Shown here: one piece after another, positions 1 to 64,000 of the stretch | How positions within the stretch are numbered: position 1 is the first letter of the stretch | How the letters are laid out: each line of letters starts with the position of its first letter | Origin: an uncultured Bacilli bacterium | GTDB taxonomy: Bacteria; Bacillota_I; Bacilli_A; RF39; UBA660 | Assembly: GCA_947626275.1 (NCBI GenBank) | Contig: CANQRL010000004.1 | Location: forward strand, 10,370 to 74,369 | Reading direction: 5' to 3' | Length of the DNA: 64,000 nucleotides | The notes under the pieces: model-generated | The model's database searches: none | What the model was told of the DNA's origin: nothing | The model's input: the letters and a program-made list of their open reading frames with translations, nothing else | Translations under genes and position numbers: made by a program

Positions 1-450
1 GATAATCTGTTCTTGATTTTCATCTCCTCGCATTTCAATTCTTCTTTTTACTTCTTCCATACTAGGTGCCATAATAAAGATTAAAATGGTTTCTGGAAAT
101 TTTTCTTTAATTTGTTTCGCTCCTTGTACATCGATTTCTAAGATGACATCTTTTCCTGTATCTAATTGCTTCATAATCTCCGCTTTTGGTGTTCCATAGT
201 AAGCACCATATTGTACTTTCGCGTATTCCAAAAAATCATCATTGGCAATTTTCTTTTCAAACTCTTCTTCTGTCACAAAATAATAATCAACGCCATCTAC
301 TTCACTTTCCCGTTTTGGACGAGAAGTATAAGAAATGGATAACACAATATCGTTATGACGTTCTAATAATTTTTTAATAACCGTTCCTTTTCCCGCACAA
401 GTTGTACCAGAAATAATAATCAATGATCCTTGTTTTTTAGTTTTAATCAT
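1..450 (-). CDS. gmk: guanylate kinase, partial (C-terminal end lies beyond window start)
   Basis: rc translation from ATG at 448-450: MIKTKKQGSLIIISGTTCAGKGTVIKKLLERHNDIVLSISYTSRPKRESE... P-loop GTTCAGKGT and SYTSRPKR guanylate-kinase motif; not in ORF track because truncated by window edge. Confidence 0.85.
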   Translation of the reverse strand, partial: MIKTKKQGSLIIISGTTCAGKGTVIKKLLERHNDIVLSISYTSRPKRESEVDGVDYYFVTEEEFEKKIANDDFLEYAKVQYGAYYGTPKAEIMKQLDTGKDVILEIDVQGAKQIKEKFPETILIFIMAPSMEEVKRRIEMRGDENQEQII

Positions 451-542
451 GAGAATCCCCTTCCTAGAATTATTATATCATAACATTTGACTTTTAGGGA
501 AAAACTTATTATAATAATCCGCAGTTTTAGGGGGGAAGAAAT

Positions 543-1592
543 GTGGTCAATTTACCAAACATAATGGAAGCTAGACAGGATGCCCTAGAAATGATAAAAG
601 GCGTTCGTGAGGGTTGGAGAAGTGAGTTTGGAAAATACTGTCGATTTTACAATATTGCAACCGAAGATGTGAAGACATATACCCAAAAAATGGATTCTTC
701 CTTCGATACGACGTTTACCGTTGGTGCTTCAGCGGATCAAGGGATTGCCGCTACTCTAAAGGGTGCGAAAGAAGTCTATTTATTCGATATCAATAAAGCT
801 GATCTTTATTTTATCGCTTTAAAAAAAGCAGCAATCTCTACTCTTCGCCGCAAAGATTTCTTAGATTTTATGATTGCAGAAAGTCAAGGAAATATTATGG
901 ATTATCGGCTTTATCAAAAAGTTCAAAAAGCACTTCCTGTCTCTATTCGTCTATTCTGGGATATGCTATATGAATATTTTGGATACAATTCTTATTATTT
1001 ATCAGAGGAACTTTTTCGTTCTCCTCAAAAACACAGAGAACTAGCTCGTGTCGTAAATGAATACTATCTTAATAATCAACTTTATTATGAAACACAAGAA
1101 AAAGTAAAAAAGGCAAGATGGCATTTTATTGAAAGTGATTTTTATGAACTCGATAAAAATCTTCCTGAAGGTATTACCTATGATAGTATGATTCTTTCGA
1201 ATATCTATGAATATTTAAATTTTGGAGAAGAAGTCAGTCAAGAAAATGCCAAGAAATATGTCACTTTTATCAAGCAAGTATTACTTCCTAGACTCAAACA
1301 AAATGGCACGATGATGGGTGCTTATCTATGTAGATATGATGAAGAAGTAGATTCTTTTATTGAAGAAAAGTTAAAAAGTGATCCTAATGGATGGGCTCCT
1401 AGTACGGATTTCTTAAATGGTTTTGACATGTTAGAAAAATATTTTACTGGTTGGACCGGTCAAAATGTTTCCTACCACTATCTATTACAAGAACTAAGAA
1501 AGGAATTTGATATACAAGAAATTCCTACGAATCATTCTGGTTATGGCATGAGTACTGCCAAAAAGGATTTAGCGATTTTAATTAAAAAATAA
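543..1592 (+). CDS. hypothetical protein, DUF3419/BtaA-like (SAM-dependent transferase-like)
   Basis: 349-aa ORF; GGGGGGAAG RBS before GTG at 543; segment TFTVGASADQGIAATLKGAKEVYLFDINKADLYFIALKKAAISTLRRKDFLDF resembles DUF3419 family as I recall it; followed by hairpin terminator. Confidence 0.4.
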   Translation: MVNLPNIMEARQDALEMIKGVREGWRSEFGKYCRFYNIATEDVKTYTQKMDSSFDTTFTVGASADQGIAATLKGAKEVYLFDINKADLYFIALKKAAISTLRRKDFLDFMIAESQGNIMDYRLYQKVQKALPVSIRLFWDMLYEYFGYNSYYLSEELFRSPQKHRELARVVNEYYLNNQLYYETQEKVKKARWHFIESDFYELDKNLPEGITYDSMILSNIYEYLNFGEEVSQENAKKYVTFIKQVLLPRLKQNGTMMGAYLCRYDEEVDSFIEEKLKSDPNGWAPSTDFLNGFDMLEKYFTGWTGQNVSYHYLLQELRKEFDIQEIPTNHSGYGMSTAKKDLAILIKK

Positions 1593-1632
1593 AAAAACAG
1601 GGAATACGGTAACATTCTCTGTTTTTTCGTTT
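1593..1632. terminator. bidirectional rho-independent terminator (convergent genes)
   Basis: acagggaat-acggtaac-attctctgt hairpin flanked by A-run and T-run (ttttttcgtttt). Confidence 0.6.
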
Positions 1633-2441
1633 TAAGAAACTTCTACTTGGACAATTTGTTCATCTAGTAGTTTTTTTAGTTTTTCATTGACTTCACATTT
1701 ACTATCAGTGGAATTGCTTTTTACAAAATAGAATTTAGCGCCCTCAAAAGTATTTTGACTTAAATAAGTAAATCTCTTTAAATAATCTTGAGCTTCACTA
1801 TCAATTCCAAAATAGACATATACAAAATCAGAAGATTCTTTTTCTAACTTGCCATTTTCTTTGGTAAATCTTTTCAAGACAATATTGGTAATAAATGGTT
1901 CTTCTTGATATTCTAGTGGAACAGAATCCCCTTTGATATAAATATCTACTTTGTCTTCTGCTTGAAAATGTTCCTTTGTAAAATCGTTGGCTAAATCATC
2001 CTTTTTTAAATAATAAGGAACGTCTCCTTCTCGCAAAGTTGGAAGCCAATTTTTGGTTTCTGCTAATTTTCGGTCAGCTTCTAATTTGAAAAATAGACAA
2101 GTTCCTACTCCTACCATCATCAAAAGAAGGATAATAGAGACACTAACCAAACTAATTTTCTTTATTTTCTGATCCCGGTTTTTCAAAATTTCAACCGTCA
2201 CTTTATTGACTTCATCTTGATTCGTCTCAGATTTCTTTTCTCCTAAAAGAATTTCATTCACTGTAATCCCAAAAAAGTTACTCAATTCTAACAACATTTC
2301 AGGAGTAGGAATATAATATCCTTTTTCCCATTTCGAAATCGTTGCGCGATCTACATAGAACTGTTGAGCCAGTTCTTCTTGCGTTAATCCTTTTTCCTTT
2401 CTAAGTTCTGCAATAAACAATCCCATTTTTTCTTTATCCAT
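1632..2441 (-). CDS. XRE-family HTH transcriptional regulator, membrane-anchored with extracytoplasmic C-terminal domain
   Basis: start ATG at 2439-2441 with GGAGGG RBS (ORF-track N-terminal extension rejected); MDKEKMGLFIAELRKEKGLTQEELAQQFYVDRATISKWEKG = Cro/C1-type HTH; one TM segment (ISLVSVSIILLLMMVGVGTCLFF). Confidence 0.65.
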   Translation of the reverse strand: MDKEKMGLFIAELRKEKGLTQEELAQQFYVDRATISKWEKGYYIPTPEMLLELSNFFGITVNEILLGEKKSETNQDEVNKVTVEILKNRDQKIKKISLVSVSIILLLMMVGVGTCLFFKLEADRKLAETKNWLPTLREGDVPYYLKKDDLANDFTKEHFQAEDKVDIYIKGDSVPLEYQEEPFITNIVLKRFTKENGKLEKESSDFVYVYFGIDSEAQDYLKRFTYLSQNTFEGAKFYFVKSNSTDSKCEVNEKLKKLLDEQIVQVEVS

Positions 2442-2538
2442 GGTTTTCCCTCCTAAATTCACTATACCATAAAAACTTCTAAAAAGTGCGTGCGGGTTAG
2501 GAACACATGAAAAAAGAAAGCTCAAAAGACTTTCTTTC

Positions 2539-2976
2539 TTACAAATATTTTTTTAATTTTTCTATTTCTTCCTGTTGAAATTTTAAATAGTCAGAAGCCA
2601 GTTTTAAAATCTTTTTATCCGCATCTTTCTCGTAGTTTTTGATTTTACTTTCCATATCGACGACTCCCATGGTAAGTCCTTCGATTAACATGTGCGCAAT
2701 AGAAGCATCACTATTGTCACTTTTCACTTCTTTCGAAATTCCCATTTTCGACATCATTTTGGTCATCATCGAATTTTCTTTCGCTTCGATTTTTTCTTCT
2801 TTTAACAGCTTCTTACTTTTCTTTTGATACTTCTCATAAAAACTTAGTTCATCACTGATAACGGGTTTTAATTTATTCTCTTTTTCGTTTAAATCTTTTA
2901 ATAGATTGGTAAGAGAAACGACACCCATCTCACTTGATTGATAGATATATTCTAATAATTCTTGATTGACATTCAT
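2539..2976 (-). CDS. hypothetical protein (acidic, coiled-coil-like)
   Basis: ORF with AAAGGTGG RBS 6 nt before ATG (MNVNQELLEY...); no recognisable motif. Confidence 0.4.
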   Translation of the reverse strand: MNVNQELLEYIYQSSEMGVVSLTNLLKDLNEKENKLKPVISDELSFYEKYQKKSKKLLKEEKIEAKENSMMTKMMSKMGISKEVKSDNSDASIAHMLIEGLTMGVVDMESKIKNYEKDADKKILKLASDYLKFQQEEIEKLKKYL

Positions 2977-3023
2977 AATAGCCACCTTTCTTTATTAGAA
3001 TATCCCAAGAAAGAGGAATTATA

Positions 3024-6000
3024 CTAAGAAATCGGTTCTATCCTTCCATCTAAAATAGAATATAAGTAGAGGAAAACTTTTTTTTCGGTTATTCTTTCTA
3101 AATACTTCTTATAACCATTTAACTGTTCTTGATAAGCTTCCTCTTCTACCCTTTTTAACTTGTAATCGATTAAATCGATATGATCTTCATACTCTAACAT
3201 ACAGTCGATGATACCATGATACTGGGTATTTTCTTCTTCATAGAAAAATTCGTGTTCTTTGTAAATGGTTGCTTTTGTTTTTTCTTTTAACAGAGGATGA
3301 TTTAAAAAGTCTTCTAATTTTCGACGAATAAACGGATTGGAAACTTCTTCGAATTGAGGGTTTTTAAAATCTAAATATTCTAAATACTCATGAATCTCTG
3401 TTCCCAAACGCATATTTTCTTTTTCCTTCTCGGTTGGAAAATGAGTTGAAGTTTTCGAGAAATGTTTGGTTTCTACTTCTTTTTTTACTAGTTCTAACTC
3501 TTCTACTTCTAGTTCAAGAGAAGAAGAAAAATCTTTTTTTACAATTTCTTTTGGATAGAGATAAGCTTTCGTAAAATCATGACTATCTAATGTTAAAAGT
3601 TGAAATTGTTTTTGAATATCTCCTCCTAAAGCATTTAAGAAATCAGAAAATCTTCTAAATTTTTTTCTTTGAAAAGAAGGAATCAATCTCTCTTTTGTAC
3701 TTTCTAATTCTTCATAAGGCATCAAGAAAATCATCTTTTCTCTCGCTCTTGTTAAAGCGACGTAGAAAAGTCTTATCTTTTCTGATACTTCCTCACTTAA
3801 ATAGGACTCCTTTACCAATTCTTTGACAAAGGTTTCAGCAATTCCTTCTTCAAAATAAGGAAGAACAAAACCATAATTTTCTTGATAGAGAAATCTGTCT
3901 TTTATCTCTTGAATATTAAAGGAATTCGTAAGTCCAGTGAAATAACAAACTGGATATTCTAATCCTTTAGAGATATGAATCGTCATAATTTTTACGCGAT
4001 CGCCCGTATCAGTATTCAGTTTATAACGAATGGAATATCCTTCTTCTAATAGGGTCTCTAAGTAATCTTTAAATTGATAGATAGAGTAACCACTTTCCTC
4101 TAAGCTATGAGCAAGCTCTAATGTTTTAGACATTCTGACTTCCCGTTTTTCAATATTCGAAGAGGTAAGTGATTTCTCATAAAATTGGGTTACTTCTAAG
4201 ATTTTTAAAAGAAAGTGATAGATATCCGTTTCATCAAGGATATCCGCTAATGGTTTTAGTTTTTGATAAATCTCTGTTTCTCGATAAGATTGATTCTCTT
4301 TTATCTTTAAAATTTCTGCATCTTCCCAAGCATAGAGAAAACTTCTTGCGATACTGACAAAATCATATTCAAAAGAGATATCTTCCTCCCCTTTATGAAT
4401 ATGAATAATAAAATCGATGATATTTTTGAAAAGTGATAGATCCTCTCCTTGTTCTAATCGCTCATCCTTGTAAATGGTAAGAGGCACATTTAAATATTCA
4501 AATATCTTGCGGTAAAGCTCAAATTGGGTAGAACGATCCATTAGGATAACGAAATCTCCATAAGTAGCTTCCCGTAATTTTTTCTCCTCTTTATCGTAGA
4601 TAAGATAGTGATTTTTTACTTTTTTCTCAATATCTCTTGCGACAAGGAAAGCCTCTACTTCTTCTTTTTTAAAACCTTCTTGATCTAAAGGAGTGTATTG
4701 CCATACTTCACTTTGATAAGACGTTTTTGGATCCCTTTTCTCTTCGTAATCGGTCAGACCAAAAATCATCTGATGAGTAGCCTGATAATCTGCTCCCCCT
4801 ACTTCATCATCCATCATCTGACGGAAAATCTTATTGATGTCCTCCAATACCTCTTTCCGAGAACGGAAATTATTGAGTAAATCAATCTTAGATCCTCCAA
4901 TATGTTCTTGATAAGCATTATATTTTTTTCGGAAAATATGAGGGTTCGCATTTCGAAAACGATAGATAGATTGTTTAATATCCCCTACCATGTAGACATT
5001 GTGATTTGCAATATAAGAAATAAACGTCTCCTGGATATCATTCGTATCTTGATATTCATCCACAAGAATTTCGTGGAAAGAATTTTTTAATTCTTCCCGA
5101 ATCGCTTCTTGTTCTTTTAAGATATCCATCGCCATAAAAGCAATATCACTAAATTCATAGAAAGAATTTTCTCTTTTATATGCCTGTATGTTAGCAAAAT
5201 AACGCTTCAAAATTTCGAGTACGGTAGCGGCAGTTTCTTTTGTCTTCATGAAGCTTTCACGCATCTCTTCTTGGCCACCATAAGAAAGAAAGTCTTCTAA
5301 TTTACCTAAAGAAGAAACTAAAGCTTCTTTCATGTGCTTTACCTCTTCTTCACTATTTCGAGGAAGAATCGGAAAGCGAAGAGAAAGATGAGCCTTGATT
5401 AGGTCATAGTCTTCTTCCGTTAAAATAGGCAGTAAGTAATCTTCTAGTTTTTCAACATAAGAAGGTGGCGTTAATTCCTCTAACTGCTCTTTTAAATCGC
5501 TTATTTCTTCTTTTTGAAATTGTACTTTTTCTTCATATTCTTGAAGATATTTCTCTATATTCTTAGGTTGATAAAACGTTTCTAAATAAGAATCTAAATA
5601 CTCTTCTCGATCATAACGAAGCTCTAATTTATGAATCATAGCAAGAAGAGAGGTTTTGATACTTTCATCATCTTTGGTAGTAAAAGAAGAAATCATTTTG
5701 GTAAATCCTGGATGTTCTTCCTCGTAGAGTTCTTCAAATACGTTATCTAAGATTTCTCTTTTTTTCATTTCGATGACGGAACTTTCAGTAACGCCAATTT
5801 CTTTATCTAGTCCTAAAATATAGTGATACTTCCTTAAAATAGAAAGCGCAAAACTATCAAATGTCGTAATATAGGCACTATCAATATACTTTAACTCTTC
5901 CTGCAAAGTAGGGTCTTTTTCAATGGCTTGTCGAATTCTATCTTTCATCTCGGCTGCAGCCGCTTTTGTAAAAGTTAAAATCAACAATTCATGAATATGG

Positions 6001-6134
6001 ACTCCCACTTTTAGTTTTTCAATCACACGGGCAGTTAAGACAGCTGTTTTACCACTTCCTGCTCCCGCACTAACAATGATATTTTCACCGGTTCGATGAA
6101 TAGCTTCTTCTTGTTCTTTGGTCCACTTAGGCAT
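3024..6134 (-). CDS. addA: ATP-dependent helicase/nuclease subunit A (AddA/RexA)
   Basis: MPKWTKEQEEAIHRTGENIIVSAGAGSGKTAVLTARV UvrD-type Walker A; C-terminal RecB-like nuclease (HGIIDCMLEYEDHIDLIDYKLKR); AGGTGGTGA RBS; 8-nt overlap with addB stop. Confidence 0.85.
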   Translation of the reverse strand: MPKWTKEQEEAIHRTGENIIVSAGAGSGKTAVLTARVIEKLKVGVHIHELLILTFTKAAAAEMKDRIRQAIEKDPTLQEELKYIDSAYITTFDSFALSILRKYHYILGLDKEIGVTESSVIEMKKREILDNVFEELYEEEHPGFTKMISSFTTKDDESIKTSLLAMIHKLELRYDREEYLDSYLETFYQPKNIEKYLQEYEEKVQFQKEEISDLKEQLEELTPPSYVEKLEDYLLPILTEEDYDLIKAHLSLRFPILPRNSEEEVKHMKEALVSSLGKLEDFLSYGGQEEMRESFMKTKETAATVLEILKRYFANIQAYKRENSFYEFSDIAFMAMDILKEQEAIREELKNSFHEILVDEYQDTNDIQETFISYIANHNVYMVGDIKQSIYRFRNANPHIFRKKYNAYQEHIGGSKIDLLNNFRSRKEVLEDINKIFRQMMDDEVGGADYQATHQMIFGLTDYEEKRDPKTSYQSEVWQYTPLDQEGFKKEEVEAFLVARDIEKKVKNHYLIYDKEEKKLREATYGDFVILMDRSTQFELYRKIFEYLNVPLTIYKDERLEQGEDLSLFKNIIDFIIHIHKGEEDISFEYDFVSIARSFLYAWEDAEILKIKENQSYRETEIYQKLKPLADILDETDIYHFLLKILEVTQFYEKSLTSSNIEKREVRMSKTLELAHSLEESGYSIYQFKDYLETLLEEGYSIRYKLNTDTGDRVKIMTIHISKGLEYPVCYFTGLTNSFNIQEIKDRFLYQENYGFVLPYFEEGIAETFVKELVKESYLSEEVSEKIRLFYVALTRAREKMIFLMPYEELESTKERLIPSFQRKKFRRFSDFLNALGGDIQKQFQLLTLDSHDFTKAYLYPKEIVKKDFSSSLELEVEELELVKKEVETKHFSKTSTHFPTEKEKENMRLGTEIHEYLEYLDFKNPQFEEVSNPFIRRKLEDFLNHPLLKEKTKATIYKEHEFFYEEENTQYHGIIDCMLEYEDHIDLIDYKLKRVEEEAYQEQLNGYKKYLERITEKKVFLYLYSILDGRIEPIS

Positions 6135-8439
6135 CTGTATCACCACCTAAAAAATCTAAATTCTCGTTTTTCTTTAAATTGACAATATCCTTCTCCTCAT
6201 GATAACAAAGGTCGTGATAAGGACAAAATTCACATCCTAAATTGTCAAAACCAATTCGTTTTGGGTTAATAGTAAAGTTTCCTTTTAAGATTTCGGCAAT
6301 CGCCATCTTCATCTTCTCTTCCACTAACGCTAACATCTTCTCCATCTCTTTTGGAGATAATACCTTGCTATAGTGACTAAATCCCTTAGAGGTCATTTTT
6401 AGTCCTTTTATCATCCTACTATCTTGATACGTCGTATCCAATTCTTCTAAGGTAGAAATGTCACTTGTACTATATCCCTGTAAGCGAAGATTTTCCCGTT
6501 TTCCCTCTTCATAGGATTTGTTTGGATCTCTAACTAATTCATTGTGAAGAATTTTTTGTAAGTAAAATCCGGCAATTCTAGGATGCTCTATTTTGGAAAA
6601 ATGGTTGACTAAATATAAATAAATCGGTAGCTGCATCTCTAGTCCATAAGGAACATTGCGAAGTTCTAAATTAGGATTTCCTGTCTTATAGTCAATGACC
6701 GCAACGACATTCGAATCCTTATCATAGAGAAGTTTATCGATAATTCCCATGAATGTAACATTTTCTTCGCCCGTTGGATGGGTGTAGATTTTCTCCTCAT
6801 AAAAGGCATCTTTCAAATGCATAAACTGATATTGTCTTTTCATTTCATCAATAATAAATTTTAATTCTTCTTTTAACTTCCGTAGAAAGAATGCTTCTTT
6901 TTTCGTCTTCCCCATATGATTTTCTGCTAGGGAAGTATTCCACTCTTTTTCAAAGTCAAAGCCATCTTCAAAGGCCTTTGATAAAACATAGTGATAAAGC
7001 GTTCCTAAGTTTTGTAAAAAGGTATCCTCCCATTTATTTAACTTTAAAACTTTTTCCACATAGTACCGGAAACTACAACGATAATACGTATCTAAACTAG
7101 AATACGATAGTAAAAGTTTATTTTGTAACGCTTCTTTTACTTGTGAAGGATCAATCGGTTTATATTGATGATCATATTCACCATAAGGAATATCGGAATA
7201 TTTCGCATAAAGGGGATCTAGTTGATCAGAATGAATATTGTATTGATAATAAGAATCTAATAATTTTCCTAAGAGGAAGCGATTGGCAAAATGACTATCC
7301 TGATAAGTTCTTGTAATTGGTCTTTCTTCTACTTTGATTTCTTCAAGGTAAGAAGAAGGATAAAAAGTATCCGTTGTCGTTTTCTTTTTATAACTCAAAA
7401 TCACGTTTTGATGGTGGTTTAAAAAATAGGTAAGTTTTTCCTTTTCCTCCTGATTCTTTAAAACGGAAGTAGTAAGTCCTAATGCTTCTTTCGTAGCGTC
7501 CTTAAAATAATCTTCTTCCTTATGAATGATAGGAAGACTTCCTTGATTAAAACCAACTACCAATAAAATCGTATCTTGAGGATAAAGCGTATCAATATCT
7601 CCTTCTTCTACCCCTTCCTCCTTAGAAGGGAGAAACGTTTTCTTTAGCTCTTCTCTTATCATCGATAAAGTAATATCGTCTTTTGGTAAAGAAAGATAGT
7701 TGCTCAAGACACTTTTTACTTTTTCTTTTAAATCCGTCTCGGCAAGAGAATCTAAATAGCTTTCCATTTCTTCTAGTGGGATTTGTAACAACTCTTGTAC
7801 CATTTTGGTTCCATAGATACTTCTTTTGATGCCAATATTCGTAGGAATGTGGTACCAAGAAAAAATCTTTTCCATCGCCATTCGGTATTCATCATTGAGA
7901 TTGATTAATTTGATCTTGGAAGGAGAAACTCCTTCTTTTAGATAACGAACAATCTCTTGTGCGACAAAGTAAACCTCTTCTTCTAATGTTTCTGCAATAT
8001 AAAGAGGTTTTGGATCTAGATAACTAGGGGATTCCAAAAATTCATAGTTCAATCCTTCTAATAGCGAACTCTCTTCCTTGGATAAGGATTCTTTTCCATA
8101 AATCATGATTTTTTGGCGTTTTAAAAAAGAGGAAAATAAAGGGCTTTTTAGAAGAAGTCCTTTTTCATCTAGATTTCTTTCTAAACGATGAAGATATTGC
8201 ACTTTTTCTTCTGGAATATCGCGTAAACCAACCATATTTTGAAGATAAAGTTTAGCGATAGAATAAGAGATACCTTCCTCTTTCATCAAGGTATAAATAG
8301 CTCTTTCATCCGTATCATAGTACTTCTTTTTCTTTACTTCTAAAAAAGTCATCACTTTTCTAGGATGTAATTCAAAGCTATGTTCTTCTAAATATCTTTT
8401 CTTATTCCCACTACTTGTTAGTACGAGTACTTCTTCCAT
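6127..8439 (-). CDS. addB: ATP-dependent helicase/nuclease subunit B (AddB/RexB), compact 770-aa form
   Basis: Immediately upstream of addA in the canonical addB-addA order; C-terminal nuclease/Fe-S motif GCEFCPYHDLC; YKTGN motif; GGTGA RBS. Confidence 0.7.
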   Translation of the reverse strand: MEEVLVLTSSGNKKRYLEEHSFELHPRKVMTFLEVKKKKYYDTDERAIYTLMKEEGISYSIAKLYLQNMVGLRDIPEEKVQYLHRLERNLDEKGLLLKSPLFSSFLKRQKIMIYGKESLSKEESSLLEGLNYEFLESPSYLDPKPLYIAETLEEEVYFVAQEIVRYLKEGVSPSKIKLINLNDEYRMAMEKIFSWYHIPTNIGIKRSIYGTKMVQELLQIPLEEMESYLDSLAETDLKEKVKSVLSNYLSLPKDDITLSMIREELKKTFLPSKEEGVEEGDIDTLYPQDTILLVVGFNQGSLPIIHKEEDYFKDATKEALGLTTSVLKNQEEKEKLTYFLNHHQNVILSYKKKTTTDTFYPSSYLEEIKVEERPITRTYQDSHFANRFLLGKLLDSYYQYNIHSDQLDPLYAKYSDIPYGEYDHQYKPIDPSQVKEALQNKLLLSYSSLDTYYRCSFRYYVEKVLKLNKWEDTFLQNLGTLYHYVLSKAFEDGFDFEKEWNTSLAENHMGKTKKEAFFLRKLKEELKFIIDEMKRQYQFMHLKDAFYEEKIYTHPTGEENVTFMGIIDKLLYDKDSNVVAVIDYKTGNPNLELRNVPYGLEMQLPIYLYLVNHFSKIEHPRIAGFYLQKILHNELVRDPNKSYEEGKRENLRLQGYSTSDISTLEELDTTYQDSRMIKGLKMTSKGFSHYSKVLSPKEMEKMLALVEEKMKMAIAEILKGNFTINPKRIGFDNLGCEFCPYHDLCYHEEKDIVNLKKNENLDFLGGDTDA

Positions 8440-8491
8440 ACTATCACCAATTCCATTATACCATATTCTCTTTTAGAGAAAAGAAAAAGAG

Positions 8492-8776
8492 TTAACTTTC
8501 GTTAACTCTAACACTTCCTAAATCATAGAGATTCGTATACCCCATACTGAGTAGAAGTTGGCAAGCAAGCTTACTTCTACGTCCCGTTGAACAATAAAGA
8601 ATCATCTTTGTATTTTTAGGAAGGTTCTTCGTCTTTTCCAAGATGCTTTGATAAGGAATATTAATGGCCTCTTTTAAATGTCCCATTTGATATTCTAAAG
8701 AATCTCTTACATCAATTAGAATCGCACCTGGTGTTAGATGCTCATTCAATATTCCCATCGTTATTTGATGAATCAT
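8492..8776 (-). CDS. rhodanese-domain sulfurtransferase (single domain)
   Basis: 94 aa; active-site loop YCSTGRRS (Cys-X4-Arg rhodanese signature); AGGAG RBS. Confidence 0.75.
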   Translation of the reverse strand: MIHQITMGILNEHLTPGAILIDVRDSLEYQMGHLKEAINIPYQSILEKTKNLPKNTKMILYCSTGRRSKLACQLLLSMGYTNLYDLGSVRVNES

Positions 8777-8782
8777 AATCTC

Positions 8783-10111
8783 CTATCTAATGGAATTGTT
8801 TTTTAAGGCATTCGCCATCTTTTTCCATAATCCGCTAGAAGAGTAGTTCAAAATACCCACTTTATAAACTCTAAGTCCATACTTGATGAGTAAAAAATCC
8901 GTAATGATCATAATGATAATCGCTATGACTAATTCGAAAATACCGATTTGTCCTAATACCAACAAAGAAGGCGCTAAAATAGCGGAAATGAATGGTATAA
9001 AGGAGAAGGCTTTAATGACTAGGGAACCCTTAAACATTCCTGCCATAATTCCCAAATAGTAACCAAGTAAGGAAATGATAATAATTGGGACTTGAACTTG
9101 TTGATAATCTTCTGTTGTTGTCGTCATAGATGCCAACACTCCTGCTAATAAAGCATATGCGACAAACGTAAGAAGGATAAGGACAATTGCTAGAGGAAGA
9201 ATGATGACTAATTTATCCCCTACTGAACTTTCTAGGAAAGAAGAAACCATTGGTCCAATTTCATCGAAAAAGGCCGCTCCAGCTCCCCCACCTTTGCTAG
9301 CAAGATTGCGAATGAAAATAGCGAGTCCTCCGTACCCACAGGCAAGAACGGCTTGACCAATCACAAATAGATTTCCAGCAATGACTTTCGCAAAGAAATG
9401 AGTTTTGGGAGAAACGTTGGAAATGATAATCTCCATCGCTTTGGTTGTCTTTTCGTCATTGACTTCTGCCCCTATCATTTGGACTAAAAATAAAGAGAGA
9501 ATAAAGATTGGTAAAATGAAGATAGGGAAAACGGTTGTCATAATCATTTCCGTACCTTCCGCCTCCGTTTTATTATTTTCATCCACTAAAGAAGTCGTAA
9601 TGACAACATCAGACATAATCTTACTATAATCTTCAGCAGTAAGACCTAAATCATCCATTACCAACACTACTTTTACACTATTTAAGGCACTGCTGATTAA
9701 CGAATAATCATATGTATCAACCGTTTCTTGTGAAATGAGTTCAACCTCTATCGCATTTTCTAAAGATTCTTGAATATGGACGATAATGCCGCCCTCTTCA
9801 CCAACTAATTCCTTTTTATCTTCTACTTTCGCAATCGGCTCTATCTCATAGAGATGGGAATCTTCCCCATAGAGATTTTTCTCATTCAAGAGAAGAGCTT
9901 CTTTAAAAACATCGTAAGAGACATTCGTATCATCAACAACATAGATATTGACGGCCTCGTCAAAATCACCACCAAAAGATTTAATAATGATATCTAAGTT
10001 AAAAATTCCAACAATTAAAAGGCAGAGAATAATTTGCGCAGCCACAAACCATTTGGTCTTTACTTTTCTTGCTAAACTAACGCCTATTAAAAAATTTAAC
10101 TTACTTCTCAT
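8783..10111 (-). CDS. ABC-2 family transporter permease (NatB/YhaP-like)
   Basis: start moved to ATG at 10109-10111 (AGGTGA RBS); 6 predicted TM helices with large extracytoplasmic loop after TM1; overlaps upstream ATPase gene by 11 nt. Confidence 0.6.
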   Translation of the reverse strand: MRSKLNFLIGVSLARKVKTKWFVAAQIILCLLIVGIFNLDIIIKSFGGDFDEAVNIYVVDDTNVSYDVFKEALLLNEKNLYGEDSHLYEIEPIAKVEDKKELVGEEGGIIVHIQESLENAIEVELISQETVDTYDYSLISSALNSVKVVLVMDDLGLTAEDYSKIMSDVVITTSLVDENNKTEAEGTEMIMTTVFPIFILPIFILSLFLVQMIGAEVNDEKTTKAMEIIISNVSPKTHFFAKVIAGNLFVIGQAVLACGYGGLAIFIRNLASKGGGAGAAFFDEIGPMVSSFLESSVGDKLVIILPLAIVLILLTFVAYALLAGVLASMTTTTEDYQQVQVPIIIISLLGYYLGIMAGMFKGSLVIKAFSFIPFISAILAPSLLVLGQIGIFELVIAIIIMIITDFLLIKYGLRVYKVGILNYSSSGLWKKMANALKNNSIR

Positions 10112-11000
10112 ACGACTCACCTACTTTAGCAATAAAGATTTCATTCAAAGATGGCTCTTCGACCATAAATTTTGTAATGTTTTTCTTCTTCTTCACAACC
10201 TCGAAGACTTTTTCCACAATTTCTTCAGATTCAATTTTTACTTCTAATTCATCGGCGTGTTCAACTACCTCTAACACACCTCCTATTTTTTCTAATTCAG
10301 AGCTTTCCACATCTCCTTTGATGAAGATATTTTTCTTTCGGTAATCTCTTTTAATATCTTTAATATATCCTGAGATAACCGATTTTCCGTTGACTAAGAT
10401 AACCAACTTCTTACAGAAGAGTTCTACATGATCCATACGATGAGAAGAGAAAATAATCATACTTCCTTCACTCGCTAAGCGTAGAATTTCTTCTTTAAAA
10501 AGTTCAATATTAAAAGGATCCAATCCAGAAAATGGTTCATCCAAAATAAGAAGTTTAGGATGATTTAATATAGCTGTAATGAATTGAACTTTCTGTTGAT
10601 TTCCCTTCGATAACTCTTTAATTTTTTTCTCTTTATATTCCGTAATTTCAAAACGTTCTAACAATTCATCTAATCGTTTTAAAATCTCCTTGTTGCTCAT
10701 TCCCTTTAAAGCCCCAAAGAAAATAGCCTGTTCTTTTACTGTCAGTTTTGTCAATAAACTTCGCTCTTCTGTTAAAAAGCCAATCTCATTGGTGACACTA
10801 TAGTCAATTGGTTTTCCATTTAAGGTAATCGAACCATCTTGATATTCGAGTAATCCCATAATCATCCGAAAGGTTGTTGTCTTTCCAGCCCCATTAACGC
10901 CAAGAAGGCCAAATATTTCGCCTTCTTTTACCTCAAAAGATAAATCATCAACTGCTTTAAAATCTCCATAATATTTCGTAATATGTTCTACTTTAAGCAT
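10101..11000 (-). CDS. ABC transporter ATP-binding protein (NatA/ABC-2 type with C-terminal DUF4162-like extension)
   Basis: Walker A GVNGAGKTTTFRM, signature LSKGNQQKV, Walker B LLILDEPFSGLD; AGGTGGTGA RBS. Confidence 0.85.
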   Translation of the reverse strand: MLKVEHITKYYGDFKAVDDLSFEVKEGEIFGLLGVNGAGKTTTFRMIMGLLEYQDGSITLNGKPIDYSVTNEIGFLTEERSLLTKLTVKEQAIFFGALKGMSNKEILKRLDELLERFEITEYKEKKIKELSKGNQQKVQFITAILNHPKLLILDEPFSGLDPFNIELFKEEILRLASEGSMIIFSSHRMDHVELFCKKLVILVNGKSVISGYIKDIKRDYRKKNIFIKGDVESSELEKIGGVLEVVEHADELEVKIESEEIVEKVFEVVKKKKNITKFMVEEPSLNEIFIAKVGESYEK

Positions 11001-11010
11001 AATTCACCAC

Positions 11011-12087
11011 CTAAAACAATCGTAAAATATCGTTATATGTAATATAGATCATCAAAAGCATTAATAAGATAAATCCAATATTGTGAATCGTATTTTCTAC
11101 TTTTTGATTAACAGGACTACCTTTTAACTTTTCGATAATTAAGAATAATGCATGGCATCCATCAAAAGCTGGGAAAGGAAGTAAGTTAATAAATCCTACA
11201 TTGACGCTAATCATCGCAAGAAGAGAAAGTAGACTCATAAATCCTTGCGAACTAGCGGTATCTACTACACTATAAATTCCTACTGGTCCAGATAACATCT
11301 TCACACTTAGTTTTCCTGTAAATAGATAAGTAACGGTAAAAAACATCTGCTCAATCATACTGAAAAATTTACCAAAAGCAAAACGGATAGCCGCTACAAA
11401 ATCATGACTATAATGATCTCCATCCAACCCAAAACCATACTCGTATCCAAGAAGATTTCCCTTCTCATCTTTCACTTCTGTTGGCTGAATCGTAACGGTT
11501 TCCTTTTTTCCGTCCGCATGTTTTACTTCCATCTTGAAAGAATCTTCTCCATGAACCGTTAACTCTAGGGCTAACCGATCATAATTTTTAATTTTTTTGC
11601 CATCGACAGAAAGGATTCTATCCCCTTCTTGTAAAGTTGGATATAATTCCTGATCGATATCTGCTAACTTAGTACTATTTAAACTGATATCATTACAAAT
11701 ACCAATAATGAAAAGAATAACAAGCGCTAATAAGAAGTTAAACATAACGCCTGCTACCATCGTCAAAAAGCGATTGATCCAAGGCTTTGATTGAAGACGC
11801 TTATCCTCTGGGATATTTTCATCTACTTCTACTTCTTCTCCTGCCATTTGGACAAATCCACCAATTGGTAAAAGGCGAATGCAGTAGTCTGTTTCATCCT
11901 CAACATAGTGAACTTTTCCTTTTTTATCTTTTACTTTCTTTCGCCGATTAAACTTAAAAAGTCTAGGACCCATTCCAAGAGAAAATTCATAGACATAGAC
12001 TCCTGATTTCTTCGCAAAGAGGAAATGTCCAAACTCATGAACCAATACGACAATTCCTAAAATTAAGATAAAATAAATTAATGTCAT
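11011..12087 (-). CDS. rseP: RIP zinc metalloprotease RseP/RasP (site-2 protease)
   Basis: HEFGHFLFAK HExxH in first TM, internal PDZ-like region, C-terminal LDGG-like motif (PFPAFDGCHA); AGGAGG RBS; uppS-cdsA-rseP synteny. Confidence 0.85.
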   Translation of the reverse strand: MTLIYFILILGIVVLVHEFGHFLFAKKSGVYVYEFSLGMGPRLFKFNRRKKVKDKKGKVHYVEDETDYCIRLLPIGGFVQMAGEEVEVDENIPEDKRLQSKPWINRFLTMVAGVMFNFLLALVILFIIGICNDISLNSTKLADIDQELYPTLQEGDRILSVDGKKIKNYDRLALELTVHGEDSFKMEVKHADGKKETVTIQPTEVKDEKGNLLGYEYGFGLDGDHYSHDFVAAIRFAFGKFFSMIEQMFFTVTYLFTGKLSVKMLSGPVGIYSVVDTASSQGFMSLLSLLAMISVNVGFINLLPFPAFDGCHALFLIIEKLKGSPVNQKVENTIHNIGFILLMLLMIYITYNDILRLF

Positions 12088-12096
12088 TGTTGCCTC

Positions 12097-12897
12097 CTAC
12101 AATAAAGTAATAAATAAACTAAACGCTAACATTACAAAAATGAAGCTATCTAATCGATCCAAAATTCCCCCATGACCTGGCATAATATTAGAGAAATCTT
12201 TTTGCTCATAATACCGTTTAATAGCAGAGAAGAAAAGATCTCCTAATTGACCAATAATCGTTAAAAATAAGGTAATAATGATAAGATTTCCAAGAACAAC
12301 ATCTGGGTTGATAACGGTTTTATAAAACATTACACTGACAAATGTTCCTACTAAACTTCCACCAATAAATCCTTCCCACGTCTTTTTAGGAGAAACCACT
12401 TCCAATAACTTATTTTTACCAATTAGTTTTCCCGTAAAAAGAGCATAGGTATCCGTAATAGAAGTAATTAAGAAAAGATATACTAATAGCCACTTATTAA
12501 GACTGTAATATATTTCTAAATAAGACATTGAAAAGCCAATGAAAAGAACTCCTGCCGTTACATAACAGGCATCATTGATACTATAGATTTTTCGCTCATG
12601 AAACAATACCATCGGTAGTAATAACACTAAAAATAAACCACTCAATATTCGAAAATCAATGGTCATTAAATAATGATCATCTACCGAAATAGAAAGCATA
12701 ATAAGAGGAATCAACAAATAAGCTAAAAGCTTAATTAAAATAGGCAATTCCTTTTTTGTCTCTTTAATTCCCATATATTCTTTTAGGGCAAGCATCGATA
12801 CGACAAGGACACCTAAAGAATAAGGAATTCCTCCTATTAAGAAAAGTGGTATAACAATAGCTAGCGCAACAGCAGCACTAATGATTCGTATTTTCAT
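12097..12897 (-). CDS. cdsA: phosphatidate cytidylyltransferase
   Basis: multi-TM protein with CdsA signature GHGGILDRLDSFIF; follows uppS with 20-nt overlap. Confidence 0.85.
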   Translation of the reverse strand: MKIRIISAAVALAIVIPLFLIGGIPYSLGVLVVSMLALKEYMGIKETKKELPILIKLLAYLLIPLIMLSISVDDHYLMTIDFRILSGLFLVLLLPMVLFHERKIYSINDACYVTAGVLFIGFSMSYLEIYYSLNKWLLVYLFLITSITDTYALFTGKLIGKNKLLEVVSPKKTWEGFIGGSLVGTFVSVMFYKTVINPDVVLGNLIIITLFLTIIGQLGDLFFSAIKRYYEQKDFSNIMPGHGGILDRLDSFIFVMLAFSLFITLL

Positions 12898-13612
12898 CCT
12901 TTATTCCTCCAAACCTACGATCCCTTTTATTATAAGCAAGGATGGCTTCGTCAAAACAATCTTCATCAAATGCTGGAAAATAAATTTTTGGAAAATACAT
13001 TTCGGCATAACTTAATTGATATAACATAAAATTACTAATTCGGATTTCCCCACTCGTTCGAATTAAAAAATCAATGGGTGGTAAATCCTGAAATAGATAG
13101 TGGTAAAAATTCTCTTCAGTGATATCATCTAGTGAAAGTTTTCCATCCCGTACCAAAGCACTAATTTTCTTAGTCGCTTCCACAATTTCCAAGTGGCCTC
13201 CATAATTAATACAAATGTTTAAAATGCCATCCGTTCGATCTTTGGTATCCTCTTCAATTTCGTTCATAATTCGAATCACGCCATTTGGAAGAGGTGCTTC
13301 CTTCTTTCCCGAAAAGACAATCTTCACATTTTTTTCTTTCAATCGGTTAGAATATTCTTTAAATTTATTTTCAAAGAGATTCATCAAAAAATCTACTTCT
13401 TGCTTACTTCTTTTAAAATTTTCCGTGGAAAAAGCGTAGATACTTAAAACTTTTACCCCTTTAGAATAAATATATTCACTCAACTTTTTTAAATTTTCAA
13501 ATCCCGCTTCATGGCCCTTGCTTCGAGACATTCCTCGCTCTTTAGCCCAGCGGCCATTTCCATCCATAATGATGCCTACATGGTTAGGGATTTTTAAATC
13601 TTTGTAATCCAT
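12878..13612 (-). CDS. uppS: undecaprenyl diphosphate synthase
   Basis: HVGIIMDGNGRWAKERG cis-prenyltransferase signature; GGAGGAATT RBS. Confidence 0.9.
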   Translation of the reverse strand: MDYKDLKIPNHVGIIMDGNGRWAKERGMSRSKGHEAGFENLKKLSEYIYSKGVKVLSIYAFSTENFKRSKQEVDFLMNLFENKFKEYSNRLKEKNVKIVFSGKKEAPLPNGVIRIMNEIEEDTKDRTDGILNICINYGGHLEIVEATKKISALVRDGKLSLDDITEENFYHYLFQDLPPIDFLIRTSGEIRISNFMLYQLSYAEMYFPKIYFPAFDEDCFDEAILAYNKRDRRFGGIKDENTNH

Positions 13613-13682
13613 AATTCCTCCGTTACTACATTTTATTCCATCAACATTATAACATAATTCCTATTTCTCGAAAAGGTAGAAA

Positions 13683-13707
13683 TAAAAAAAGTAGTTCTTG
13701 TACTACT
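13683..13707 (-). terminator. rho-independent terminator of rpsP-KH operon (overlaps KH stop codon)
   Basis: agtagt-tcttgt-actact hairpin followed on minus strand by U8 (plus-strand A-run 13683-13690). Confidence 0.55.
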
Positions 13708-13945
13708 TTTTCGCATCAATATTGATTCTTACTCTTCCTTGATTATTCGTATAGGCAGCAGCTTGAACAAGGGTCCTAATCGCATTAGCGGTCTTCCCAC
13801 CTTTTCCAATGACTGCTCCTAAATCATTTTCGGCAACAGTTACTTCAATGATAGATTCATCCTCTTCATTTTTCTTTACTGCTACACTCGTAGAATCCGT
13901 CACAATATTTTTTACTAAATACTCCGTTAATTCTACTAAATTCAT
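13703..13945 (-). CDS. KH-domain RNA-binding protein (YlqC/UPF0109 family)
   Basis: 80 aa; GAVIGKGGKTANAIRTLV KH GxxG loop; start overlaps rpsP stop (TAATG); conserved rpsP-ylqC arrangement. Confidence 0.75.
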   Translation of the reverse strand: MNLVELTEYLVKNIVTDSTSVAVKKNEEDESIIEVTVAENDLGAVIGKGGKTANAIRTLVQAAAYTNNQGRVRINIDAKK

Positions 13946-14229
13946 TATTTCTCTTCTTTCTTTGTCATTTTAGATTCATGGAATTTTTTCATAATTCCTT
14001 CTCTACTGAATAAGTCTCTTACGGTATCAGAAGGAATTGCTCCATTTTGTAACCAAGCTAAAGCTTTTTCTTCATCAATTTTTACTACAGCTGGAGTTTC
14101 AATTGGGTTATAGTATCCAATCTCTTCAATAAATCTTCCATCTCTTGGAAATCTTGAATCAGCTGCAACAATACGATAAAATGGTCTTTTTTTAGCTCCC
14201 ATTCTTCTTAATCTTAATTTAACTGCCAT
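13945..14229 (-). CDS. rpsP: 30S ribosomal protein S16
   Basis: [42 protein letters not shown]; start at ATG 14227-14229 with GGAGGAG RBS (ORF-track N-extension rejected). Confidence 0.9.
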
Positions 14230-14260
14230 AATTTCTCCTCCATTCCTATAAGATAATACC

Positions 14261-14301
14261 ATAAAAGAAAAAGCATGTCAACTATTTTTGGTTGACATGC
14301 T
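14261..14301 (-). terminator. rho-independent terminator downstream of cotE
   Basis: agcatgtcaac-tatttttg-gttgacatgct 11-bp stem hairpin; U-rich tract on minus strand (rc of ataaaagaaaa). Confidence 0.65.
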
Positions 14302-14830
14302 ATAAGTATTCTTCCTTTACTTCTTCATCAATCGTTTGTAAATCTTCTTCTTTTACCTCATCCTCAATAATGTCCCAAGGATCTTCATCCTCTTCAATGG
14401 CGATTTTCATCTTTGTCTCTCCCACAATCTCTACCCCTAACTCTTTTTCAATCGTAAAATGGATTTTATTTCCTTCAATTCGAACATCAGAACAATTTGG
14501 TTGATATAAAGGTCTAACAATGATATCCGTCTCATCGGATAAATCCGCTTGATTTCTCAATCGAACATTAAACGTATCGTTATACTCGATTTTTTTATTC
14601 ACTACCATCGTCTTACTATCGTTCTCATAAGAATACCAAATGTTCACATCGTAACTTCCTGATACCCCTACTTGCTCTCCCGATTTATATCCTTTGAATT
14701 TATGATTAATGACCCAACAACCAAGTACTGTTGATGGCTCAACCTCTACCTCTATATCATAATTGTTTTTAAAACTTTTCTTTCCTTTTCCAATAATTGC
14801 TTTTGTGACAATTTCCTTATAGGCTGCCAT
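14300..14830 (-). CDS. cotE: outer spore coat morphogenetic protein CotE
   Basis: Near-collinear match to B. subtilis CotE as I remember it: YKEIVTKAIIGKGKK, LGCWVINHKF, YDVNIWYSYENDSKTMVV, QPNCSDV, IVGETKM, acidic C-tail; start ATG 14828-14830 with GAGGAG RBS. Confidence 0.85.
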   Translation of the reverse strand: MAAYKEIVTKAIIGKGKKSFKNNYDIEVEVEPSTVLGCWVINHKFKGYKSGEQVGVSGSYDVNIWYSYENDSKTMVVNKKIEYNDTFNVRLRNQADLSDETDIIVRPLYQPNCSDVRIEGNKIHFTIEKELGVEIVGETKMKIAIEEDEDPWDIIEDEVKEEDLQTIDEEVKEEYL

Positions 14831-14848
14831 ATCATCACTCCTCACTTT

Positions 14849-14885
14849 AATGTATGCGAAAATGATAAAAATGTACCAAAAAGAA
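14849..14885 (-). promoter_or_regulatory. candidate sigma-E-type sporulation promoter of cotE
   Basis: minus-strand CATACATT (sigma-E -10 consensus CATACAmT) about 20 nt upstream of cotE ATG, with ACATTTT about 14 nt further upstream; weak -35. Confidence 0.25.
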
Positions 14886-14906
14886 GAAAGTTATAGCTTT
14901 CTTCTT
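14876..14906 (-). terminator. rho-independent terminator of large surface-protein gene
   Basis: aagaagaaag-ttatag-ctttcttctt 10-bp stem; U-run on minus strand. Confidence 0.6.
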
Positions 14907-14965
14907 CCTATTCTATAAAGAAAAGTCAACACTCCAAAGATTTTAATTAGATTACGAGAAATCTT

Positions 14966-17944
14966 TTAATATCTTTTTCGTTTTCCCCAAATCACTTGAA
15001 GAATAATCAATAAAACACTAGTAACAATAACTCCTATAACAGCAATTCGATTTTCTGTTTCTATATAACCATCAGAATTCTCATTCGTATTAACACTATT
15101 CGTATTCGTATTACTATTCGTATTGGTGTTACTATTCGTGTTAGTATTACTGTTCGTATTGGTGTTACTATTTGTATTGGTATTACTGTTCGTATTGCTA
15201 TTGCTATTTGTGTTGGTGTTACTATTCGTGTTGGTATTGCTATTCGTATTAGTGTTACTATTTGTATTGGTATTGCTATTCGTATTAGTGTTACTATTTG
15301 TATTGGTATTGCTATTCGTATTAGTGTTACTATCTATAGCGTTCAATTTTTCTAATACTTCTTTGTATTGGCTTTGATCTTCTTTCTTTATTTTTTGAAT
15401 AGAAGCTCTGATTGCCATTTTTTTCTTTGGTGAAGAAAGTAGATTAGAGAAATTAGAATCATCTTTCATATAAGAAGTAACATAATCATCTAATCTAGAC
15501 TTATAAGCTTTATAATCCTTATCCTCTACTTTCATCCAATCTTCTGGTACTAGACCATATTCTGTAACAAGATAAGTTCTTTCCTTATTAGAAATAAGAT
15601 AGTTCTTTACTTCTTGTCCAGTCAAAGTACTATAAAAGCGAACATCTAAATTGTTTCCGGCATAATAGATTTTTAACTTATATCCTATTTTTACAGGAAC
15701 GGTTTCTATTTCTGAATCTTTTGTCGTCCAAAGAGAATCATATTCTCCATTAATACTCTTAGAATATTGTTCCTTGTTATTTTCATCTAATACTGTAAGT
15801 TTTGAGAATACTTTATCAGATGCAACATTTCCACTATTTGGAGTCTTATTCCAGTAGTGGAACTCTAACGTATTTCCAGTTACAGCAATTTCAAAAACAG
15901 TATCTTTTTGATAACCTTGAGCAACTACTTTAATATCATTTCCATAAGAGATCTCTTTAATTTCTTTATAATAGAGATTTACGACATTTTGATCACTGGT
16001 TACCTCAAAATATTCATGATGGTAATCCAATAAACTATTTGGTTGCGGTAAAGCGACCTTATAACTTCCAACTGGAAGAGTAACCGATACTTCTTCTTTC
16101 GTAATCGTTACCGTTTTTACTTTTTTAGAACCGTCATAAATCACTAAATCTTTGCCTATTACATCTTTGATATTTGGAATATGAATTTTAAAAATGACGG
16201 TACCCTTTAAATTGGTACTTTGAATTTCTTGATTATTGACTAAGGTATAAGCACCAACTTTGTTTAGGTTGCTTTTTGTCTCTTCTAAAACCTTCTTGTC
16301 GTTTATGAAATCTTTCATATAGTAAAGATTTGTTGCATCACTTTCCATCAATGTATCTGCTACTTCTTGTGAGACAGAAATATTCCATGATTGAAAGTAT
16401 GGAATAACATTGATGTTATATTTTTCTTTTAAAGCTAAAACCCAAGTATCTTGCGTACTTAATTTTTTTCCCGTTTTAGCATAGTAATCCCGATAATATT
16501 GATTGATAAAGGCATACGTCTCTTGATAATTGTCAAAATAATTTAAAAGATTAACGAAAGCATAGACCATCGTCGCATTTTCTTCTGTGGTTATTTTATT
16601 GGTTGTAAATAATTTTTGGGTTACTCTTTTTTGATTGTAAGTTTCTTCTTTTGCTTCTAAATCTAACCATGATTTTTCACCAGAGAAAGATTTCTTGATA
16701 TCCTGAATATAGTATGCCAAAACATTAGGAATGACTTCCGTAATTGGTAATCCACCTTCATTGGAACCGACAAATCCTTGATATCCATGTGCGATAGCAT
16801 GGATATTGTTCCATGAAAGTTGGAAAATAGAAGCAGCTGAGGAACCACTAATACCGATGTGATCACTACCATCATAATAGTTTTCACTAGCATGACTATC
16901 TGCTTTTACAAAATATTTGGTTTTGATAGCTTGATGGTAGGATTCCTTTGGAGTGTAAGAAAGACCGATTAAAGCATCGTATTCTTCCATTACAGCATCC
17001 CACCATGAGAAGAATTCATCTAACGTTTTATAAGTTTTTTCTTGAGTGAATATCTTTCCGTAATCTTGATATGGTAGTAAAACCATCATTGATAAGCTAT
17101 CGACTACTGCATAGGATTCTTTATCCTCTTCCCATTCTTTCAAAAACTTTTCTTGATATTCTTTGCCATCTCCTTGATGATAATAATGAAGAGATTTGAT
17201 ACGGGTATCTGCTCCATCATATTTTATTTCATAGGTGACTGGATCGTCTTGTTCAAATAAAGTCTTGATAGCGGGAACACTTAAATAAGTGGATGCTAAA
17301 TCCCCTACTTTGTATTCGTTTTTAATAGAAATCCAATAGTCTTTAACAAGTTGACTAGATTCTTTTTCTTGATCACTATTTTGAAACATGACTTCTAATC
17401 CATCACAAGGAGAAGTATTTTTCATCATGATGGTACCACCCGCTTCTAAGAATAGTCCCATAACTTGTCTATCCATATTGTTTCCACGAGTATATCCTAA
17501 ATTGTTAAGATGGGAAACGGAAGGAAGAGAATACATCGTTTTTTCCATCCAAACTTCGGTTGTACCACTTACTATCTCAACAGGTACTTTCAAAGTAATC
17601 GAGTTGTTATCGCTATCAGTAACTTGATAGCTTATCTCATAAATACCTGTTTTTTGAATATCGATATTGTCACTTGCCTTAATTTTATTTGTTAAATCGC
17701 CATCTTCATTATCACGCGCAAAAAGACGAAATTTCGCATCTTCCCGGTAATTGATCTTGGTTCCTAAAGGAACACGAATCGAAGTAGTTCCGTAAAAAGT
17801 TGGTGCATTTTCACGGCTCCAATAAGCGGGAAGATTTTCCGTCTTTTCTTCTTTTTTGGTAGAATGGCTGTGAATTAAAAAAAGAAGCTCAAAAAAGAAA
17901 ACGAAAATTAAAACAAAAATGGCAATCTTTTTGATTCGCTTCAT
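14966..17944 (-). CDS. large cell-surface protein: signal peptide, Ig-like/beta-rich domains, zincin-like region with degenerate HxxxH, (NTNTNS)n linker, C-terminal TM anchor
   Basis: 992 aa; MKRIKKIAIFVLIFVFFFELLFLIHS signal/anchor; SWNNIHAIAHGYQGF...NEGG...TEV zincin-like spacing but Glu replaced by Ala; about 85 residues of N/T/S hexapeptide repeat then IAVIGVIVTSVLLIILQVIWGKRKRY. Confidence 0.5.
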   Translation of the reverse strand: MKRIKKIAIFVLIFVFFFELLFLIHSHSTKKEEKTENLPAYWSRENAPTFYGTTSIRVPLGTKINYREDAKFRLFARDNEDGDLTNKIKASDNIDIQKTGIYEISYQVTDSDNNSITLKVPVEIVSGTTEVWMEKTMYSLPSVSHLNNLGYTRGNNMDRQVMGLFLEAGGTIMMKNTSPCDGLEVMFQNSDQEKESSQLVKDYWISIKNEYKVGDLASTYLSVPAIKTLFEQDDPVTYEIKYDGADTRIKSLHYYHQGDGKEYQEKFLKEWEEDKESYAVVDSLSMMVLLPYQDYGKIFTQEKTYKTLDEFFSWWDAVMEEYDALIGLSYTPKESYHQAIKTKYFVKADSHASENYYDGSDHIGISGSSAASIFQLSWNNIHAIAHGYQGFVGSNEGGLPITEVIPNVLAYYIQDIKKSFSGEKSWLDLEAKEETYNQKRVTQKLFTTNKITTEENATMVYAFVNLLNYFDNYQETYAFINQYYRDYYAKTGKKLSTQDTWVLALKEKYNINVIPYFQSWNISVSQEVADTLMESDATNLYYMKDFINDKKVLEETKSNLNKVGAYTLVNNQEIQSTNLKGTVIFKIHIPNIKDVIGKDLVIYDGSKKVKTVTITKEEVSVTLPVGSYKVALPQPNSLLDYHHEYFEVTSDQNVVNLYYKEIKEISYGNDIKVVAQGYQKDTVFEIAVTGNTLEFHYWNKTPNSGNVASDKVFSKLTVLDENNKEQYSKSINGEYDSLWTTKDSEIETVPVKIGYKLKIYYAGNNLDVRFYSTLTGQEVKNYLISNKERTYLVTEYGLVPEDWMKVEDKDYKAYKSRLDDYVTSYMKDDSNFSNLLSSPKKKMAIRASIQKIKKEDQSQYKEVLEKLNAIDSNTNTNSNTNTNSNTNTNSNTNTNSNTNTNSNTNTNSNTNTNSNSNTNSNTNTNSNTNTNSNTNTNSNTNTNSNTNTNSVNTNENSDGYIETENRIAVIGVIVTSVLLIILQVIWGKRKRY
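15075..15338. repeat. imperfect 18-bp tandem coding repeat (about 14 units; ATTCGTATTAGTGTTACT-like) encoding (NTNTNS)n
   Basis: directly visible periodicity with wobble-position variation (cgt/tgt, att/gtt/gct); generates spurious poly-LFVLV ORF on opposite strand. Confidence 0.8.
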
Positions 17945-17964
17945 AATACCCCTTCTTTCCCCCT

Positions 17965-18008
17965 AATTGGTCCTTATTATATAACAAAATGAAAAAAAGT
18001 CAATTTTT
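17965..18008 (-). promoter_or_regulatory. candidate sigma-A promoter for surface-protein gene
   Basis: minus strand TTGACT-N16-TATAAT about 25 nt upstream of AAGGGG RBS. Confidence 0.4.
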
Positions 18009-18013
18009 GACTA

Positions 18014-18043
18014 TCAAAAAAAACAAGAGGAAAAATTCCTCTT
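18014..18043 (-). terminator. rho-independent terminator of lipoprotein gene (overlaps stop)
   Basis: aagaggaa-aaa-ttcctctt hairpin plus U8 on minus strand. Confidence 0.6.
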
Positions 18044-18761
18044 ATTCCTCTTCCGTTAGAGTTGCATTTTTTTTGACTTCTGCTGGAATCGTGATTTCAT
18101 CAATTTGATTGTGATTAGAAATATTAAAGGTCATTTTATAAACCGTAATACCTTCCTCTTGAATATCTGGTGTTAATCCCAATAAATCCAATTCCATCGT
18201 CGTAATATAGTTATCCTTTATATAAATGGCTAACGTAAGATCTTCTTCTAACTGAAAGGTTCCCTCATCACCGGCTTCAATGGCATCGTTTAAAACGGAT
18301 TTATCAATGGTTAATTCATACTTATTTTCCCCTTTACGGTCAGATTTTACTTTCTTAATCGTCTTATAATTTTCCGTTAGCTGGTTGACAGAATCCATTC
18401 CATTAGAAGAAGTTCCACCATCTTCTGTCGTATATGTCCAGGTTTGTCCACCATCTTCTGTCGTATACGTATAAAGGGTATCTCTCACTTTTTCCGTATA
18501 AGATTCAGATTCTATCAAATTTCCATAAATATTCATTTTCGCCGTTGAATGAGCAATCGTTCCATCTTTAACAATATCTGTTTTGGTCGTTGTCGTAATA
18601 GAATATTCGGCAGTTCCTACTTCCGTGATAATTTCAATGGTGGAACTTTTTAGGTTCTGCATATTTTCAAGAGCCTTCTCTACTTCATCCGTACTCTTTC
18701 CACATCCTGTCATGAAAAGACCAACAAAGAGAAGGGCTCCTAGATATTTTATTTTTTTCAT
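18042..18761 (-). CDS. lipoprotein of unknown function
   Basis: start ATG 18759-18761 with GGAGG RBS; MKKIKYLGALLFVGLFMTGC lipobox; internal TYTTEDGG-QTW-TYTTEDGG duplication. Confidence 0.6.
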   Translation of the reverse strand: MKKIKYLGALLFVGLFMTGCGKSTDEVEKALENMQNLKSSTIEIITEVGTAEYSITTTTKTDIVKDGTIAHSTAKMNIYGNLIESESYTEKVRDTLYTYTTEDGGQTWTYTTEDGGTSSNGMDSVNQLTENYKTIKKVKSDRKGENKYELTIDKSVLNDAIEAGDEGTFQLEEDLTLAIYIKDNYITTMELDLLGLTPDIQEEGITVYKMTFNISNHNQIDEITIPAEVKKNATLTEEE

Positions 18762-18824
18762 AACTACCTCCAGTATCATTATATCATACTTTCTCCTAGA
18801 ATTCTTTTTCTTTTGAAAAGTCAC

Positions 18825-20267
18825 TTACACTACTTTTCCATCTAAACTCCAAGTCTTAACATCGGTAATCTCGACATCGACAATCTTGCCAATCGTTTCC
18901 TCATTTCCATCTACATTGACTAATTTCATTGTCTCTGTATATCCCATTAAATTTCCTTTTTCTGAAGGACCTTCAATGAGAACTTTTACCACTTTTCCTA
19001 AATATTCTTGATTCTTTTTGTTGGCATATTCATTGACTAAGGCATTTAATTCATATAATCTCTGATTCTTTTCCTCTAAAGAGGTTATATCTTTCATTTT
19101 AGCGGCCGGTGTCCCTTCTCGAGGAGAAAAGATAAAGGTAAAAGCAGAATCGTATTCACAAGTTTTAACTACTTCCAACGTTTCTTCAAAGTCTTCTCTT
19201 GTCTCTCCTGGAAAACCAACGATAATATCGGTTGTAAGGGCAAGATTTGGAATTTTTTCTTTCAACTTAGATACGAGTTCTAAATACTGTGCTTTGGTAT
19301 ATCTTCTTCCCATCAATTTTAAAATGCGATCAGATCCACTTTGTAAAGGAAGATGAACATACGGCATAATGTTGTCATAAGAACTGATGACATCAATCAT
19401 CGCATCGTTAAAATCCCAAGGATGACTGGTCATAAAACGAATTCTTGGAATACCGGTTTTCGCAACCATCTCTAAAAGCGTTCCCATATCACAAGGATCC
19501 TCTAAATCTTTTCCATAGGCATTGACATTTTGACCTAGTAAAGTTACTTCTTGATAACCCTTTTTCACTAAATCTTCTACTTCACTAACGATGAGTTCTG
19601 GTTTTCTACTTCTTTGTTTACCACGCGTATAAGGAACGATACAGTACGTACAGAACTTATCACATCCAAACATGATATTGACCCAAGCTTTATATTTAGA
19701 GTCTCTTTTAACAGGGATATTCTCCACTACTTCGCCTTCTTTACTGAAGACTTCAATCTCTTGTTCTCGGCGTGCCATCGAACGTTCTAAGATATAAGGA
19801 AGACGGTGAATATTATGAGTACCGAAAACGATATCTACCCATTTATACTTTTTCATAAGAGCGTCTACTACGCTTTCCTCTTGCGCCATACATCCACAGA
19901 TAGCCGTAATAATATGTGGTCTTTCTTCTTTTAAATGCTTTACTCTTCCTAAAAAACCAAACATTTTATTATGGGCATTTTCTCGAATCGCACAAGTGTT
20001 CAAAAGGATAAAATCGGCTTGTTCAAAATCTTCTGTCTCTTGAAAAGACATAGACTCTAAAATAGCTTTAATGTTCTCAGAGTCATGAACGTTCATCTGA
20101 CAACCATACGTCTTAATATAATAGTATTTTCCTTGACCTAGTTTCTTTAAATCCTCACTCAATTCATACTTCTCTTCAATAAAAGGAATCTTATTGCGAG
20201 TTCTCTTTTGAGCCTCTTTTAAACTTGGTAAATTCATAGTATCACTTCCACTTCTCCATGATACCAT
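18825..20267 (-). CDS. miaB: tRNA-i6A37 methylthiotransferase MiaB
   Basis: YYIKTYGCQMNVHDSE MTTase N-domain, radical-SAM CxxxCxxC (CDKFCTYC), C-terminal TRAM; true start may be Met11 (20237). Confidence 0.85.
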   Translation of the reverse strand: MVSWRSGSDTMNLPSLKEAQKRTRNKIPFIEEKYELSEDLKKLGQGKYYYIKTYGCQMNVHDSENIKAILESMSFQETEDFEQADFILLNTCAIRENAHNKMFGFLGRVKHLKEERPHIITAICGCMAQEESVVDALMKKYKWVDIVFGTHNIHRLPYILERSMARREQEIEVFSKEGEVVENIPVKRDSKYKAWVNIMFGCDKFCTYCIVPYTRGKQRSRKPELIVSEVEDLVKKGYQEVTLLGQNVNAYGKDLEDPCDMGTLLEMVAKTGIPRIRFMTSHPWDFNDAMIDVISSYDNIMPYVHLPLQSGSDRILKLMGRRYTKAQYLELVSKLKEKIPNLALTTDIIVGFPGETREDFEETLEVVKTCEYDSAFTFIFSPREGTPAAKMKDITSLEEKNQRLYELNALVNEYANKKNQEYLGKVVKVLIEGPSEKGNLMGYTETMKLVNVDGNEETIGKIVDVEITDVKTWSLDGKVV

Positions 20268-20332
20268 AGATTTTCCCTTTTCACAAGAAAAATGATGGGA
20301 AGAAAGAGTTCTTTTATACGATTTCTTAAAAC

Positions 20333-20367
20333 AGAAAAAAAAGATAGATATCTATCTTTTTTTAACT
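20333..20367. terminator. bidirectional terminator downstream of SASP gene
   Basis: perfect palindrome aaagatagatatctatcttt flanked by A8 and T7. Confidence 0.65.
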
Positions 20368-20575
20368 ACTTTTGGAAGTTATTCATTCCTAGTTGTTGTT
20401 CTCCCATTTTTACTAATCTTTTAGTGATTTCTCCACCAACAGAACCATTAGCTCTTGAAGTAGCATCTGGACCCATAGCAACACCTAACTCTGAAGCTAT
20501 TTCATATTTCATTTTTTCGATAGCTTGTTTAGCACCTGGTACAACTAATTTATTTGTATTACTATTGTTATTCAT
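20366..20575 (-). CDS. small acid-soluble spore protein, alpha/beta type
   Basis: 69 aa [32 protein letters not shown]...[12 protein letters not shown]: both conserved SASP alpha/beta boxes; AGGAGGTGA RBS 6 nt before ATG at 20573-20575. Confidence 0.9.
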
Positions 20576-20641
20576 TTTTTTCACCTCCTGTACACTAATA
20601 GAATGTGTATAAAAGAGGTTTTCATACTTGGTAATTATTGG

Positions 20642-21811
20642 CTATAGTAATTCATCTTTTTCTTCTTGTCTTAAAGAAATGACTTCTATATTTTCCACAC
20701 ACTCAGAGACAAGCTCTTCATAGTTCCACCGTGATTCATATTCTATACATTTTTCCATATCTGGATTGATAACAGGATGTTTTGGTAAAAAGATGGTACA
20801 GCAATCTTCATATGGTAAAATGCTTGTTTCATAGGTTCCAATTTGTTTAGAAAGTTCAATAATTTCTAATTTATCCATGCAAGCAACAGGTCTAATTACC
20901 GGAATATTGGTTACACTATTAATAACTCGCATACTATCAAGCGTTTGACTGGCAACTTGACCAATCGATTCGCCATTTAAAATAATTTTTAATCTTCTTT
21001 TTTGAACGACTTTTTCGGCAATACGATACATCATTCTTCGCATAATCGTAATGACATAGCTTTCCGGAACATTTTTATATATTTCCTCTTGTAGTTTGGT
21101 AAAAGGAACGACTAATACTTTTAAATTGCCAGAATAAGCATTGATGATACTAGCTAGTTTTACCACTTTGTTTTTCGCTTCTAAACTGGTATGCGGAGGA
21201 GATTCAAAATACAAGCATTCCAAATCGACGCCTCTTTTTAAAGATAGATAGCCTGCGACAGGAGAGTCTATTCCCCCACTTAGCATGAGAAGACCTCTTC
21301 CTTGAATTCCAACAGGATATCCACCAATGCCTTTTATCTCTCTCACATAGAGAAATGTCCCTTCCTTACGAATTTCTACTTTAATCGTAAGTTCTGGTTG
21401 ATGTACATCTACTTTGCAAGAAAAATTTTTAAGAATAACACCACCTAATCTTCTACTTACTTCCATACTTTCGATAGGAAAATCCTTATCTGCTCTTTTC
21501 GTTTCTACTTTAAAAGTTTGAAAAGGAACATCTTGTAAAAGCGTCACTAAAGAAGAAGAAATCTCTTCCATATTAGTATTCACTTGATAACATTCTACTA
21601 TACTATGAATGCCAAATACTTTTGTTAATTTTTCAGTAATCGTCGAAAGCGATTCTCCTTCGATATACATTCTAACTCGATCATAACGAATTTGATAATT
21701 TTCACCCGCTAAAATGGCCTGAATATTTTTCACTAATAATTTAATAAAGGTTTTTCGATTTCCTTTTTTGGTAGTAAGTTCTCCATATTTAATCAACAAT
21801 AATTTTTTCAT
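20642..21811 (-). CDS. thiI: tRNA 4-thiouridine synthase ThiI
   Basis: THUMP region then PP-loop LSGGIDSPVAGYL; start at MKKLLLIKYGELTTK (ATG 21809-21811, AAGGAG RBS); thiI-ssp adjacency as in B. subtilis. Confidence 0.85.
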   Translation of the reverse strand: MKKLLLIKYGELTTKKGNRKTFIKLLVKNIQAILAGENYQIRYDRVRMYIEGESLSTITEKLTKVFGIHSIVECYQVNTNMEEISSSLVTLLQDVPFQTFKVETKRADKDFPIESMEVSRRLGGVILKNFSCKVDVHQPELTIKVEIRKEGTFLYVREIKGIGGYPVGIQGRGLLMLSGGIDSPVAGYLSLKRGVDLECLYFESPPHTSLEAKNKVVKLASIINAYSGNLKVLVVPFTKLQEEIYKNVPESYVITIMRRMMYRIAEKVVQKRRLKIILNGESIGQVASQTLDSMRVINSVTNIPVIRPVACMDKLEIIELSKQIGTYETSILPYEDCCTIFLPKHPVINPDMEKCIEYESRWNYEELVSECVENIEVISLRQEEKDELL

Positions 21812-21902
21812 AACGACTCCTTGACATGACAAATATCATTTTATCACATTTTTTTCATTCACAAAATAATTTTACGAAAAAAGGACTAGAATATTAGTCC
21901 TT

Positions 21903-23363
21903 CTATGACATTACCTTCGTAAATTCCCCATTGACTGTATTGAATTTATAAGTACTATAAGCATTTTCATCTTCAGCATTTTCCATGATATAAATCGTTA
22001 CAACGGTTCCATCTAATTCCACTTTAAAAGTAGGAACTTGACTTGTTACTCTTCCTCTAAAACCAGTTACATAGGTTGGAACAACATCTTTTAATTGCGC
22101 TTCTTCTTGATAATTTAAGATATTAAACTGTTTATTTTTCGCAATAAAAACAAAGCTCTTAAGAGGAATAATCATATCATAGCTTTCTTGGAATAATTCT
22201 TTTCCCATTAAATCTAATAAACGCCAACTTCCCTCTTTTTGAACCGCTACCGCATCATATCCACTATAATAAATATCTTCATATTCAAAAGGAATTAATT
22301 CCTGTCCATCATCAAGAGAAATCAGTCCCCATTTTCCTTCTTTATTAGCCGTAATAATCATCTTATCATAGGAGTAGTCAGTAACATCTCCTCCACCAAA
22401 AGAATAGGCCATATCTTCATATTCGAAGGGAATAATCTCTTTTCCATCTGTCGAAATAACGCCAAATCCTTCCTCTTTTTCAGCGAGGAACGCAACTGTT
22501 TTTCCCTCTTTTACTAAATTTTTTAAACTGAGAAAATCATCTGTTATTTTCTTTTGATGAACATAATCGTAAAGAAAGATATCCTCGCCATCTTGAATCG
22601 CAATGACTCCATTTTCATGATATTGATATCTTCCTAAGGAATAGATAGAGCAATTTTTTTTGCATAAATAAGAATCAAAAACTTCCGATCCTTTGAGAAA
22701 GTCAATACTATCCTCTTTTTCTTCATAGCTATAGTTGGAATCGACGACTGTCCCCTCTTCCTTTTTCTCTTCCTTAGGTTGTTCATCTTTAGAATAGATT
22801 GCAAAATAATAGTAAAGACCTGCTCCCATCAAAAGGAGAAAAAGAAGAAGAATGAAAATCCAAGCTTTACTCTTCTTTTGTGGTAAGAAAAACTCATCAT
22901 CATCAGAAAAGATTTGCACTTCTTTGACTAAATCGTTTAATGCTTCTGTATGACTACTAGGTTGTGGTTTATTTACTACTGCTTGTTCTTGAGAAACTTC
23001 TGGATTCACCGTGTCTTGGTTAATCGGTTCAACAGGCTCTTCTACCTGATTTTCTTCCTCTTGAGAAGAAGCTTCCATAGAACCATGGCGAGGAGGCTCC
23101 TCTACCGAATGGGTATCCTCTTCTAAAGCTTCTGGCTCCGCTACTTCTTGATTTAGAGGTTCTGCAGGTTCTTCTATTTTCTCTGCTTCTACCTGATTTT
23201 CTTCTATTTCCATAGAGCCGTGACGAGGAGATTCCTCTATCGGATGCGTCTTTATTTCAGAAATTTCTGAAGTTGGCGTTTCTTCATTAACCGGTTCTTC
23301 TTGTACACGAGTATGTTGATTTCTTCTTTTTTCTTTCTTATTTTGCCATTTTTTATTTGGCAT
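21903..23363 (-). CDS. WG-repeat membrane protein with acidic cytoplasmic N-terminal region
   Basis: TM AWIFILLLFLLLMGAGLYYYFAIY; C-terminal repeats ...KWGLISLDDGQELIPFEYEDIYY... (WG repeat pattern); AGGTGA RBS. Confidence 0.55.
   Translation of the reverse strand: MPNKKWQNKKEKRRNQHTRVQEEPVNEETPTSEISEIKTHPIEESPRHGSMEIEENQVEAEKIEEPAEPLNQEVAEPEALEEDTHSVEEPPRHGSMEASSQEEENQVEEPVEPINQDTVNPEVSQEQAVVNKPQPSSHTEALNDLVKEVQIFSDDDEFFLPQKKSKAWIFILLLFLLLMGAGLYYYFAIYSKDEQPKEEKKEEGTVVDSNYSYEEKEDSIDFLKGSEVFDSYLCKKNCSIYSLGRYQYHENGVIAIQDGEDIFLYDYVHQKKITDDFLSLKNLVKEGKTVAFLAEKEEGFGVISTDGKEIIPFEYEDMAYSFGGGDVTDYSYDKMIITANKEGKWGLISLDDGQELIPFEYEDIYYSGYDAVAVQKEGSWRLLDLMGKELFQESYDMIIPLKSFVFIAKNKQFNILNYQEEAQLKDVVPTYVTGFRGRVTSQVPTFKVELDGTVVTIYIMENAEDENAYSTYKFNTVNGEFTKVMS
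23042..23258. repeat. imperfect direct duplication (about 75 bp x2, spaced about 148 bp) inside WG-repeat gene
   Basis: ctacctgattttcttc...ccat(a/g)ga(a/g)cc(a/g)tg(g/a)cgaggag...ctcta(c/t)cg(a/g)atg; encodes EESPRHGSMEIEENQVE / EEPPRHGSMEASSQEEENQVEE. Confidence 0.7.
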
Positions 23364-23371
23364 ATTTTCAC

Positions 23372-25099
23372 CTACTTACTTTCACTATTGTATAGATACA
23401 TCAATTTTTCATAGACGCTTGGTTCTATTTTATTTAAAAGACTAATTGTAAGTTCTAAAGATTTTTGATATTCGCCTTTTAAAAATAGTTGTTCAGAAAG
23501 ATTGAGCTTATTACTTAATCCTTCATAGCTACTGCGATAACGGTTACTATAAACCAAAGCCGTTTCGGCAAAAGTAGCAGTACGGATTAAATTCTTCGTC
23601 TTCGTATATAATTTTAAAACCAAATCTCTTGCTGTATCGACTCTCGTATTCAAAACGCTTATCGTAATTGGTTTCTTATCGAGTTCTCGAACAATTTCCC
23701 GAATAGCGCTCATGGCTTCTTTTAGCTCAACATAGTAACTTTGTGGAATATAAGGCAAATTATACTTTCTCATTTGCATCTTAGAGTCTTTCAAAATCAC
23801 TTTAATTTCATCTAATTGTTGACGAGCTCTAATCTCATCATCACGCATACTACCAATCGCATCTAAGGAGTTATCGAGTTTATCCTCAATTTTCGCAAGC
23901 GCTAAAGTAAGACCCTCTAGTTCCTTCAACAATTTAGAATATGCAAAACTGGTATTATTAGAAGTATGATCGATTAAAACCTGATAATTAGATCCTACTT
24001 CTTTTAAATCCTCATATAGTTTTTTTAAGACTTCAATGTCTTCCTCAGATAGATTATAAATATTTTTAATATCCTCTAATTGATTAAAGATATTCTCAAC
24101 AACGGAACTAATCTTCGCTAATTTCGTTCGGAAAGTCGCATTACTATCCTCATAGGTTGCTCGCGCAATTTTCTCTTTCTCAAAATCGTTAAATAAAGAA
24201 TCAAAGTAATCGAGTAAAACTTTTAGTTCGAATAATCCCTCTTCCAAATTTAAATTTTTAGTACGAACAATAATATCGCCAATCTTTTTATTTGCTTCAT
24301 CGATATTGTACTCTACATTTAAATAGTCTAGTGGATAACCTGCTTTTACCATTCGATTATATACTTCTTGAACTTCATTAATTCGCTTTGGAAGCACACT
24401 ATACGCAAGAAGGACAATAGAAGGAACTTCTTCAATCACAATTGCCATATGTTTTAGTAAATCGTTGATGATACGGATGATTTCATTGACCTCTGTATAT
24501 TCATTGTTATCCATGATCGTTTCAAAGTCTTCAAACCGTTTAGAAATTACTTCAAATTGGGCTTGAATCGCTTCCGCCATTGGTCCATATTCGTTTTTAG
24601 TACTTTGAAATTTTTGATGTAATTCCCGGAAACGAACTTTGAATTCCGTAATAATTTCACGGCTTCGCTCTTCACTAGAAGTAATCTCTTGAATCTCTCC
24701 TAATAAGAATTCCGAATTCGTTCTAACTTTATAGACTTCCATCTCTAACTTCGCCAATTTACAAAGTGTATTCTTATAACTTTTTTGGGATAGAGAATAT
24801 TCGGTATCGAGAATCATGTCGGTCAACTTTGGAATTTGTGTATCTTTAATATTTTGAAGTCTACTAGACCATTCTTTATACATCACTTCTAGTTTCTCAT
24901 TGTTTAAAATGGCTTCTACTTTCGCTAATTCAGGCACAATGGGAGAAGAATCTATTTTATTTTTTTCTATTTCTAGTCTCTCTAAAATTTTCTTAATACG
25001 TTTGGTTTTATTGCTACGAAGAAAGCAAATAACACCAATAATTAATAGGATTGTAACAATAACGATAGTAGCTATTACTAATGTTAAATTGTCCTCCAT
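23372..25099 (-). CDS. ezrA: septation ring formation regulator EzrA
   Basis: N-terminal TM (LTLVIATIVIVTILLIIGVICFL) followed by about 540 aa of coiled-coil spectrin-like repeats; start ATG 25097-25099 with AGGTGA RBS; position next to rpsD/thiI as in Bacilli. Confidence 0.75.
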   Translation of the reverse strand: MEDNLTLVIATIVIVTILLIIGVICFLRSNKTKRIKKILERLEIEKNKIDSSPIVPELAKVEAILNNEKLEVMYKEWSSRLQNIKDTQIPKLTDMILDTEYSLSQKSYKNTLCKLAKLEMEVYKVRTNSEFLLGEIQEITSSEERSREIITEFKVRFRELHQKFQSTKNEYGPMAEAIQAQFEVISKRFEDFETIMDNNEYTEVNEIIRIINDLLKHMAIVIEEVPSIVLLAYSVLPKRINEVQEVYNRMVKAGYPLDYLNVEYNIDEANKKIGDIIVRTKNLNLEEGLFELKVLLDYFDSLFNDFEKEKIARATYEDSNATFRTKLAKISSVVENIFNQLEDIKNIYNLSEEDIEVLKKLYEDLKEVGSNYQVLIDHTSNNTSFAYSKLLKELEGLTLALAKIEDKLDNSLDAIGSMRDDEIRARQQLDEIKVILKDSKMQMRKYNLPYIPQSYYVELKEAMSAIREIVRELDKKPITISVLNTRVDTARDLVLKLYTKTKNLIRTATFAETALVYSNRYRSSYEGLSNKLNLSEQLFLKGEYQKSLELTISLLNKIEPSVYEKLMYLYNSESK

Positions 25100-25205
25100 A
25101 CTATCACCTATTATTAAGTATATCATATTTTTTGTGATTTTTCGATAAATTTCCTAATATTTATCCAGTTATCCCTTATTTTTAGGGGACAAGTCCACTT
25201 TTTCC

Positions 25206-25234
25206 TTGACTTTATGAGGAATCCATACTATAAT
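25206..25234 (+). promoter_or_regulatory. sigma-A promoter of rpsD
   Basis: TTGACT (25206-25211) - 17 nt - TATAAT (25229-25234). Confidence 0.65.
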
Positions 25235-25240
25235 TATAAC

Positions 25241-25394
25241 TGCGATGAAGAAAGCAGCATGTTTTTTAAAGTTGTTAATGTGTCTATTACCTATAGGGGT
25301 TATTTGTAATCTAGCTGCAGGTGAATATATTTAAATAAGACACCCTAATAATGAGAAAAAACGGCTTCATTCATCATTAGAAAGGAGAATGAAG
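25241..25394 (+). promoter_or_regulatory. rpsD 5' leader (about 150 nt), candidate S4 autoregulatory target
   Basis: long structured untranslated leader between consensus promoter and AAGGAG RBS; rpsD is S4-autoregulated via its leader in B. subtilis. Confidence 0.4.
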
Positions 25395-25997
25395 ATGTCA
25401 AGATACACAAATTCCAGTTACCGTAAATCACGTCGTCTTGGTTTCTCTATTTTGGAAACTGGCGAAGAATTAGGAAGAAAGCCTTATGCTCCAGGACAAC
25501 ATGGTAATAAACGTGGTAAGAAATTATCTGACTACGGTGTTCAGTTACAAGAAAAGCAAAAAGTTAGATTTATGTATGGTCTAAACGAAAAGCAATTCCA
25601 TAAAACTTTCGTCCTTGCTGGTAAAATGAAAGGTGTTCATGGTGAAAACCTTCTTCGATTATTAGAGAGTCGTTTAGATAACATTTGTTATCGTATGGGT
25701 CTTTCTACTACAAGAAAAGGGGCTAGACAACTAGTAAACCATGGTCATGTTACCGTAAATGGAAAGAATGTTAACATTCCTTCTTATTCTTGTAAACCAG
25801 GAGATGTCATTGCTCTTAAAGAGAATGCCAAAGAATTAAAAATTGTAAAAGCTTCTCTAGAAGCTCTAACAAGACGTGTAGACTTTGTAACTTTTGATGA
25901 TAGTAAAATGTCTGGTACTTATGTAAGATATCCAGAAAGAAGCGAACTTAACGCTGATATTAATGAATCATTAATCGTTGAATACTACAACAGATAG
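25395..25997 (+). CDS. rpsD: 30S ribosomal protein S4
   Basis: [29 protein letters not shown]...; start at second ATG (25395), 7 nt after AAGGAG. Confidence 0.9.
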
Positions 25998-26030
25998 AAA
26001 AAAAGGAAAGATATACTTTCCTTTTTTTAT
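25998..26030. terminator. bidirectional rho-independent terminator (rpsD and convergent gene)
   Basis: aaaggaaag-atatac-tttccttt hairpin flanked by A7 and T7. Confidence 0.7.
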
Positions 26031-26803
26031 CGGACTTTTTTCCCCTTCCCTATCATTGTTAAAAGATCAGGCATTAGGTCGCACATCTGATCATAAGTAT
26101 ATTCAGGATGAGCCAAAGCTTCTTGAAAAGAACTTTCATCGGGCATACAATTCCATAAAAGACGAACGTGTTCCGCAGAACGACGTACATCTAATGATTG
26201 TCGAATTAACTCCAAAGCATCTGGATTATTCTTAACGGCTACGACATATTGCTTTAATTGATCATCGGTAAAGATACTCAAATCTTCTCCTGGAAACAAT
26301 CTTGTTGCCTCAATTCGCCATTTCGTATATTCTTCTTTTGTACCATCGAAATGATATCCTTCTTCGACAACCGTTAAACGATAACGTTCTAAAATCATTT
26401 TCTGTATCATGGTTGCTCGAAAAGCGTATTCCTGAAAAGTTTTTCTCATTCGATGAAGAGACGATTCTTGATCTAAGGTATTTAAATATTTTTGGAGGAT
26501 ATTTTGAATTCTCATAATTTCATCAAAACTATCCACATGACTCGGATCAGATTTGAATTGATAGTCAGGAATTTGATAGATTTTATTAATAACCGATTGA
26601 TTATAATCTAAAAAAGCTTTTAAATCAGCTCTTAACGACTCTAGTTCCTCTTTTTCATCGACAACTGGTGTTCTACGTTCTAGTTTCTCTAAAGGCTTTT
26701 TTTCCTCTAAAGATATGGGACTAATACGCGTTAATTCTTCCTTTCTCTGTAGAGAGGGAGATTTCCACTTTTCTAGTAATGTTCCAAATAACTTAAGTCC
26801 CAT
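26027..26803 (-). CDS. hypothetical protein
   Basis: 258-aa ORF with GGTGA RBS; no recognisable motif. Confidence 0.45.
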   Translation of the reverse strand: MGLKLFGTLLEKWKSPSLQRKEELTRISPISLEEKKPLEKLERRTPVVDEKEELESLRADLKAFLDYNQSVINKIYQIPDYQFKSDPSHVDSFDEIMRIQNILQKYLNTLDQESSLHRMRKTFQEYAFRATMIQKMILERYRLTVVEEGYHFDGTKEEYTKWRIEATRLFPGEDLSIFTDDQLKQYVVAVKNNPDALELIRQSLDVRRSAEHVRLLWNCMPDESSFQEALAHPEYTYDQMCDLMPDLLTMIGKGKKVR

Positions 26804-26833
26804 AGTATCACCATAACCATTATATCAAACTAT

Positions 26834-26857
26834 CAAAAAAAGCTCAATAATGAGCTT
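26834..26857 (-). terminator. rho-independent terminator after tyrS
   Basis: agctca-ataa-tgagct hairpin abutting tyrS stop, U7 on minus strand. Confidence 0.55.
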
Positions 26858-28087
26858 TTATTCCTGTTCAAAAATACCCATATAGTATTTCTTTTTTCCT
26901 TTCCGAACAACGAGGACTTTACCATCAATCGCCATACTTTTCTCAATCATCATTGCTTCTTCTGTTACTTTTTCCCCATTGATAGAAATAGAACCAGCTG
27001 CTAAAAATTCTCTAGCCTCTCTTCGACTACTCGCAATGCCATTTTCGACTAACATATCAATTAAAGTCATTGGTTTCACTTGAAAGTTTGGCACATCTTT
27101 TAACCCATCTTCAATTTCTTCTAAAGACAATTCTTTGATATTTCCACTAAAGAGCACTTCACTAATATGAAGGGCTTTTTCATACTCTTCTTCACCGTGA
27201 AGGAACGTGATAACTTCATGCGCAAGAGCTTTTTGAGCAATTCTTTCCTCTGGCTTTTCTTGATGTCTTTTTTCAATCTCTTCAATCTCTTCCTTCGTTA
27301 AAAAAGTCAATTTCTTTAAGTAGTCGATAACGCATAAATCACTAGAATTAATTAAGTATTGATAAAGTTCATAACTAGATGTTTTTTCCTTATCTAGCCA
27401 TAGAGCATTTCCTTCTGTCTTTCCAAATTTAACACCATTAGCATCTAAAACAAGTGGCATCGTCATACCGAAGAGTTCCACATCTTTCATCTTTCTAGCA
27501 AGCTCAATACCAGTCGTGATATTTCCCCACTGATCAGAACCAGCCACTTGAAGAGTAACGCCTTTATCCTCATATAGATGGACAAAATCCATTCCCTGCA
27601 ATAACGTATAGGCAAATTCACAGAACGTAATTCCAGAATCCAATCTTCTACTAATGATATCTTTATCTAACATGTAATTAACGTTAATATATTTTCCGTA
27701 ATCCCTTAAAAAGTCAAGAATGGTAATATCTTTTGTCCAATCGTAGTTATTCACTACTTCAAAGCCAAAGATTTTTTCGGCTTGTCGAGTAAGTCCTTCC
27801 ACATTTTTTAAAACCGCTTCTTTGGAAATCATTTGACGCTCTTGACTAGGTTTTGGATCACCAATTAATCCCGTTGCACCTCCAACTAAAAGAATAGGAT
27901 GGTGTCCATAACGCGCTAACCGAGTCGCGATTAAGAAAGAAGAAAAGTGTCCGATATGCATCGAATCGGCTGTTGGATCTGTTCCAATATAAAAAGTTAA
28001 TTTTTCTTCATTTAATTTTTTTTCTAACTCTGGCGAACTGATATCTTTAATAAGTCCACGCCATTTTAAATCTTCCACTAATGTCAT
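26858..28087 (-). CDS. tyrS: tyrosine--tRNA ligase
   Basis: HIGH motif (SMHIGHF), KMSKS-like KFGKTEG, C-terminal S4 domain; 10-nt gap to upstream gene (operon-internal). Confidence 0.9.
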   Translation of the reverse strand: MTLVEDLKWRGLIKDISSPELEKKLNEEKLTFYIGTDPTADSMHIGHFSSFLIATRLARYGHHPILLVGGATGLIGDPKPSQERQMISKEAVLKNVEGLTRQAEKIFGFEVVNNYDWTKDITILDFLRDYGKYINVNYMLDKDIISRRLDSGITFCEFAYTLLQGMDFVHLYEDKGVTLQVAGSDQWGNITTGIELARKMKDVELFGMTMPLVLDANGVKFGKTEGNALWLDKEKTSSYELYQYLINSSDLCVIDYLKKLTFLTKEEIEEIEKRHQEKPEERIAQKALAHEVITFLHGEEEYEKALHISEVLFSGNIKELSLEEIEDGLKDVPNFQVKPMTLIDMLVENGIASSRREAREFLAAGSISINGEKVTEEAMMIEKSMAIDGKVLVVRKGKKKYYMGIFEQE

Positions 28088-28097
28088 AATATTCCTC

Positions 28098-28610
28098 CTA
28101 ATAATTACTATTTAACCTCGCTAAAGTAATCTCCTGCTTTTTCGAAATCGCTTCTAAGATTTCCTCTTCTTCAAAATGAAATAACTCTCCTAAATAAAGA
28201 AGATTTGTCAAAATATCTTTTATTACATCTTCTTTTAATTCTTCTAATAATTCTGTTCCCTTTTGATAGAGATGATTGATAACTTCATAAACATTCTCAC
28301 TATCGATGCGACGGGAAAGTTCTAATGGCATCTGTAAGAGATGATAGAAAAGTAAGGTCATCGTAATACAATCCGCGAATTCCTCTAATTCTTTTTCTCT
28401 ATCTGGTGATTTAACCGTCCAGTACTTGAAGCATTTAGTCTCATTTACAAACTCCCCTATTTCCACTAACAGTTCAATAACGTTTTTTTGGTGATAATCG
28501 GGGGTTGTTGCATACCTCTTTATAAAAACATCATCTAACGATTGGTTTGTCTCGTAGATAGTCTGCCATTTTTCACGCATCATGAGAACACTCTCCATGG
28601 CAATCATCAC
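28098..28610 (-). CDS. all-alpha NTP pyrophosphohydrolase-like protein (dimeric dUTPase/MazG-like), putative
   Basis: 170-aa ORF; acidic helix motifs ELLVEIGEF / EELKEDV; start uncertain (Met10/11 at about 28583 reduces overlap with deoC); family assignment tentative. Confidence 0.35.
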   Translation of the reverse strand: MMIAMESVLMMREKWQTIYETNQSLDDVFIKRYATTPDYHQKNVIELLVEIGEFVNETKCFKYWTVKSPDREKELEEFADCITMTLLFYHLLQMPLELSRRIDSENVYEVINHLYQKGTELLEELKEDVIKDILTNLLYLGELFHFEEEEILEAISKKQEITLARLNSNY

Positions 28611-29262
28611 AGTGACACTCTTCTACTGTCATCAATTTCACACCACTACTCGTTCCTAGTCTCGTAGCCCCTGCTTCAATCATCGCTTCTGCCGTTTCGA
28701 TATCTCGAATGCCCCCACTGGCTTTAATTTCCAAAACTTCATTTTTATGGTCATGAATGAGTTTTACATCTTCTACTTTGGCTCCCCCATCTCCAAAACC
28801 AGTGGAAGTTTTAATGAAATTGACAAATGTCTCATTACAAATTTCTGTCATCTTGACAATTTCCTTATCCGTTAGATAACAAGTCTCGATAATGACTTTT
28901 AAAACATGACCATCAATCGCATCACGAATTTCTTCAATCTCTTCTTTGACATAATCATAATCTTTGTTTTTTAAAGCGCTTAAATTGATAACCATATCAA
29001 TCTCAGTAGCGCCTGCCTCTATCGCATTAATGGCTTCAAAAACTTTCGTATCACGAGTATTCGCTCCCAATGGAAAACCTACTACCGTCCCTACTTCTAC
29101 ATTGCTTCCCTTCAATAGTTCATGGGCAAGAGGAACGTAATAAGGGTGTACACAGACAGAAGCAAAGTGATATTTCTTAGCTTCCTCACATAATGTTTCA
29201 ATATCTCTCATCGTCGCCGTTGGTTTTAAATTGGTGTGATCAATATAACTATTTAATTCCAT
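28573..29262 (-). CDS. deoC: deoxyribose-phosphate aldolase with Cys/His-rich C-terminal tail
   Basis: IDHTNLKPTAT, VGTVVGFPLGANT, KTSTGF, IKASGGIR (Schiff-base Lys); unusual tail EECHCDDCHGECSHDA. Confidence 0.85.
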   Translation of the reverse strand: MELNSYIDHTNLKPTATMRDIETLCEEAKKYHFASVCVHPYYVPLAHELLKGSNVEVGTVVGFPLGANTRDTKVFEAINAIEAGATEIDMVINLSALKNKDYDYVKEEIEEIRDAIDGHVLKVIIETCYLTDKEIVKMTEICNETFVNFIKTSTGFGDGGAKVEDVKLIHDHKNEVLEIKASGGIRDIETAEAMIEAGATRLGTSSGVKLMTVEECHCDDCHGECSHDA

Positions 29263-29271
29263 AAAATCCTC

Positions 29272-29907
29272 CTATAATTTTTCTCTTATTTCTTTCCAAG
29301 AAAGAATTCTATCGTAGGGTTCTTCCCCGTATTGATTCTTATAATCGTATAAAAGCGTCTTCATTCCTAACTCATGAGCACCCTTCATGTCTATCTCTGG
29401 TAAATCCCCTATCATGATGCACTCCATAGGCTCTACATCTTTTACCATACAGCGAAAAGCTTCAACAGATGGCTTAACAGGATTGATATCTCCGCCAATA
29501 ATCTCTTTAAAATAAGAAGCAATCCCTACTCGTTCCAACCGTTCTTTTTGCTCTTTCGTAAACCAATTCGTTAGAACAAAAAGATCATACTTCTGCGCTA
29601 GATAATCTAATGCTTCCCTCAAATCCTCATCGATGGGTTTCACCCATTTGCTAGTAGACTTTATGATGTCGACAACAAATTCTTTGGAATACTTAGGGTC
29701 TTTTTGATAGAAATATTGATAGAGTTCATCCATACGAAAGTACGTCGTTATTTTCTCAAAATCACCAATCGTACGATATACTTCCCGAGCACCTTCTTCA
29801 GATGCCTCATACCCATACCTTTTTAAGACATCTTGATAAGTTTGTAGGTACATAGGATCATGCATAAGCAATGTGTTATCAACATCAAAGATTACTTTCT
29901 TTATCAT
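29272..29907 (-). CDS. HAD-superfamily hydrolase (phosphatase/nucleotidase-like)
   Basis: motif I FDVDNTL; motif IV GDLPEIDMKGA; start ATG 29905-29907 with AGGAGG. Confidence 0.7.
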   Translation of the reverse strand: MIKKVIFDVDNTLLMHDPMYLQTYQDVLKRYGYEASEEGAREVYRTIGDFEKITTYFRMDELYQYFYQKDPKYSKEFVVDIIKSTSKWVKPIDEDLREALDYLAQKYDLFVLTNWFTKEQKERLERVGIASYFKEIIGGDINPVKPSVEAFRCMVKDVEPMECIMIGDLPEIDMKGAHELGMKTLLYDYKNQYGEEPYDRILSWKEIREKL

Positions 29908-30122
29908 AGTTCCTCCTAACAAAAAAATATTATGAGATTAGGAACGAGTTTCCCCGCGGTACCATCCTATTTCATAATATTTTATGCTCTTTTATCTTAA
30001 CGCGATTGACGATTTGACTCCAAATAGGTAATTCATCTTAAAACATTGTTTAGTTTTCATCATCCACTAAATTTCTCTTTACCCGTTTTAAAACTACTAA
30101 TATTCTTCTCCATCAATTAAAC
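29908..30122 (-). promoter_or_regulatory. T-box riboswitch leader (specifier possibly UAC, Tyr) controlling HAD-deoC-NTPase-tyrS operon
   Basis: minus-strand AATAGGATGGTACCGCGG (T-box consensus AGGGUGGNACCGCG, one mismatch) at 29955-29969, embedded in long imperfect terminator stem (AAUAUUAUGAAAUAGGA ... UCCUAAUCUCAUAAUAUU) followed by U7; Stem-I-like GAUGGAGAAGAA 5' element; UAC in candidate internal loop about 93 nt from TSS. Confidence 0.6.
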
Positions 30123-30128
30123 TATCAA

Positions 30129-30158
30129 CATTATACCATAATGATTTGGAAAGTCAAC
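30129..30158 (-). promoter_or_regulatory. sigma-A promoter (extended -10) for T-box operon
   Basis: minus strand TTGACT-N16-(TGg)TATAAT. Confidence 0.55.
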
Positions 30159-30162
30159 CATT

Positions 30163-32352
30163 TTAATAGATAACGCCACCCCACTCAACCGCTGTAAATC
30201 CTTTTCTTTGGAACGGTTTTAATCTCTGAGGTTTTATCGCTTGATAAGAATCAACCTTCTTGATATGAATAGCCATTCGAAGAAGAGAATCTGGTTGTGG
30301 ATTGATTTTGATTGGACTATAGGCATTTCTTTCATCCGTCAACTCGAAGTAGACAAGACTTTGTCCATTTTTCTCCAAAATTGGTAACCAATACATAATA
30401 AATTCGTTTTGTTCACGACTATTTAGACCAATTATAGAAAGCTTTTCTTCCAAGAAGTCGATGGCATTTTCAGCCGTTACATAGAAACCTTCTTCAAAAT
30501 CGACATAATGATTTCCTTGCTCTTCCCAATAAAGGGCATAATAAGATTTTTGTTTTTGATCGAATAACGTACCATTAGGGATTGCTAAAACACTCCATTG
30601 ATTTTGATACTTTGGATACGTAGTTGTTAATCGTTCCGGATACTGGAATGTCACATTAACGACTGTTGGTAACGTTGGATAAAGATAGAGAACTGGTTTA
30701 GCATATCCACCAATATAAGTTGGGATTTTACCAGATTCTTTCGTAGATGGAATGTAGTAGTATTCATATCCTAAATCGTATTCTTTTAATTCTTCTAAAG
30801 ACATATCTGAGTTTTCTCTTTTTACTTCGTCTGGAGTTACTTGATCATCTTGAATGACAAGGTAAACACCATTTTTACCACGACCATCATACCAACCAGA
30901 CAACATCGTATGAAGAGTATATTGATTGGTATCCCAATTTGAAATAAAGGTATGAATGACATTACCAAGATAATCTACCAATTGTAATTGATTGTTATCT
31001 ACGACAACGACATAATCATCGATAATCATTAAAACATCATCATAGGTCTTACTCGTATATTGAAGAGTTTGACTAGTATTATAGTACTTAAATTGATTTT
31101 GAACATGCGTAATAAAAGCCTTCTTATTGACAAAGAAACCATCTACTTCTTCGCCATTAAACATCGCCTTTCCTTGTTGATTATAAATTTTAACCGTATC
31201 TTTTTCTGTCGATACCACTACATAGAGTTTTCCGTTTCCATCTGTCTCATAAGAAGCAATCTTTCCAGGAACAGAAAAGGCTAATTTTCCGGTTTTTACA
31301 TCAAAGACATTTGACTTGTTCTTTGTTAAGAAAGTCGCATATCCTAAGGATAACGCCTGATAAACGTTGTTATACATCTCATCCCCAAAATATTCTCCTT
31401 CAATATTAGAGATTCGTTTTTTTGTGGCTAAACTGTAAAGATAATTCGTATTTTTCTCTGCCACATAAATACCATATAACGTAGAATCAGAAGAAATTGT
31501 CTCATACCATTCATAAGAAGCAGGTCCAAAAACAGAAGCATTGTTTTGATAATCATAAATAGAAATTTTTTCATTTTCTTCGATAATGGCGTATTGAGAA
31601 AAGGCATACCAACCCGTACACTCTTCCCCTTCACATTCGATTTTTCCCACTTCTGTATTCTTTCCATCTGGATCTTTTTCAAACTGATAGCTTTCTCCAT
31701 ATTGATTTTTTACTTTATAAACCGTCAGTGTTTTTCCCGTAACTTTCTTCTCTTCTTCTTTTTCACCATAGGATCTTTTTTCAGAAGAGCCATCAACGGA
31801 ACAGTTGCTCAAATAAACTTTCCCCGTTTGATATACAGCAGCTTCTTCACAGGTAACCGTATGGTCCTCCAATTTAATATACGGAACTAATTCCTGATAA
31901 GAAGGAACGGCTACGGCTTGAGTGACATAACCACTAGCTAATGTTTCTAACTTTTTAACATATGCCTGAAAAATTTCTTCCTCACTTAGTTCTGTAGTCT
32001 CACTATTAGAATCCTCCTCATGAGTATCCCTGTCTTCTTTTTTATCCTTAGAGAAGAATAAAAAGAAAACGATTACAGCCATTATTAAAACGAGGACAAC
32101 GGCTACTCCTAGAACTATAATCAAACCTTTTTTCTTTGGAGGAGTTAACTCTTGCTCAGGCTCTTTCTCCTCTTTAGGAGGAACTTGTTCTAATTGATCT
32201 TCCTTCTCCATATTTTCCATTAATTCTGCTAAAGAAGCTTCTTCTTTCGAATAATCATCAGAAATTGGCGTCTCCTCTTTCGAAGATACTGGTACAAATT
32301 CCTTTGTCTTTTCTAAATCCGTTTCTTTTTTTTCAACCTTTTCTTCTTCCAT
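30163..32352 (-). CDS. single-pass membrane protein, large extracytoplasmic domain, unknown function
   Basis: 729 aa; acidic N-terminal about 75 aa, TM LIIVLGVAVVLVLIMAVIVFFLFF, rest Tyr/Asn-rich beta-like. Confidence 0.45.
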   Translation of the reverse strand: MEEEKVEKKETDLEKTKEFVPVSSKEETPISDDYSKEEASLAELMENMEKEDQLEQVPPKEEKEPEQELTPPKKKGLIIVLGVAVVLVLIMAVIVFFLFFSKDKKEDRDTHEEDSNSETTELSEEEIFQAYVKKLETLASGYVTQAVAVPSYQELVPYIKLEDHTVTCEEAAVYQTGKVYLSNCSVDGSSEKRSYGEKEEEKKVTGKTLTVYKVKNQYGESYQFEKDPDGKNTEVGKIECEGEECTGWYAFSQYAIIEENEKISIYDYQNNASVFGPASYEWYETISSDSTLYGIYVAEKNTNYLYSLATKKRISNIEGEYFGDEMYNNVYQALSLGYATFLTKNKSNVFDVKTGKLAFSVPGKIASYETDGNGKLYVVVSTEKDTVKIYNQQGKAMFNGEEVDGFFVNKKAFITHVQNQFKYYNTSQTLQYTSKTYDDVLMIIDDYVVVVDNNQLQLVDYLGNVIHTFISNWDTNQYTLHTMLSGWYDGRGKNGVYLVIQDDQVTPDEVKRENSDMSLEELKEYDLGYEYYYIPSTKESGKIPTYIGGYAKPVLYLYPTLPTVVNVTFQYPERLTTTYPKYQNQWSVLAIPNGTLFDQKQKSYYALYWEEQGNHYVDFEEGFYVTAENAIDFLEEKLSIIGLNSREQNEFIMYWLPILEKNGQSLVYFELTDERNAYSPIKINPQPDSLLRMAIHIKKVDSYQAIKPQRLKPFQRKGFTAVEWGGVIY

Positions 32353-32392
32353 AGTACACCTACCTTACTATTAAAAGTATATCATTGTTAGC

Positions 32393-32420
32393 AAAAAAAA
32401 AGAAGACTATTTTTCTTCTT
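32393..32420 (-). terminator. rho-independent terminator of ylbN-rpmF operon (overlaps rpmF stop)
   Basis: aagaaga-loop-tcttctt hairpin then U9 on minus strand. Confidence 0.55.
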
Positions 32421-32592
32421 CTTGTTTAACAACTTCTTTTCCCTTGTATGTTCCACAATTTAAACATACTCTGTGTGGTCTAATATCTGCGCCACATTTT
32501 GGACATTTTGTTGTTCCATTTTCGCTAATCTTATAATGTGTTCTTCTTTTTCTTGTTCTAGTATTACTTACTTTTCTAAATGGTACAGCCAT
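32407..32592 (-). CDS. rpmF: 50S ribosomal protein L32
   Basis: [23 protein letters not shown]...[22 protein letters not shown]; GAGGTGA RBS; start ATG 32590-32592. Confidence 0.9.
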
Positions 32593-32610
32593 CCTATTCA
32601 CCTCACGATC

Positions 32611-33090
32611 TTACAATAAATCTTTTAATTTGGATAGTTCCGAATTTTCTTCTTCCTCATCGCCTGTAATGAGCCTCCAACCATCGCCTTTTAACTCGAT
32701 GTCTTTCGCATCTTCGCTCACGACACGCATTGGAATTTCCATTAATATATTTTCCCATATTATTGGTAAAATATCAAGACTATTTTGATAATTTGTTGCT
32801 TTTTCGGTGATTTCCTCTAATAATTCATCTAACGTTCCCTGAATAGGAATCGCAAAGGGATAATCGACTGGTTTTAAGGTAATCGCACAAGGAATAACCA
32901 TTGTTCCACTTACCTCTAAATCCAAACAAATCTGATCAATCGCATCTAACGTAATTGTCCCCTCCACATGGACATTATCAATGGAAGTTACTCCCGTATG
33001 TTCTAAATCCTCTTTTGGAAAAGAATAATATTCATCTACGGTCACATAAGAATCCATTTTATTGCGTAATCTAGTCAAATCTATAATCAT
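32611..33090 (-). CDS. yceD: DUF177 protein YceD/YlbN (large-subunit rRNA accumulation protein)
   Basis: conserved ylbN-rpmF pairing; acidic 160-aa protein; start ATG 33088-33090 with GGGTGA RBS. Confidence 0.65.
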   Translation of the reverse strand: MIIDLTRLRNKMDSYVTVDEYYSFPKEDLEHTGVTSIDNVHVEGTITLDAIDQICLDLEVSGTMVIPCAITLKPVDYPFAIPIQGTLDELLEEITEKATNYQNSLDILPIIWENILMEIPMRVVSEDAKDIELKGDGWRLITGDEEEENSELSKLKDLL

Positions 33091-33170
33091 CCAAATCACC
33101 CGACTAGAACATTATACAGAAAAATTCTTAAAATTGCAAGAAAATATGGTATGATATTGCTGGTGATGAG

Positions 33171-34319
33171 ATGAAATCAGTTGGTATTATCTGTGAATAT
33201 AATCCCTTTCACAATGGACATTTATATCACATTCAAAAAGTACGAGAGCTTTTTCCGAAAGAGACTCTTATTTTAGTAGTTTCTGGAAATGTTACCCAAA
33301 GAGGAGAATTAAGCATTTTATCAAAGTGGGAAAAAACAGAAATTGCCCTTCATTATGGTATCGATTTAGTGGTCGAACTTCCCTATGTGTTTGCCAGTCA
33401 ATCAGCCGATATCTTCGCTAAAGGAGCCCTTCAAATCTTAAACGATTTACAAGTATCTTATTTGGTTTTCGGTTCTGAGATTGGTTTGATAGAACCCTTC
33501 TTGACGTGCGCTAAAACACAGCTTTCTTCTTCCCATTATCAAGAAAAATTAGAAGAATATTTAAAAAGTGGACTCAATTATCCCTCTAGTTTATCAAAAG
33601 CTCTAAAGGAAGAAAGTGGGATAGAAATCCTTCATCCCAATGATTTATTAGGTCTCTCTTATGTAAGAGAGATTCTACAAAACCACTATTCGATTACCCC
33701 TATCACTTATCCTCGAACCAATGATTATCATAGTCCTTCTCTAACTGGTAAAATGAGTAGTGCGACTAGTATTCGAAACCAGTTAAAACAAAAAAAGTCC
33801 ATATCGGATACCGTTCCAGAGATGGTTCTTCCTATGTTGACTCATCCTATTTTCTTAAGCGACTTTTTTCCTTATCTCCGCTATAAGATTTTATCAGAAG
33901 AAAACTTGTCAAAATATGAGACTGTGGATGAGAGAGTTGCCAATCGCCTAAAAGAAAAAATAATAACTTCCTCTTCTTTAGAAGAATTTTTAGAAAATGT
34001 GAAGACCAAATACTATACTTATAACCGTTTGATGAGGATGTGTAGTCATATTCTATTTTCTTTTACCAAAAAAGAAAATGATTTCTATCAAAAAAGAAAC
34101 TATATCCGTGTTTTAGGATTTAATGAACAAGGAAAGAAAACATTAAACAGTATCAAAAAAGAATTAACACTCCCTCTTCTTACCAATTATTCCAATGATA
34201 AAGAAAATCTACTCTTTTTAGAACTTCGATGTGCGAAAATATTAAGTATTGTAAAAGGGAAAGAATTTCTCCAAACGGAAATTCAGAATTCCCCTATTCA
34301 AAGAAAAAAGGATTCCTAA
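33171..34319 (+). CDS. tmcAL: tRNA(Met) cytidine acetate ligase TmcAL (YlbM, DUF795 nucleotidyltransferase)
   Basis: MKSVGIICEYNPFHNGHLYHIQKVRE HxGH nucleotidyltransferase N-terminus; divergent from ylbN-rpmF as in B. subtilis ylbM. Confidence 0.75.
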   Translation: MKSVGIICEYNPFHNGHLYHIQKVRELFPKETLILVVSGNVTQRGELSILSKWEKTEIALHYGIDLVVELPYVFASQSADIFAKGALQILNDLQVSYLVFGSEIGLIEPFLTCAKTQLSSSHYQEKLEEYLKSGLNYPSSLSKALKEESGIEILHPNDLLGLSYVREILQNHYSITPITYPRTNDYHSPSLTGKMSSATSIRNQLKQKKSISDTVPEMVLPMLTHPIFLSDFFPYLRYKILSEENLSKYETVDERVANRLKEKIITSSSLEEFLENVKTKYYTYNRLMRMCSHILFSFTKKENDFYQKRNYIRVLGFNEQGKKTLNSIKKELTLPLLTNYSNDKENLLFLELRCAKILSIVKGKEFLQTEIQNSPIQRKKDS

Positions 34320-34340
34320 AAAATCCTTTTTTTCATGTAG
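34311..34340 (+). terminator. weak terminator after tmcAL
   Basis: ggatt-cctaaaa-aatcc short stem followed by T7. Confidence 0.35.
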
Positions 34341-34380
34341 AAATTATATGAGAAATACTTGAACCTAAAAAAGGAAGGAG

Positions 34381-35208
34381 CTACATTCTCCTTCCTCCAC
34401 CACCGTGACTAGTACCACTATGGCTGCTTCTCGTAGAACTTCCTCCTACTCTTCCACTGCCACCACTACTAGAGGAACTGCTTCCAATATAGACAGAAGA
34501 AGTATTCGTATGCAAAAAGCGATCTTCTTTCCGCGTATAGTTCACAGAACCTTTTTCTAGATAAAGGGAAGCACTCGTAGCTTGCTTTACCATTTTATTT
34601 TTAGCCACTAAAATGCCTACGATAACACTAGAGACAATAATCGAAATCAACCCAAAAGGGAACCATGGAAATTTTCGATTATAGGCTAAATCACCGTTCT
34701 TGGTTAAATGGGTATCTTTATTACTAGGAGCGACACCTTTCGATGCATAAAAGGAAGAGCTTTCAATGAAGGCATGAAACATTTGATAGTAACCTTCCTC
34801 TTTTACTTCGGCAATATCATCCAAAATAGAATCAATACGATTATCATCATAAACTCGAATGGCCTCTCCTGTTGTTAACATATAAACATCATTATATCCT
34901 TGCGTTCGATCGATGATAAACAAGACCCCATCTTTATATTGATTTTTACCAAAACCATTCTCATCATAGAAATCTGCTGCATAATCATATGGGTCACTGT
35001 AAGGATTTTCACTAGTTGTTAGAAGGACCATATCCATGTCATAGGCATCTATATATTTTTGAACTTCTGATTTTAAGGTTGCTTCTTCCCCATCGGTTAA
35101 TAAATCAGCATAATCGTATACTTTTAAGGAAGTATCTAAGGCATTGGTGAGTGGGATGGCTAAGAAGAAAAGGAAAATCGCAAAAAAGACGTAAATATTT
35201 CTTTTCAT
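34381..35208 (-). CDS. TPM-domain (YgcG/TLP18.3-like) membrane protein with Gly/Ser-rich C-terminal tail
   Basis: signal/anchor IYVFFAIFLFFLAIPLTNA, TPM core YDYADLLTDGEEATL...GVLFIIDRTQGYNDVYMLTTGEAIR, TM ISIIVSSVIVGILVA, tail SSSSSSGGSGRVGGSSTRSSHSGTSHGGGGRRM; ATG overlaps upstream stop (ATGA). Confidence 0.65.
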   Translation of the reverse strand: MKRNIYVFFAIFLFFLAIPLTNALDTSLKVYDYADLLTDGEEATLKSEVQKYIDAYDMDMVLLTTSENPYSDPYDYAADFYDENGFGKNQYKDGVLFIIDRTQGYNDVYMLTTGEAIRVYDDNRIDSILDDIAEVKEEGYYQMFHAFIESSSFYASKGVAPSNKDTHLTKNGDLAYNRKFPWFPFGLISIIVSSVIVGILVAKNKMVKQATSASLYLEKGSVNYTRKEDRFLHTNTSSVYIGSSSSSSGGSGRVGGSSTRSSHSGTSHGGGGRRM

Positions 35209-36275
35209 AACAACCCTCCAATGAGCCAAATAACCGTAAGAATTCCAAAGAGAAGAAGGGTAATGCCAATCCACCAAATAGCGACCTTTTTCTTATCAAT
35301 CGGAATATCTCCTATTAGTTTACCCGTTTGTCCATTCATGGCAAACATATAGATTTTTCCTTGATACTGAATGTTTAACATCCATACAGGAAGTAAAACA
35401 TACTCATTTTTTAAAAGTTCAAGATTGTGATCTGCTTTTAAAACAGAAACGGCATCATACCCATGGATACTTTCCTGTAACATACTAGTAGCTGTATTCT
35501 TGGCTCTAACTTCTGCTCCTTTTCGTGCAGCATCACTATCAACATCGTATTTCTCTGCTAGAAAGCCAGAGAGATAAGCATGCGTAAATGTCTGCAAACC
35601 TGCATAATCAAAAGGTTCAATAGAATTCATCATATCATCATTAAACCGCGTAGAGCCATCTACAGGAATTTTATGAAAAGTCATATTTCCTTCACGATAA
35701 GCTCGGTAAGTATCCGTCTTCGTATAACGATAATTTCCGGAAGTCCAAGAAGAAATTCTCTTCGCATCTGCTTCAAGTGCTCCTGATACGCCAAAATCAT
35801 ACAACCAAAAAGGAATATAAACACCTTTCATATCCTCAATATTTTGTTTGCTACTAAACAATTTTGGCATGAAAGGTCTTCCCTTTCCAATCTTTTTAAA
35901 AGCCTCTATCGCATCTTCCTTCGTTTTTTGGAAAGGAATCACATAAGCGGGATTGAATTTTCCTACTAATTTATTTTTCAAAATTGCCGTACTTCGACAA
36001 TACACACAAAAAGTAGCGGATGTATTTTCATCAGCAACGATTTGAGCTCCACAGTTTGGACAGGAATAAACATCCATTCCCTCCGCATCTTTCTCTAGTT
36101 TATCTGCTTCTGTTTCCTCATTTAAAACATGCCCTTTCTTTGCTTCTTGGGCATCTATCTCTTCTCTTGTAAATTTACTTTGACAATATTCACAAACCCA
36201 ATTCTGACCATGAGGGTTAAATTTTAAAACCGCATCACAATTGGGACATTTATGATCTAACGTTCCACCTGCCAT
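35205..36275 (-). CDS. double zinc-ribbon protein with C-terminal TM anchor
   Basis: two CPNC...C..C ribbons (CPNCDAV..CEYC; CPNCGAQ..CVYC) then about 230-aa domain and TM AIWWIGITLLLFGILTVIWLIGGLL; translationally coupled to TPM gene. Confidence 0.55.
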   Translation of the reverse strand: MAGGTLDHKCPNCDAVLKFNPHGQNWVCEYCQSKFTREEIDAQEAKKGHVLNEETEADKLEKDAEGMDVYSCPNCGAQIVADENTSATFCVYCRSTAILKNKLVGKFNPAYVIPFQKTKEDAIEAFKKIGKGRPFMPKLFSSKQNIEDMKGVYIPFWLYDFGVSGALEADAKRISSWTSGNYRYTKTDTYRAYREGNMTFHKIPVDGSTRFNDDMMNSIEPFDYAGLQTFTHAYLSGFLAEKYDVDSDAARKGAEVRAKNTATSMLQESIHGYDAVSVLKADHNLELLKNEYVLLPVWMLNIQYQGKIYMFAMNGQTGKLIGDIPIDKKKVAIWWIGITLLLFGILTVIWLIGGLL

Positions 36276-36332
36276 ACCATCATTCCTATTCTAGTAACAT
36301 TATATCATAAAGGTCGCTTTTCGAACACCAAA

Positions 36333-36361
36333 TTGAGCGAAAAACTCTTTTTTTGATATAA
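36333..36361 (+). promoter_or_regulatory. sigma-A promoter of PHP-domain gene
   Basis: TTGAGC-N17-TATAAT followed by AAGGAGG RBS. Confidence 0.55.
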
Positions 36362-36380
36362 TAAAAGAAAAGGAGGCATT

Positions 36381-37295
36381 ATGATTGACTTACATACCCA
36401 TACCATTCACTCAGATGGTAGTTATACAACAGAAGAATTATTAAAAGAAGCAAGTTTGCGAGGATTATCTTTGTTATCCATTACGGATCACAATACAATT
36501 CAAGCTCATTTTGACCTTCATAAAAAAGCAATACGGGATCTTTTTCCGAATCCTATCCTTTCTGGAATTGAGATTACTACTACTTATTTAGGAGAAACGA
36601 TTGAAATATTGGGATATGGCTTTTCCGTTGAAAAAATGCAACCACTCCTAGCAAAACATGTTCTAACTTTCTCGGAAAAGCAACAAAAAGAGTTTGAACT
36701 CATCAAAACGCAATACCGAAAAATTGGTGTTCACTTCGATGAAGCAAAGATTTCCTTTGACCCAAATCACGAGTCTTCACGGGTTTCCTTTGTTCAAGAA
36801 ATCAAACGATATCCAGAAAATTTTCGCTTTTTCCTCCACCAGGAAACGATCACTTCCAATAGCGGATTTACAAGAATGGAAGTCTACAATCCCAAAAGTC
36901 CTCTTTACGTAGATGAATCCTCCCTCTTTCCTTCTTTGGAAGAGGCAATTTCGATGATTCATAAGGCAGGAGGCCTTGCCTTTTTAGCGCATCCCTTTGC
37001 CTATTCCCCTAATATTCCACAAGCCTTAGAAACGATATTAGACCACTACGAGTTAGATGGGCTGGAATGTTTCTATACCACTTTTACTCAAGAACAAAGC
37101 GATTATCTAGTGAATTTAGCGAAGAAAAGAGGTCTATTCATGTGTGGGGGAAGCGACTTTCATGGTTCCAGAAAAATCAATCATCAACTTGGTACAGGAA
37201 ACGGACATTTACAAGTAAAGGAAGAAATCGTCCTTCCTTGGGTTTCAAACTATGTAGAAGAATTAAAACAGAAGGTGAAGAAATATGAGTCCTAA
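36381..37295 (+). CDS. PHP-domain metal-dependent phosphoesterase
   Basis: MIDLHTHTIHSDGSYTTEELLKEA...SITDHNT PHP motifs I/II; later HPFAY and DFHG His motifs. Confidence 0.7.
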   Translation: MIDLHTHTIHSDGSYTTEELLKEASLRGLSLLSITDHNTIQAHFDLHKKAIRDLFPNPILSGIEITTTYLGETIEILGYGFSVEKMQPLLAKHVLTFSEKQQKEFELIKTQYRKIGVHFDEAKISFDPNHESSRVSFVQEIKRYPENFRFFLHQETITSNSGFTRMEVYNPKSPLYVDESSLFPSLEEAISMIHKAGGLAFLAHPFAYSPNIPQALETILDHYELDGLECFYTTFTQEQSDYLVNLAKKRGLFMCGGSDFHGSRKINHQLGTGNGHLQVKEEIVLPWVSNYVEELKQKVKKYES

Positions 37296-37797
37296 TGAAA
37301 TGTTAGAAAAAATGGCAACCATTCAATATGGGTTTGTCAATCGGGAAAAAAAAGTTTTTCTAAACGATGAAGATATGATAGAAAATCATTATTGTCTAGA
37401 GACCCCAGAAGAGCTCCTAGAATCGAAAGTAGGCGTCTGCTGGGATCAAGTGGAATTAGAAAGGGATTGGTTTACCAAAGCCAAGATTCCTTTTCAAACA
37501 TTTTGCTTTATCGCCTACCATGATTCTTCCTGTCCTACCCATACCTTTTTAGTATATCAAGAGAAAAATCACTACTTTTGGTTTGAACATTCCTGGGCTA
37601 TTTTTGCAGGGATTCATGAATACCCTTCTTTAACGGCTTTGTTAAAAGATATAAAAAAACGGTTTTTAGCGACAGAAGTCACAGCGAAAGGAATTGAGGC
37701 TGAGGTTATTTTATATCAGTATTCAAAGCCACCTATTCATGCCTCTGTTTCCAATTTTTACGAACACGTAGAAAAAGGGAAAAAAATTTTCTTATAA
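37285..37797 (+). CDS. hypothetical protein (conserved Cys/His, possible papain/transglutaminase-like fold)
   Basis: 170 aa overlapping PHP gene by 11 nt; GVCWDQVELE and HTFLVY/EHSW candidate Cys-His pair; speculative. Confidence 0.35.
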   Translation: MSPNEMLEKMATIQYGFVNREKKVFLNDEDMIENHYCLETPEELLESKVGVCWDQVELERDWFTKAKIPFQTFCFIAYHDSSCPTHTFLVYQEKNHYFWFEHSWAIFAGIHEYPSLTALLKDIKKRFLATEVTAKGIEAEVILYQYSKPPIHASVSNFYEHVEKGKKIFL

Positions 37798-37825
37798 CGA
37801 AAAAAGATATTCTTTAGGAATATCT

Positions 37826-38926
37826 TTATTTTTGCTCTTTTAAAGACTCTACTTCTTTAATCAACTGTTGTTCTAAAACTTTAATCAATTGCTCATTATT
37901 GACTTCTTTTGCTTTATCCAAAGCCTTTTTAATTAATTGGATACGGCTTAAATCTACCTTTTTAGTAGCGGTTTCTTCCTTCTTACGAGGGACCTTCTTC
38001 TCTGTTGCTTTCGCATCTACTTTCGTCGTTCCCTTTGGTCTTCCTACTGGTCTTTTCGCAGATACTGTCTCTTTTTCGATTGGAATTTCTTCCATGGTTA
38101 AATCTCTATCTTCTAGAACAGGGGAAGTATCCATAACACTCTCAACGGTTGGTTCTTCTGTCTTCTCAAGATTTTGAAGTTTTTGATACTGCTCCTCACT
38201 AACCGCTAAAGCATTGCTGGTATCTTTCCATCCAATATTGCTTGGATAAGTTTCTTGCGCCAACGCTTCTGCCTTTGTCAAAGGAGAGAATTCCTCTTTC
38301 TTCTCTTCTTTTTCTTCTAAAGAAGGCATACTTGGCATAGGAAAATCAAAGTCAAAATTAAATTCGTTCTTCATCTCCAATGGAGATTCTTCTTTTTCTA
38401 CTTGAACATCAACCTTTGGTTCTTCTTTCGTTTCTGGAACCTCTTCTTTTGGTGTTTCCTCCTCATCGTCAATAATCTCTTCAAACAAATCAAAACCTTT
38501 TGGTTCTAAGACTGGTTCTTCTTTGACATATTCTGGAGGGTTTTTCAAAATAGAAAATGGTAAAGAAACCTCTTGTATTTTCCTTACAAACTCCTCTTGC
38601 GCAGCTAACTTTCTTCTTTCCTCACCATCTAAGTATTTCGTAGGAATGACAAACATATTAGAAGCAGCAATTTCTTTTATTTCTTTTTCTAACTCTACCC
38701 GAATTACTTTATCAGCTTCATCAACCGTTTTTTCGAGCGTTTCAATCGCTTTCATAAGGGCTTGTTCTTGTTCTTCTTGTAATGGACTTTTTTCCATAGA
38801 ATCATACTTAGCATTCAACACACTGTAATCATCTAAATAACCATTTGCTTTTGAGCAATCTAAAATGGCCTTTAATGCTTTTACAATCTCGTCATACGTT
38901 ACCATTGGATTACTATAGGTATTCAT
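37826..38926 (-). CDS. acidic coiled-coil protein with C-terminal AT-hook (KRPVGRPKGT)
   Basis: 366 aa, highly acidic middle, GRP-core AT-hook and Lys-rich C-terminus; 3-nt gap after upstream DUF1292 gene. Confidence 0.5.
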   Translation of the reverse strand: MNTYSNPMVTYDEIVKALKAILDCSKANGYLDDYSVLNAKYDSMEKSPLQEEQEQALMKAIETLEKTVDEADKVIRVELEKEIKEIAASNMFVIPTKYLDGEERRKLAAQEEFVRKIQEVSLPFSILKNPPEYVKEEPVLEPKGFDLFEEIIDDEEETPKEEVPETKEEPKVDVQVEKEESPLEMKNEFNFDFDFPMPSMPSLEEKEEKKEEFSPLTKAEALAQETYPSNIGWKDTSNALAVSEEQYQKLQNLEKTEEPTVESVMDTSPVLEDRDLTMEEIPIEKETVSAKRPVGRPKGTTKVDAKATEKKVPRKKEETATKKVDLSRIQLIKKALDKAKEVNNEQLIKVLEQQLIKEVESLKEQK

Positions 38927-38929
38927 GAA

Positions 38930-39187
38930 CTACTTACTCACAATCTCGCTCATTAATTTTTTAGCATTCATCCATTCTTCTTCATCTGTTATATTTTCAA
39001 GCTCGTACCCTTTTTCACCGACCGTTAACTTCGCGATATATAATACTTTGTTCCCACTTTTTTGCGTTTCCCCTTTAGTATACACTAAATATTTATTCTT
39101 TTCTGATTCATCTTGCAAAATAGAAACGAGTTCTACTTCACGTTCCACACCGTCAACGTCAATGATTTTAATCATTTCCTTCTCCAT
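38930..39187 (-). CDS. DUF1292 (UPF0473) family small protein
   Basis: 85 aa MEKEMIKIIDVDGVEREVELVSILQ...YLVYTKGE pattern typical of YrzB-like proteins; AGGAGG RBS. Confidence 0.5.
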   Translation of the reverse strand: MEKEMIKIIDVDGVEREVELVSILQDESEKNKYLVYTKGETQKSGNKVLYIAKLTVGEKGYELENITDEEEWMNAKKLMSEIVSK

Positions 39188-39254
39188 TTTTATCCTCCTA
39201 CAATACTGAAACCATTATACCATTAAAAGAGGTTATTTGCAATTCCTCTCTAGG

Positions 39255-39557
39255 TCATTTTTCAATTTTTTCAGGCTTTCCTTTTTTCACTTTTCGAATT
39301 AAAAACCACTTACACTCGTAGCTACATAAATCACGAATATAGTCATCTTTGAACTTGATATCATTTCCCTTATTACAAATTTTATTAATCTTTTTACAGA
39401 AACCTTTCAAACGCAATTTTCCGTAAGACCAATCTCCTAAAATGTAATCATAAGGTTCAAAATAATCGGTATATCGACTTTTTAAAGCCTCTAAATCAAA
39501 GCCATCCTTATATTCTTCTTCCAATTCCCATTCGGTATCTTCTAATTTTATTGTCAT
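39255..39557 (-). CDS. YutD-like protein (DUF1027)
   Basis: YDYILGDWSYGKLRLKGF matches YutD core as I recall; start at MTIKL (ATG 39555-39557) 5 nt after upstream stop. Confidence 0.45.
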   Translation of the reverse strand: MTIKLEDTEWELEEEYKDGFDLEALKSRYTDYFEPYDYILGDWSYGKLRLKGFCKKINKICNKGNDIKFKDDYIRDLCSYECKWFLIRKVKKGKPEKIEK

Positions 39558-39561
39558 ACTG

Positions 39562-41205
39562 CTATTCCTTTCTAAAGGCATCTTGAATCTCTCGATATTT
39601 GGAGATACTAGAATGTCCATTCCACGTCATGTACCCTCCTGTCATCTTCTTCTCATAGAGTGCTTGAATTTCTTCTCTTACCTTTTTAGCGTCATAGATA
39701 ACAGTAGGTTCCTTAGTTGTATTATACGCCTGTATCCAATTTCTGACAATAGCCGGAGTAGGAATCCACGTCTGTTTTTCTTCGACATAGCTTCCCCAAC
39801 GAAGGAGTAATTCATAAGGATTGGTCCACCCTACTTCCTTCATACCATATTCGTATTTTCCAAAATGATCAGGATAAGGCATTCCACTAATCACATCGAC
39901 AACATTGGAAATAGCAGGCCAATACTGACCGTAAGCCGTGACATAGTTATGAGCAGATTCTCCAAAAACATCGACGGAAATATAAGCTTCTAAATCATGG
40001 ATTTCATCCTTAGCATACATGACGAAGGCTTGAATCGCCTCTGCTTTGGACTCCTCATATTCATTCCGATAGTCAACAATTCCTTCGGTCTCTAATGATT
40101 TCATCTGATCAGGGAAGCGAACATAATCAAATTGAATCTCCTGAAAACCGATATCTCGAATCGATTCCTTTGCTAGTTCCACATTGAACTCCCATACCTC
40201 CCTTTGATAGGCACTAGGCCAATAAGAATTGTTGTGTTTTAAAGGCTCACCCAATTTTTTATTTTGAATGGCATCCTCAGGGTGATCTACCACATAATAA
40301 GAGTCCTTGAAAACAGTAATTCGGCCAATGACGTAAAAACCATTGCTCTTTAACTTTTGAATTACTTCACGATATTGCTCCTTCGTATAAAGAGCATGTT
40401 CATAGTTGGTTAAAGAATGCTTCTTCATCGCTTCGGCCTGATAGGAAGGAACGGTATTGTCTTTGATATCAACAACAAAGGCATTGATATTACTCTTTTC
40501 GGCCAAATCGATATAGTCATCCACATTTGGAAGAACACCCGCTTGTAGATAAAAAGCCCGTACTTCTTTTGGCATCACATTGTTAGGAAAATTTCCTTTC
40601 ACAACTGGAAAATAATCTAAAGTAGAAGCACTCCCACCACCTAACGAACTTCCCATTTTCAAGTGTTTTTGGTAAGTTCCCTCTTCATCATAATGGGCAT
40701 TTGCTTCCTCTTTGGTACTGACAAGGTAAAAAGAACGCACATATCCTACCTGATCTTCTTTTTCTACCTGATACTTTAAAACGCTACCGTCTTCTTGAAG
40801 GGTATCATATCCTACAATCCGTACTTCATCTCCCTTTTTTAAAAAGCCAACAATTTGGGAACTATTTTCCGCGACTAAAGTAGCGGGTGTTCGTACATAA
40901 AGCGTTTTCTCCTGCACAACCTCTTCCTTTCTTTTTACAAGATGAGAAGCAAAAACATAATAGACTTCCCCTTGATACCGAATTTTATCATATGATTGAT
41001 TTTCTAGTGACACATTTGATTCTAAAAGTTCTACTTTACTTCCTCGGCAAAGTTTTATATCTTGATTATTTTCGTTTTTCACGACAATATCTTTTTGATT
41101 ACCTGCTAAAAAATAAGTTGGATACTCCTGTGAAGAAAAAAGGTAATAACCAATCATCACGAGAAGAACAATTCCTAAAACATATAGTAGCGTATTTCTT
41201 GTCAT
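39562..41205 (-). CDS. putative glycoside-hydrolase-like TIM-barrel protein (DUF4015/YngK-like) with N-terminal TM and SH3-like segment
   Basis: start ATG 41203-41205 with GAGGGAAA RBS; TM LLYVLGIVLLVMIGYYLF; family assignment from memory, tentative. Confidence 0.35.
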   Translation of the reverse strand: MTRNTLLYVLGIVLLVMIGYYLFSSQEYPTYFLAGNQKDIVVKNENNQDIKLCRGSKVELLESNVSLENQSYDKIRYQGEVYYVFASHLVKRKEEVVQEKTLYVRTPATLVAENSSQIVGFLKKGDEVRIVGYDTLQEDGSVLKYQVEKEDQVGYVRSFYLVSTKEEANAHYDEEGTYQKHLKMGSSLGGGSASTLDYFPVVKGNFPNNVMPKEVRAFYLQAGVLPNVDDYIDLAEKSNINAFVVDIKDNTVPSYQAEAMKKHSLTNYEHALYTKEQYREVIQKLKSNGFYVIGRITVFKDSYYVVDHPEDAIQNKKLGEPLKHNNSYWPSAYQREVWEFNVELAKESIRDIGFQEIQFDYVRFPDQMKSLETEGIVDYRNEYEESKAEAIQAFVMYAKDEIHDLEAYISVDVFGESAHNYVTAYGQYWPAISNVVDVISGMPYPDHFGKYEYGMKEVGWTNPYELLLRWGSYVEEKQTWIPTPAIVRNWIQAYNTTKEPTVIYDAKKVREEIQALYEKKMTGGYMTWNGHSSISKYREIQDAFRKE

Positions 41206-41256
41206 ATCTCTTTCCCTCAATCCCTCTCATCATTAGTATGCCATCATTTTTGAAAT

Positions 41257-41979
41257 TTATTGAATAGGAATGGAGAGAATGGGACTATCTAAACTTCCCG
41301 CATAGTATTCTGGGACATTTCCTTGTAATAGCTTCATCGCAATGGGAACGAGAGTATCGACCTCAATATTCTTAGAGACAAAAGGAAGGAGAACTTGAAG
41401 ATGAGTGATGACATGGATATATACTTCAATCATCGCATTATTAATACCGAAGTTAGTCACTTCTGTTTCGACACTACTAGAAACGGAGCCAACTAAATTT
41501 AAAAGAACAGGAATCTTAGGTCCCAATCCTGCCAAAAAAGGATTTTTAAAAGCAATTCCTAAAGGAATTTTATAAAAGACACCTTTTTCCGATTGATCTT
41601 TATACTCCAAAGAAATGGCATCTGAAAGTTCTAACTTTTCCATTTTTCCTTCTTCGACATACTTTAAACTGATAACCACCGCATTTGTCGTCGTCGATAA
41701 AATCTTATTAACAATAATGGAATTAAAATCAATACTGACAATTTTTCCAGAATCATCCTTTGTTAAAATAAAGAGATTATCTAACGTTAATTCTTCTACC
41801 ACTTGCTTACTAATCGCATCATTCATCAAGAAGGTCGCTAACTTCTCAGCCTTTTGACTGGCATAAGCCATGAGAACAGGAGAAGCTCTTTTTTGAAGAA
41901 GAGAAAAAGATATCACAATCAAAAAAAGAAGAAGAAATAAAACAATGGCAAGTCTTTGTTTCCAATTTCGTCTAATCAT
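41257..41979 (-). CDS. yunB: sporulation protein YunB-like
   Basis: 240 aa, N-terminal TM then beta-rich domain ending ...NFGINNAMIEVYIHV...; size/architecture and yutD neighbourhood consistent with B. subtilis yunB. Confidence 0.45.
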   Translation of the reverse strand: MIRRNWKQRLAIVLFLLLFLIVISFSLLQKRASPVLMAYASQKAEKLATFLMNDAISKQVVEELTLDNLFILTKDDSGKIVSIDFNSIIVNKILSTTTNAVVISLKYVEEGKMEKLELSDAISLEYKDQSEKGVFYKIPLGIAFKNPFLAGLGPKIPVLLNLVGSVSSSVETEVTNFGINNAMIEVYIHVITHLQVLLPFVSKNIEVDTLVPIAMKLLQGNVPEYYAGSLDSPILSIPIQ

Positions 41980-42054
41980 ACTCTATTCTATTAGTTTTCA
42001 AGAATAAAAATGTATAAGCTTTCAAAGTTTAGACATATTATAAATGGTGATTTT

Positions 42055-42528
42055 ATGAAAGTAAAAGAAATTATGACAAAAGATATGGTTGTTGCCTATC
42101 CGAATACTACCCTAGAGGCTGCAAGTAGCATGATGAGAAATTATGATATTGGTTTTCTTCCTGTTGAAAAAGAGGATGACTTCGTCGGCGTAATTACTGA
42201 TCGGGATATCGTCATTCGAGCCTTAGCGCTTGGGAAAAATAGCAAGGACGAAGTAGAGCCTTACATGACCAATTATATCATCAGTATTTCTAGTGAAGCG
42301 AGCATCGAAGAAGCCTTAGAACTCATGTCTGAGGAAAGAGTCAAACGATTACTCGTAGAAGAAGATAAAAAGATTATTGGCTTACTTTCTCTTTCCGATA
42401 TTTTAAATGTGGTAGAAGAACCTTTTGTTCTAGAATATGTGACCAAAATTTTTAAACCGGTGGAAGAAATTATCATCACCAATGAAATTGATGTTCCACA
42501 AGCAGAAGTAGATGAATTTGAACTATAA
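42055..42528 (+). CDS. CBS-domain pair protein
   Basis: MKVKEIMTKDMVVAYPNTTLEAASSMM...; two CBS repeats; GGTGA RBS before ATG 42055. Confidence 0.7.
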   Translation: MKVKEIMTKDMVVAYPNTTLEAASSMMRNYDIGFLPVEKEDDFVGVITDRDIVIRALALGKNSKDEVEPYMTNYIISISSEASIEEALELMSEERVKRLLVEEDKKIIGLLSLSDILNVVEEPFVLEYVTKIFKPVEEIIITNEIDVPQAEVDEFEL

Positions 42529-42544
42529 TTCATCTATTTTTTTG

Positions 42545-42580
42545 TACAAAAAAATACGATTGCTCGTATTTTAGATTTTA
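42545..42580. terminator. bidirectional terminator between CBS gene and ftsX
   Basis: aatacga-ttgc-tcgtatt hairpin next to AT palindrome tttttttgtacaaaaaaa. Confidence 0.5.
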
Positions 42581-43485
42581 AGATGTTTGCGAACAGCTCG
42601 CCATGAACCAAACATACCAACGACAACTCCGATAAGAATTAAAATACCGGAAACGATATAGATAAATGGTTCTGGTTTAACGAGAGTCACGAACTTTCCA
42701 AATAATCGCCCATCAAATTTGGTATAGAGAGTAGAATATCCATAGGCAAGAATGGCAATAGGAATAATAGATCCAAGAACTCCTAAAAGTAATCCTTCAA
42801 AAACAAAAGGAATTTTAATATTCGTATTAGAAGCTCCTACTAATCTCATAATATCGATTTCCCGTTTCCGAGAAAAAATGGTAATTTTAATCGTATTCGC
42901 AATTAAGAAAGCCGTAACGAGAACAAGGGCGATAACAATCGCATAAGTACCTTTCGTAATGACATCAAAAACACCGATTAACTGATCAACCATATCTTGG
43001 GCATCTTTGACAACAGCAACGCCTTCAATCTGCGCAATTTGTTTTGATGTTTTTCCCATCTGCGTAATATCGACAATTTTAATATGATAAGCATCTTTTA
43101 ATGGGTTATCCTCTCGATCTTCCCAATTTTGCATAATCTGTTCATACGTAGAAGAGGAATCCATCATCTCTTGGCGAATAGACTCTTTGTCATCCAAAAT
43201 GACAGCTTCTTTTCCCTCTTGAATATTAGGAAGCTTACGAATTTCTTCTTCGATTTCGGCAATTCGCTCTTCTGTAATATCCACATCTAGGAAGGCAACA
43301 ATCGTAACATCTTCCTCGATTTTTTTCGTCATACTATTTACATTCACTGATAAAGTCATCGAAATCGCAACGACTAATAAAGTAATCGTAATACAACTGA
43401 TAGAAGCTAAAGAAAGAGAGAAATTTCGAATGATACTTTTAAAAGAGTCACGAATATTTCTAAATAAAATTCTAATCAACTTCAT
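42571..43485 (-). CDS. ftsX: cell division permease FtsX
   Basis: 4-TM FtsX topology with large first extracellular loop; overlaps ftsE. Confidence 0.85.
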   Translation of the reverse strand: MKLIRILFRNIRDSFKSIIRNFSLSLASISCITITLLVVAISMTLSVNVNSMTKKIEEDVTIVAFLDVDITEERIAEIEEEIRKLPNIQEGKEAVILDDKESIRQEMMDSSSTYEQIMQNWEDREDNPLKDAYHIKIVDITQMGKTSKQIAQIEGVAVVKDAQDMVDQLIGVFDVITKGTYAIVIALVLVTAFLIANTIKITIFSRKREIDIMRLVGASNTNIKIPFVFEGLLLGVLGSIIPIAILAYGYSTLYTKFDGRLFGKFVTLVKPEPFIYIVSGILILIGVVVGMFGSWRAVRKHLKI

Positions 43486-44167
43486 GAACGTATTCCCCCT
43501 CTTTATACTCTCTTAAGATTCTACCAGAGTCAAGCTCAATGACACGTTTCTTCATCTTGTTGACAATCTCTGTATCATGGGTAACCATAATAATGGTCGT
43601 TCCTAATTTATTAATAGCTTCTAGAACATTCATAATTTCCATACTGGTCTTTTCATCCAAGTTTCCAGTTGGCTCATCACAGATTAAAATTTTAGGTCCA
43701 TTCACAATCGCTCTCGCAATCGCCACTCTCTGTTGCTCTCCACCAGATAAATGGGTAGGATATTGCTTTGCTTTGTTTTTTAATCCTACAAGTTCCAATA
43801 CTCGAACTACTTTATTATAAATTTCATCCTTTGGAAGACCAAAAATCTCTAACGCAAAAGCGACATTCTCATATACTGTTAATTTTGGTAACAATTTGAA
43901 ATCTTGGAAAACAACGCCTAATTTTCGACGAATTTTATAAATTTTTCGGTTTTTAATTTTCGCTACATCAATTCCTCCTACTAAAATCTGTCCAGAAGTA
44001 GGTCTTTCCTCGCGATATAGCATCTTAATTAAGGTAGATTTTCCACATCCTGTTGCGCCTATGATAAAGACAAACTCCCCTTTGTCAATGGATAGGTCTA
44101 AATCATGAATCGCTGTCACACCATTTTTATATACCTTATGTACGTGCCGCATTCTAATTAATTCCAT
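43472..44167 (-). CDS. ftsE: cell division ATP-binding protein FtsE
   Basis: Walker A GATGCGKST, signature LSGGEQQRV, Walker B ILICDEPTGNLD. Confidence 0.9.
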   Translation of the reverse strand: MELIRMRHVHKVYKNGVTAIHDLDLSIDKGEFVFIIGATGCGKSTLIKMLYREERPTSGQILVGGIDVAKIKNRKIYKIRRKLGVVFQDFKLLPKLTVYENVAFALEIFGLPKDEIYNKVVRVLELVGLKNKAKQYPTHLSGGEQQRVAIARAIVNGPKILICDEPTGNLDEKTSMEIMNVLEAINKLGTTIIMVTHDTEIVNKMKKRVIELDSGRILREYKEGEYVHEVD

Positions 44168-44182
44168 AGCAAACTCCTTTCA

Positions 44183-45025
44183 TTATGCTCCCCCCGATAC
44201 CTCATAAGCATCGGTAATCACAAAGAAGGCATCTTTGTCAATCTTCTTAATTCCTTCTTTTAAAGCATAGTACTGACTCGTTGGAATAATACACATGATT
44301 ACTTTTTTAAAATCACCCGTGTATCCCCCTCTTCCTTCTAACACCGTCACACCATGTGTCATTGAATCCATAATAAACTTTTTCACACTTGTCTCATGTT
44401 CGGTAATAATGAAAAAGGCTTTAGACTGAGAAATTCCCAGTACAACTTTATCAGTAATCATACTGATAATGGCTAAATTGATAATAGAATAAATAAATGT
44501 CTGAAAGTTAAATACTAAGAAGGAAAAAAGAATAATCAATCCATCGGTAAAAATCATTGCTTTTCCAACATTCATCTTTCCATATTTACTGACAATATGA
44601 TTTAAAATGTCCGTTCCACCAGTAGTAAATCCCGCTTTGAAAACGAGTCCTAAACCTGTCCCAGCAATAATTGCTCCACAGAAGACTTCTAAAACAGGTT
44701 CTATCTCTCCTAAACTAAAAACATTTGGTAAAAACTCCGTCAATTTGACAAAGATAGGATACAATAAAGAACCGATAACGGTATTTTTTGTACTCTCTTT
44801 TCCCAAGAGAAGAAAACTCAAAATGAGTAAAAAAACAGAGCTCGTAAGCATAACGATAAAAGGATCTAATCCGAATGTCTTTTTAAAAATGACACCCAAT
44901 CCTCCTACGCCATACGTAATATTGTTAGGAAGTACGAAATAATTGTAGGCAATAGCGAGCAAAAGAACACCTAAAATGAATTCCCCATAACGAAATAAGG
45001 TTTCTCCTCGATGCGTCTTTCTCAT
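44183..45025 (-). CDS. YitT-family membrane protein (DUF161 + DUF2179)
   Basis: 5 TM helices then soluble C-terminal domain GRGGYTG...VITDAYEVSGG. Confidence 0.75.
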   Translation of the reverse strand: MRKTHRGETLFRYGEFILGVLLLAIAYNYFVLPNNITYGVGGLGVIFKKTFGLDPFIVMLTSSVFLLILSFLLLGKESTKNTVIGSLLYPIFVKLTEFLPNVFSLGEIEPVLEVFCGAIIAGTGLGLVFKAGFTTGGTDILNHIVSKYGKMNVGKAMIFTDGLIILFSFLVFNFQTFIYSIINLAIISMITDKVVLGISQSKAFFIITEHETSVKKFIMDSMTHGVTVLEGRGGYTGDFKKVIMCIIPTSQYYALKEGIKKIDKDAFFVITDAYEVSGGA

Positions 45026-45027
45026 TC

Positions 45028-46129
45028 TTACTGCACTCCTTTCCGCAAATAATCTTCAATAAATAAAGAGATATCTCCATCTAATACTTTCGTAACATTT
45101 CCCGTTTCTGTTCCTGTCCGATGATCTTTGACAAGGGAATAAGGATGCATCGTATAAGTTCGAATTTGCGAACCAAAATTGATATCTGAAGATTCCCCTT
45201 TAATAGCCTTTAATTCCTGTTCTCTTTTCTCTAGCTCTCGTTGATATATTTTATTTTTTAAGACAGTCATCGCAATTTCTTTATTGCGAATTTGACTTCT
45301 CTCATTTTGACAAGTAACAACAATTCCTGTCGGAAAATGAGTAATTCGAACCGCACTATCGGTCGTATTGACCCCTTGACCACCTTTTCCACTACTACGA
45401 TAAACATCTACCCGAATATCGGTATCCTTTATTTCTACATCGACTGCCTCTTCTTGATAAAGAGGAGTAATGTCAACAGAAGCAAAAGAGGTATGTCTTC
45501 TACTATTGGAATCAAATGGGGAAATACGAATCAAACGATGAACGCCCTTTTCCCCTTTCAAATATCCATAACATTTATCGCCATGAACAATTAAAGAAAC
45601 ACTTTTGATACCTGCTTCTTCCCCATCTTGATAATCGATTAATTCTACTTTATAATTGTTTTTTTCAAAATAGCGAGTATACATTCGATATAGCATATTC
45701 GCCCAGTCACAAGATTCTGTTCCACCTGCCCCCGGATGAATTTCTAAGATGATATCACAATCATCATAAGGGCCATTCAAAAGTAGTTTAAGATGAATCT
45801 GATTGATTTCTTCTTCCAGTTTAGGAAGTTCACTTTCTAGAGAAGCTTCCATTTCTGCATCTCTTTCTTCTTTCAAATAAAGAGCGATTTGTAAATGCGT
45901 GTCAATTTTTTCTTTTAGGTTTTTGACTCCTTCGTATTCTTCTTTTAACGAATTACATTTCGTAATCAGCTCGTTGGTGTCGTCTCTACTCCAAAAAGAA
46001 GGAGAAGAAATTAATGCTTCTAGTTCTGCAATTTGACTTTCCTTTTTTTCAGGGTCAAAGAGACCTCCATAATTCATCTACTTTTTTTTGATAGGATTGA
46101 TAAGCACTGATTAATTCGTTAAGTTCCAT
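45028..46129 (-). CDS. prfB: peptide chain release factor 2, requires +1 programmed frameshift: join(complement(46058..46129),complement(45028..46056))
   Basis: frame-0 ORF MELNELISAYQSYQKKVDELWRSL* ends at CTT TGA C with internal SD GGAGG 3 nt upstream; +1 frame continues DPEKKESQIAELE...SGKGGQGVNTTDSAVRITH (GGQ motif); total 366 aa. Confidence 0.9.
46050..46070 (-). promoter_or_regulatory. prfB +1 frameshift site (GGAGG-TCT-CTT-TGA-C)
   Basis: identical slippery/stop context to E. coli prfB (CUU UGA C) with upstream Shine-Dalgarno-like GGAGG. Confidence 0.85.
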
Positions 46130-46189
46130 AATATCTATCCTCCTTTATCATTATAACATGATTTATATCATTTGAAAATAAAAAATAAG

Positions 46190-46227
46190 TGAAAAAACGC
46201 CTTAGAAAGCGTATTTTTCTAAGGCAT
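46190..46227 (-). terminator. rho-independent terminator of giant NTase gene
   Basis: gccttagaa-agcgtattt-ttctaaggc hairpin then U6 on minus strand. Confidence 0.65.
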
Positions 46228-55982: not shown

Positions 55983-56444
55983 TTAACACCTTTTAGGATT
56001 CTCGACTATCGATTCGACAAAACTAGATAAACTTAGCAGTGAGATCTTCTCCTTGTGATATTTCCAAAAAGAATAACCCACTCTCTCCTCTTGCTCACGA
56101 AATGTATAATACGAATAAAATTGATTTTCAAGGATCATATCTTCTGCTTGATAAGTCTCTTGATTGTGAGGAAAAAGAGTGGCAACTACATTTTCACGGT
56201 AATAGAATTTTATCTGTTTAAATGTTCCTTGAATCGTAAAAGAATCAAGTGCATAATAGTTATTCAAATCAATTCTTTTTGTTCCCTTTTCCATCCAAAG
56301 CGTTTCTTGACCAGCTTGAATAGTTACTTGATTTCCTTCTACAACCTCAATATATCTTATGGGTTCCCAAACCCGATATTCATAAAAAGAAACAGGAATT
56401 TCTTGCTTGCACAAAAAAAATAATAACATAGTGAGTACATCCAT
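55983..56444 (-). CDS. hypothetical secreted/anchored protein upstream of spoIIAA
   Basis: start ATG 56442-56444 with GAGGTG RBS; N-terminal hydrophobic VLTMLLFFLC; no kinase motifs. Confidence 0.4.
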   Translation of the reverse strand: MDVLTMLLFFLCKQEIPVSFYEYRVWEPIRYIEVVEGNQVTIQAGQETLWMEKGTKRIDLNNYYALDSFTIQGTFKQIKFYYRENVVATLFPHNQETYQAEDMILENQFYSYYTFREQEERVGYSFWKYHKEKISLLSLSSFVESIVENPKRC

Positions 56445-56477
56445 TTCGTTCACCTCTACTATATTATTATTGTTTTT

Positions 56478-58142
56478 TTACTCATTTCCTTTTATCCATG
56501 CTTGATAACGTTCAAAGATGTGCTCTTTTCCAAGAATCGTCATAATGTCATATAAGTCTGGTGTCATAGATTTCGTCGTCAAAACAATTCTTAATACCAA
56601 ACTAATATCCCCAATATGTCCTTTATAAGCATCTGGATTTTCTTTATATTCTTTTACTTCTCTTGCATATCCAAACTCTTGCGCTAAATCCTTCATATGT
56701 TCAAACCACTCTTCTTTACTGTCTTCTTCATGATAGTACTTCTCCATATAAGCAGAAAGAATTTGGGCAATCTCCTTGGAATCGGAAATCGTTTGGAAAG
56801 GATACTCCTTCTCATGATTTGCATATAGTTCATCAAACATATACCATGTTTGCTCTTTGATATCAGAATAACAGCTATAATCTTTTCGTGGTTTTTTCTG
56901 ATCTCTTTCAATATTGAATACTTTTGTTGCATATTCAGGATGATCTTTTAAAACGTTATAGAATTCTGGATCATGAACTTCAGACCAATGAAGAAGTCCC
57001 TCATATACTTCCGTTGCCTTTAAACGACTGATATAGTTTTTAGAAATATTGAGTAGTTTCTCTACATCGAAAAGTCCACCACTACTAGACATCTTTTTAA
57101 AATCGAATGGAAAATCTGCTAACGTCTTATCTTTATTACAATCATACCACTGTTCAAAATTCGTATTGGCAAGAGTCATTAAATAGATCTTAACGGCCTC
57201 TACGGGAATTCCCTTTTCATGATAATAACTGACAGCTGCTTCTGGGTCTTTTCGTTTACTAAGCTTTCTTTTAATGCCATTTTCTTCTTTCATAATAGGA
57301 GAAATATGGGCATACTTAGGAGCTTTAAAGCCAAAAGTTTCAAATAATTGAAGATGAAGAGGAAGAGAACTCAACCACTCATCTCCACGAATAACATGTG
57401 TTGTTCTCATTAAATGATCGTCTACTAAATGGGCAAAGTGATAAGTTGGAAGTCCATCGGATTTCATAATAACAACATCTAAGTCATTCTCAGGAAACTC
57501 TAATGCCCCTTTGATTAAATCATGAGCCTTAATTTTATGTTCAAAATCTCCATGGGATTTCAACCGAATAATAAAGGTTTCACCGTTTTCAACTTTCTCT
57601 TTAATCTGTTCTGGTGTCAATCTTCGGCATTTAGCAAACCTTCCATAATATCCTATTCTCTGCTTTTTCTTCTCCTGTAAAAGTCTGGTTTCTTCTATCT
57701 CTTCTGCTGAGCAAAAACAAGGATAAGCCTTTCCCTGCTCTAACAAATATTTTACATAAGATTGATAGATATCTTTACGTTTGCTTTGTATATATGGACC
57801 GTAAAGTCCTTTCTCCTCTTCCTCGTTAATCATTCCTTCATCGATTTCAATTTCAAAGTTTCTTAAATCATCGACAATTCCTTTAACGCTATTTTCTACT
57901 AATCTTTTTTGATCGGTATCTTCTACTCTTAAGAAAAATACCCCATTGGTATCGCTAGCAACCTTTCTGGAAATAAAAGATTGGAACAAAGATCCCATAT
58001 GAACAAAGCCGGTTGGAGAAGGTGCGAAACGCGTAACTACTGCCTTTTCATCAAGATTTCTTTCTGGATACATTTTTTCATATTTACTAATATCAGAGTC
58101 TACACCTGGTAATAATAGATCTGCTAATTCTTTATTGGTCAT
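56478..58142 (-). CDS. gltX: glutamate--tRNA ligase (GltX-type, extended 554-aa form)
   Basis: RFAPSPTGFVHMGS (HIGH-region, GltX-like APSPTG), KLSKRK (KMSKS); GGAGGTG RBS. Confidence 0.7.
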   Translation of the reverse strand: MTNKELADLLLPGVDSDISKYEKMYPERNLDEKAVVTRFAPSPTGFVHMGSLFQSFISRKVASDTNGVFFLRVEDTDQKRLVENSVKGIVDDLRNFEIEIDEGMINEEEEKGLYGPYIQSKRKDIYQSYVKYLLEQGKAYPCFCSAEEIEETRLLQEKKKQRIGYYGRFAKCRRLTPEQIKEKVENGETFIIRLKSHGDFEHKIKAHDLIKGALEFPENDLDVVIMKSDGLPTYHFAHLVDDHLMRTTHVIRGDEWLSSLPLHLQLFETFGFKAPKYAHISPIMKEENGIKRKLSKRKDPEAAVSYYHEKGIPVEAVKIYLMTLANTNFEQWYDCNKDKTLADFPFDFKKMSSSGGLFDVEKLLNISKNYISRLKATEVYEGLLHWSEVHDPEFYNVLKDHPEYATKVFNIERDQKKPRKDYSCYSDIKEQTWYMFDELYANHEKEYPFQTISDSKEIAQILSAYMEKYYHEEDSKEEWFEHMKDLAQEFGYAREVKEYKENPDAYKGHIGDISLVLRIVLTTKSMTPDLYDIMTILGKEHIFERYQAWIKGNE

Positions 58143-58204
58143 AAAGACACCTCCAATATATTCATTCTATCATAAATAAGGAAAGAAAGAAAGGGATATC
58201 CTTT

Positions 58205-58243
58205 TTCTTTCCAAGAAAAAAGCTAAAGGAACATCCTTTAGTT
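58205..58243 (-). terminator. rho-independent terminator after clpC-downstream small genes
   Basis: ctaaagga-aca-tcctttag hairpin then U-run on minus strand. Confidence 0.55.
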
Positions 58244-58570
58244 TTACATTGTTTTTCCAGCCTCTTCTTGCTTTTCAATCCGAGAAGATAACATAGCTAT
58301 CTTCACAGATTCATTAAATTTCGTTTGCGTTAAAGCGATACTATCTGGATGCATACTAGGTTCTCCTACTGCCTCCTTTGAATTTGGTAACATCGCTGCA
58401 AAATCCTCTATCTCTTCTTCTGAACATTTTCCCTGACGAATCTTTTCTACATAAATAGAAGATAGCAAGTCTAATACATTGACAAAGTTTTCTGAATAAG
58501 TCGCACCAGATTCTTTCGATGCTGTGAAGTAGTTTAATTGTTCAAACGCGTCTTGTGTTTTTGTTGTCAT
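58244..58570 (-). CDS. hypothetical protein (108 aa)
   Basis: ORF start overlaps stop of upstream 179-aa ORF; no motif. Confidence 0.35.
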   Translation of the reverse strand: MTTKTQDAFEQLNYFTASKESGATYSENFVNVLDLLSSIYVEKIRQGKCSEEEIEDFAAMLPNSKEAVGEPSMHPDSIALTQTKFNESVKIAMLSSRIEKQEEAGKTM

Positions 58571-59109
58571 TAACCAACCTCCACTTCTAGCATTTTCTTA
58601 AAAATAATCTCCGAATCATTGTTAAAATAAGCATTAAATAGTACATCCTGACCAATGATTTGGCTGATTAGATTCGTAGCTAAAAGCTCTTCTTCATAAT
58701 CACAAGTACCTTCATTTCCTACTAGGAAATTTGCCAACATCTCTGTATATCCAATATTTAAAGCACGCAAACTACCATCTTTATTAAATCCATAGTAATC
58801 TTCATAAGAAGATATCATTCCAAGAATTCCCTTCATCATTAGATGATTGGCATCATACTCTTCATGAAGTTTCTTATTACTAAAGCAAATCTCGTTCTTT
58901 AATGAATCATATATCACTGGGCCTTTTCTTTCGAAAACCCCTATTTTCCCCAACTTCACATCTTTTATTTTTTCTTTTAATTTCTCTAGACTAACGTCTG
59001 GAAATTTTTGATGAAAAAGGACAGTAAGTTCAAACATCTTGTCTTTTATCTCTTCCGTTAGATTAGCGTTGGTAGCTAGATTGTTTCTTATTTCGTCTAA
59101 GATATCCAT
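58570..59109 (-). CDS. hypothetical protein (179 aa)
   Basis: ORF 69 nt downstream of clpC-like gene with no intervening terminator; no motif. Confidence 0.4.
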   Translation of the reverse strand: MDILDEIRNNLATNANLTEEIKDKMFELTVLFHQKFPDVSLEKLKEKIKDVKLGKIGVFERKGPVIYDSLKNEICFSNKKLHEEYDANHLMMKGILGMISSYEDYYGFNKDGSLRALNIGYTEMLANFLVGNEGTCDYEEELLATNLISQIIGQDVLFNAYFNNDSEIIFKKMLEVEVG

Positions 59110-59178
59110 CCTATCACCTTCATCTTAAACTCATTATATCATAAATTTAATTTTTGGCATAGTATTTTGAATTTTTTT

Positions 59179-61392
59179 TTAGTTTTTTGTCTGGATAGGA
59201 AGTTTTTGATAATATTTTTTTAAAAGAGTCGAAATTTGACGGGCTCCATATTCCAAAAAGTTACTTTTTTGAACAATTTCTTGCTTTTCCCTCATCGTTA
59301 AAGCCTTATAAGCCCTACCTTTCCTTTCTTTGACCTTCTGATCAATAATTTTATAAAGGGATTCTTCGGTTAACTTTTCAAAGAAGATAACACCTTCTAG
59401 CCGATTCATGAAAGGAACACCAAAAGTCTCATTTAGTTCCTCTAGTGGTTGACTTTTCTGTTGAAATCCCAATTCTTTTTTTTGGGATACATTCGTCGTC
59501 AAAAGGAGAATAACGTTGTGAAAATCAATTACATTGCCTTTCGAATCCTTTAGCTCACTATTATCTAGAATTTGAAAGAAAAGATTCCATACTTTGGGAT
59601 GGGCTTTTTCTATTTCATCTAAGATGAGAACACTAAACGGATTCGTTCGAATTTCTTCAAAAGCATGACAGGCATCATCATATCCAACGTATCCAGCTGG
59701 CGAACCAATCAACTTACTAATCGAGTGTGCCTCACTATATTCACTCATATCTAACCGGACGACATGATTGGAAAAAAGATGACCGAATTCTTCTGCCAAA
59801 AGGGTCTTTCCAACGCCACTACTGCCAGAAAATAATACGCCGTAACACTTGTGCTCTTCCTGATTTTGTAAATAGATATCTAGTAGTTCTGAGATAGCTT
59901 TCCTCTGCCCTATTACCTTGCGTTCTAATTGTTTTTGAAGTGTCTTTTTATTTTTAGAAGCATTTGATAATTCATAAATAGGCATATCGATTTTCATTTT
60001 TAGGACTTCTTCTAAATCCTTTTTATTCACGGTTCCATATCCTTGATGTGAGATTTCTAGTTCTAATTGATTCATTTCATGGCGAATGCGATTTTCCTTT
60101 TCCCGATAATCAATAGCCTTTTGAAAGTCCTGTTCAATAATCGATTCTTTCTTACAGTCAATCATCTCTTTTAATTGGGTGGATAACTCTCGATATTTCT
60201 TCACTTTCTTATTTTCTTTTAAATTGGCATGGGCGCATACTTCATCTAAGATATCGATTGTCTTATCGGGATTCTTTCTTTCAGATAAATATTTATCGGT
60301 CAAGTAAATGAGTTGATCTAGAATCTCCTCTGACATGGTGACGTGATGAAACTTTTCATAAATTGGCTTTAACCCTAGCAAAATATTTTTTACCGTCTCT
60401 AATTTTGGCTCTTCAATGAGAATGGTTTGAAATCTTCGATCAAGAGCTTTATCTGACTCCATATATTTCTTATATTCTAAAGTCGTAGTTGCTCCTATAC
60501 AATGCATTTTATTACGCGCTAAAGCAGGCTTTAAAATGTTGGAAGCATCAATAGCTCCTTCTGCTCCCCCAGCTCCGATTAGTGTATGAATTTCATCAAT
60601 AAAAAGAATGAAATCATCACTTTCTTCTATCTCTTTGATTAGCTTATTGATTTTATCTTCAAATTCTCCCCGATACTTTGTTCCCGCTACCAAAGAAGAC
60701 ATATCGATATTGATTACTCTTTTATTTAATAATTTACTAGGTACCTCCCCACTCACAATCCGTCTACTTAATTCCTCTACAATAGCGGTCTTCCCTACTC
60801 CGGCATCGCCGATAAGAAGAGGATTATTTTTATTTCTTCGTGTTAGAATCTCCATCATGCGTTTTAATTCTTTTTCCCGTCCAATGACCGGATCAAATTC
60901 ACCTTTACGAGCTTTCTCTGTAAAATCAACGCCTAGTTCTTCAATGAGTAATTTCTTCTTTTTTCCTTTCTTAGCTGGTTTTAAAATGAAATCGTGATAC
61001 ATCTTATCGATATCAATTCCCATGTTCATGAGAATCCTAATAGCAATGCCTTCTCCTTCTTCTAGCATTCCCATCAAGAGATGTTCCGTTGCCACCTCGC
61101 AGTTTAATTCCTTACTAATCTCAATGGCATTTCCAAAGATATTTTTAAGAATCGGAGTATATAAAAACCATTCGCTTTTCTCTTTTCCACATCCTATCGT
61201 CTTAATCAGCTCTTCTCGAAAGTTCTCATAGGATAAAGAGTATTCTTTCAGACGAGAGGAAATATTTTCTTTTGATTTCAAAATTGCTAACAAAAGATGT
61301 TCGGAACCAACATAAGGGTGTTTTAAAGATTGCATCTCTTGTTTTGCAATGGTAATTGTCTTTCTAGCCTCTTCTGAAAAATTTTGAAACAT
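59179..61392 (-). CDS. AAA+ ATPase, ClpC/ClpE-family Clp protease ATP-binding subunit (short M-domain)
   Basis: Clp_N repeats, D1 Walker [13 protein letters not shown]2 Walker [21 protein letters not shown] sensor, candidate ClpP loop LGF; AGGAGG RBS. Confidence 0.8.
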
Positions 61393-61448
61393 ATCTTTCC
61401 TCCTTCTATATTCTATGTTTATAGTGTGCGAAAAAATTTCTTTTTAAA

Positions 61449-61476
61449 CAAAAAAACTATTAGAAATTCTAATAGT
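61449..61476 (-). terminator. rho-independent terminator after cse60
   Basis: aactattagaa-att-tctaatagtt hairpin abutting stop; U7 on minus strand. Confidence 0.6.
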
Positions 61477-61641
61477 TTATTCATACATAATCAAGGCCGA
61501 AAAACAATATACTTGTTCCTCTCCAAAAATCGATACTGCCACCTGATATTTGATATCAATTACTTTGACATCTTCAATAAAATCATTAATGGCAGCTTCT
61601 AAATCTTTTTCATGACTTTCGTCAAATACTTTCACTTTCAT
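61477..61641 (-). CDS. cse60: sporulation protein Cse60-like (54 aa), not in ORF track
   Basis: rc translation MKVKVFDESHEKDLEAAINDFIEDVKVIDIKYQVAVSIFGEEQVYCFSALIMYE; AGGTGA RBS 4-5 nt before ATG 61639-61641; matches Cse60/YteV pattern (KVKxFDEEHEKDLE...IDIKYQV...YCFSA) as I recall. Confidence 0.5.
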   Translation of the reverse strand: MKVKVFDESHEKDLEAAINDFIEDVKVIDIKYQVAVSIFGEEQVYCFSALIMYE

Positions 61642-61689
61642 ACCATCACCTATTAGATGATAGCAAAAGAATTGTTCTAAGAATGTCGA

Positions 61690-62943
61690 CTAATATTTTC
61701 TGGTTCTACTAGTGAAAGATTTTCCTAAAGCAGGAGCATTGACTACATTTCTTGGATTAAAGGTACGAGAACTATATCCACTCCATGATAAATAGTCAAT
61801 CATATAGTGACCAGTTGCCATCTGTAAATGGACATGTCCTCCTGTTGAACAGTGATCCCATGTCTCAATACTTGGAACACCTCCACTTTTACCAATAACA
61901 GTATCGGAAGTGACGACATCCCCTACTTTTACTTTAATAGAAGCAAGGTGCATATAACCGGAGGTATACTTCTTTCCATTAACCGTATGAGCAATGTAGA
62001 CTTGGTTTCCTCCACAACTTAATTTGTTGTAAATAGCTACTACTCTACCAGCCGCTACCGAATAGACATTCGTATTGTGGGGAACAGCAAAGTCAATTCC
62101 TGCATGCCCCTCTGTTCTTTTTACACCATTTAACCAATAAGTTCTCATTCCATAGTTACTAGAAACACGTCCAGAGATAACTGGTCTAAAGAATGCCGTG
62201 TCTGGTGGAAGCTGATCAGGATGTTTTGCTAAACAAGCCTGATAATCTTCTGTTTCATCACATTTAAATTCTTTATATGTTTTTTCATAATTTTCTAAGT
62301 TTTTACGAATCGTTTTTAGCTCTGTTTCAATATCAACAGCGCCTTCTACCGTTTTACTTAAATCTACTCTTAGACTCGCTAAAGTCTTCTCTAATTCCTT
62401 CGTCTTGTTGTTTAACTCGACGACCTTATTGGATAATTGTTCTTTTTTCTCTTCGTTTTCTAAAATTAAATTTTGATATTCTTCAATAAGAGAATCATTA
62501 TAATCACTTAATTGCTCAGCGATTGCCATTCGATAGATAAAATCGGTAAAATCAGTTGCCGTAAAGACATATTCTAGATAGGCATCTTCTCCTGTTGCGG
62601 ATAGTTGATAGTAAGCTATAATATCCTTGATTTCCTCATTTTTAGCAGCAATATCCTTATTCGTTTGTTCAATTTCTGCCGTTAAATCCGCAATATCTTT
62701 TTCGATTCCCATCTTTTCTTTCGTAAGACGATTAATTTCGGAATTGGCTTTATCAATTTCGGCTTGAGTAGCCTGTTGTTCCTTCTTATTCTCCTCATAT
62801 TTCTTTTCCATATCTGCGAGTTCTTGACGCAAATCCTTTAACGATTTTGCTTCAATAGACGGAGTAAAATCAGGGAGAACAACTTGGCTTCCCATTAAAA
62901 CAACAATGAGTAATAGATAACTAAATTTCTTTAACAAACGCAT
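61690..62943 (-). CDS. secreted coiled-coil + M23 peptidase (EnvC-like peptidoglycan hydrolase/activator)
   Basis: signal peptide, about 200-aa coiled coil, C-terminal M23 with HAGIDF (HxxxD) and GGHVHLQ (HxH). Confidence 0.75.
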   Translation of the reverse strand: MRLLKKFSYLLLIVVLMGSQVVLPDFTPSIEAKSLKDLRQELADMEKKYEENKKEQQATQAEIDKANSEINRLTKEKMGIEKDIADLTAEIEQTNKDIAAKNEEIKDIIAYYQLSATGEDAYLEYVFTATDFTDFIYRMAIAEQLSDYNDSLIEEYQNLILENEEKKEQLSNKVVELNNKTKELEKTLASLRVDLSKTVEGAVDIETELKTIRKNLENYEKTYKEFKCDETEDYQACLAKHPDQLPPDTAFFRPVISGRVSSNYGMRTYWLNGVKRTEGHAGIDFAVPHNTNVYSVAAGRVVAIYNKLSCGGNQVYIAHTVNGKKYTSGYMHLASIKVKVGDVVTSDTVIGKSGGVPSIETWDHCSTGGHVHLQMATGHYMIDYLSWSGYSSRTFNPRNVVNAPALGKSFTSRTRKY

Positions 62944-62953
62944 AACACCATCC

Positions 62954-63589
62954 TTACTCCTTTAACTCTTTTCTTACTTGCTTATAATCGGCACAGTACT
63001 TTGCGACTAACTGCCAAAAAGCTTTCGAATGATCAAAGTGAACAATGTGACTAAATTCATGAATAATGACATAGTCTAATTTTTCCAAAGAATACTCAAT
63101 TAAATGGGTGTTCAACGTAACAGAATGATTCTTTCGATTATAAACGCCCCATCGTGTCTTCATCGAACGCATTTTTAATTGAGGAATTTTTTCTCCTTCT
63201 TCGAACCGATCCCATTGACTGAGATAATGCTCTTTAAAAATTGTTTTTATCTGAGAAGTTTTCCACTTTTCTAATTTTTCTATACTAGGAGTATAAATCT
63301 TATCTCCTTCTATTTCGATATCATCCATGATAGATACTTCAATTATATCATAAGCCTTTCCTAAATAAAAGAAGCTCTTCTTTTTCTCTAATTGAAAGGA
63401 TTTTCTATCTATCATTTTTTCTAGTGCTTTCTCGTTTTCCCGAAGCATTCTTTCAATATCTTTTTTGGTGCTCCACCGAGAAGCAGAAACATAAATTTTC
63501 ATATCATCTTTGACTCTAATATAAGAGTTTTTATTATTCTTCTTTTCAATCACTACTTCGTATTCTTGTCCACGAAGCGTATACGTCAT
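62954..63589 (-). CDS. YgjP-like zinc metallopeptidase (DUF45/M48-like, UTP pyrophosphatase family)
   Basis: C-terminal VIIHEFSHIVHFDHS HExxH motif typical of DUF45. Confidence 0.65.
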   Translation of the reverse strand: MTYTLRGQEYEVVIEKKNNKNSYIRVKDDMKIYVSASRWSTKKDIERMLRENEKALEKMIDRKSFQLEKKKSFFYLGKAYDIIEVSIMDDIEIEGDKIYTPSIEKLEKWKTSQIKTIFKEHYLSQWDRFEEGEKIPQLKMRSMKTRWGVYNRKNHSVTLNTHLIEYSLEKLDYVIIHEFSHIVHFDHSKAFWQLVAKYCADYKQVRKELKE

Positions 63590-63602
63590 AAAATATCTAC
63601 GA

Positions 63603-63989
63603 TTATCCTATCAAACCAATAACGGTAAGAGAAACAATGGTAATGACTGCTAAAAGAAGAACGAGTTTCCAAATATAAGATAGCCATTTCTGATAAGGGA
63701 TGTCTAAATAGCTAAGACCCGCTACCAAGAACAAACTCGTTGGTGCGACTAACTCTACCAAACCATGAACTAGCTGCATCGTTAAAACGGAAAGAGAAAT
63801 CATCGAAGCATCGAAACTATTAATCAAGTTAGACAATAGTGAAGATACCCCAAAATAATCTCCAATAAAATATCCATAAACGGCAGTTCCTAAAGCCGTA
63901 ATAGGAATCGCTAATTTTGTAATATGTTCATAAACAAATCCTATGATAGTAAGTAAAAAGCTAGAACCAGACTTCGATAAGATAACCAT
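63603..63989 (-). CDS. membrane protein, possibly partial (may extend beyond window end)
   Basis: four hydrophobic helices; reading frame remains open upstream of the Met at 63989 to window edge. Confidence 0.35.
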   Translation of the reverse strand: MVILSKSGSSFLLTIIGFVYEHITKLAIPITALGTAVYGYFIGDYFGVSSLLSNLINSFDASMISLSVLTMQLVHGLVELVAPTSLFLVAGLSYLDIPYQKWLSYIWKLVLLLAVITIVSLTVIGLIG

Positions 63990-64000
63990 GGCAAGAGAAG

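Follow-up and report, generated by a model that had tools for sequence, protein, structure and literature searches.

Operon organization

A tightly packed unit of four genes and 3.3 kb occupies the minus strand of the analysed window, a 64,000-nucleotide stretch of contig CANQRL010000004.1 from an uncultured Bacilli bacterium. All features below are on this strand. The unit opens with a sigma-70-type promoter (30157–30130) that consists of TTGACT (30157–30152), a 16-nt spacer and an extended −10 element, TGgTATAAT (30138–30130), and transcription is predicted to start near 30122. The original prediction called this promoter strong, and its sequence is indeed near-consensus, with 11 of 12 hexamer positions and the TG matched. 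This is a consensus match only, as promoter-like sites, taken together, are no commoner in the region than in shuffled sequence. A T-box leader follows the promoter and precedes the first gene.

The first gene encodes a 211-aa HAD-IA family phosphatase (29907–29272; PF13419) that starts at ATG 29907 behind AGGAGG (29917–29912), and not at TTG 29922. Its similarity to pyrimidine 5′-nucleotidases is only weak, and a sequence search of solved structures returned only generic HAD matches. The second gene, deoC (29262–28573), encodes deoxyribose-phosphate aldolase; its 278 bits against the deoC equivalog TIGR00126 (cut-off 117) rule out one of the aromatic-pathway aldolases that share its Pfam family. 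The third product, dUTPase_2, is an all-alpha NTP pyrophosphatase of the dimeric dUTPase family (28583–28098; PF08761, E 5e-20), for which no solved relative was found by sequence search. Its likely start, ATG 28583 behind GGAGAG, overlaps the end of deoC by 11 nt. Together, the HAD phosphatase, DeoC and dUTPase_2 can be read as a module that cleans up nucleotides and catabolises deoxyribose. The fourth gene, tyrS (28087–26858; TIGR00234, 361 bits), encodes tyrosine–tRNA ligase, and an intrinsic terminator, AAAAGCUCAUUAUUGAGCUUUUUUU (26859–26835), marks the end of the operon.

Successive gene junctions measure +9, −11 and +10 nt. The last of these, which separates the stop codon of dUTPase_2 from the ATG of tyrS, holds a ribosome-binding site and nothing else, which bears out the claim that tyrS has no room for a leader of its own. 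No separate leader, strong promoter or terminator was found directly upstream of tyrS. Within the operon, no internal terminator or strong promoter was detected by consensus scans, which could miss a weak promoter. All four genes are presumably co-transcribed.

A tyrosine T-box leader

The leader, from Stem I to the 3′ strand of the antiterminator (30119–29937), matches the Rfam T-box model RF00230 with 81.1 bits (E 6.1e-18 in a local scan and 5.6e-16 over the whole window). The score falls short of the curated gathering score of 93 because model positions 105–133, corresponding to Stem II with its S-turn, are deleted. The leader was therefore matched in a permissive scan only, and a default-threshold Rfam scan of the window reported no match. 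Stem I is followed after only ∼11 nt by the putative F-box hairpin. Stem II is also absent from glycine T-boxes and is hence not strictly defining. The scan of the whole window with RF00230 found no second T-box. Folding the leader from its single sequence is uninformative (z = −0.66). Covariation was assessed over 43 leaders: 86.6% of cells are paired and 29 of 35 pairs carry changes on both sides, whereas none of 500 shuffles reaches that level and slid controls are 38–52% paired. We conclude that this is a real tyrosine T-box, as the original prediction had proposed; by its E value the covariance model does not fail, although the score lies below the curated cut-off, and the specifier is a tyrosine codon.

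What had been described as Stem-I-like elements is a full Stem I (30113–30017), aligned to RF00230 and supported by covariation. It has a GA-motif base, a specifier loop formed by AGUA (30098–30095) and GAA (30034–30032), an AGAGA bulge (30080–30072) and a distal loop, GGAUGAUGAAA (30065–30055). Both the bulge and the distal loop align to the model consensus and form the distal platform expected to receive the tRNA elbow; pairing in the distal helix reaches 99.6%, and five of its six pairs have changed on both sides. The predicted specifier is UAC (30030–30028; context GAA-U-UAC-C), a tyrosine codon about +93 from the predicted transcription start, in agreement with the initial assignment. More than 60 orthologous leaders conserve this triplet. 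Alignments of 16 and 43 leaders show conservation of at least 90% at each of its three bases, with variation in the base before it and in the spacing. Directly 3′ of UAC the window has C where most relatives have A, so that the usual purine is missing, a minor departure.

Downstream of Stem I, a short Stem IIA-type hairpin (30009–29994) carries the putative F-box GCGUUAA in its loop, and CGUUA is invariant in the aligned orthologous leaders. The helices of this hairpin (helices 5–6) show changes on both sides but are 56–73% paired in an imperfect MAFFT alignment. Next comes Stem III (29986–29973), a weak, AU-rich CAUAA/UUAUG helix worth only −1.4 kcal/mol on its own, in which four of five pairs change on both sides. 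Its purine flanks, AAGAG-CAUAAAAUAUUAUG-AA, fit the published RRRxG–Stem III–AA motif (PMC7583486). In reviews of T-boxes, Stem III and its purines are described as needed for binding of the tRNA 3′ end, and Stem III as stacking on the proximal end of A1 (PMC7583486, PMC5570125).

The antiterminator (29968–29940) begins with a near-consensus T-box sequence, AGGAUGGUACCGCG (29968–29955), and comprises A1 (AGGA/UCCU), the 7-nt bulge UGGUACC (29964–29958) and A2 (GCGGG/CUCGU). A1 and A2 are 99.5% and 93.3% paired, respectively, with compensatory changes, and the bulge is invariant among orthologous leaders. The U of UGGU matches the discriminator base of tRNA-Tyr, which we take to be A73; no tRNA-Tyr gene lies in the window.

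A terminator that encloses the antiterminator

In the textbook T-box switch, antiterminator and terminator compete for the same strand. The terminator of this leader (29981–29921) is instead a hairpin (29981–29926) with a U7 run (29927–29921) that encloses the intact antiterminator. The original prediction correctly set the T-box sequence inside a terminator stem with seven U residues; the departure of this layout from the textbook switch went unmentioned there. The lower stem of the hairpin pairs 29981–29972, which comprises the Stem III loop, the Stem III 3′ strand and one linker A, with 29935–29926. It has 10 pairs, seven of them with changes on both sides, and is 90.5% paired overall; lying next to the U run, it contains only one G-C pair. 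The canonical class I arrangement, in which the 3′ strands of A1 and A2 double as the 5′ strand of the terminator, does not apply. Rather, the lower stem and Stem III share the columns of one and the same 3′ strand, making them mutually exclusive, and both are supported by covariation. Predicted folding energies are −15.9 to −19.6 kcal/mol for the OFF hairpin and −9.3 kcal/mol for the ON state of Stem III plus antiterminator.

Of 67 leaders from the clade, 53 share this nested design. Among generic control T-boxes, about 2 of 103 are nested and 65 of 103 canonical, with classes in both sets assigned from minimum-free-energy folds. No relevant paper came out of a literature search for terminators involving Stem III. 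The 3′ strand of A1 might also sequester the ribosome-binding site (GUUCCU with AGGAAC), but this idea was dropped as generic complementarity between a ribosome-binding site and a CCU-rich stretch. The ribosome-binding site is not part of the hairpin, and the leader has a U7 terminator.

Proposed switch mechanism

We consider it likely that the leader is a T-box in which Stem III decides a nested switch and gates a single transcript for the HAD phosphatase, DeoC, the dUTPase-family enzyme and TyrS. Transcription would begin near 30122. Stem I would then offer UAC to the GUA anticodon of tRNA-Tyr, the distal platform would grip the tRNA elbow, and UGGU of the bulge would base-pair with the ACCA 3′ end of an uncharged tRNA. 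Unlike in the textbook switch, A1 and A2 would not be contested. Instead, 29935–29926 would take up the 3′ strand of Stem III together with its loop, lengthening A1 downward into a terminating hairpin. Uncharged tRNA would stabilise Stem III so that the downstream strand could not invade, and polymerase would read through into the operon. With charged tRNA, or none, Stem III would be displaced and transcription would stop at 29927–29921. Both the dependence of read-through on tRNA and the deciding role of Stem III are inferred, the latter from structures of other T-boxes.

Because the OFF hairpin still contains A1, A2 and the bulge, tRNA binding need not obviously block termination. An alternative, which we judge unlikely, builds on this point: the OFF hairpin might itself be able to bind tRNA, and the long hairpin would be a constitutive attenuator or be regulated with no part for Stem III, for example if a bulge-bound tRNA distorted the complete hairpin or acted as a physical block. 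The low stability of Stem III on its own is compatible with such a scheme. Yet Stem III is kept by covariation despite its variable sequence, on a strand shared with the terminator stem, and this is the pattern expected of two competing structures. Its purine flanks also match the published motif (PMC7583486), and the invariant tRNA-contact residues speak against a relic.

The Stem III-decided switch may extend well beyond this locus. As a broader reading, to which we give about even chances, the nested leader is a lineage-wide platform in which the antiterminator is never unfolded, the contest between Stem III and the invading strand sets the outcome, and the nucleotide module has come under tRNA-Tyr control. 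On that reading, the readout step would be Stem III docking and not antiterminator formation, and it would work in some members with an ultrashort Stem I.

Relatives and the reach of the leader

The locus was compared with those of related uncultured gut Bacilli, in 80 species-level genomes. The leader directly adjoins tyrS, 12–54 nt upstream, in 28 of the 80, which identifies it as a tyrS leader. In 30 of the 80, deoC lies between leader and tyrS, with or without the HAD or dUTPase_2 gene, and CYTH or Ham1 proteins are found behind the tyrS leader in relatives. The module came to lie between the tyrS leader and tyrS in the lineage of the window. The operon composition had been termed unusual; this is fair, in that a literature search for a T-box linked to deoC or deoxyribose-phosphate aldolase found nothing relevant, but it is no one-off, as the deoC-containing arrangement is conserved across the clade. 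The leader had also been placed about 3 kb and three genes upstream of tyrS. Three genes do intervene, but the leader ends only ∼1.8 kb from the tyrS start.

On this evidence, the T-box leader most likely switches the whole HAD–deoC–dUTPase_2–tyrS operon. It seems quite improbable that the leader controls only the first gene or genes and that tyrS is served by its own promoter inside upstream coding sequence. Weak promoters are beyond the reach of consensus scans, and a site with 9 of 12 matches and a TG does lie upstream of dUTPase_2 (28632–28603), but it is no better than shuffled background (14 such sites found against 13.8 expected). The 10-nt gap before tyrS offers only a ribosome-binding site, the leader adjoins tyrS in the 28 relatives and carries the tyrosine codon in the aligned leaders, and the window has no other T-box to which tyrS could answer.

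That the specifier is instead UUA, directly after GAA, and the leader senses tRNA-Leu is very improbable: the codon does follow GAA directly in some T-boxes, a second, non-tyrS leader in one relative (L064) reads GAA-CUU-A and the discriminator-matching U would suit tRNA-Leu too, but the triplet after GAA varies among orthologues (UUA, AUA, GUU, AAU) while UAC is kept 1–2 bases later, UAC ends one base before the helix resumes, as is the usual rule for specifiers, and the controlled gene is always tyrS. UUA was rejected on this conservation among orthologous leaders.

Significance

T-boxes, a textbook class of riboswitches, are also an antibiotic target. A conserved natural variant that keeps its antiterminator and contests Stem III would provide an independent test of a recent claim from structural work, namely that the latch which senses tRNA charging consists of Stem III and its purines. 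These leaders score below the Rfam gathering score and are therefore missed by standard annotation in a whole group of reduced-genome gut bacteria. With DeoC, a HAD phosphatase and a dUTPase-like enzyme behind a tyrS leader, the T-box regulon would reach beyond amino-acid genes. The placement of the module may reflect physiological logic or genomic hitch-hiking.

Comparison with known T-box systems

The closest known system is the tyrS leader of Bacillus subtilis, the founding member of the RF00230 class. It controls tyrS, as the present leader most likely does, and the two have in common the UAC specifier, the Stem I distal platform, the F-box (putative here), Stem III, an intrinsic terminator ending in a run of U, and, separating A1 from A2, the bulge UGGUACC. 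The leader described here differs in its lack of Stem II, in the three genes unrelated to amino acids between leader and tyrS, and in its terminator, which draws its 5′ strand from the 3′ side of Stem III and not, as in B. subtilis, from the 3′ strands of A1 and A2.

The glyQS T-boxes of Bacillus and Geobacillus are likewise transcriptional and function without Stem II, and in them, too, Stem III with its flanking purines belongs to the discriminator. In contrast to the present leader, they also lack the IIA/B element and have a canonical competing terminator. In the glyQS terminator the bulge turns into linker and lies over 20 nt away from Stem III (PMC5570125), whereas here it remains inside the terminator hairpin.

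Finally, in 13 relatives of the leader (L033, for example) Stem I is very short and carries UAC in its terminal loop, recalling the ultrashort Stem I of the actinobacterial ileS T-boxes. The latter are translational, whereas the short-Stem I relatives end in a hairpin and U run and appear to be transcriptional, and the window's own leader retains a full-length Stem I.

Leader and predicted operon

A default scan of the 64-kb window at Rfam gathering thresholds returned neither a T-box nor any other RNA. A permissive scan matched RF00230 to 30119-29937 on the minus strand, the strand of all leader and operon features below, at 81.1 bits. The T-box of the original prediction is thus significant by covariance model (E-value 6.1e-18 locally, 5.6e-16 for the whole window) but lies below the curated gathering score of 93, because Stem II (model positions 105-133) is deleted; otherwise the alignment runs end to end over the model. 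Glycine T-boxes likewise lack Stem II. With scores of 50-81 bits, the T-boxes of this clade fall short of the cut-off at 93 and would escape routine annotation. Elsewhere in the window, a tRNA-Ser (54855-54946) was reported by ARAGORN and the permissive Rfam scan and missed at gathering thresholds.

The element has the parts that define a T-box: a specifier loop, a distal platform, a bulge with A1 and A2 helices, and a Stem III with purines. A promoter-like site (30157-30130; TTGACT, 16 nt, TGgTATAAT) directly after the end of an upstream ORF at 30163 is followed by AGUA (30098-30095), an AGAGA bulge (within 30080-30072), the distal loop GGAUGAUGAAA (30065-30055), GAA (30034-30032), UAC (30030-30028), the F-box GCGUUAA (near 30003-29997), AAGAG-Stem III-AA (29991-29971), the T-box sequence AGGAUGGUACCGCG (29968-29955), a U7 run (29927-29921), AGGAGG (29917-29912) and the ATG of the HAD gene (29907).

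The predicted operon comprises a HAD-IA hydrolase gene (29907-29272; Pfam/NCBIfam, with weak similarity to pyrimidine nucleotidases), deoC (29262-28573; TIGR00126, 278 bits), a dUTPase_2 family gene (likely 28583-28098; PF08761, E 5e-20) and tyrS (28087-26858; TIGR00234, 361 bits), with junctions of +9, about -11 and +10 nt in that order. A scan for U runs with a preceding hairpin found convincing terminators at two sites only, in the leader and after tyrS (26859-26835). Rfam, Pfam/NCBIfam, junction, terminator and promoter scans thus bore out the original description overall, with three corrections. The tyrS start lies about 1.8 kb from the leader rather than 3 kb, the HAD start was moved to ATG 29907, and the covariance-model match, though significant, stays below the curated Rfam cut-off. 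A separate promoter or leader before tyrS had been named as the alternative to control by the distant leader; a promoter consensus scan found no strong match there.

The 729-aa ORF directly upstream of the leader (30163-32352, minus strand) has a weak FliL-like N-terminal match and no Pfam family, and evolves fast: its identity in L001, the locus of a relative, is 64%, compared with 96% for TyrS. Between this ORF and the T-box promoter there is no terminator. Downstream of tyrS, a 258-aa ORF (26027-26803, minus strand) matches no Pfam or NCBIfam family, occurs in some relatives only (37% identity in locus L005), and has its own promoter-like site (26847-26819; 10/12 matches, with TG) that overlaps the tyrS terminator.

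A variable gene module behind the leader

A TyrS search yielded 80 loci, each from a different species-level genome. The genomes are those of uncultured gut Bacilli, carry the labels Bacilli, Tenericutes, Mycoplasma or Erysipelotrichaceae, and include Clostridium sp. CAG:710. A profile from 14 leaders detected this leader ahead of tyrS in 65 of the 80 loci. It directly precedes tyrS (12-54 nt) in 28 of the 65; the intervening genes are otherwise deoC only (11 loci), deoC and dUTPase_2 (5), HAD and deoC (12), HAD, deoC and dUTPase_2 (1, plus the window), HAD, deoC and a DUF1016 nuclease (1), HAD only (2), a CYTH-domain protein (2) or an unknown ORF (1), and two layouts are unclear. L001, the closest relative, carries deoC alone. 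In locus L023, the leader abuts tyrS, and directly upstream of the leader sits a HAD-Ham1-deoC-MFS cluster that has a promoter of its own. This cluster and the varied layouts identify the extra genes as a variable module (phosphatase, house-cleaning NTP pyrophosphatase, DERA) that is found beside tyrS and has repeatedly come to lie downstream of the tyrS leader. The coupling of tRNA-Tyr charging to DeoC, HAD and the dUTPase-like enzyme may be hitch-hiking; as non-amino-acid genes in a T-box operon, such nucleotide-metabolism cargo is not ordinary.

Genes in or beside the leader-tyrS slot of relatives (L023:1428-4419; L060:5459-6004; L066:3813-4358; L073:4800-5822) encode Ham1 (ITPase), an MFS transporter, CYTH-domain proteins and a DUF1016/YhcG nuclease. 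Most such slot genes encode enzymes hydrolysing nucleotides or phosphates.

Specifier and covariation

The bases of UAC, originally proposed as the Tyr specifier, are each at least 90% conserved in orthologous leader alignments, with exceptions that are alignment shifts, and on these alignments the specifier is Tyr (UAC). The rival reading, UUA, was rejected for lack of conservation, since the one or two bases before UAC vary.

In thirteen of the related tyrS leaders, Stem I is ultrashort (L033:5840-5958, L063, L072, L038, L022, L071, L020, L059, L024, L032, L053, L057, L029). In L033, 7 nt replace 74 Rfam model positions, and the terminal loop that holds UAC, AUUUACGAC, is 9 nt long. A hairpin with a U run is still present at the end of all thirteen, which thus appear transcriptional; the distal platform has been called essential in transcriptional T-boxes (PMC7583486).

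Over 43 full-length leaders, the Rfam-projected structure is 86.6% paired, against 38-52% with partners slid, and 29 of 35 pairs change on both sides; none of 500 shuffles reached the observed values. The F-box hairpin is kept in the window leader although Stem II is absent. This short covarying hairpin (29994-30009; alignment columns 133-151), with GCGUUAA in its loop, is also kept in the related leaders, which likewise lack Stem II. In loci L040, L050 and L061, an upstream CG becomes GG or AG and the F-box GCCAUA or GCUUUA, which hints at a pseudoknot pairing.

A nested terminator

In the fold of the 3′ domain, AAUAUUAUGA (29981-29972) and UCAUAAUAUU (29935-29926) form the helix that adjoins the U run. 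The first of these strands combines the loop and 3′ strand of Stem III with a single A from the linker. A1, the UGGUACC bulge and A2 stay paired within this nested terminator, whose energy is -15.9 kcal/mol (minimum free energy -19.6), against -9.3 kcal/mol for Stem III with A1 and A2 and -1.4 kcal/mol for Stem III alone. Across 49 leaders, the lower terminator stem is 90.5% paired and 7 of its 10 pairs change on both sides, as do 4 of the 5 in Stem III. The two helices share columns for one strand, and two such conserved, mutually exclusive pairings, as read from the alignments, are the expected signature of a switch.

By a fold-and-classify procedure resting on minimum-free-energy folds and MAFFT alignments, 53 of 67 clade leaders carry the nested terminator. 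The same procedure, applied to 103 generic metagenome T-boxes picked by the core AGGGUGGUACCGCG with a matching A2/A1 3′ strand, a set biased to one core sequence, gave 65 canonical, 7 using the A2 5′ strand, 14 mixed, 15 without a U run and 2 nested, both of which look like miscalled U runs. A related genome holds a second T-box (locus L064, 1504-1699), with GAA-CUU-A at the specifier position (Leu reading). Its terminator is of the nested type too, which extends the design beyond tyrS leaders.

In the proposed switch, uncharged tRNA-Tyr would pair with UAC and UGGU. Published T-box structures have Stem III, together with the purines on either side of it, closing as a latch over the tRNA/bulge duplex and stacking against A1 at its proximal end (PMC7583486; PMC5570125). 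This latch would shield Stem III from invasion by 29935-29926; the U run would then have no adjoining hairpin, and the polymerase would read on. With charged or no tRNA, the weak, AU-rich Stem III would be open to displacement, and the resulting extended A1 helix would end transcription.

Neither the T-box nor its Tyr assignment is out of the ordinary, unlike the conserved nested terminator. We found no description of this form in the T-box literature searched, which is absence of evidence only. The terminator of the canonical transcriptional T-box is built differently: the 3′ strands of A1 and A2 become the terminator 5′ strand, and in the terminator state the bulge serves as linker, at a distance of over 20 nt from Stem III (PMC7583486; PMC5570125).

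Follow-up and report, generated by a model that had tools for sequence, protein, structure and literature searches.

The two overlapping genes at 34381–36275 of the window (the whole 64-kb stretch of DNA that was analysed) very probably form a two-gene operon for homologues of SamG and SamH, also called YdjG and YdjH, whose products would act as a GH core complex. Because both proteins align with their Bacillus counterparts and the genes overlap in a similar way, the pair, hereafter G and H, was assigned as the YdjG/YdjH homologue. The locus is a fairly distant relative of the known module and has the common stand-alone arrangement. Across lineages, it is G and H, rather than PspA or SamI, that make up the conserved core of the system.

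Layout and identity of the gene pair

The features of the locus and its immediate surroundings were as follows.

35205–36275, minus strand: samG/ydjG-like gene (G), an ORF of 356 aa; tail-anchored protein with two zinc ribbons, a beta-rich core and a C-terminal TM segment
36183–36248, minus strand: zinc ribbon 1 of G (C10, C13, C28, C31); four Cys invariant in alignments; TFIIB and L37ae-type ribbons matched in the PDB profile search
35997–36062, minus strand: zinc ribbon 2 of G (C72, C75, C90, C93); four Cys invariant in alignments
35301–35981, minus strand: central core domain of G (about residues 99–325); two helices and four long beta-strands, with the juxtamembrane motif FAMNGQTGKxxGxxP at its C-terminal end
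35208–35294, minus strand: C-terminal TM anchor of G; AF2 helix 328–355, hydropathy peak 338–356
35205–35208, minus strand: ATGA stop/start overlap of G and H, read from the sequence
34381–35208, minus strand: samH/ydjH-like gene (H), 275 aa, bitopic TPM-domain protein
35140–35196, minus strand: N-terminal hydrophobic segment of H (residues 5–23), from hydropathy; signal peptide or signal anchor
34762–35121, minus strand: TPM domain of H (residues 30–149), Pfam PF04536, E=1.2e-19; probably extracytoplasmic
34606–34662, minus strand: second TM segment of H (residues 183–201), from hydropathy
34384–34605, minus strand: putative cytoplasmic tail of H; conserved juxtamembrane stretch followed by a Ser/Gly-rich low-complexity end
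34370–34398, minus strand: terminator-like hairpin and T-run, overlapping the H stop codon
36299–36307, minus strand: candidate extended -10, TGaTATAAT, 24 nt 5' of the G start codon, with a poor -35; read by eye
36381–37295, plus strand: PHP gene, divergent to G, with a promoter-like TTGAGC-18-TATAAT and an upstream TG

The original prediction described a protein with two N-terminal zinc ribbons, a central domain of no known family and a C-terminal TM anchor, and this layout was borne out in every part. G carries two CPNC-x14-CxxC motifs (C10/C13/C28/C31 and C72/C75/C90/C93), and all eight Cys were invariant in alignments of 87–88 sequences that included Bacillus YdjG, the relatives being 34–54% identical to the window protein; the juxtamembrane NGQTGK motif was likewise conserved in the alignments of relatives. 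Ribbon 2 matched Pfam Zn_Ribbon_TF over residues 70–93 (E=5e-6, under the gathering score) and RpoP over residues 65–99 in the PDB profile search. In the Pfam and NCBIfam searches of G, only sub-threshold zinc-ribbon matches were obtained, and no family was assigned to the core. The sole hydrophobic segment by hydropathy (residues 338–356) lies at the extreme C-terminus.

The partner proved to be a TPM-domain membrane protein with a Gly/Ser-rich tail, as had been proposed, its final 60 residues containing 16 Ser and 12 Gly. H shows the complete layout of the SamH family, that is, an N-terminal hydrophobic segment, a TPM domain, a TM segment and a low-complexity tail, encoded directly after G. 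Two residues of its predicted cytoplasmic stretch, Y216 and D229, were retained in 90% or more of the 53 H sequences compared. The start codon is the ATG at 35208, with a GGAGGG Shine-Dalgarno sequence at 35214–35219 inside the 3' end of G; the predicted ATGA overlap is thus real, being formed by the G stop codon (TGA, 35205–35207) and the H start codon (ATG, 35206–35208). Translational coupling of this kind would make the two proteins together. The program-made ORF list begins H at an upstream TTG (35277), and a possible signal cleavage site was seen in H at TNA/LD. The extended -10 upstream of G is given as a candidate because the consensus promoter scan did not list TGaTATAAT. A sigma-W-type TGAAAC-N15-17-CGTA element was absent upstream of G, the sole match in the 64-kb window being located at 62304, and the Rfam scan of the window found no element.

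For comparison with Bacillus, a search with the ydjG primer given in PMC8581546 led to four B. subtilis-group loci, one of which (L002, Bacillus stercoris) holds pspA, ydjG, ydjH and ydjI. Window G aligned with B. stercoris YdjG at 34% identity over 349 of 356 aa (BLASTP, E=1e-74), with the same result by tblastn (E=2e-70), and window H aligned with Bacillus YdjH at 26% identity over 262 aa, including the TM segment and the tail (BLASTP, E=1e-18). The Bacillus genes stand in the same order, G then H, and their stop and start codons overlap as TGATG. The published domain layouts, "2 ZnR + YpeB-like domain + TM" for YdjG and "TPM + low-complexity segment" for YdjH (PMC11237479), correspond to those of the window pair, where the core of G appears to resemble a YpeB domain weakly; a 2026 preprint renames the two proteins SamG and SamH (bioRxiv 10.64898/2026.02.06.704340). 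The suggestion that the pair represents a different, uncharacterised module therefore fails, since the zinc-ribbon protein is a full-length homologue of a described family, as is its partner, and two-hybrid, localisation and deletion data have been published for that family (PMC8581546; bioRxiv 10.64898/2026.02.06.704340).

Element by element, B. subtilis SamG has in common with window G the two zinc ribbons, the core and the C-terminal TM segment (34% identity), and SamH has in common with window H the N-terminal hydrophobic segment, the TPM domain, the TM segment and the low-complexity tail (26% identity). The difference lies in the surroundings: the B. subtilis pspA-samGHI operon has pspA upstream, samI downstream and a sigma-W promoter, whereas the window locus lacks all three. 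TPM proteins of similar build, with an ectodomain, a TM segment and a Gly-rich tail, also occur in LemA-TPM pairs of the YgcG type. In those pairs, however, the partner is LemA, whereas G is a member of the YdjG family and was not matched by LemA in the Pfam search; a literature search on LemA-TPM pairing gave nothing usable.

Predicted structure of G

The AF2 model of G was built from an input alignment of 87 diverse sequences, from which the Bacillus row was left out, and reached a pLDDT of 91.4 and a pTM of 0.85. The model comprised two small ribbons, a disordered acidic linker at about residues 48–66, the core and the C-terminal TM helix. Within the core, helices were predicted at residues 119–131 and 247–268 and strands at residues 150–179, 182–206, 275–304 and 307–314; the predicted strands are unusually long, at 25–30 residues.

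A Foldseek search with this model returned no close solved structure (best E=0.07), and the sequence profile of G matched only zinc ribbons in the PDB, with nothing for the core. The modelled core appears to resemble PepSY/YpeB domains weakly: the Foldseek scores for PepSY/YpeB/YpmB-like domains were marginal, none falling below E=0.07, and no match to them was found at the sequence level. Since the core is confidently predicted yet has no solved structural relative, it is a reasonable target for structure determination.

Neighbourhood, pairing and partners

In relatives with 67–100% identity, the gene order was kept as YutD, DUF1292, an unknown acidic protein (246–366 aa), G, H, tmcAL (convergent), yceD and rpmF. 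The window pair sits among housekeeping genes (tmcAL, yceD-rpmF, DUF1292), in contrast to the Bacillus pair, which is part of a stress operon. Only the window species and one MAG of 78% identity have the PHP gene and a downstream 170-aa gene between the acidic-protein gene and G, and the PHP gene was missing at the corresponding position in relatives of 67–68% identity. This restricted distribution marks the PHP operon as a local insertion outside the module. The divergent, strongly promoted PHP operon of the original prediction was accordingly correct in its orientation and in the promoter-like sequence, but the operon does not belong to the module. Apart from SamI-like genes, no other neighbour family was conserved across lineages; where large ORFs came after H, as in some loci, they were unrelated housekeeping genes (FtsK, U32 peptidase, Lon).

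An anti-phage defence role or a phage origin was also considered and rejected, since the matches in PADLOC and PHROGs were confined to the ribbons. The PADLOC match of G was to PDC-S64 (E=5e-5, residues 9–96), at ribbon level only, and the PHROGs matches, also at ribbon level only, were to function-less families with E-values of 2.5e-4 or weaker.

The G family is large. Among the candidates scored, it comprised more than 6,700 clusters at 90% identity; at 50% identity there were 6,679 clusters at E<=1e-3, of which 1,560 were at E<=1e-30. Metagenome contigs were scanned with a 13-sequence alignment, which yielded 80 loci with 37–54% identity; their ORFs were classed by locally built HMMs, and the loci were collapsed at >=80% identity into 50 lineages. 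H was encoded directly after G in 71 of the 76 loci with downstream sequence and was fused to G in two more, giving 73 of 76. Conservation of the pair as neighbours in related genomes had been set beforehand as a test of the prediction, and adjacency in the order G then H, or fusion of the two, was found in 46 of 47 informative lineages. The exception was a group of three loci (L078, L079 and L083) in which a short H-like protein, with a TM segment and tail but no TPM domain, is encoded upstream of G, and another protein with a TM segment and a zinc ribbon is encoded downstream, while G and I are retained. These loci indicate that some versions of the system can do without a TPM domain.

Natural fusions of G to a TPM domain were observed in seven of ten unusually long family members that were scanned. 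Six of the seven had the layout G-TM-TPM-TM-tail, and the seventh (P0138) had one TM segment and ended at the TPM domain. In the fusions, the TM segment of G occupies the place of the N-terminal hydrophobic segment of H. Together with the conserved neighbourhood, the fusions back the proposal that the two products act jointly as a membrane module.

In 50 of 74 loci, the gene immediately upstream of G was related to Bacillus YdjI, its product consisting of Band_7_1 (PF13421) and C-terminal zinc ribbons according to Pfam. Counted by lineage (n=50), the SamI-like SPFH gene was adjacent to the pair, directly upstream of G, in 25 and nearby in 4; it was absent despite full flanks in 12 and not judgeable in 9. 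It was thus missing in 12 of 41 judgeable lineages and present in about two thirds. The I-G-H operons of the metagenomes contain the same G and H families (37–47% identity to window G) with equally tight G-H coupling. The window pair and its relatives with at least 48% identity differ from them in having no SPFH gene; these closest relatives were L005–L016, L020, L021 and L089–L092 (48–100% identity). PspA was linked to the pair only in the Bacillus loci and in none of the 80 metagenome loci, also at permissive settings; as the model was derived from three closely related Bacillus PspA sequences, this search could have missed a divergent PspA.

Within the 64-kb window, tblastn and HMM searches detected no PspA and no YdjI/SamI-like protein, and HMM searches detected no canonical band-7 protein. 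The four-gene pspA-ydjGHI arrangement was not matched there, the pair being flanked by the divergent PHP gene and the convergent tmcAL. A SamI or PspA gene could sit elsewhere in the genome of the window organism. It is possible, on balance rather unlikely, that in this lineage G-H acts alone, with no SamI "brake" or PspA effector in the entire genome, and represents an ancestral self-sufficient core with its own output, to which SamI and PspA were added later. Under such an arrangement, the zinc ribbons and the long-stranded beta domain of G might possibly recruit cell-wall or membrane-biogenesis factors.

Proposed function and alternative explanations

In B. subtilis, YdjG and YdjH interact in the bacterial two-hybrid system, YdjH interacts with itself, and YdjH also binds YdjI and PspA (PMC8581546). 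Deletion of ydjG or ydjH led to loss of the YdjI and PspA membrane foci and to defects of cell shape and peptidoglycan localisation under alkaline shock, the latter not being seen in pspA or ydjI deletions (PMC8581546). The GH complex of this organism anchors the SPFH protein SamI/YdjI and, through SamI, PspA at the membrane, and according to one proposal SamGH senses stress at the membrane and is restrained by SamI (bioRxiv 10.64898/2026.02.06.704340). Functional knowledge of GH comes from this one organism, whose proteins are only 26–34% identical to those of the window.

We considered that, by analogy, the window pair would most likely function as a GH core complex without an operon-encoded SPFH or PspA partner. 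G would be tail-anchored, with its zinc ribbons and core on the cytoplasmic side. Hydropathy and the fusions suggest that H is bitopic, with the TPM domain outside and the juxtamembrane stretch containing Y216 and D229, together with the Ser/Gly tail, inside. Such an arrangement agrees with the fusion proteins, where the TM segment of G replaces the N-terminal hydrophobic segment of H. By homology with B. subtilis, G and H would form one membrane-spanning heteromeric complex, and the natural fusions support this. As proposed for B. subtilis, the complex may sense envelope stress and link it to cell-wall synthesis: conditions at the wall or on the outer face of the membrane would be read by the TPM ectodomain, and G would offer a docking or output surface through its zinc ribbons and core domain in the cytoplasm. 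The window pair would then be a stand-alone core GH sensor or scaffold, its operon encoding neither an SPFH protein nor PspA.

A different role for H would be enzymatic, the TPM domain being an extracytoplasmic phosphatase or nucleotidase with its substrate at the cell surface, and G serving only to tether or regulate it. The Pfam family bears the name TPM_phosphatase, and PMC11237479 cites, as its reference 90, reports of phosphatase and ATPase/ADPase activity in some TPM domains; the same paper, however, presents a phosphatase role as one of two hypotheses in competition. The B. subtilis phenotypes, with loss of the YdjI and PspA foci, are those of scaffolding or signalling (PMC8581546), and the three loci that keep G and I next to an H-like protein devoid of a TPM domain also speak against a catalytic purpose, so that we consider this explanation improbable.

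Slightly less probable still is that G is a membrane-tethered transcription factor or nucleic-acid-binding factor, whose ribbons bind DNA or RNA and whose release or activity is controlled by the TPM protein in an anti-sigma-like manner. The resemblance of the G ribbons to those of TFIIB, RpoP and L37ae would suit such a role, as would the occurrence of the YdjG ribbon type in DNA-binding proteins (PMC9239133) and the SamH-dependent global transcriptional changes that follow loss of SamI (bioRxiv 10.64898/2026.02.06.704340). However, neither an HTH nor any other DNA-binding domain was detected in G, C4 ribbons frequently serve as protein-protein modules as well, and the SamI-type partners likewise have C-terminal ribbons; moreover, the neighbourhood contained no conserved protease partner and no cleavage site was conserved. 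That G and H are chance neighbours with functionally unrelated products has practically no likelihood and is refuted by the neighbourhood and fusion data, to which the stop/start overlap in both the window and Bacillus and the published two-hybrid interaction (PMC8581546) may be added.

With the window pair read as a GH core complex, the locus matters little as a discovery, since the GH module is already named and under genetic study in B. subtilis. Its worth lies in comparison: G-H forms the invariant core, the SPFH gene accompanies it in about two thirds of the judgeable lineages, and PspA is linked to it in 0 of 80 metagenome loci. As published work centres on PspA and SamI, stand-alone GH pairs of this sort could serve as minimal systems in which to study SamGH input and output.

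Core domain of G and natural fusions to the TPM domain

The AF2 model of G (m12188278ae39), the zinc-ribbon homologue of Bacillus SamG/YdjG, contained a core domain with four predicted strands, three of which spanned 25-30 residues, at a pLDDT of 97-99. Foldseek returned only insignificant matches, to the β-hairpins of pore-forming toxins (E ≥ 0.07).
Window 35301-35981: G core domain

Outside the window, seven family members (P0126, P0138, P0153, P0164, P0168, P0172, and P0181) were natural single-chain fusions of G with the TPM domain that characterizes H, the SamH/YdjH homologue. The order G-TM-TPM-TM-tail was found in six of the seven; the exception, P0138, had a single TM segment, and its chain stopped at the TPM domain. 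Two metagenome loci carried such fusions.
L062 6971-9457: G::TPM fusion
L085 5081-6421: G::TPM fusion

Variant loci and a second G-family gene

The TPM domain was missing from the variant locus L078 (5621-10342), as well as from L079 and L083. The L078-type locus comprised five genes, and no Pfam match was obtained for the product of the fourth.
Gene 1: canonical band-7 protein, HflC-like
Gene 2: 101-aa H-like protein, TM segment and tail only
Gene 3: G
Gene 4: 239-aa TM protein with a zinc ribbon at the C-terminal end
Gene 5: SamI-like protein of 486 aa that carries several zinc ribbons at its C-terminal end

In L010 (4883-9214), a close relative of the window locus, the G-H pair was followed by a 535-aa ORF and then, two genes downstream of the pair, by a second G-family ORF (8483-9214), partial and cut by the contig end, which may represent a local duplication of G.

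Genes around the pair

The window contained a 729-aa protein gene downstream of yceD-rpmF.
30163-32352 (-): 729-aa protein; acidic N-terminus, one TM segment, and a large domain

No Pfam family was found for the large domain. The 732-aa protein at the corresponding position in L005 was a confirmed homologue, and a comparable 720-aa protein at this position in L008 is a candidate homologue.

The sigma-W-type pattern TGAAAC-N16-CGTA had a sole window match, at 62304-62329 (-), which may be due to chance because 22 of 100 shuffled sequences gave at least one match.

Two further regions lay near G.
36381-37797 (+): PHP phosphoesterase gene and 170-aa gene
37826-38926 (-): 366-aa acidic, low-complexity protein

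In NCBIfam, the phosphoesterase weakly resembled RNase RNM and 3',5'-nucleoside bisphosphate phosphatase, far under their cut-offs. The 170-aa gene, which comes after the phosphoesterase gene and overlaps it, gave a faint DUF553/transglutaminase-like match. Compared with the synteny in the related genomes L008 and L091, both genes have been inserted between G and the gene for the 366-aa protein. The 366-aa protein had no Pfam match; in relatives, shorter homologues (246-272 aa) were encoded immediately upstream of G and in the same orientation.
L008 7105-7923: shorter homologue
L091 7206-7946: shorter homologue

In these genomes, the acidic-protein gene may be co-transcribed with G-H.
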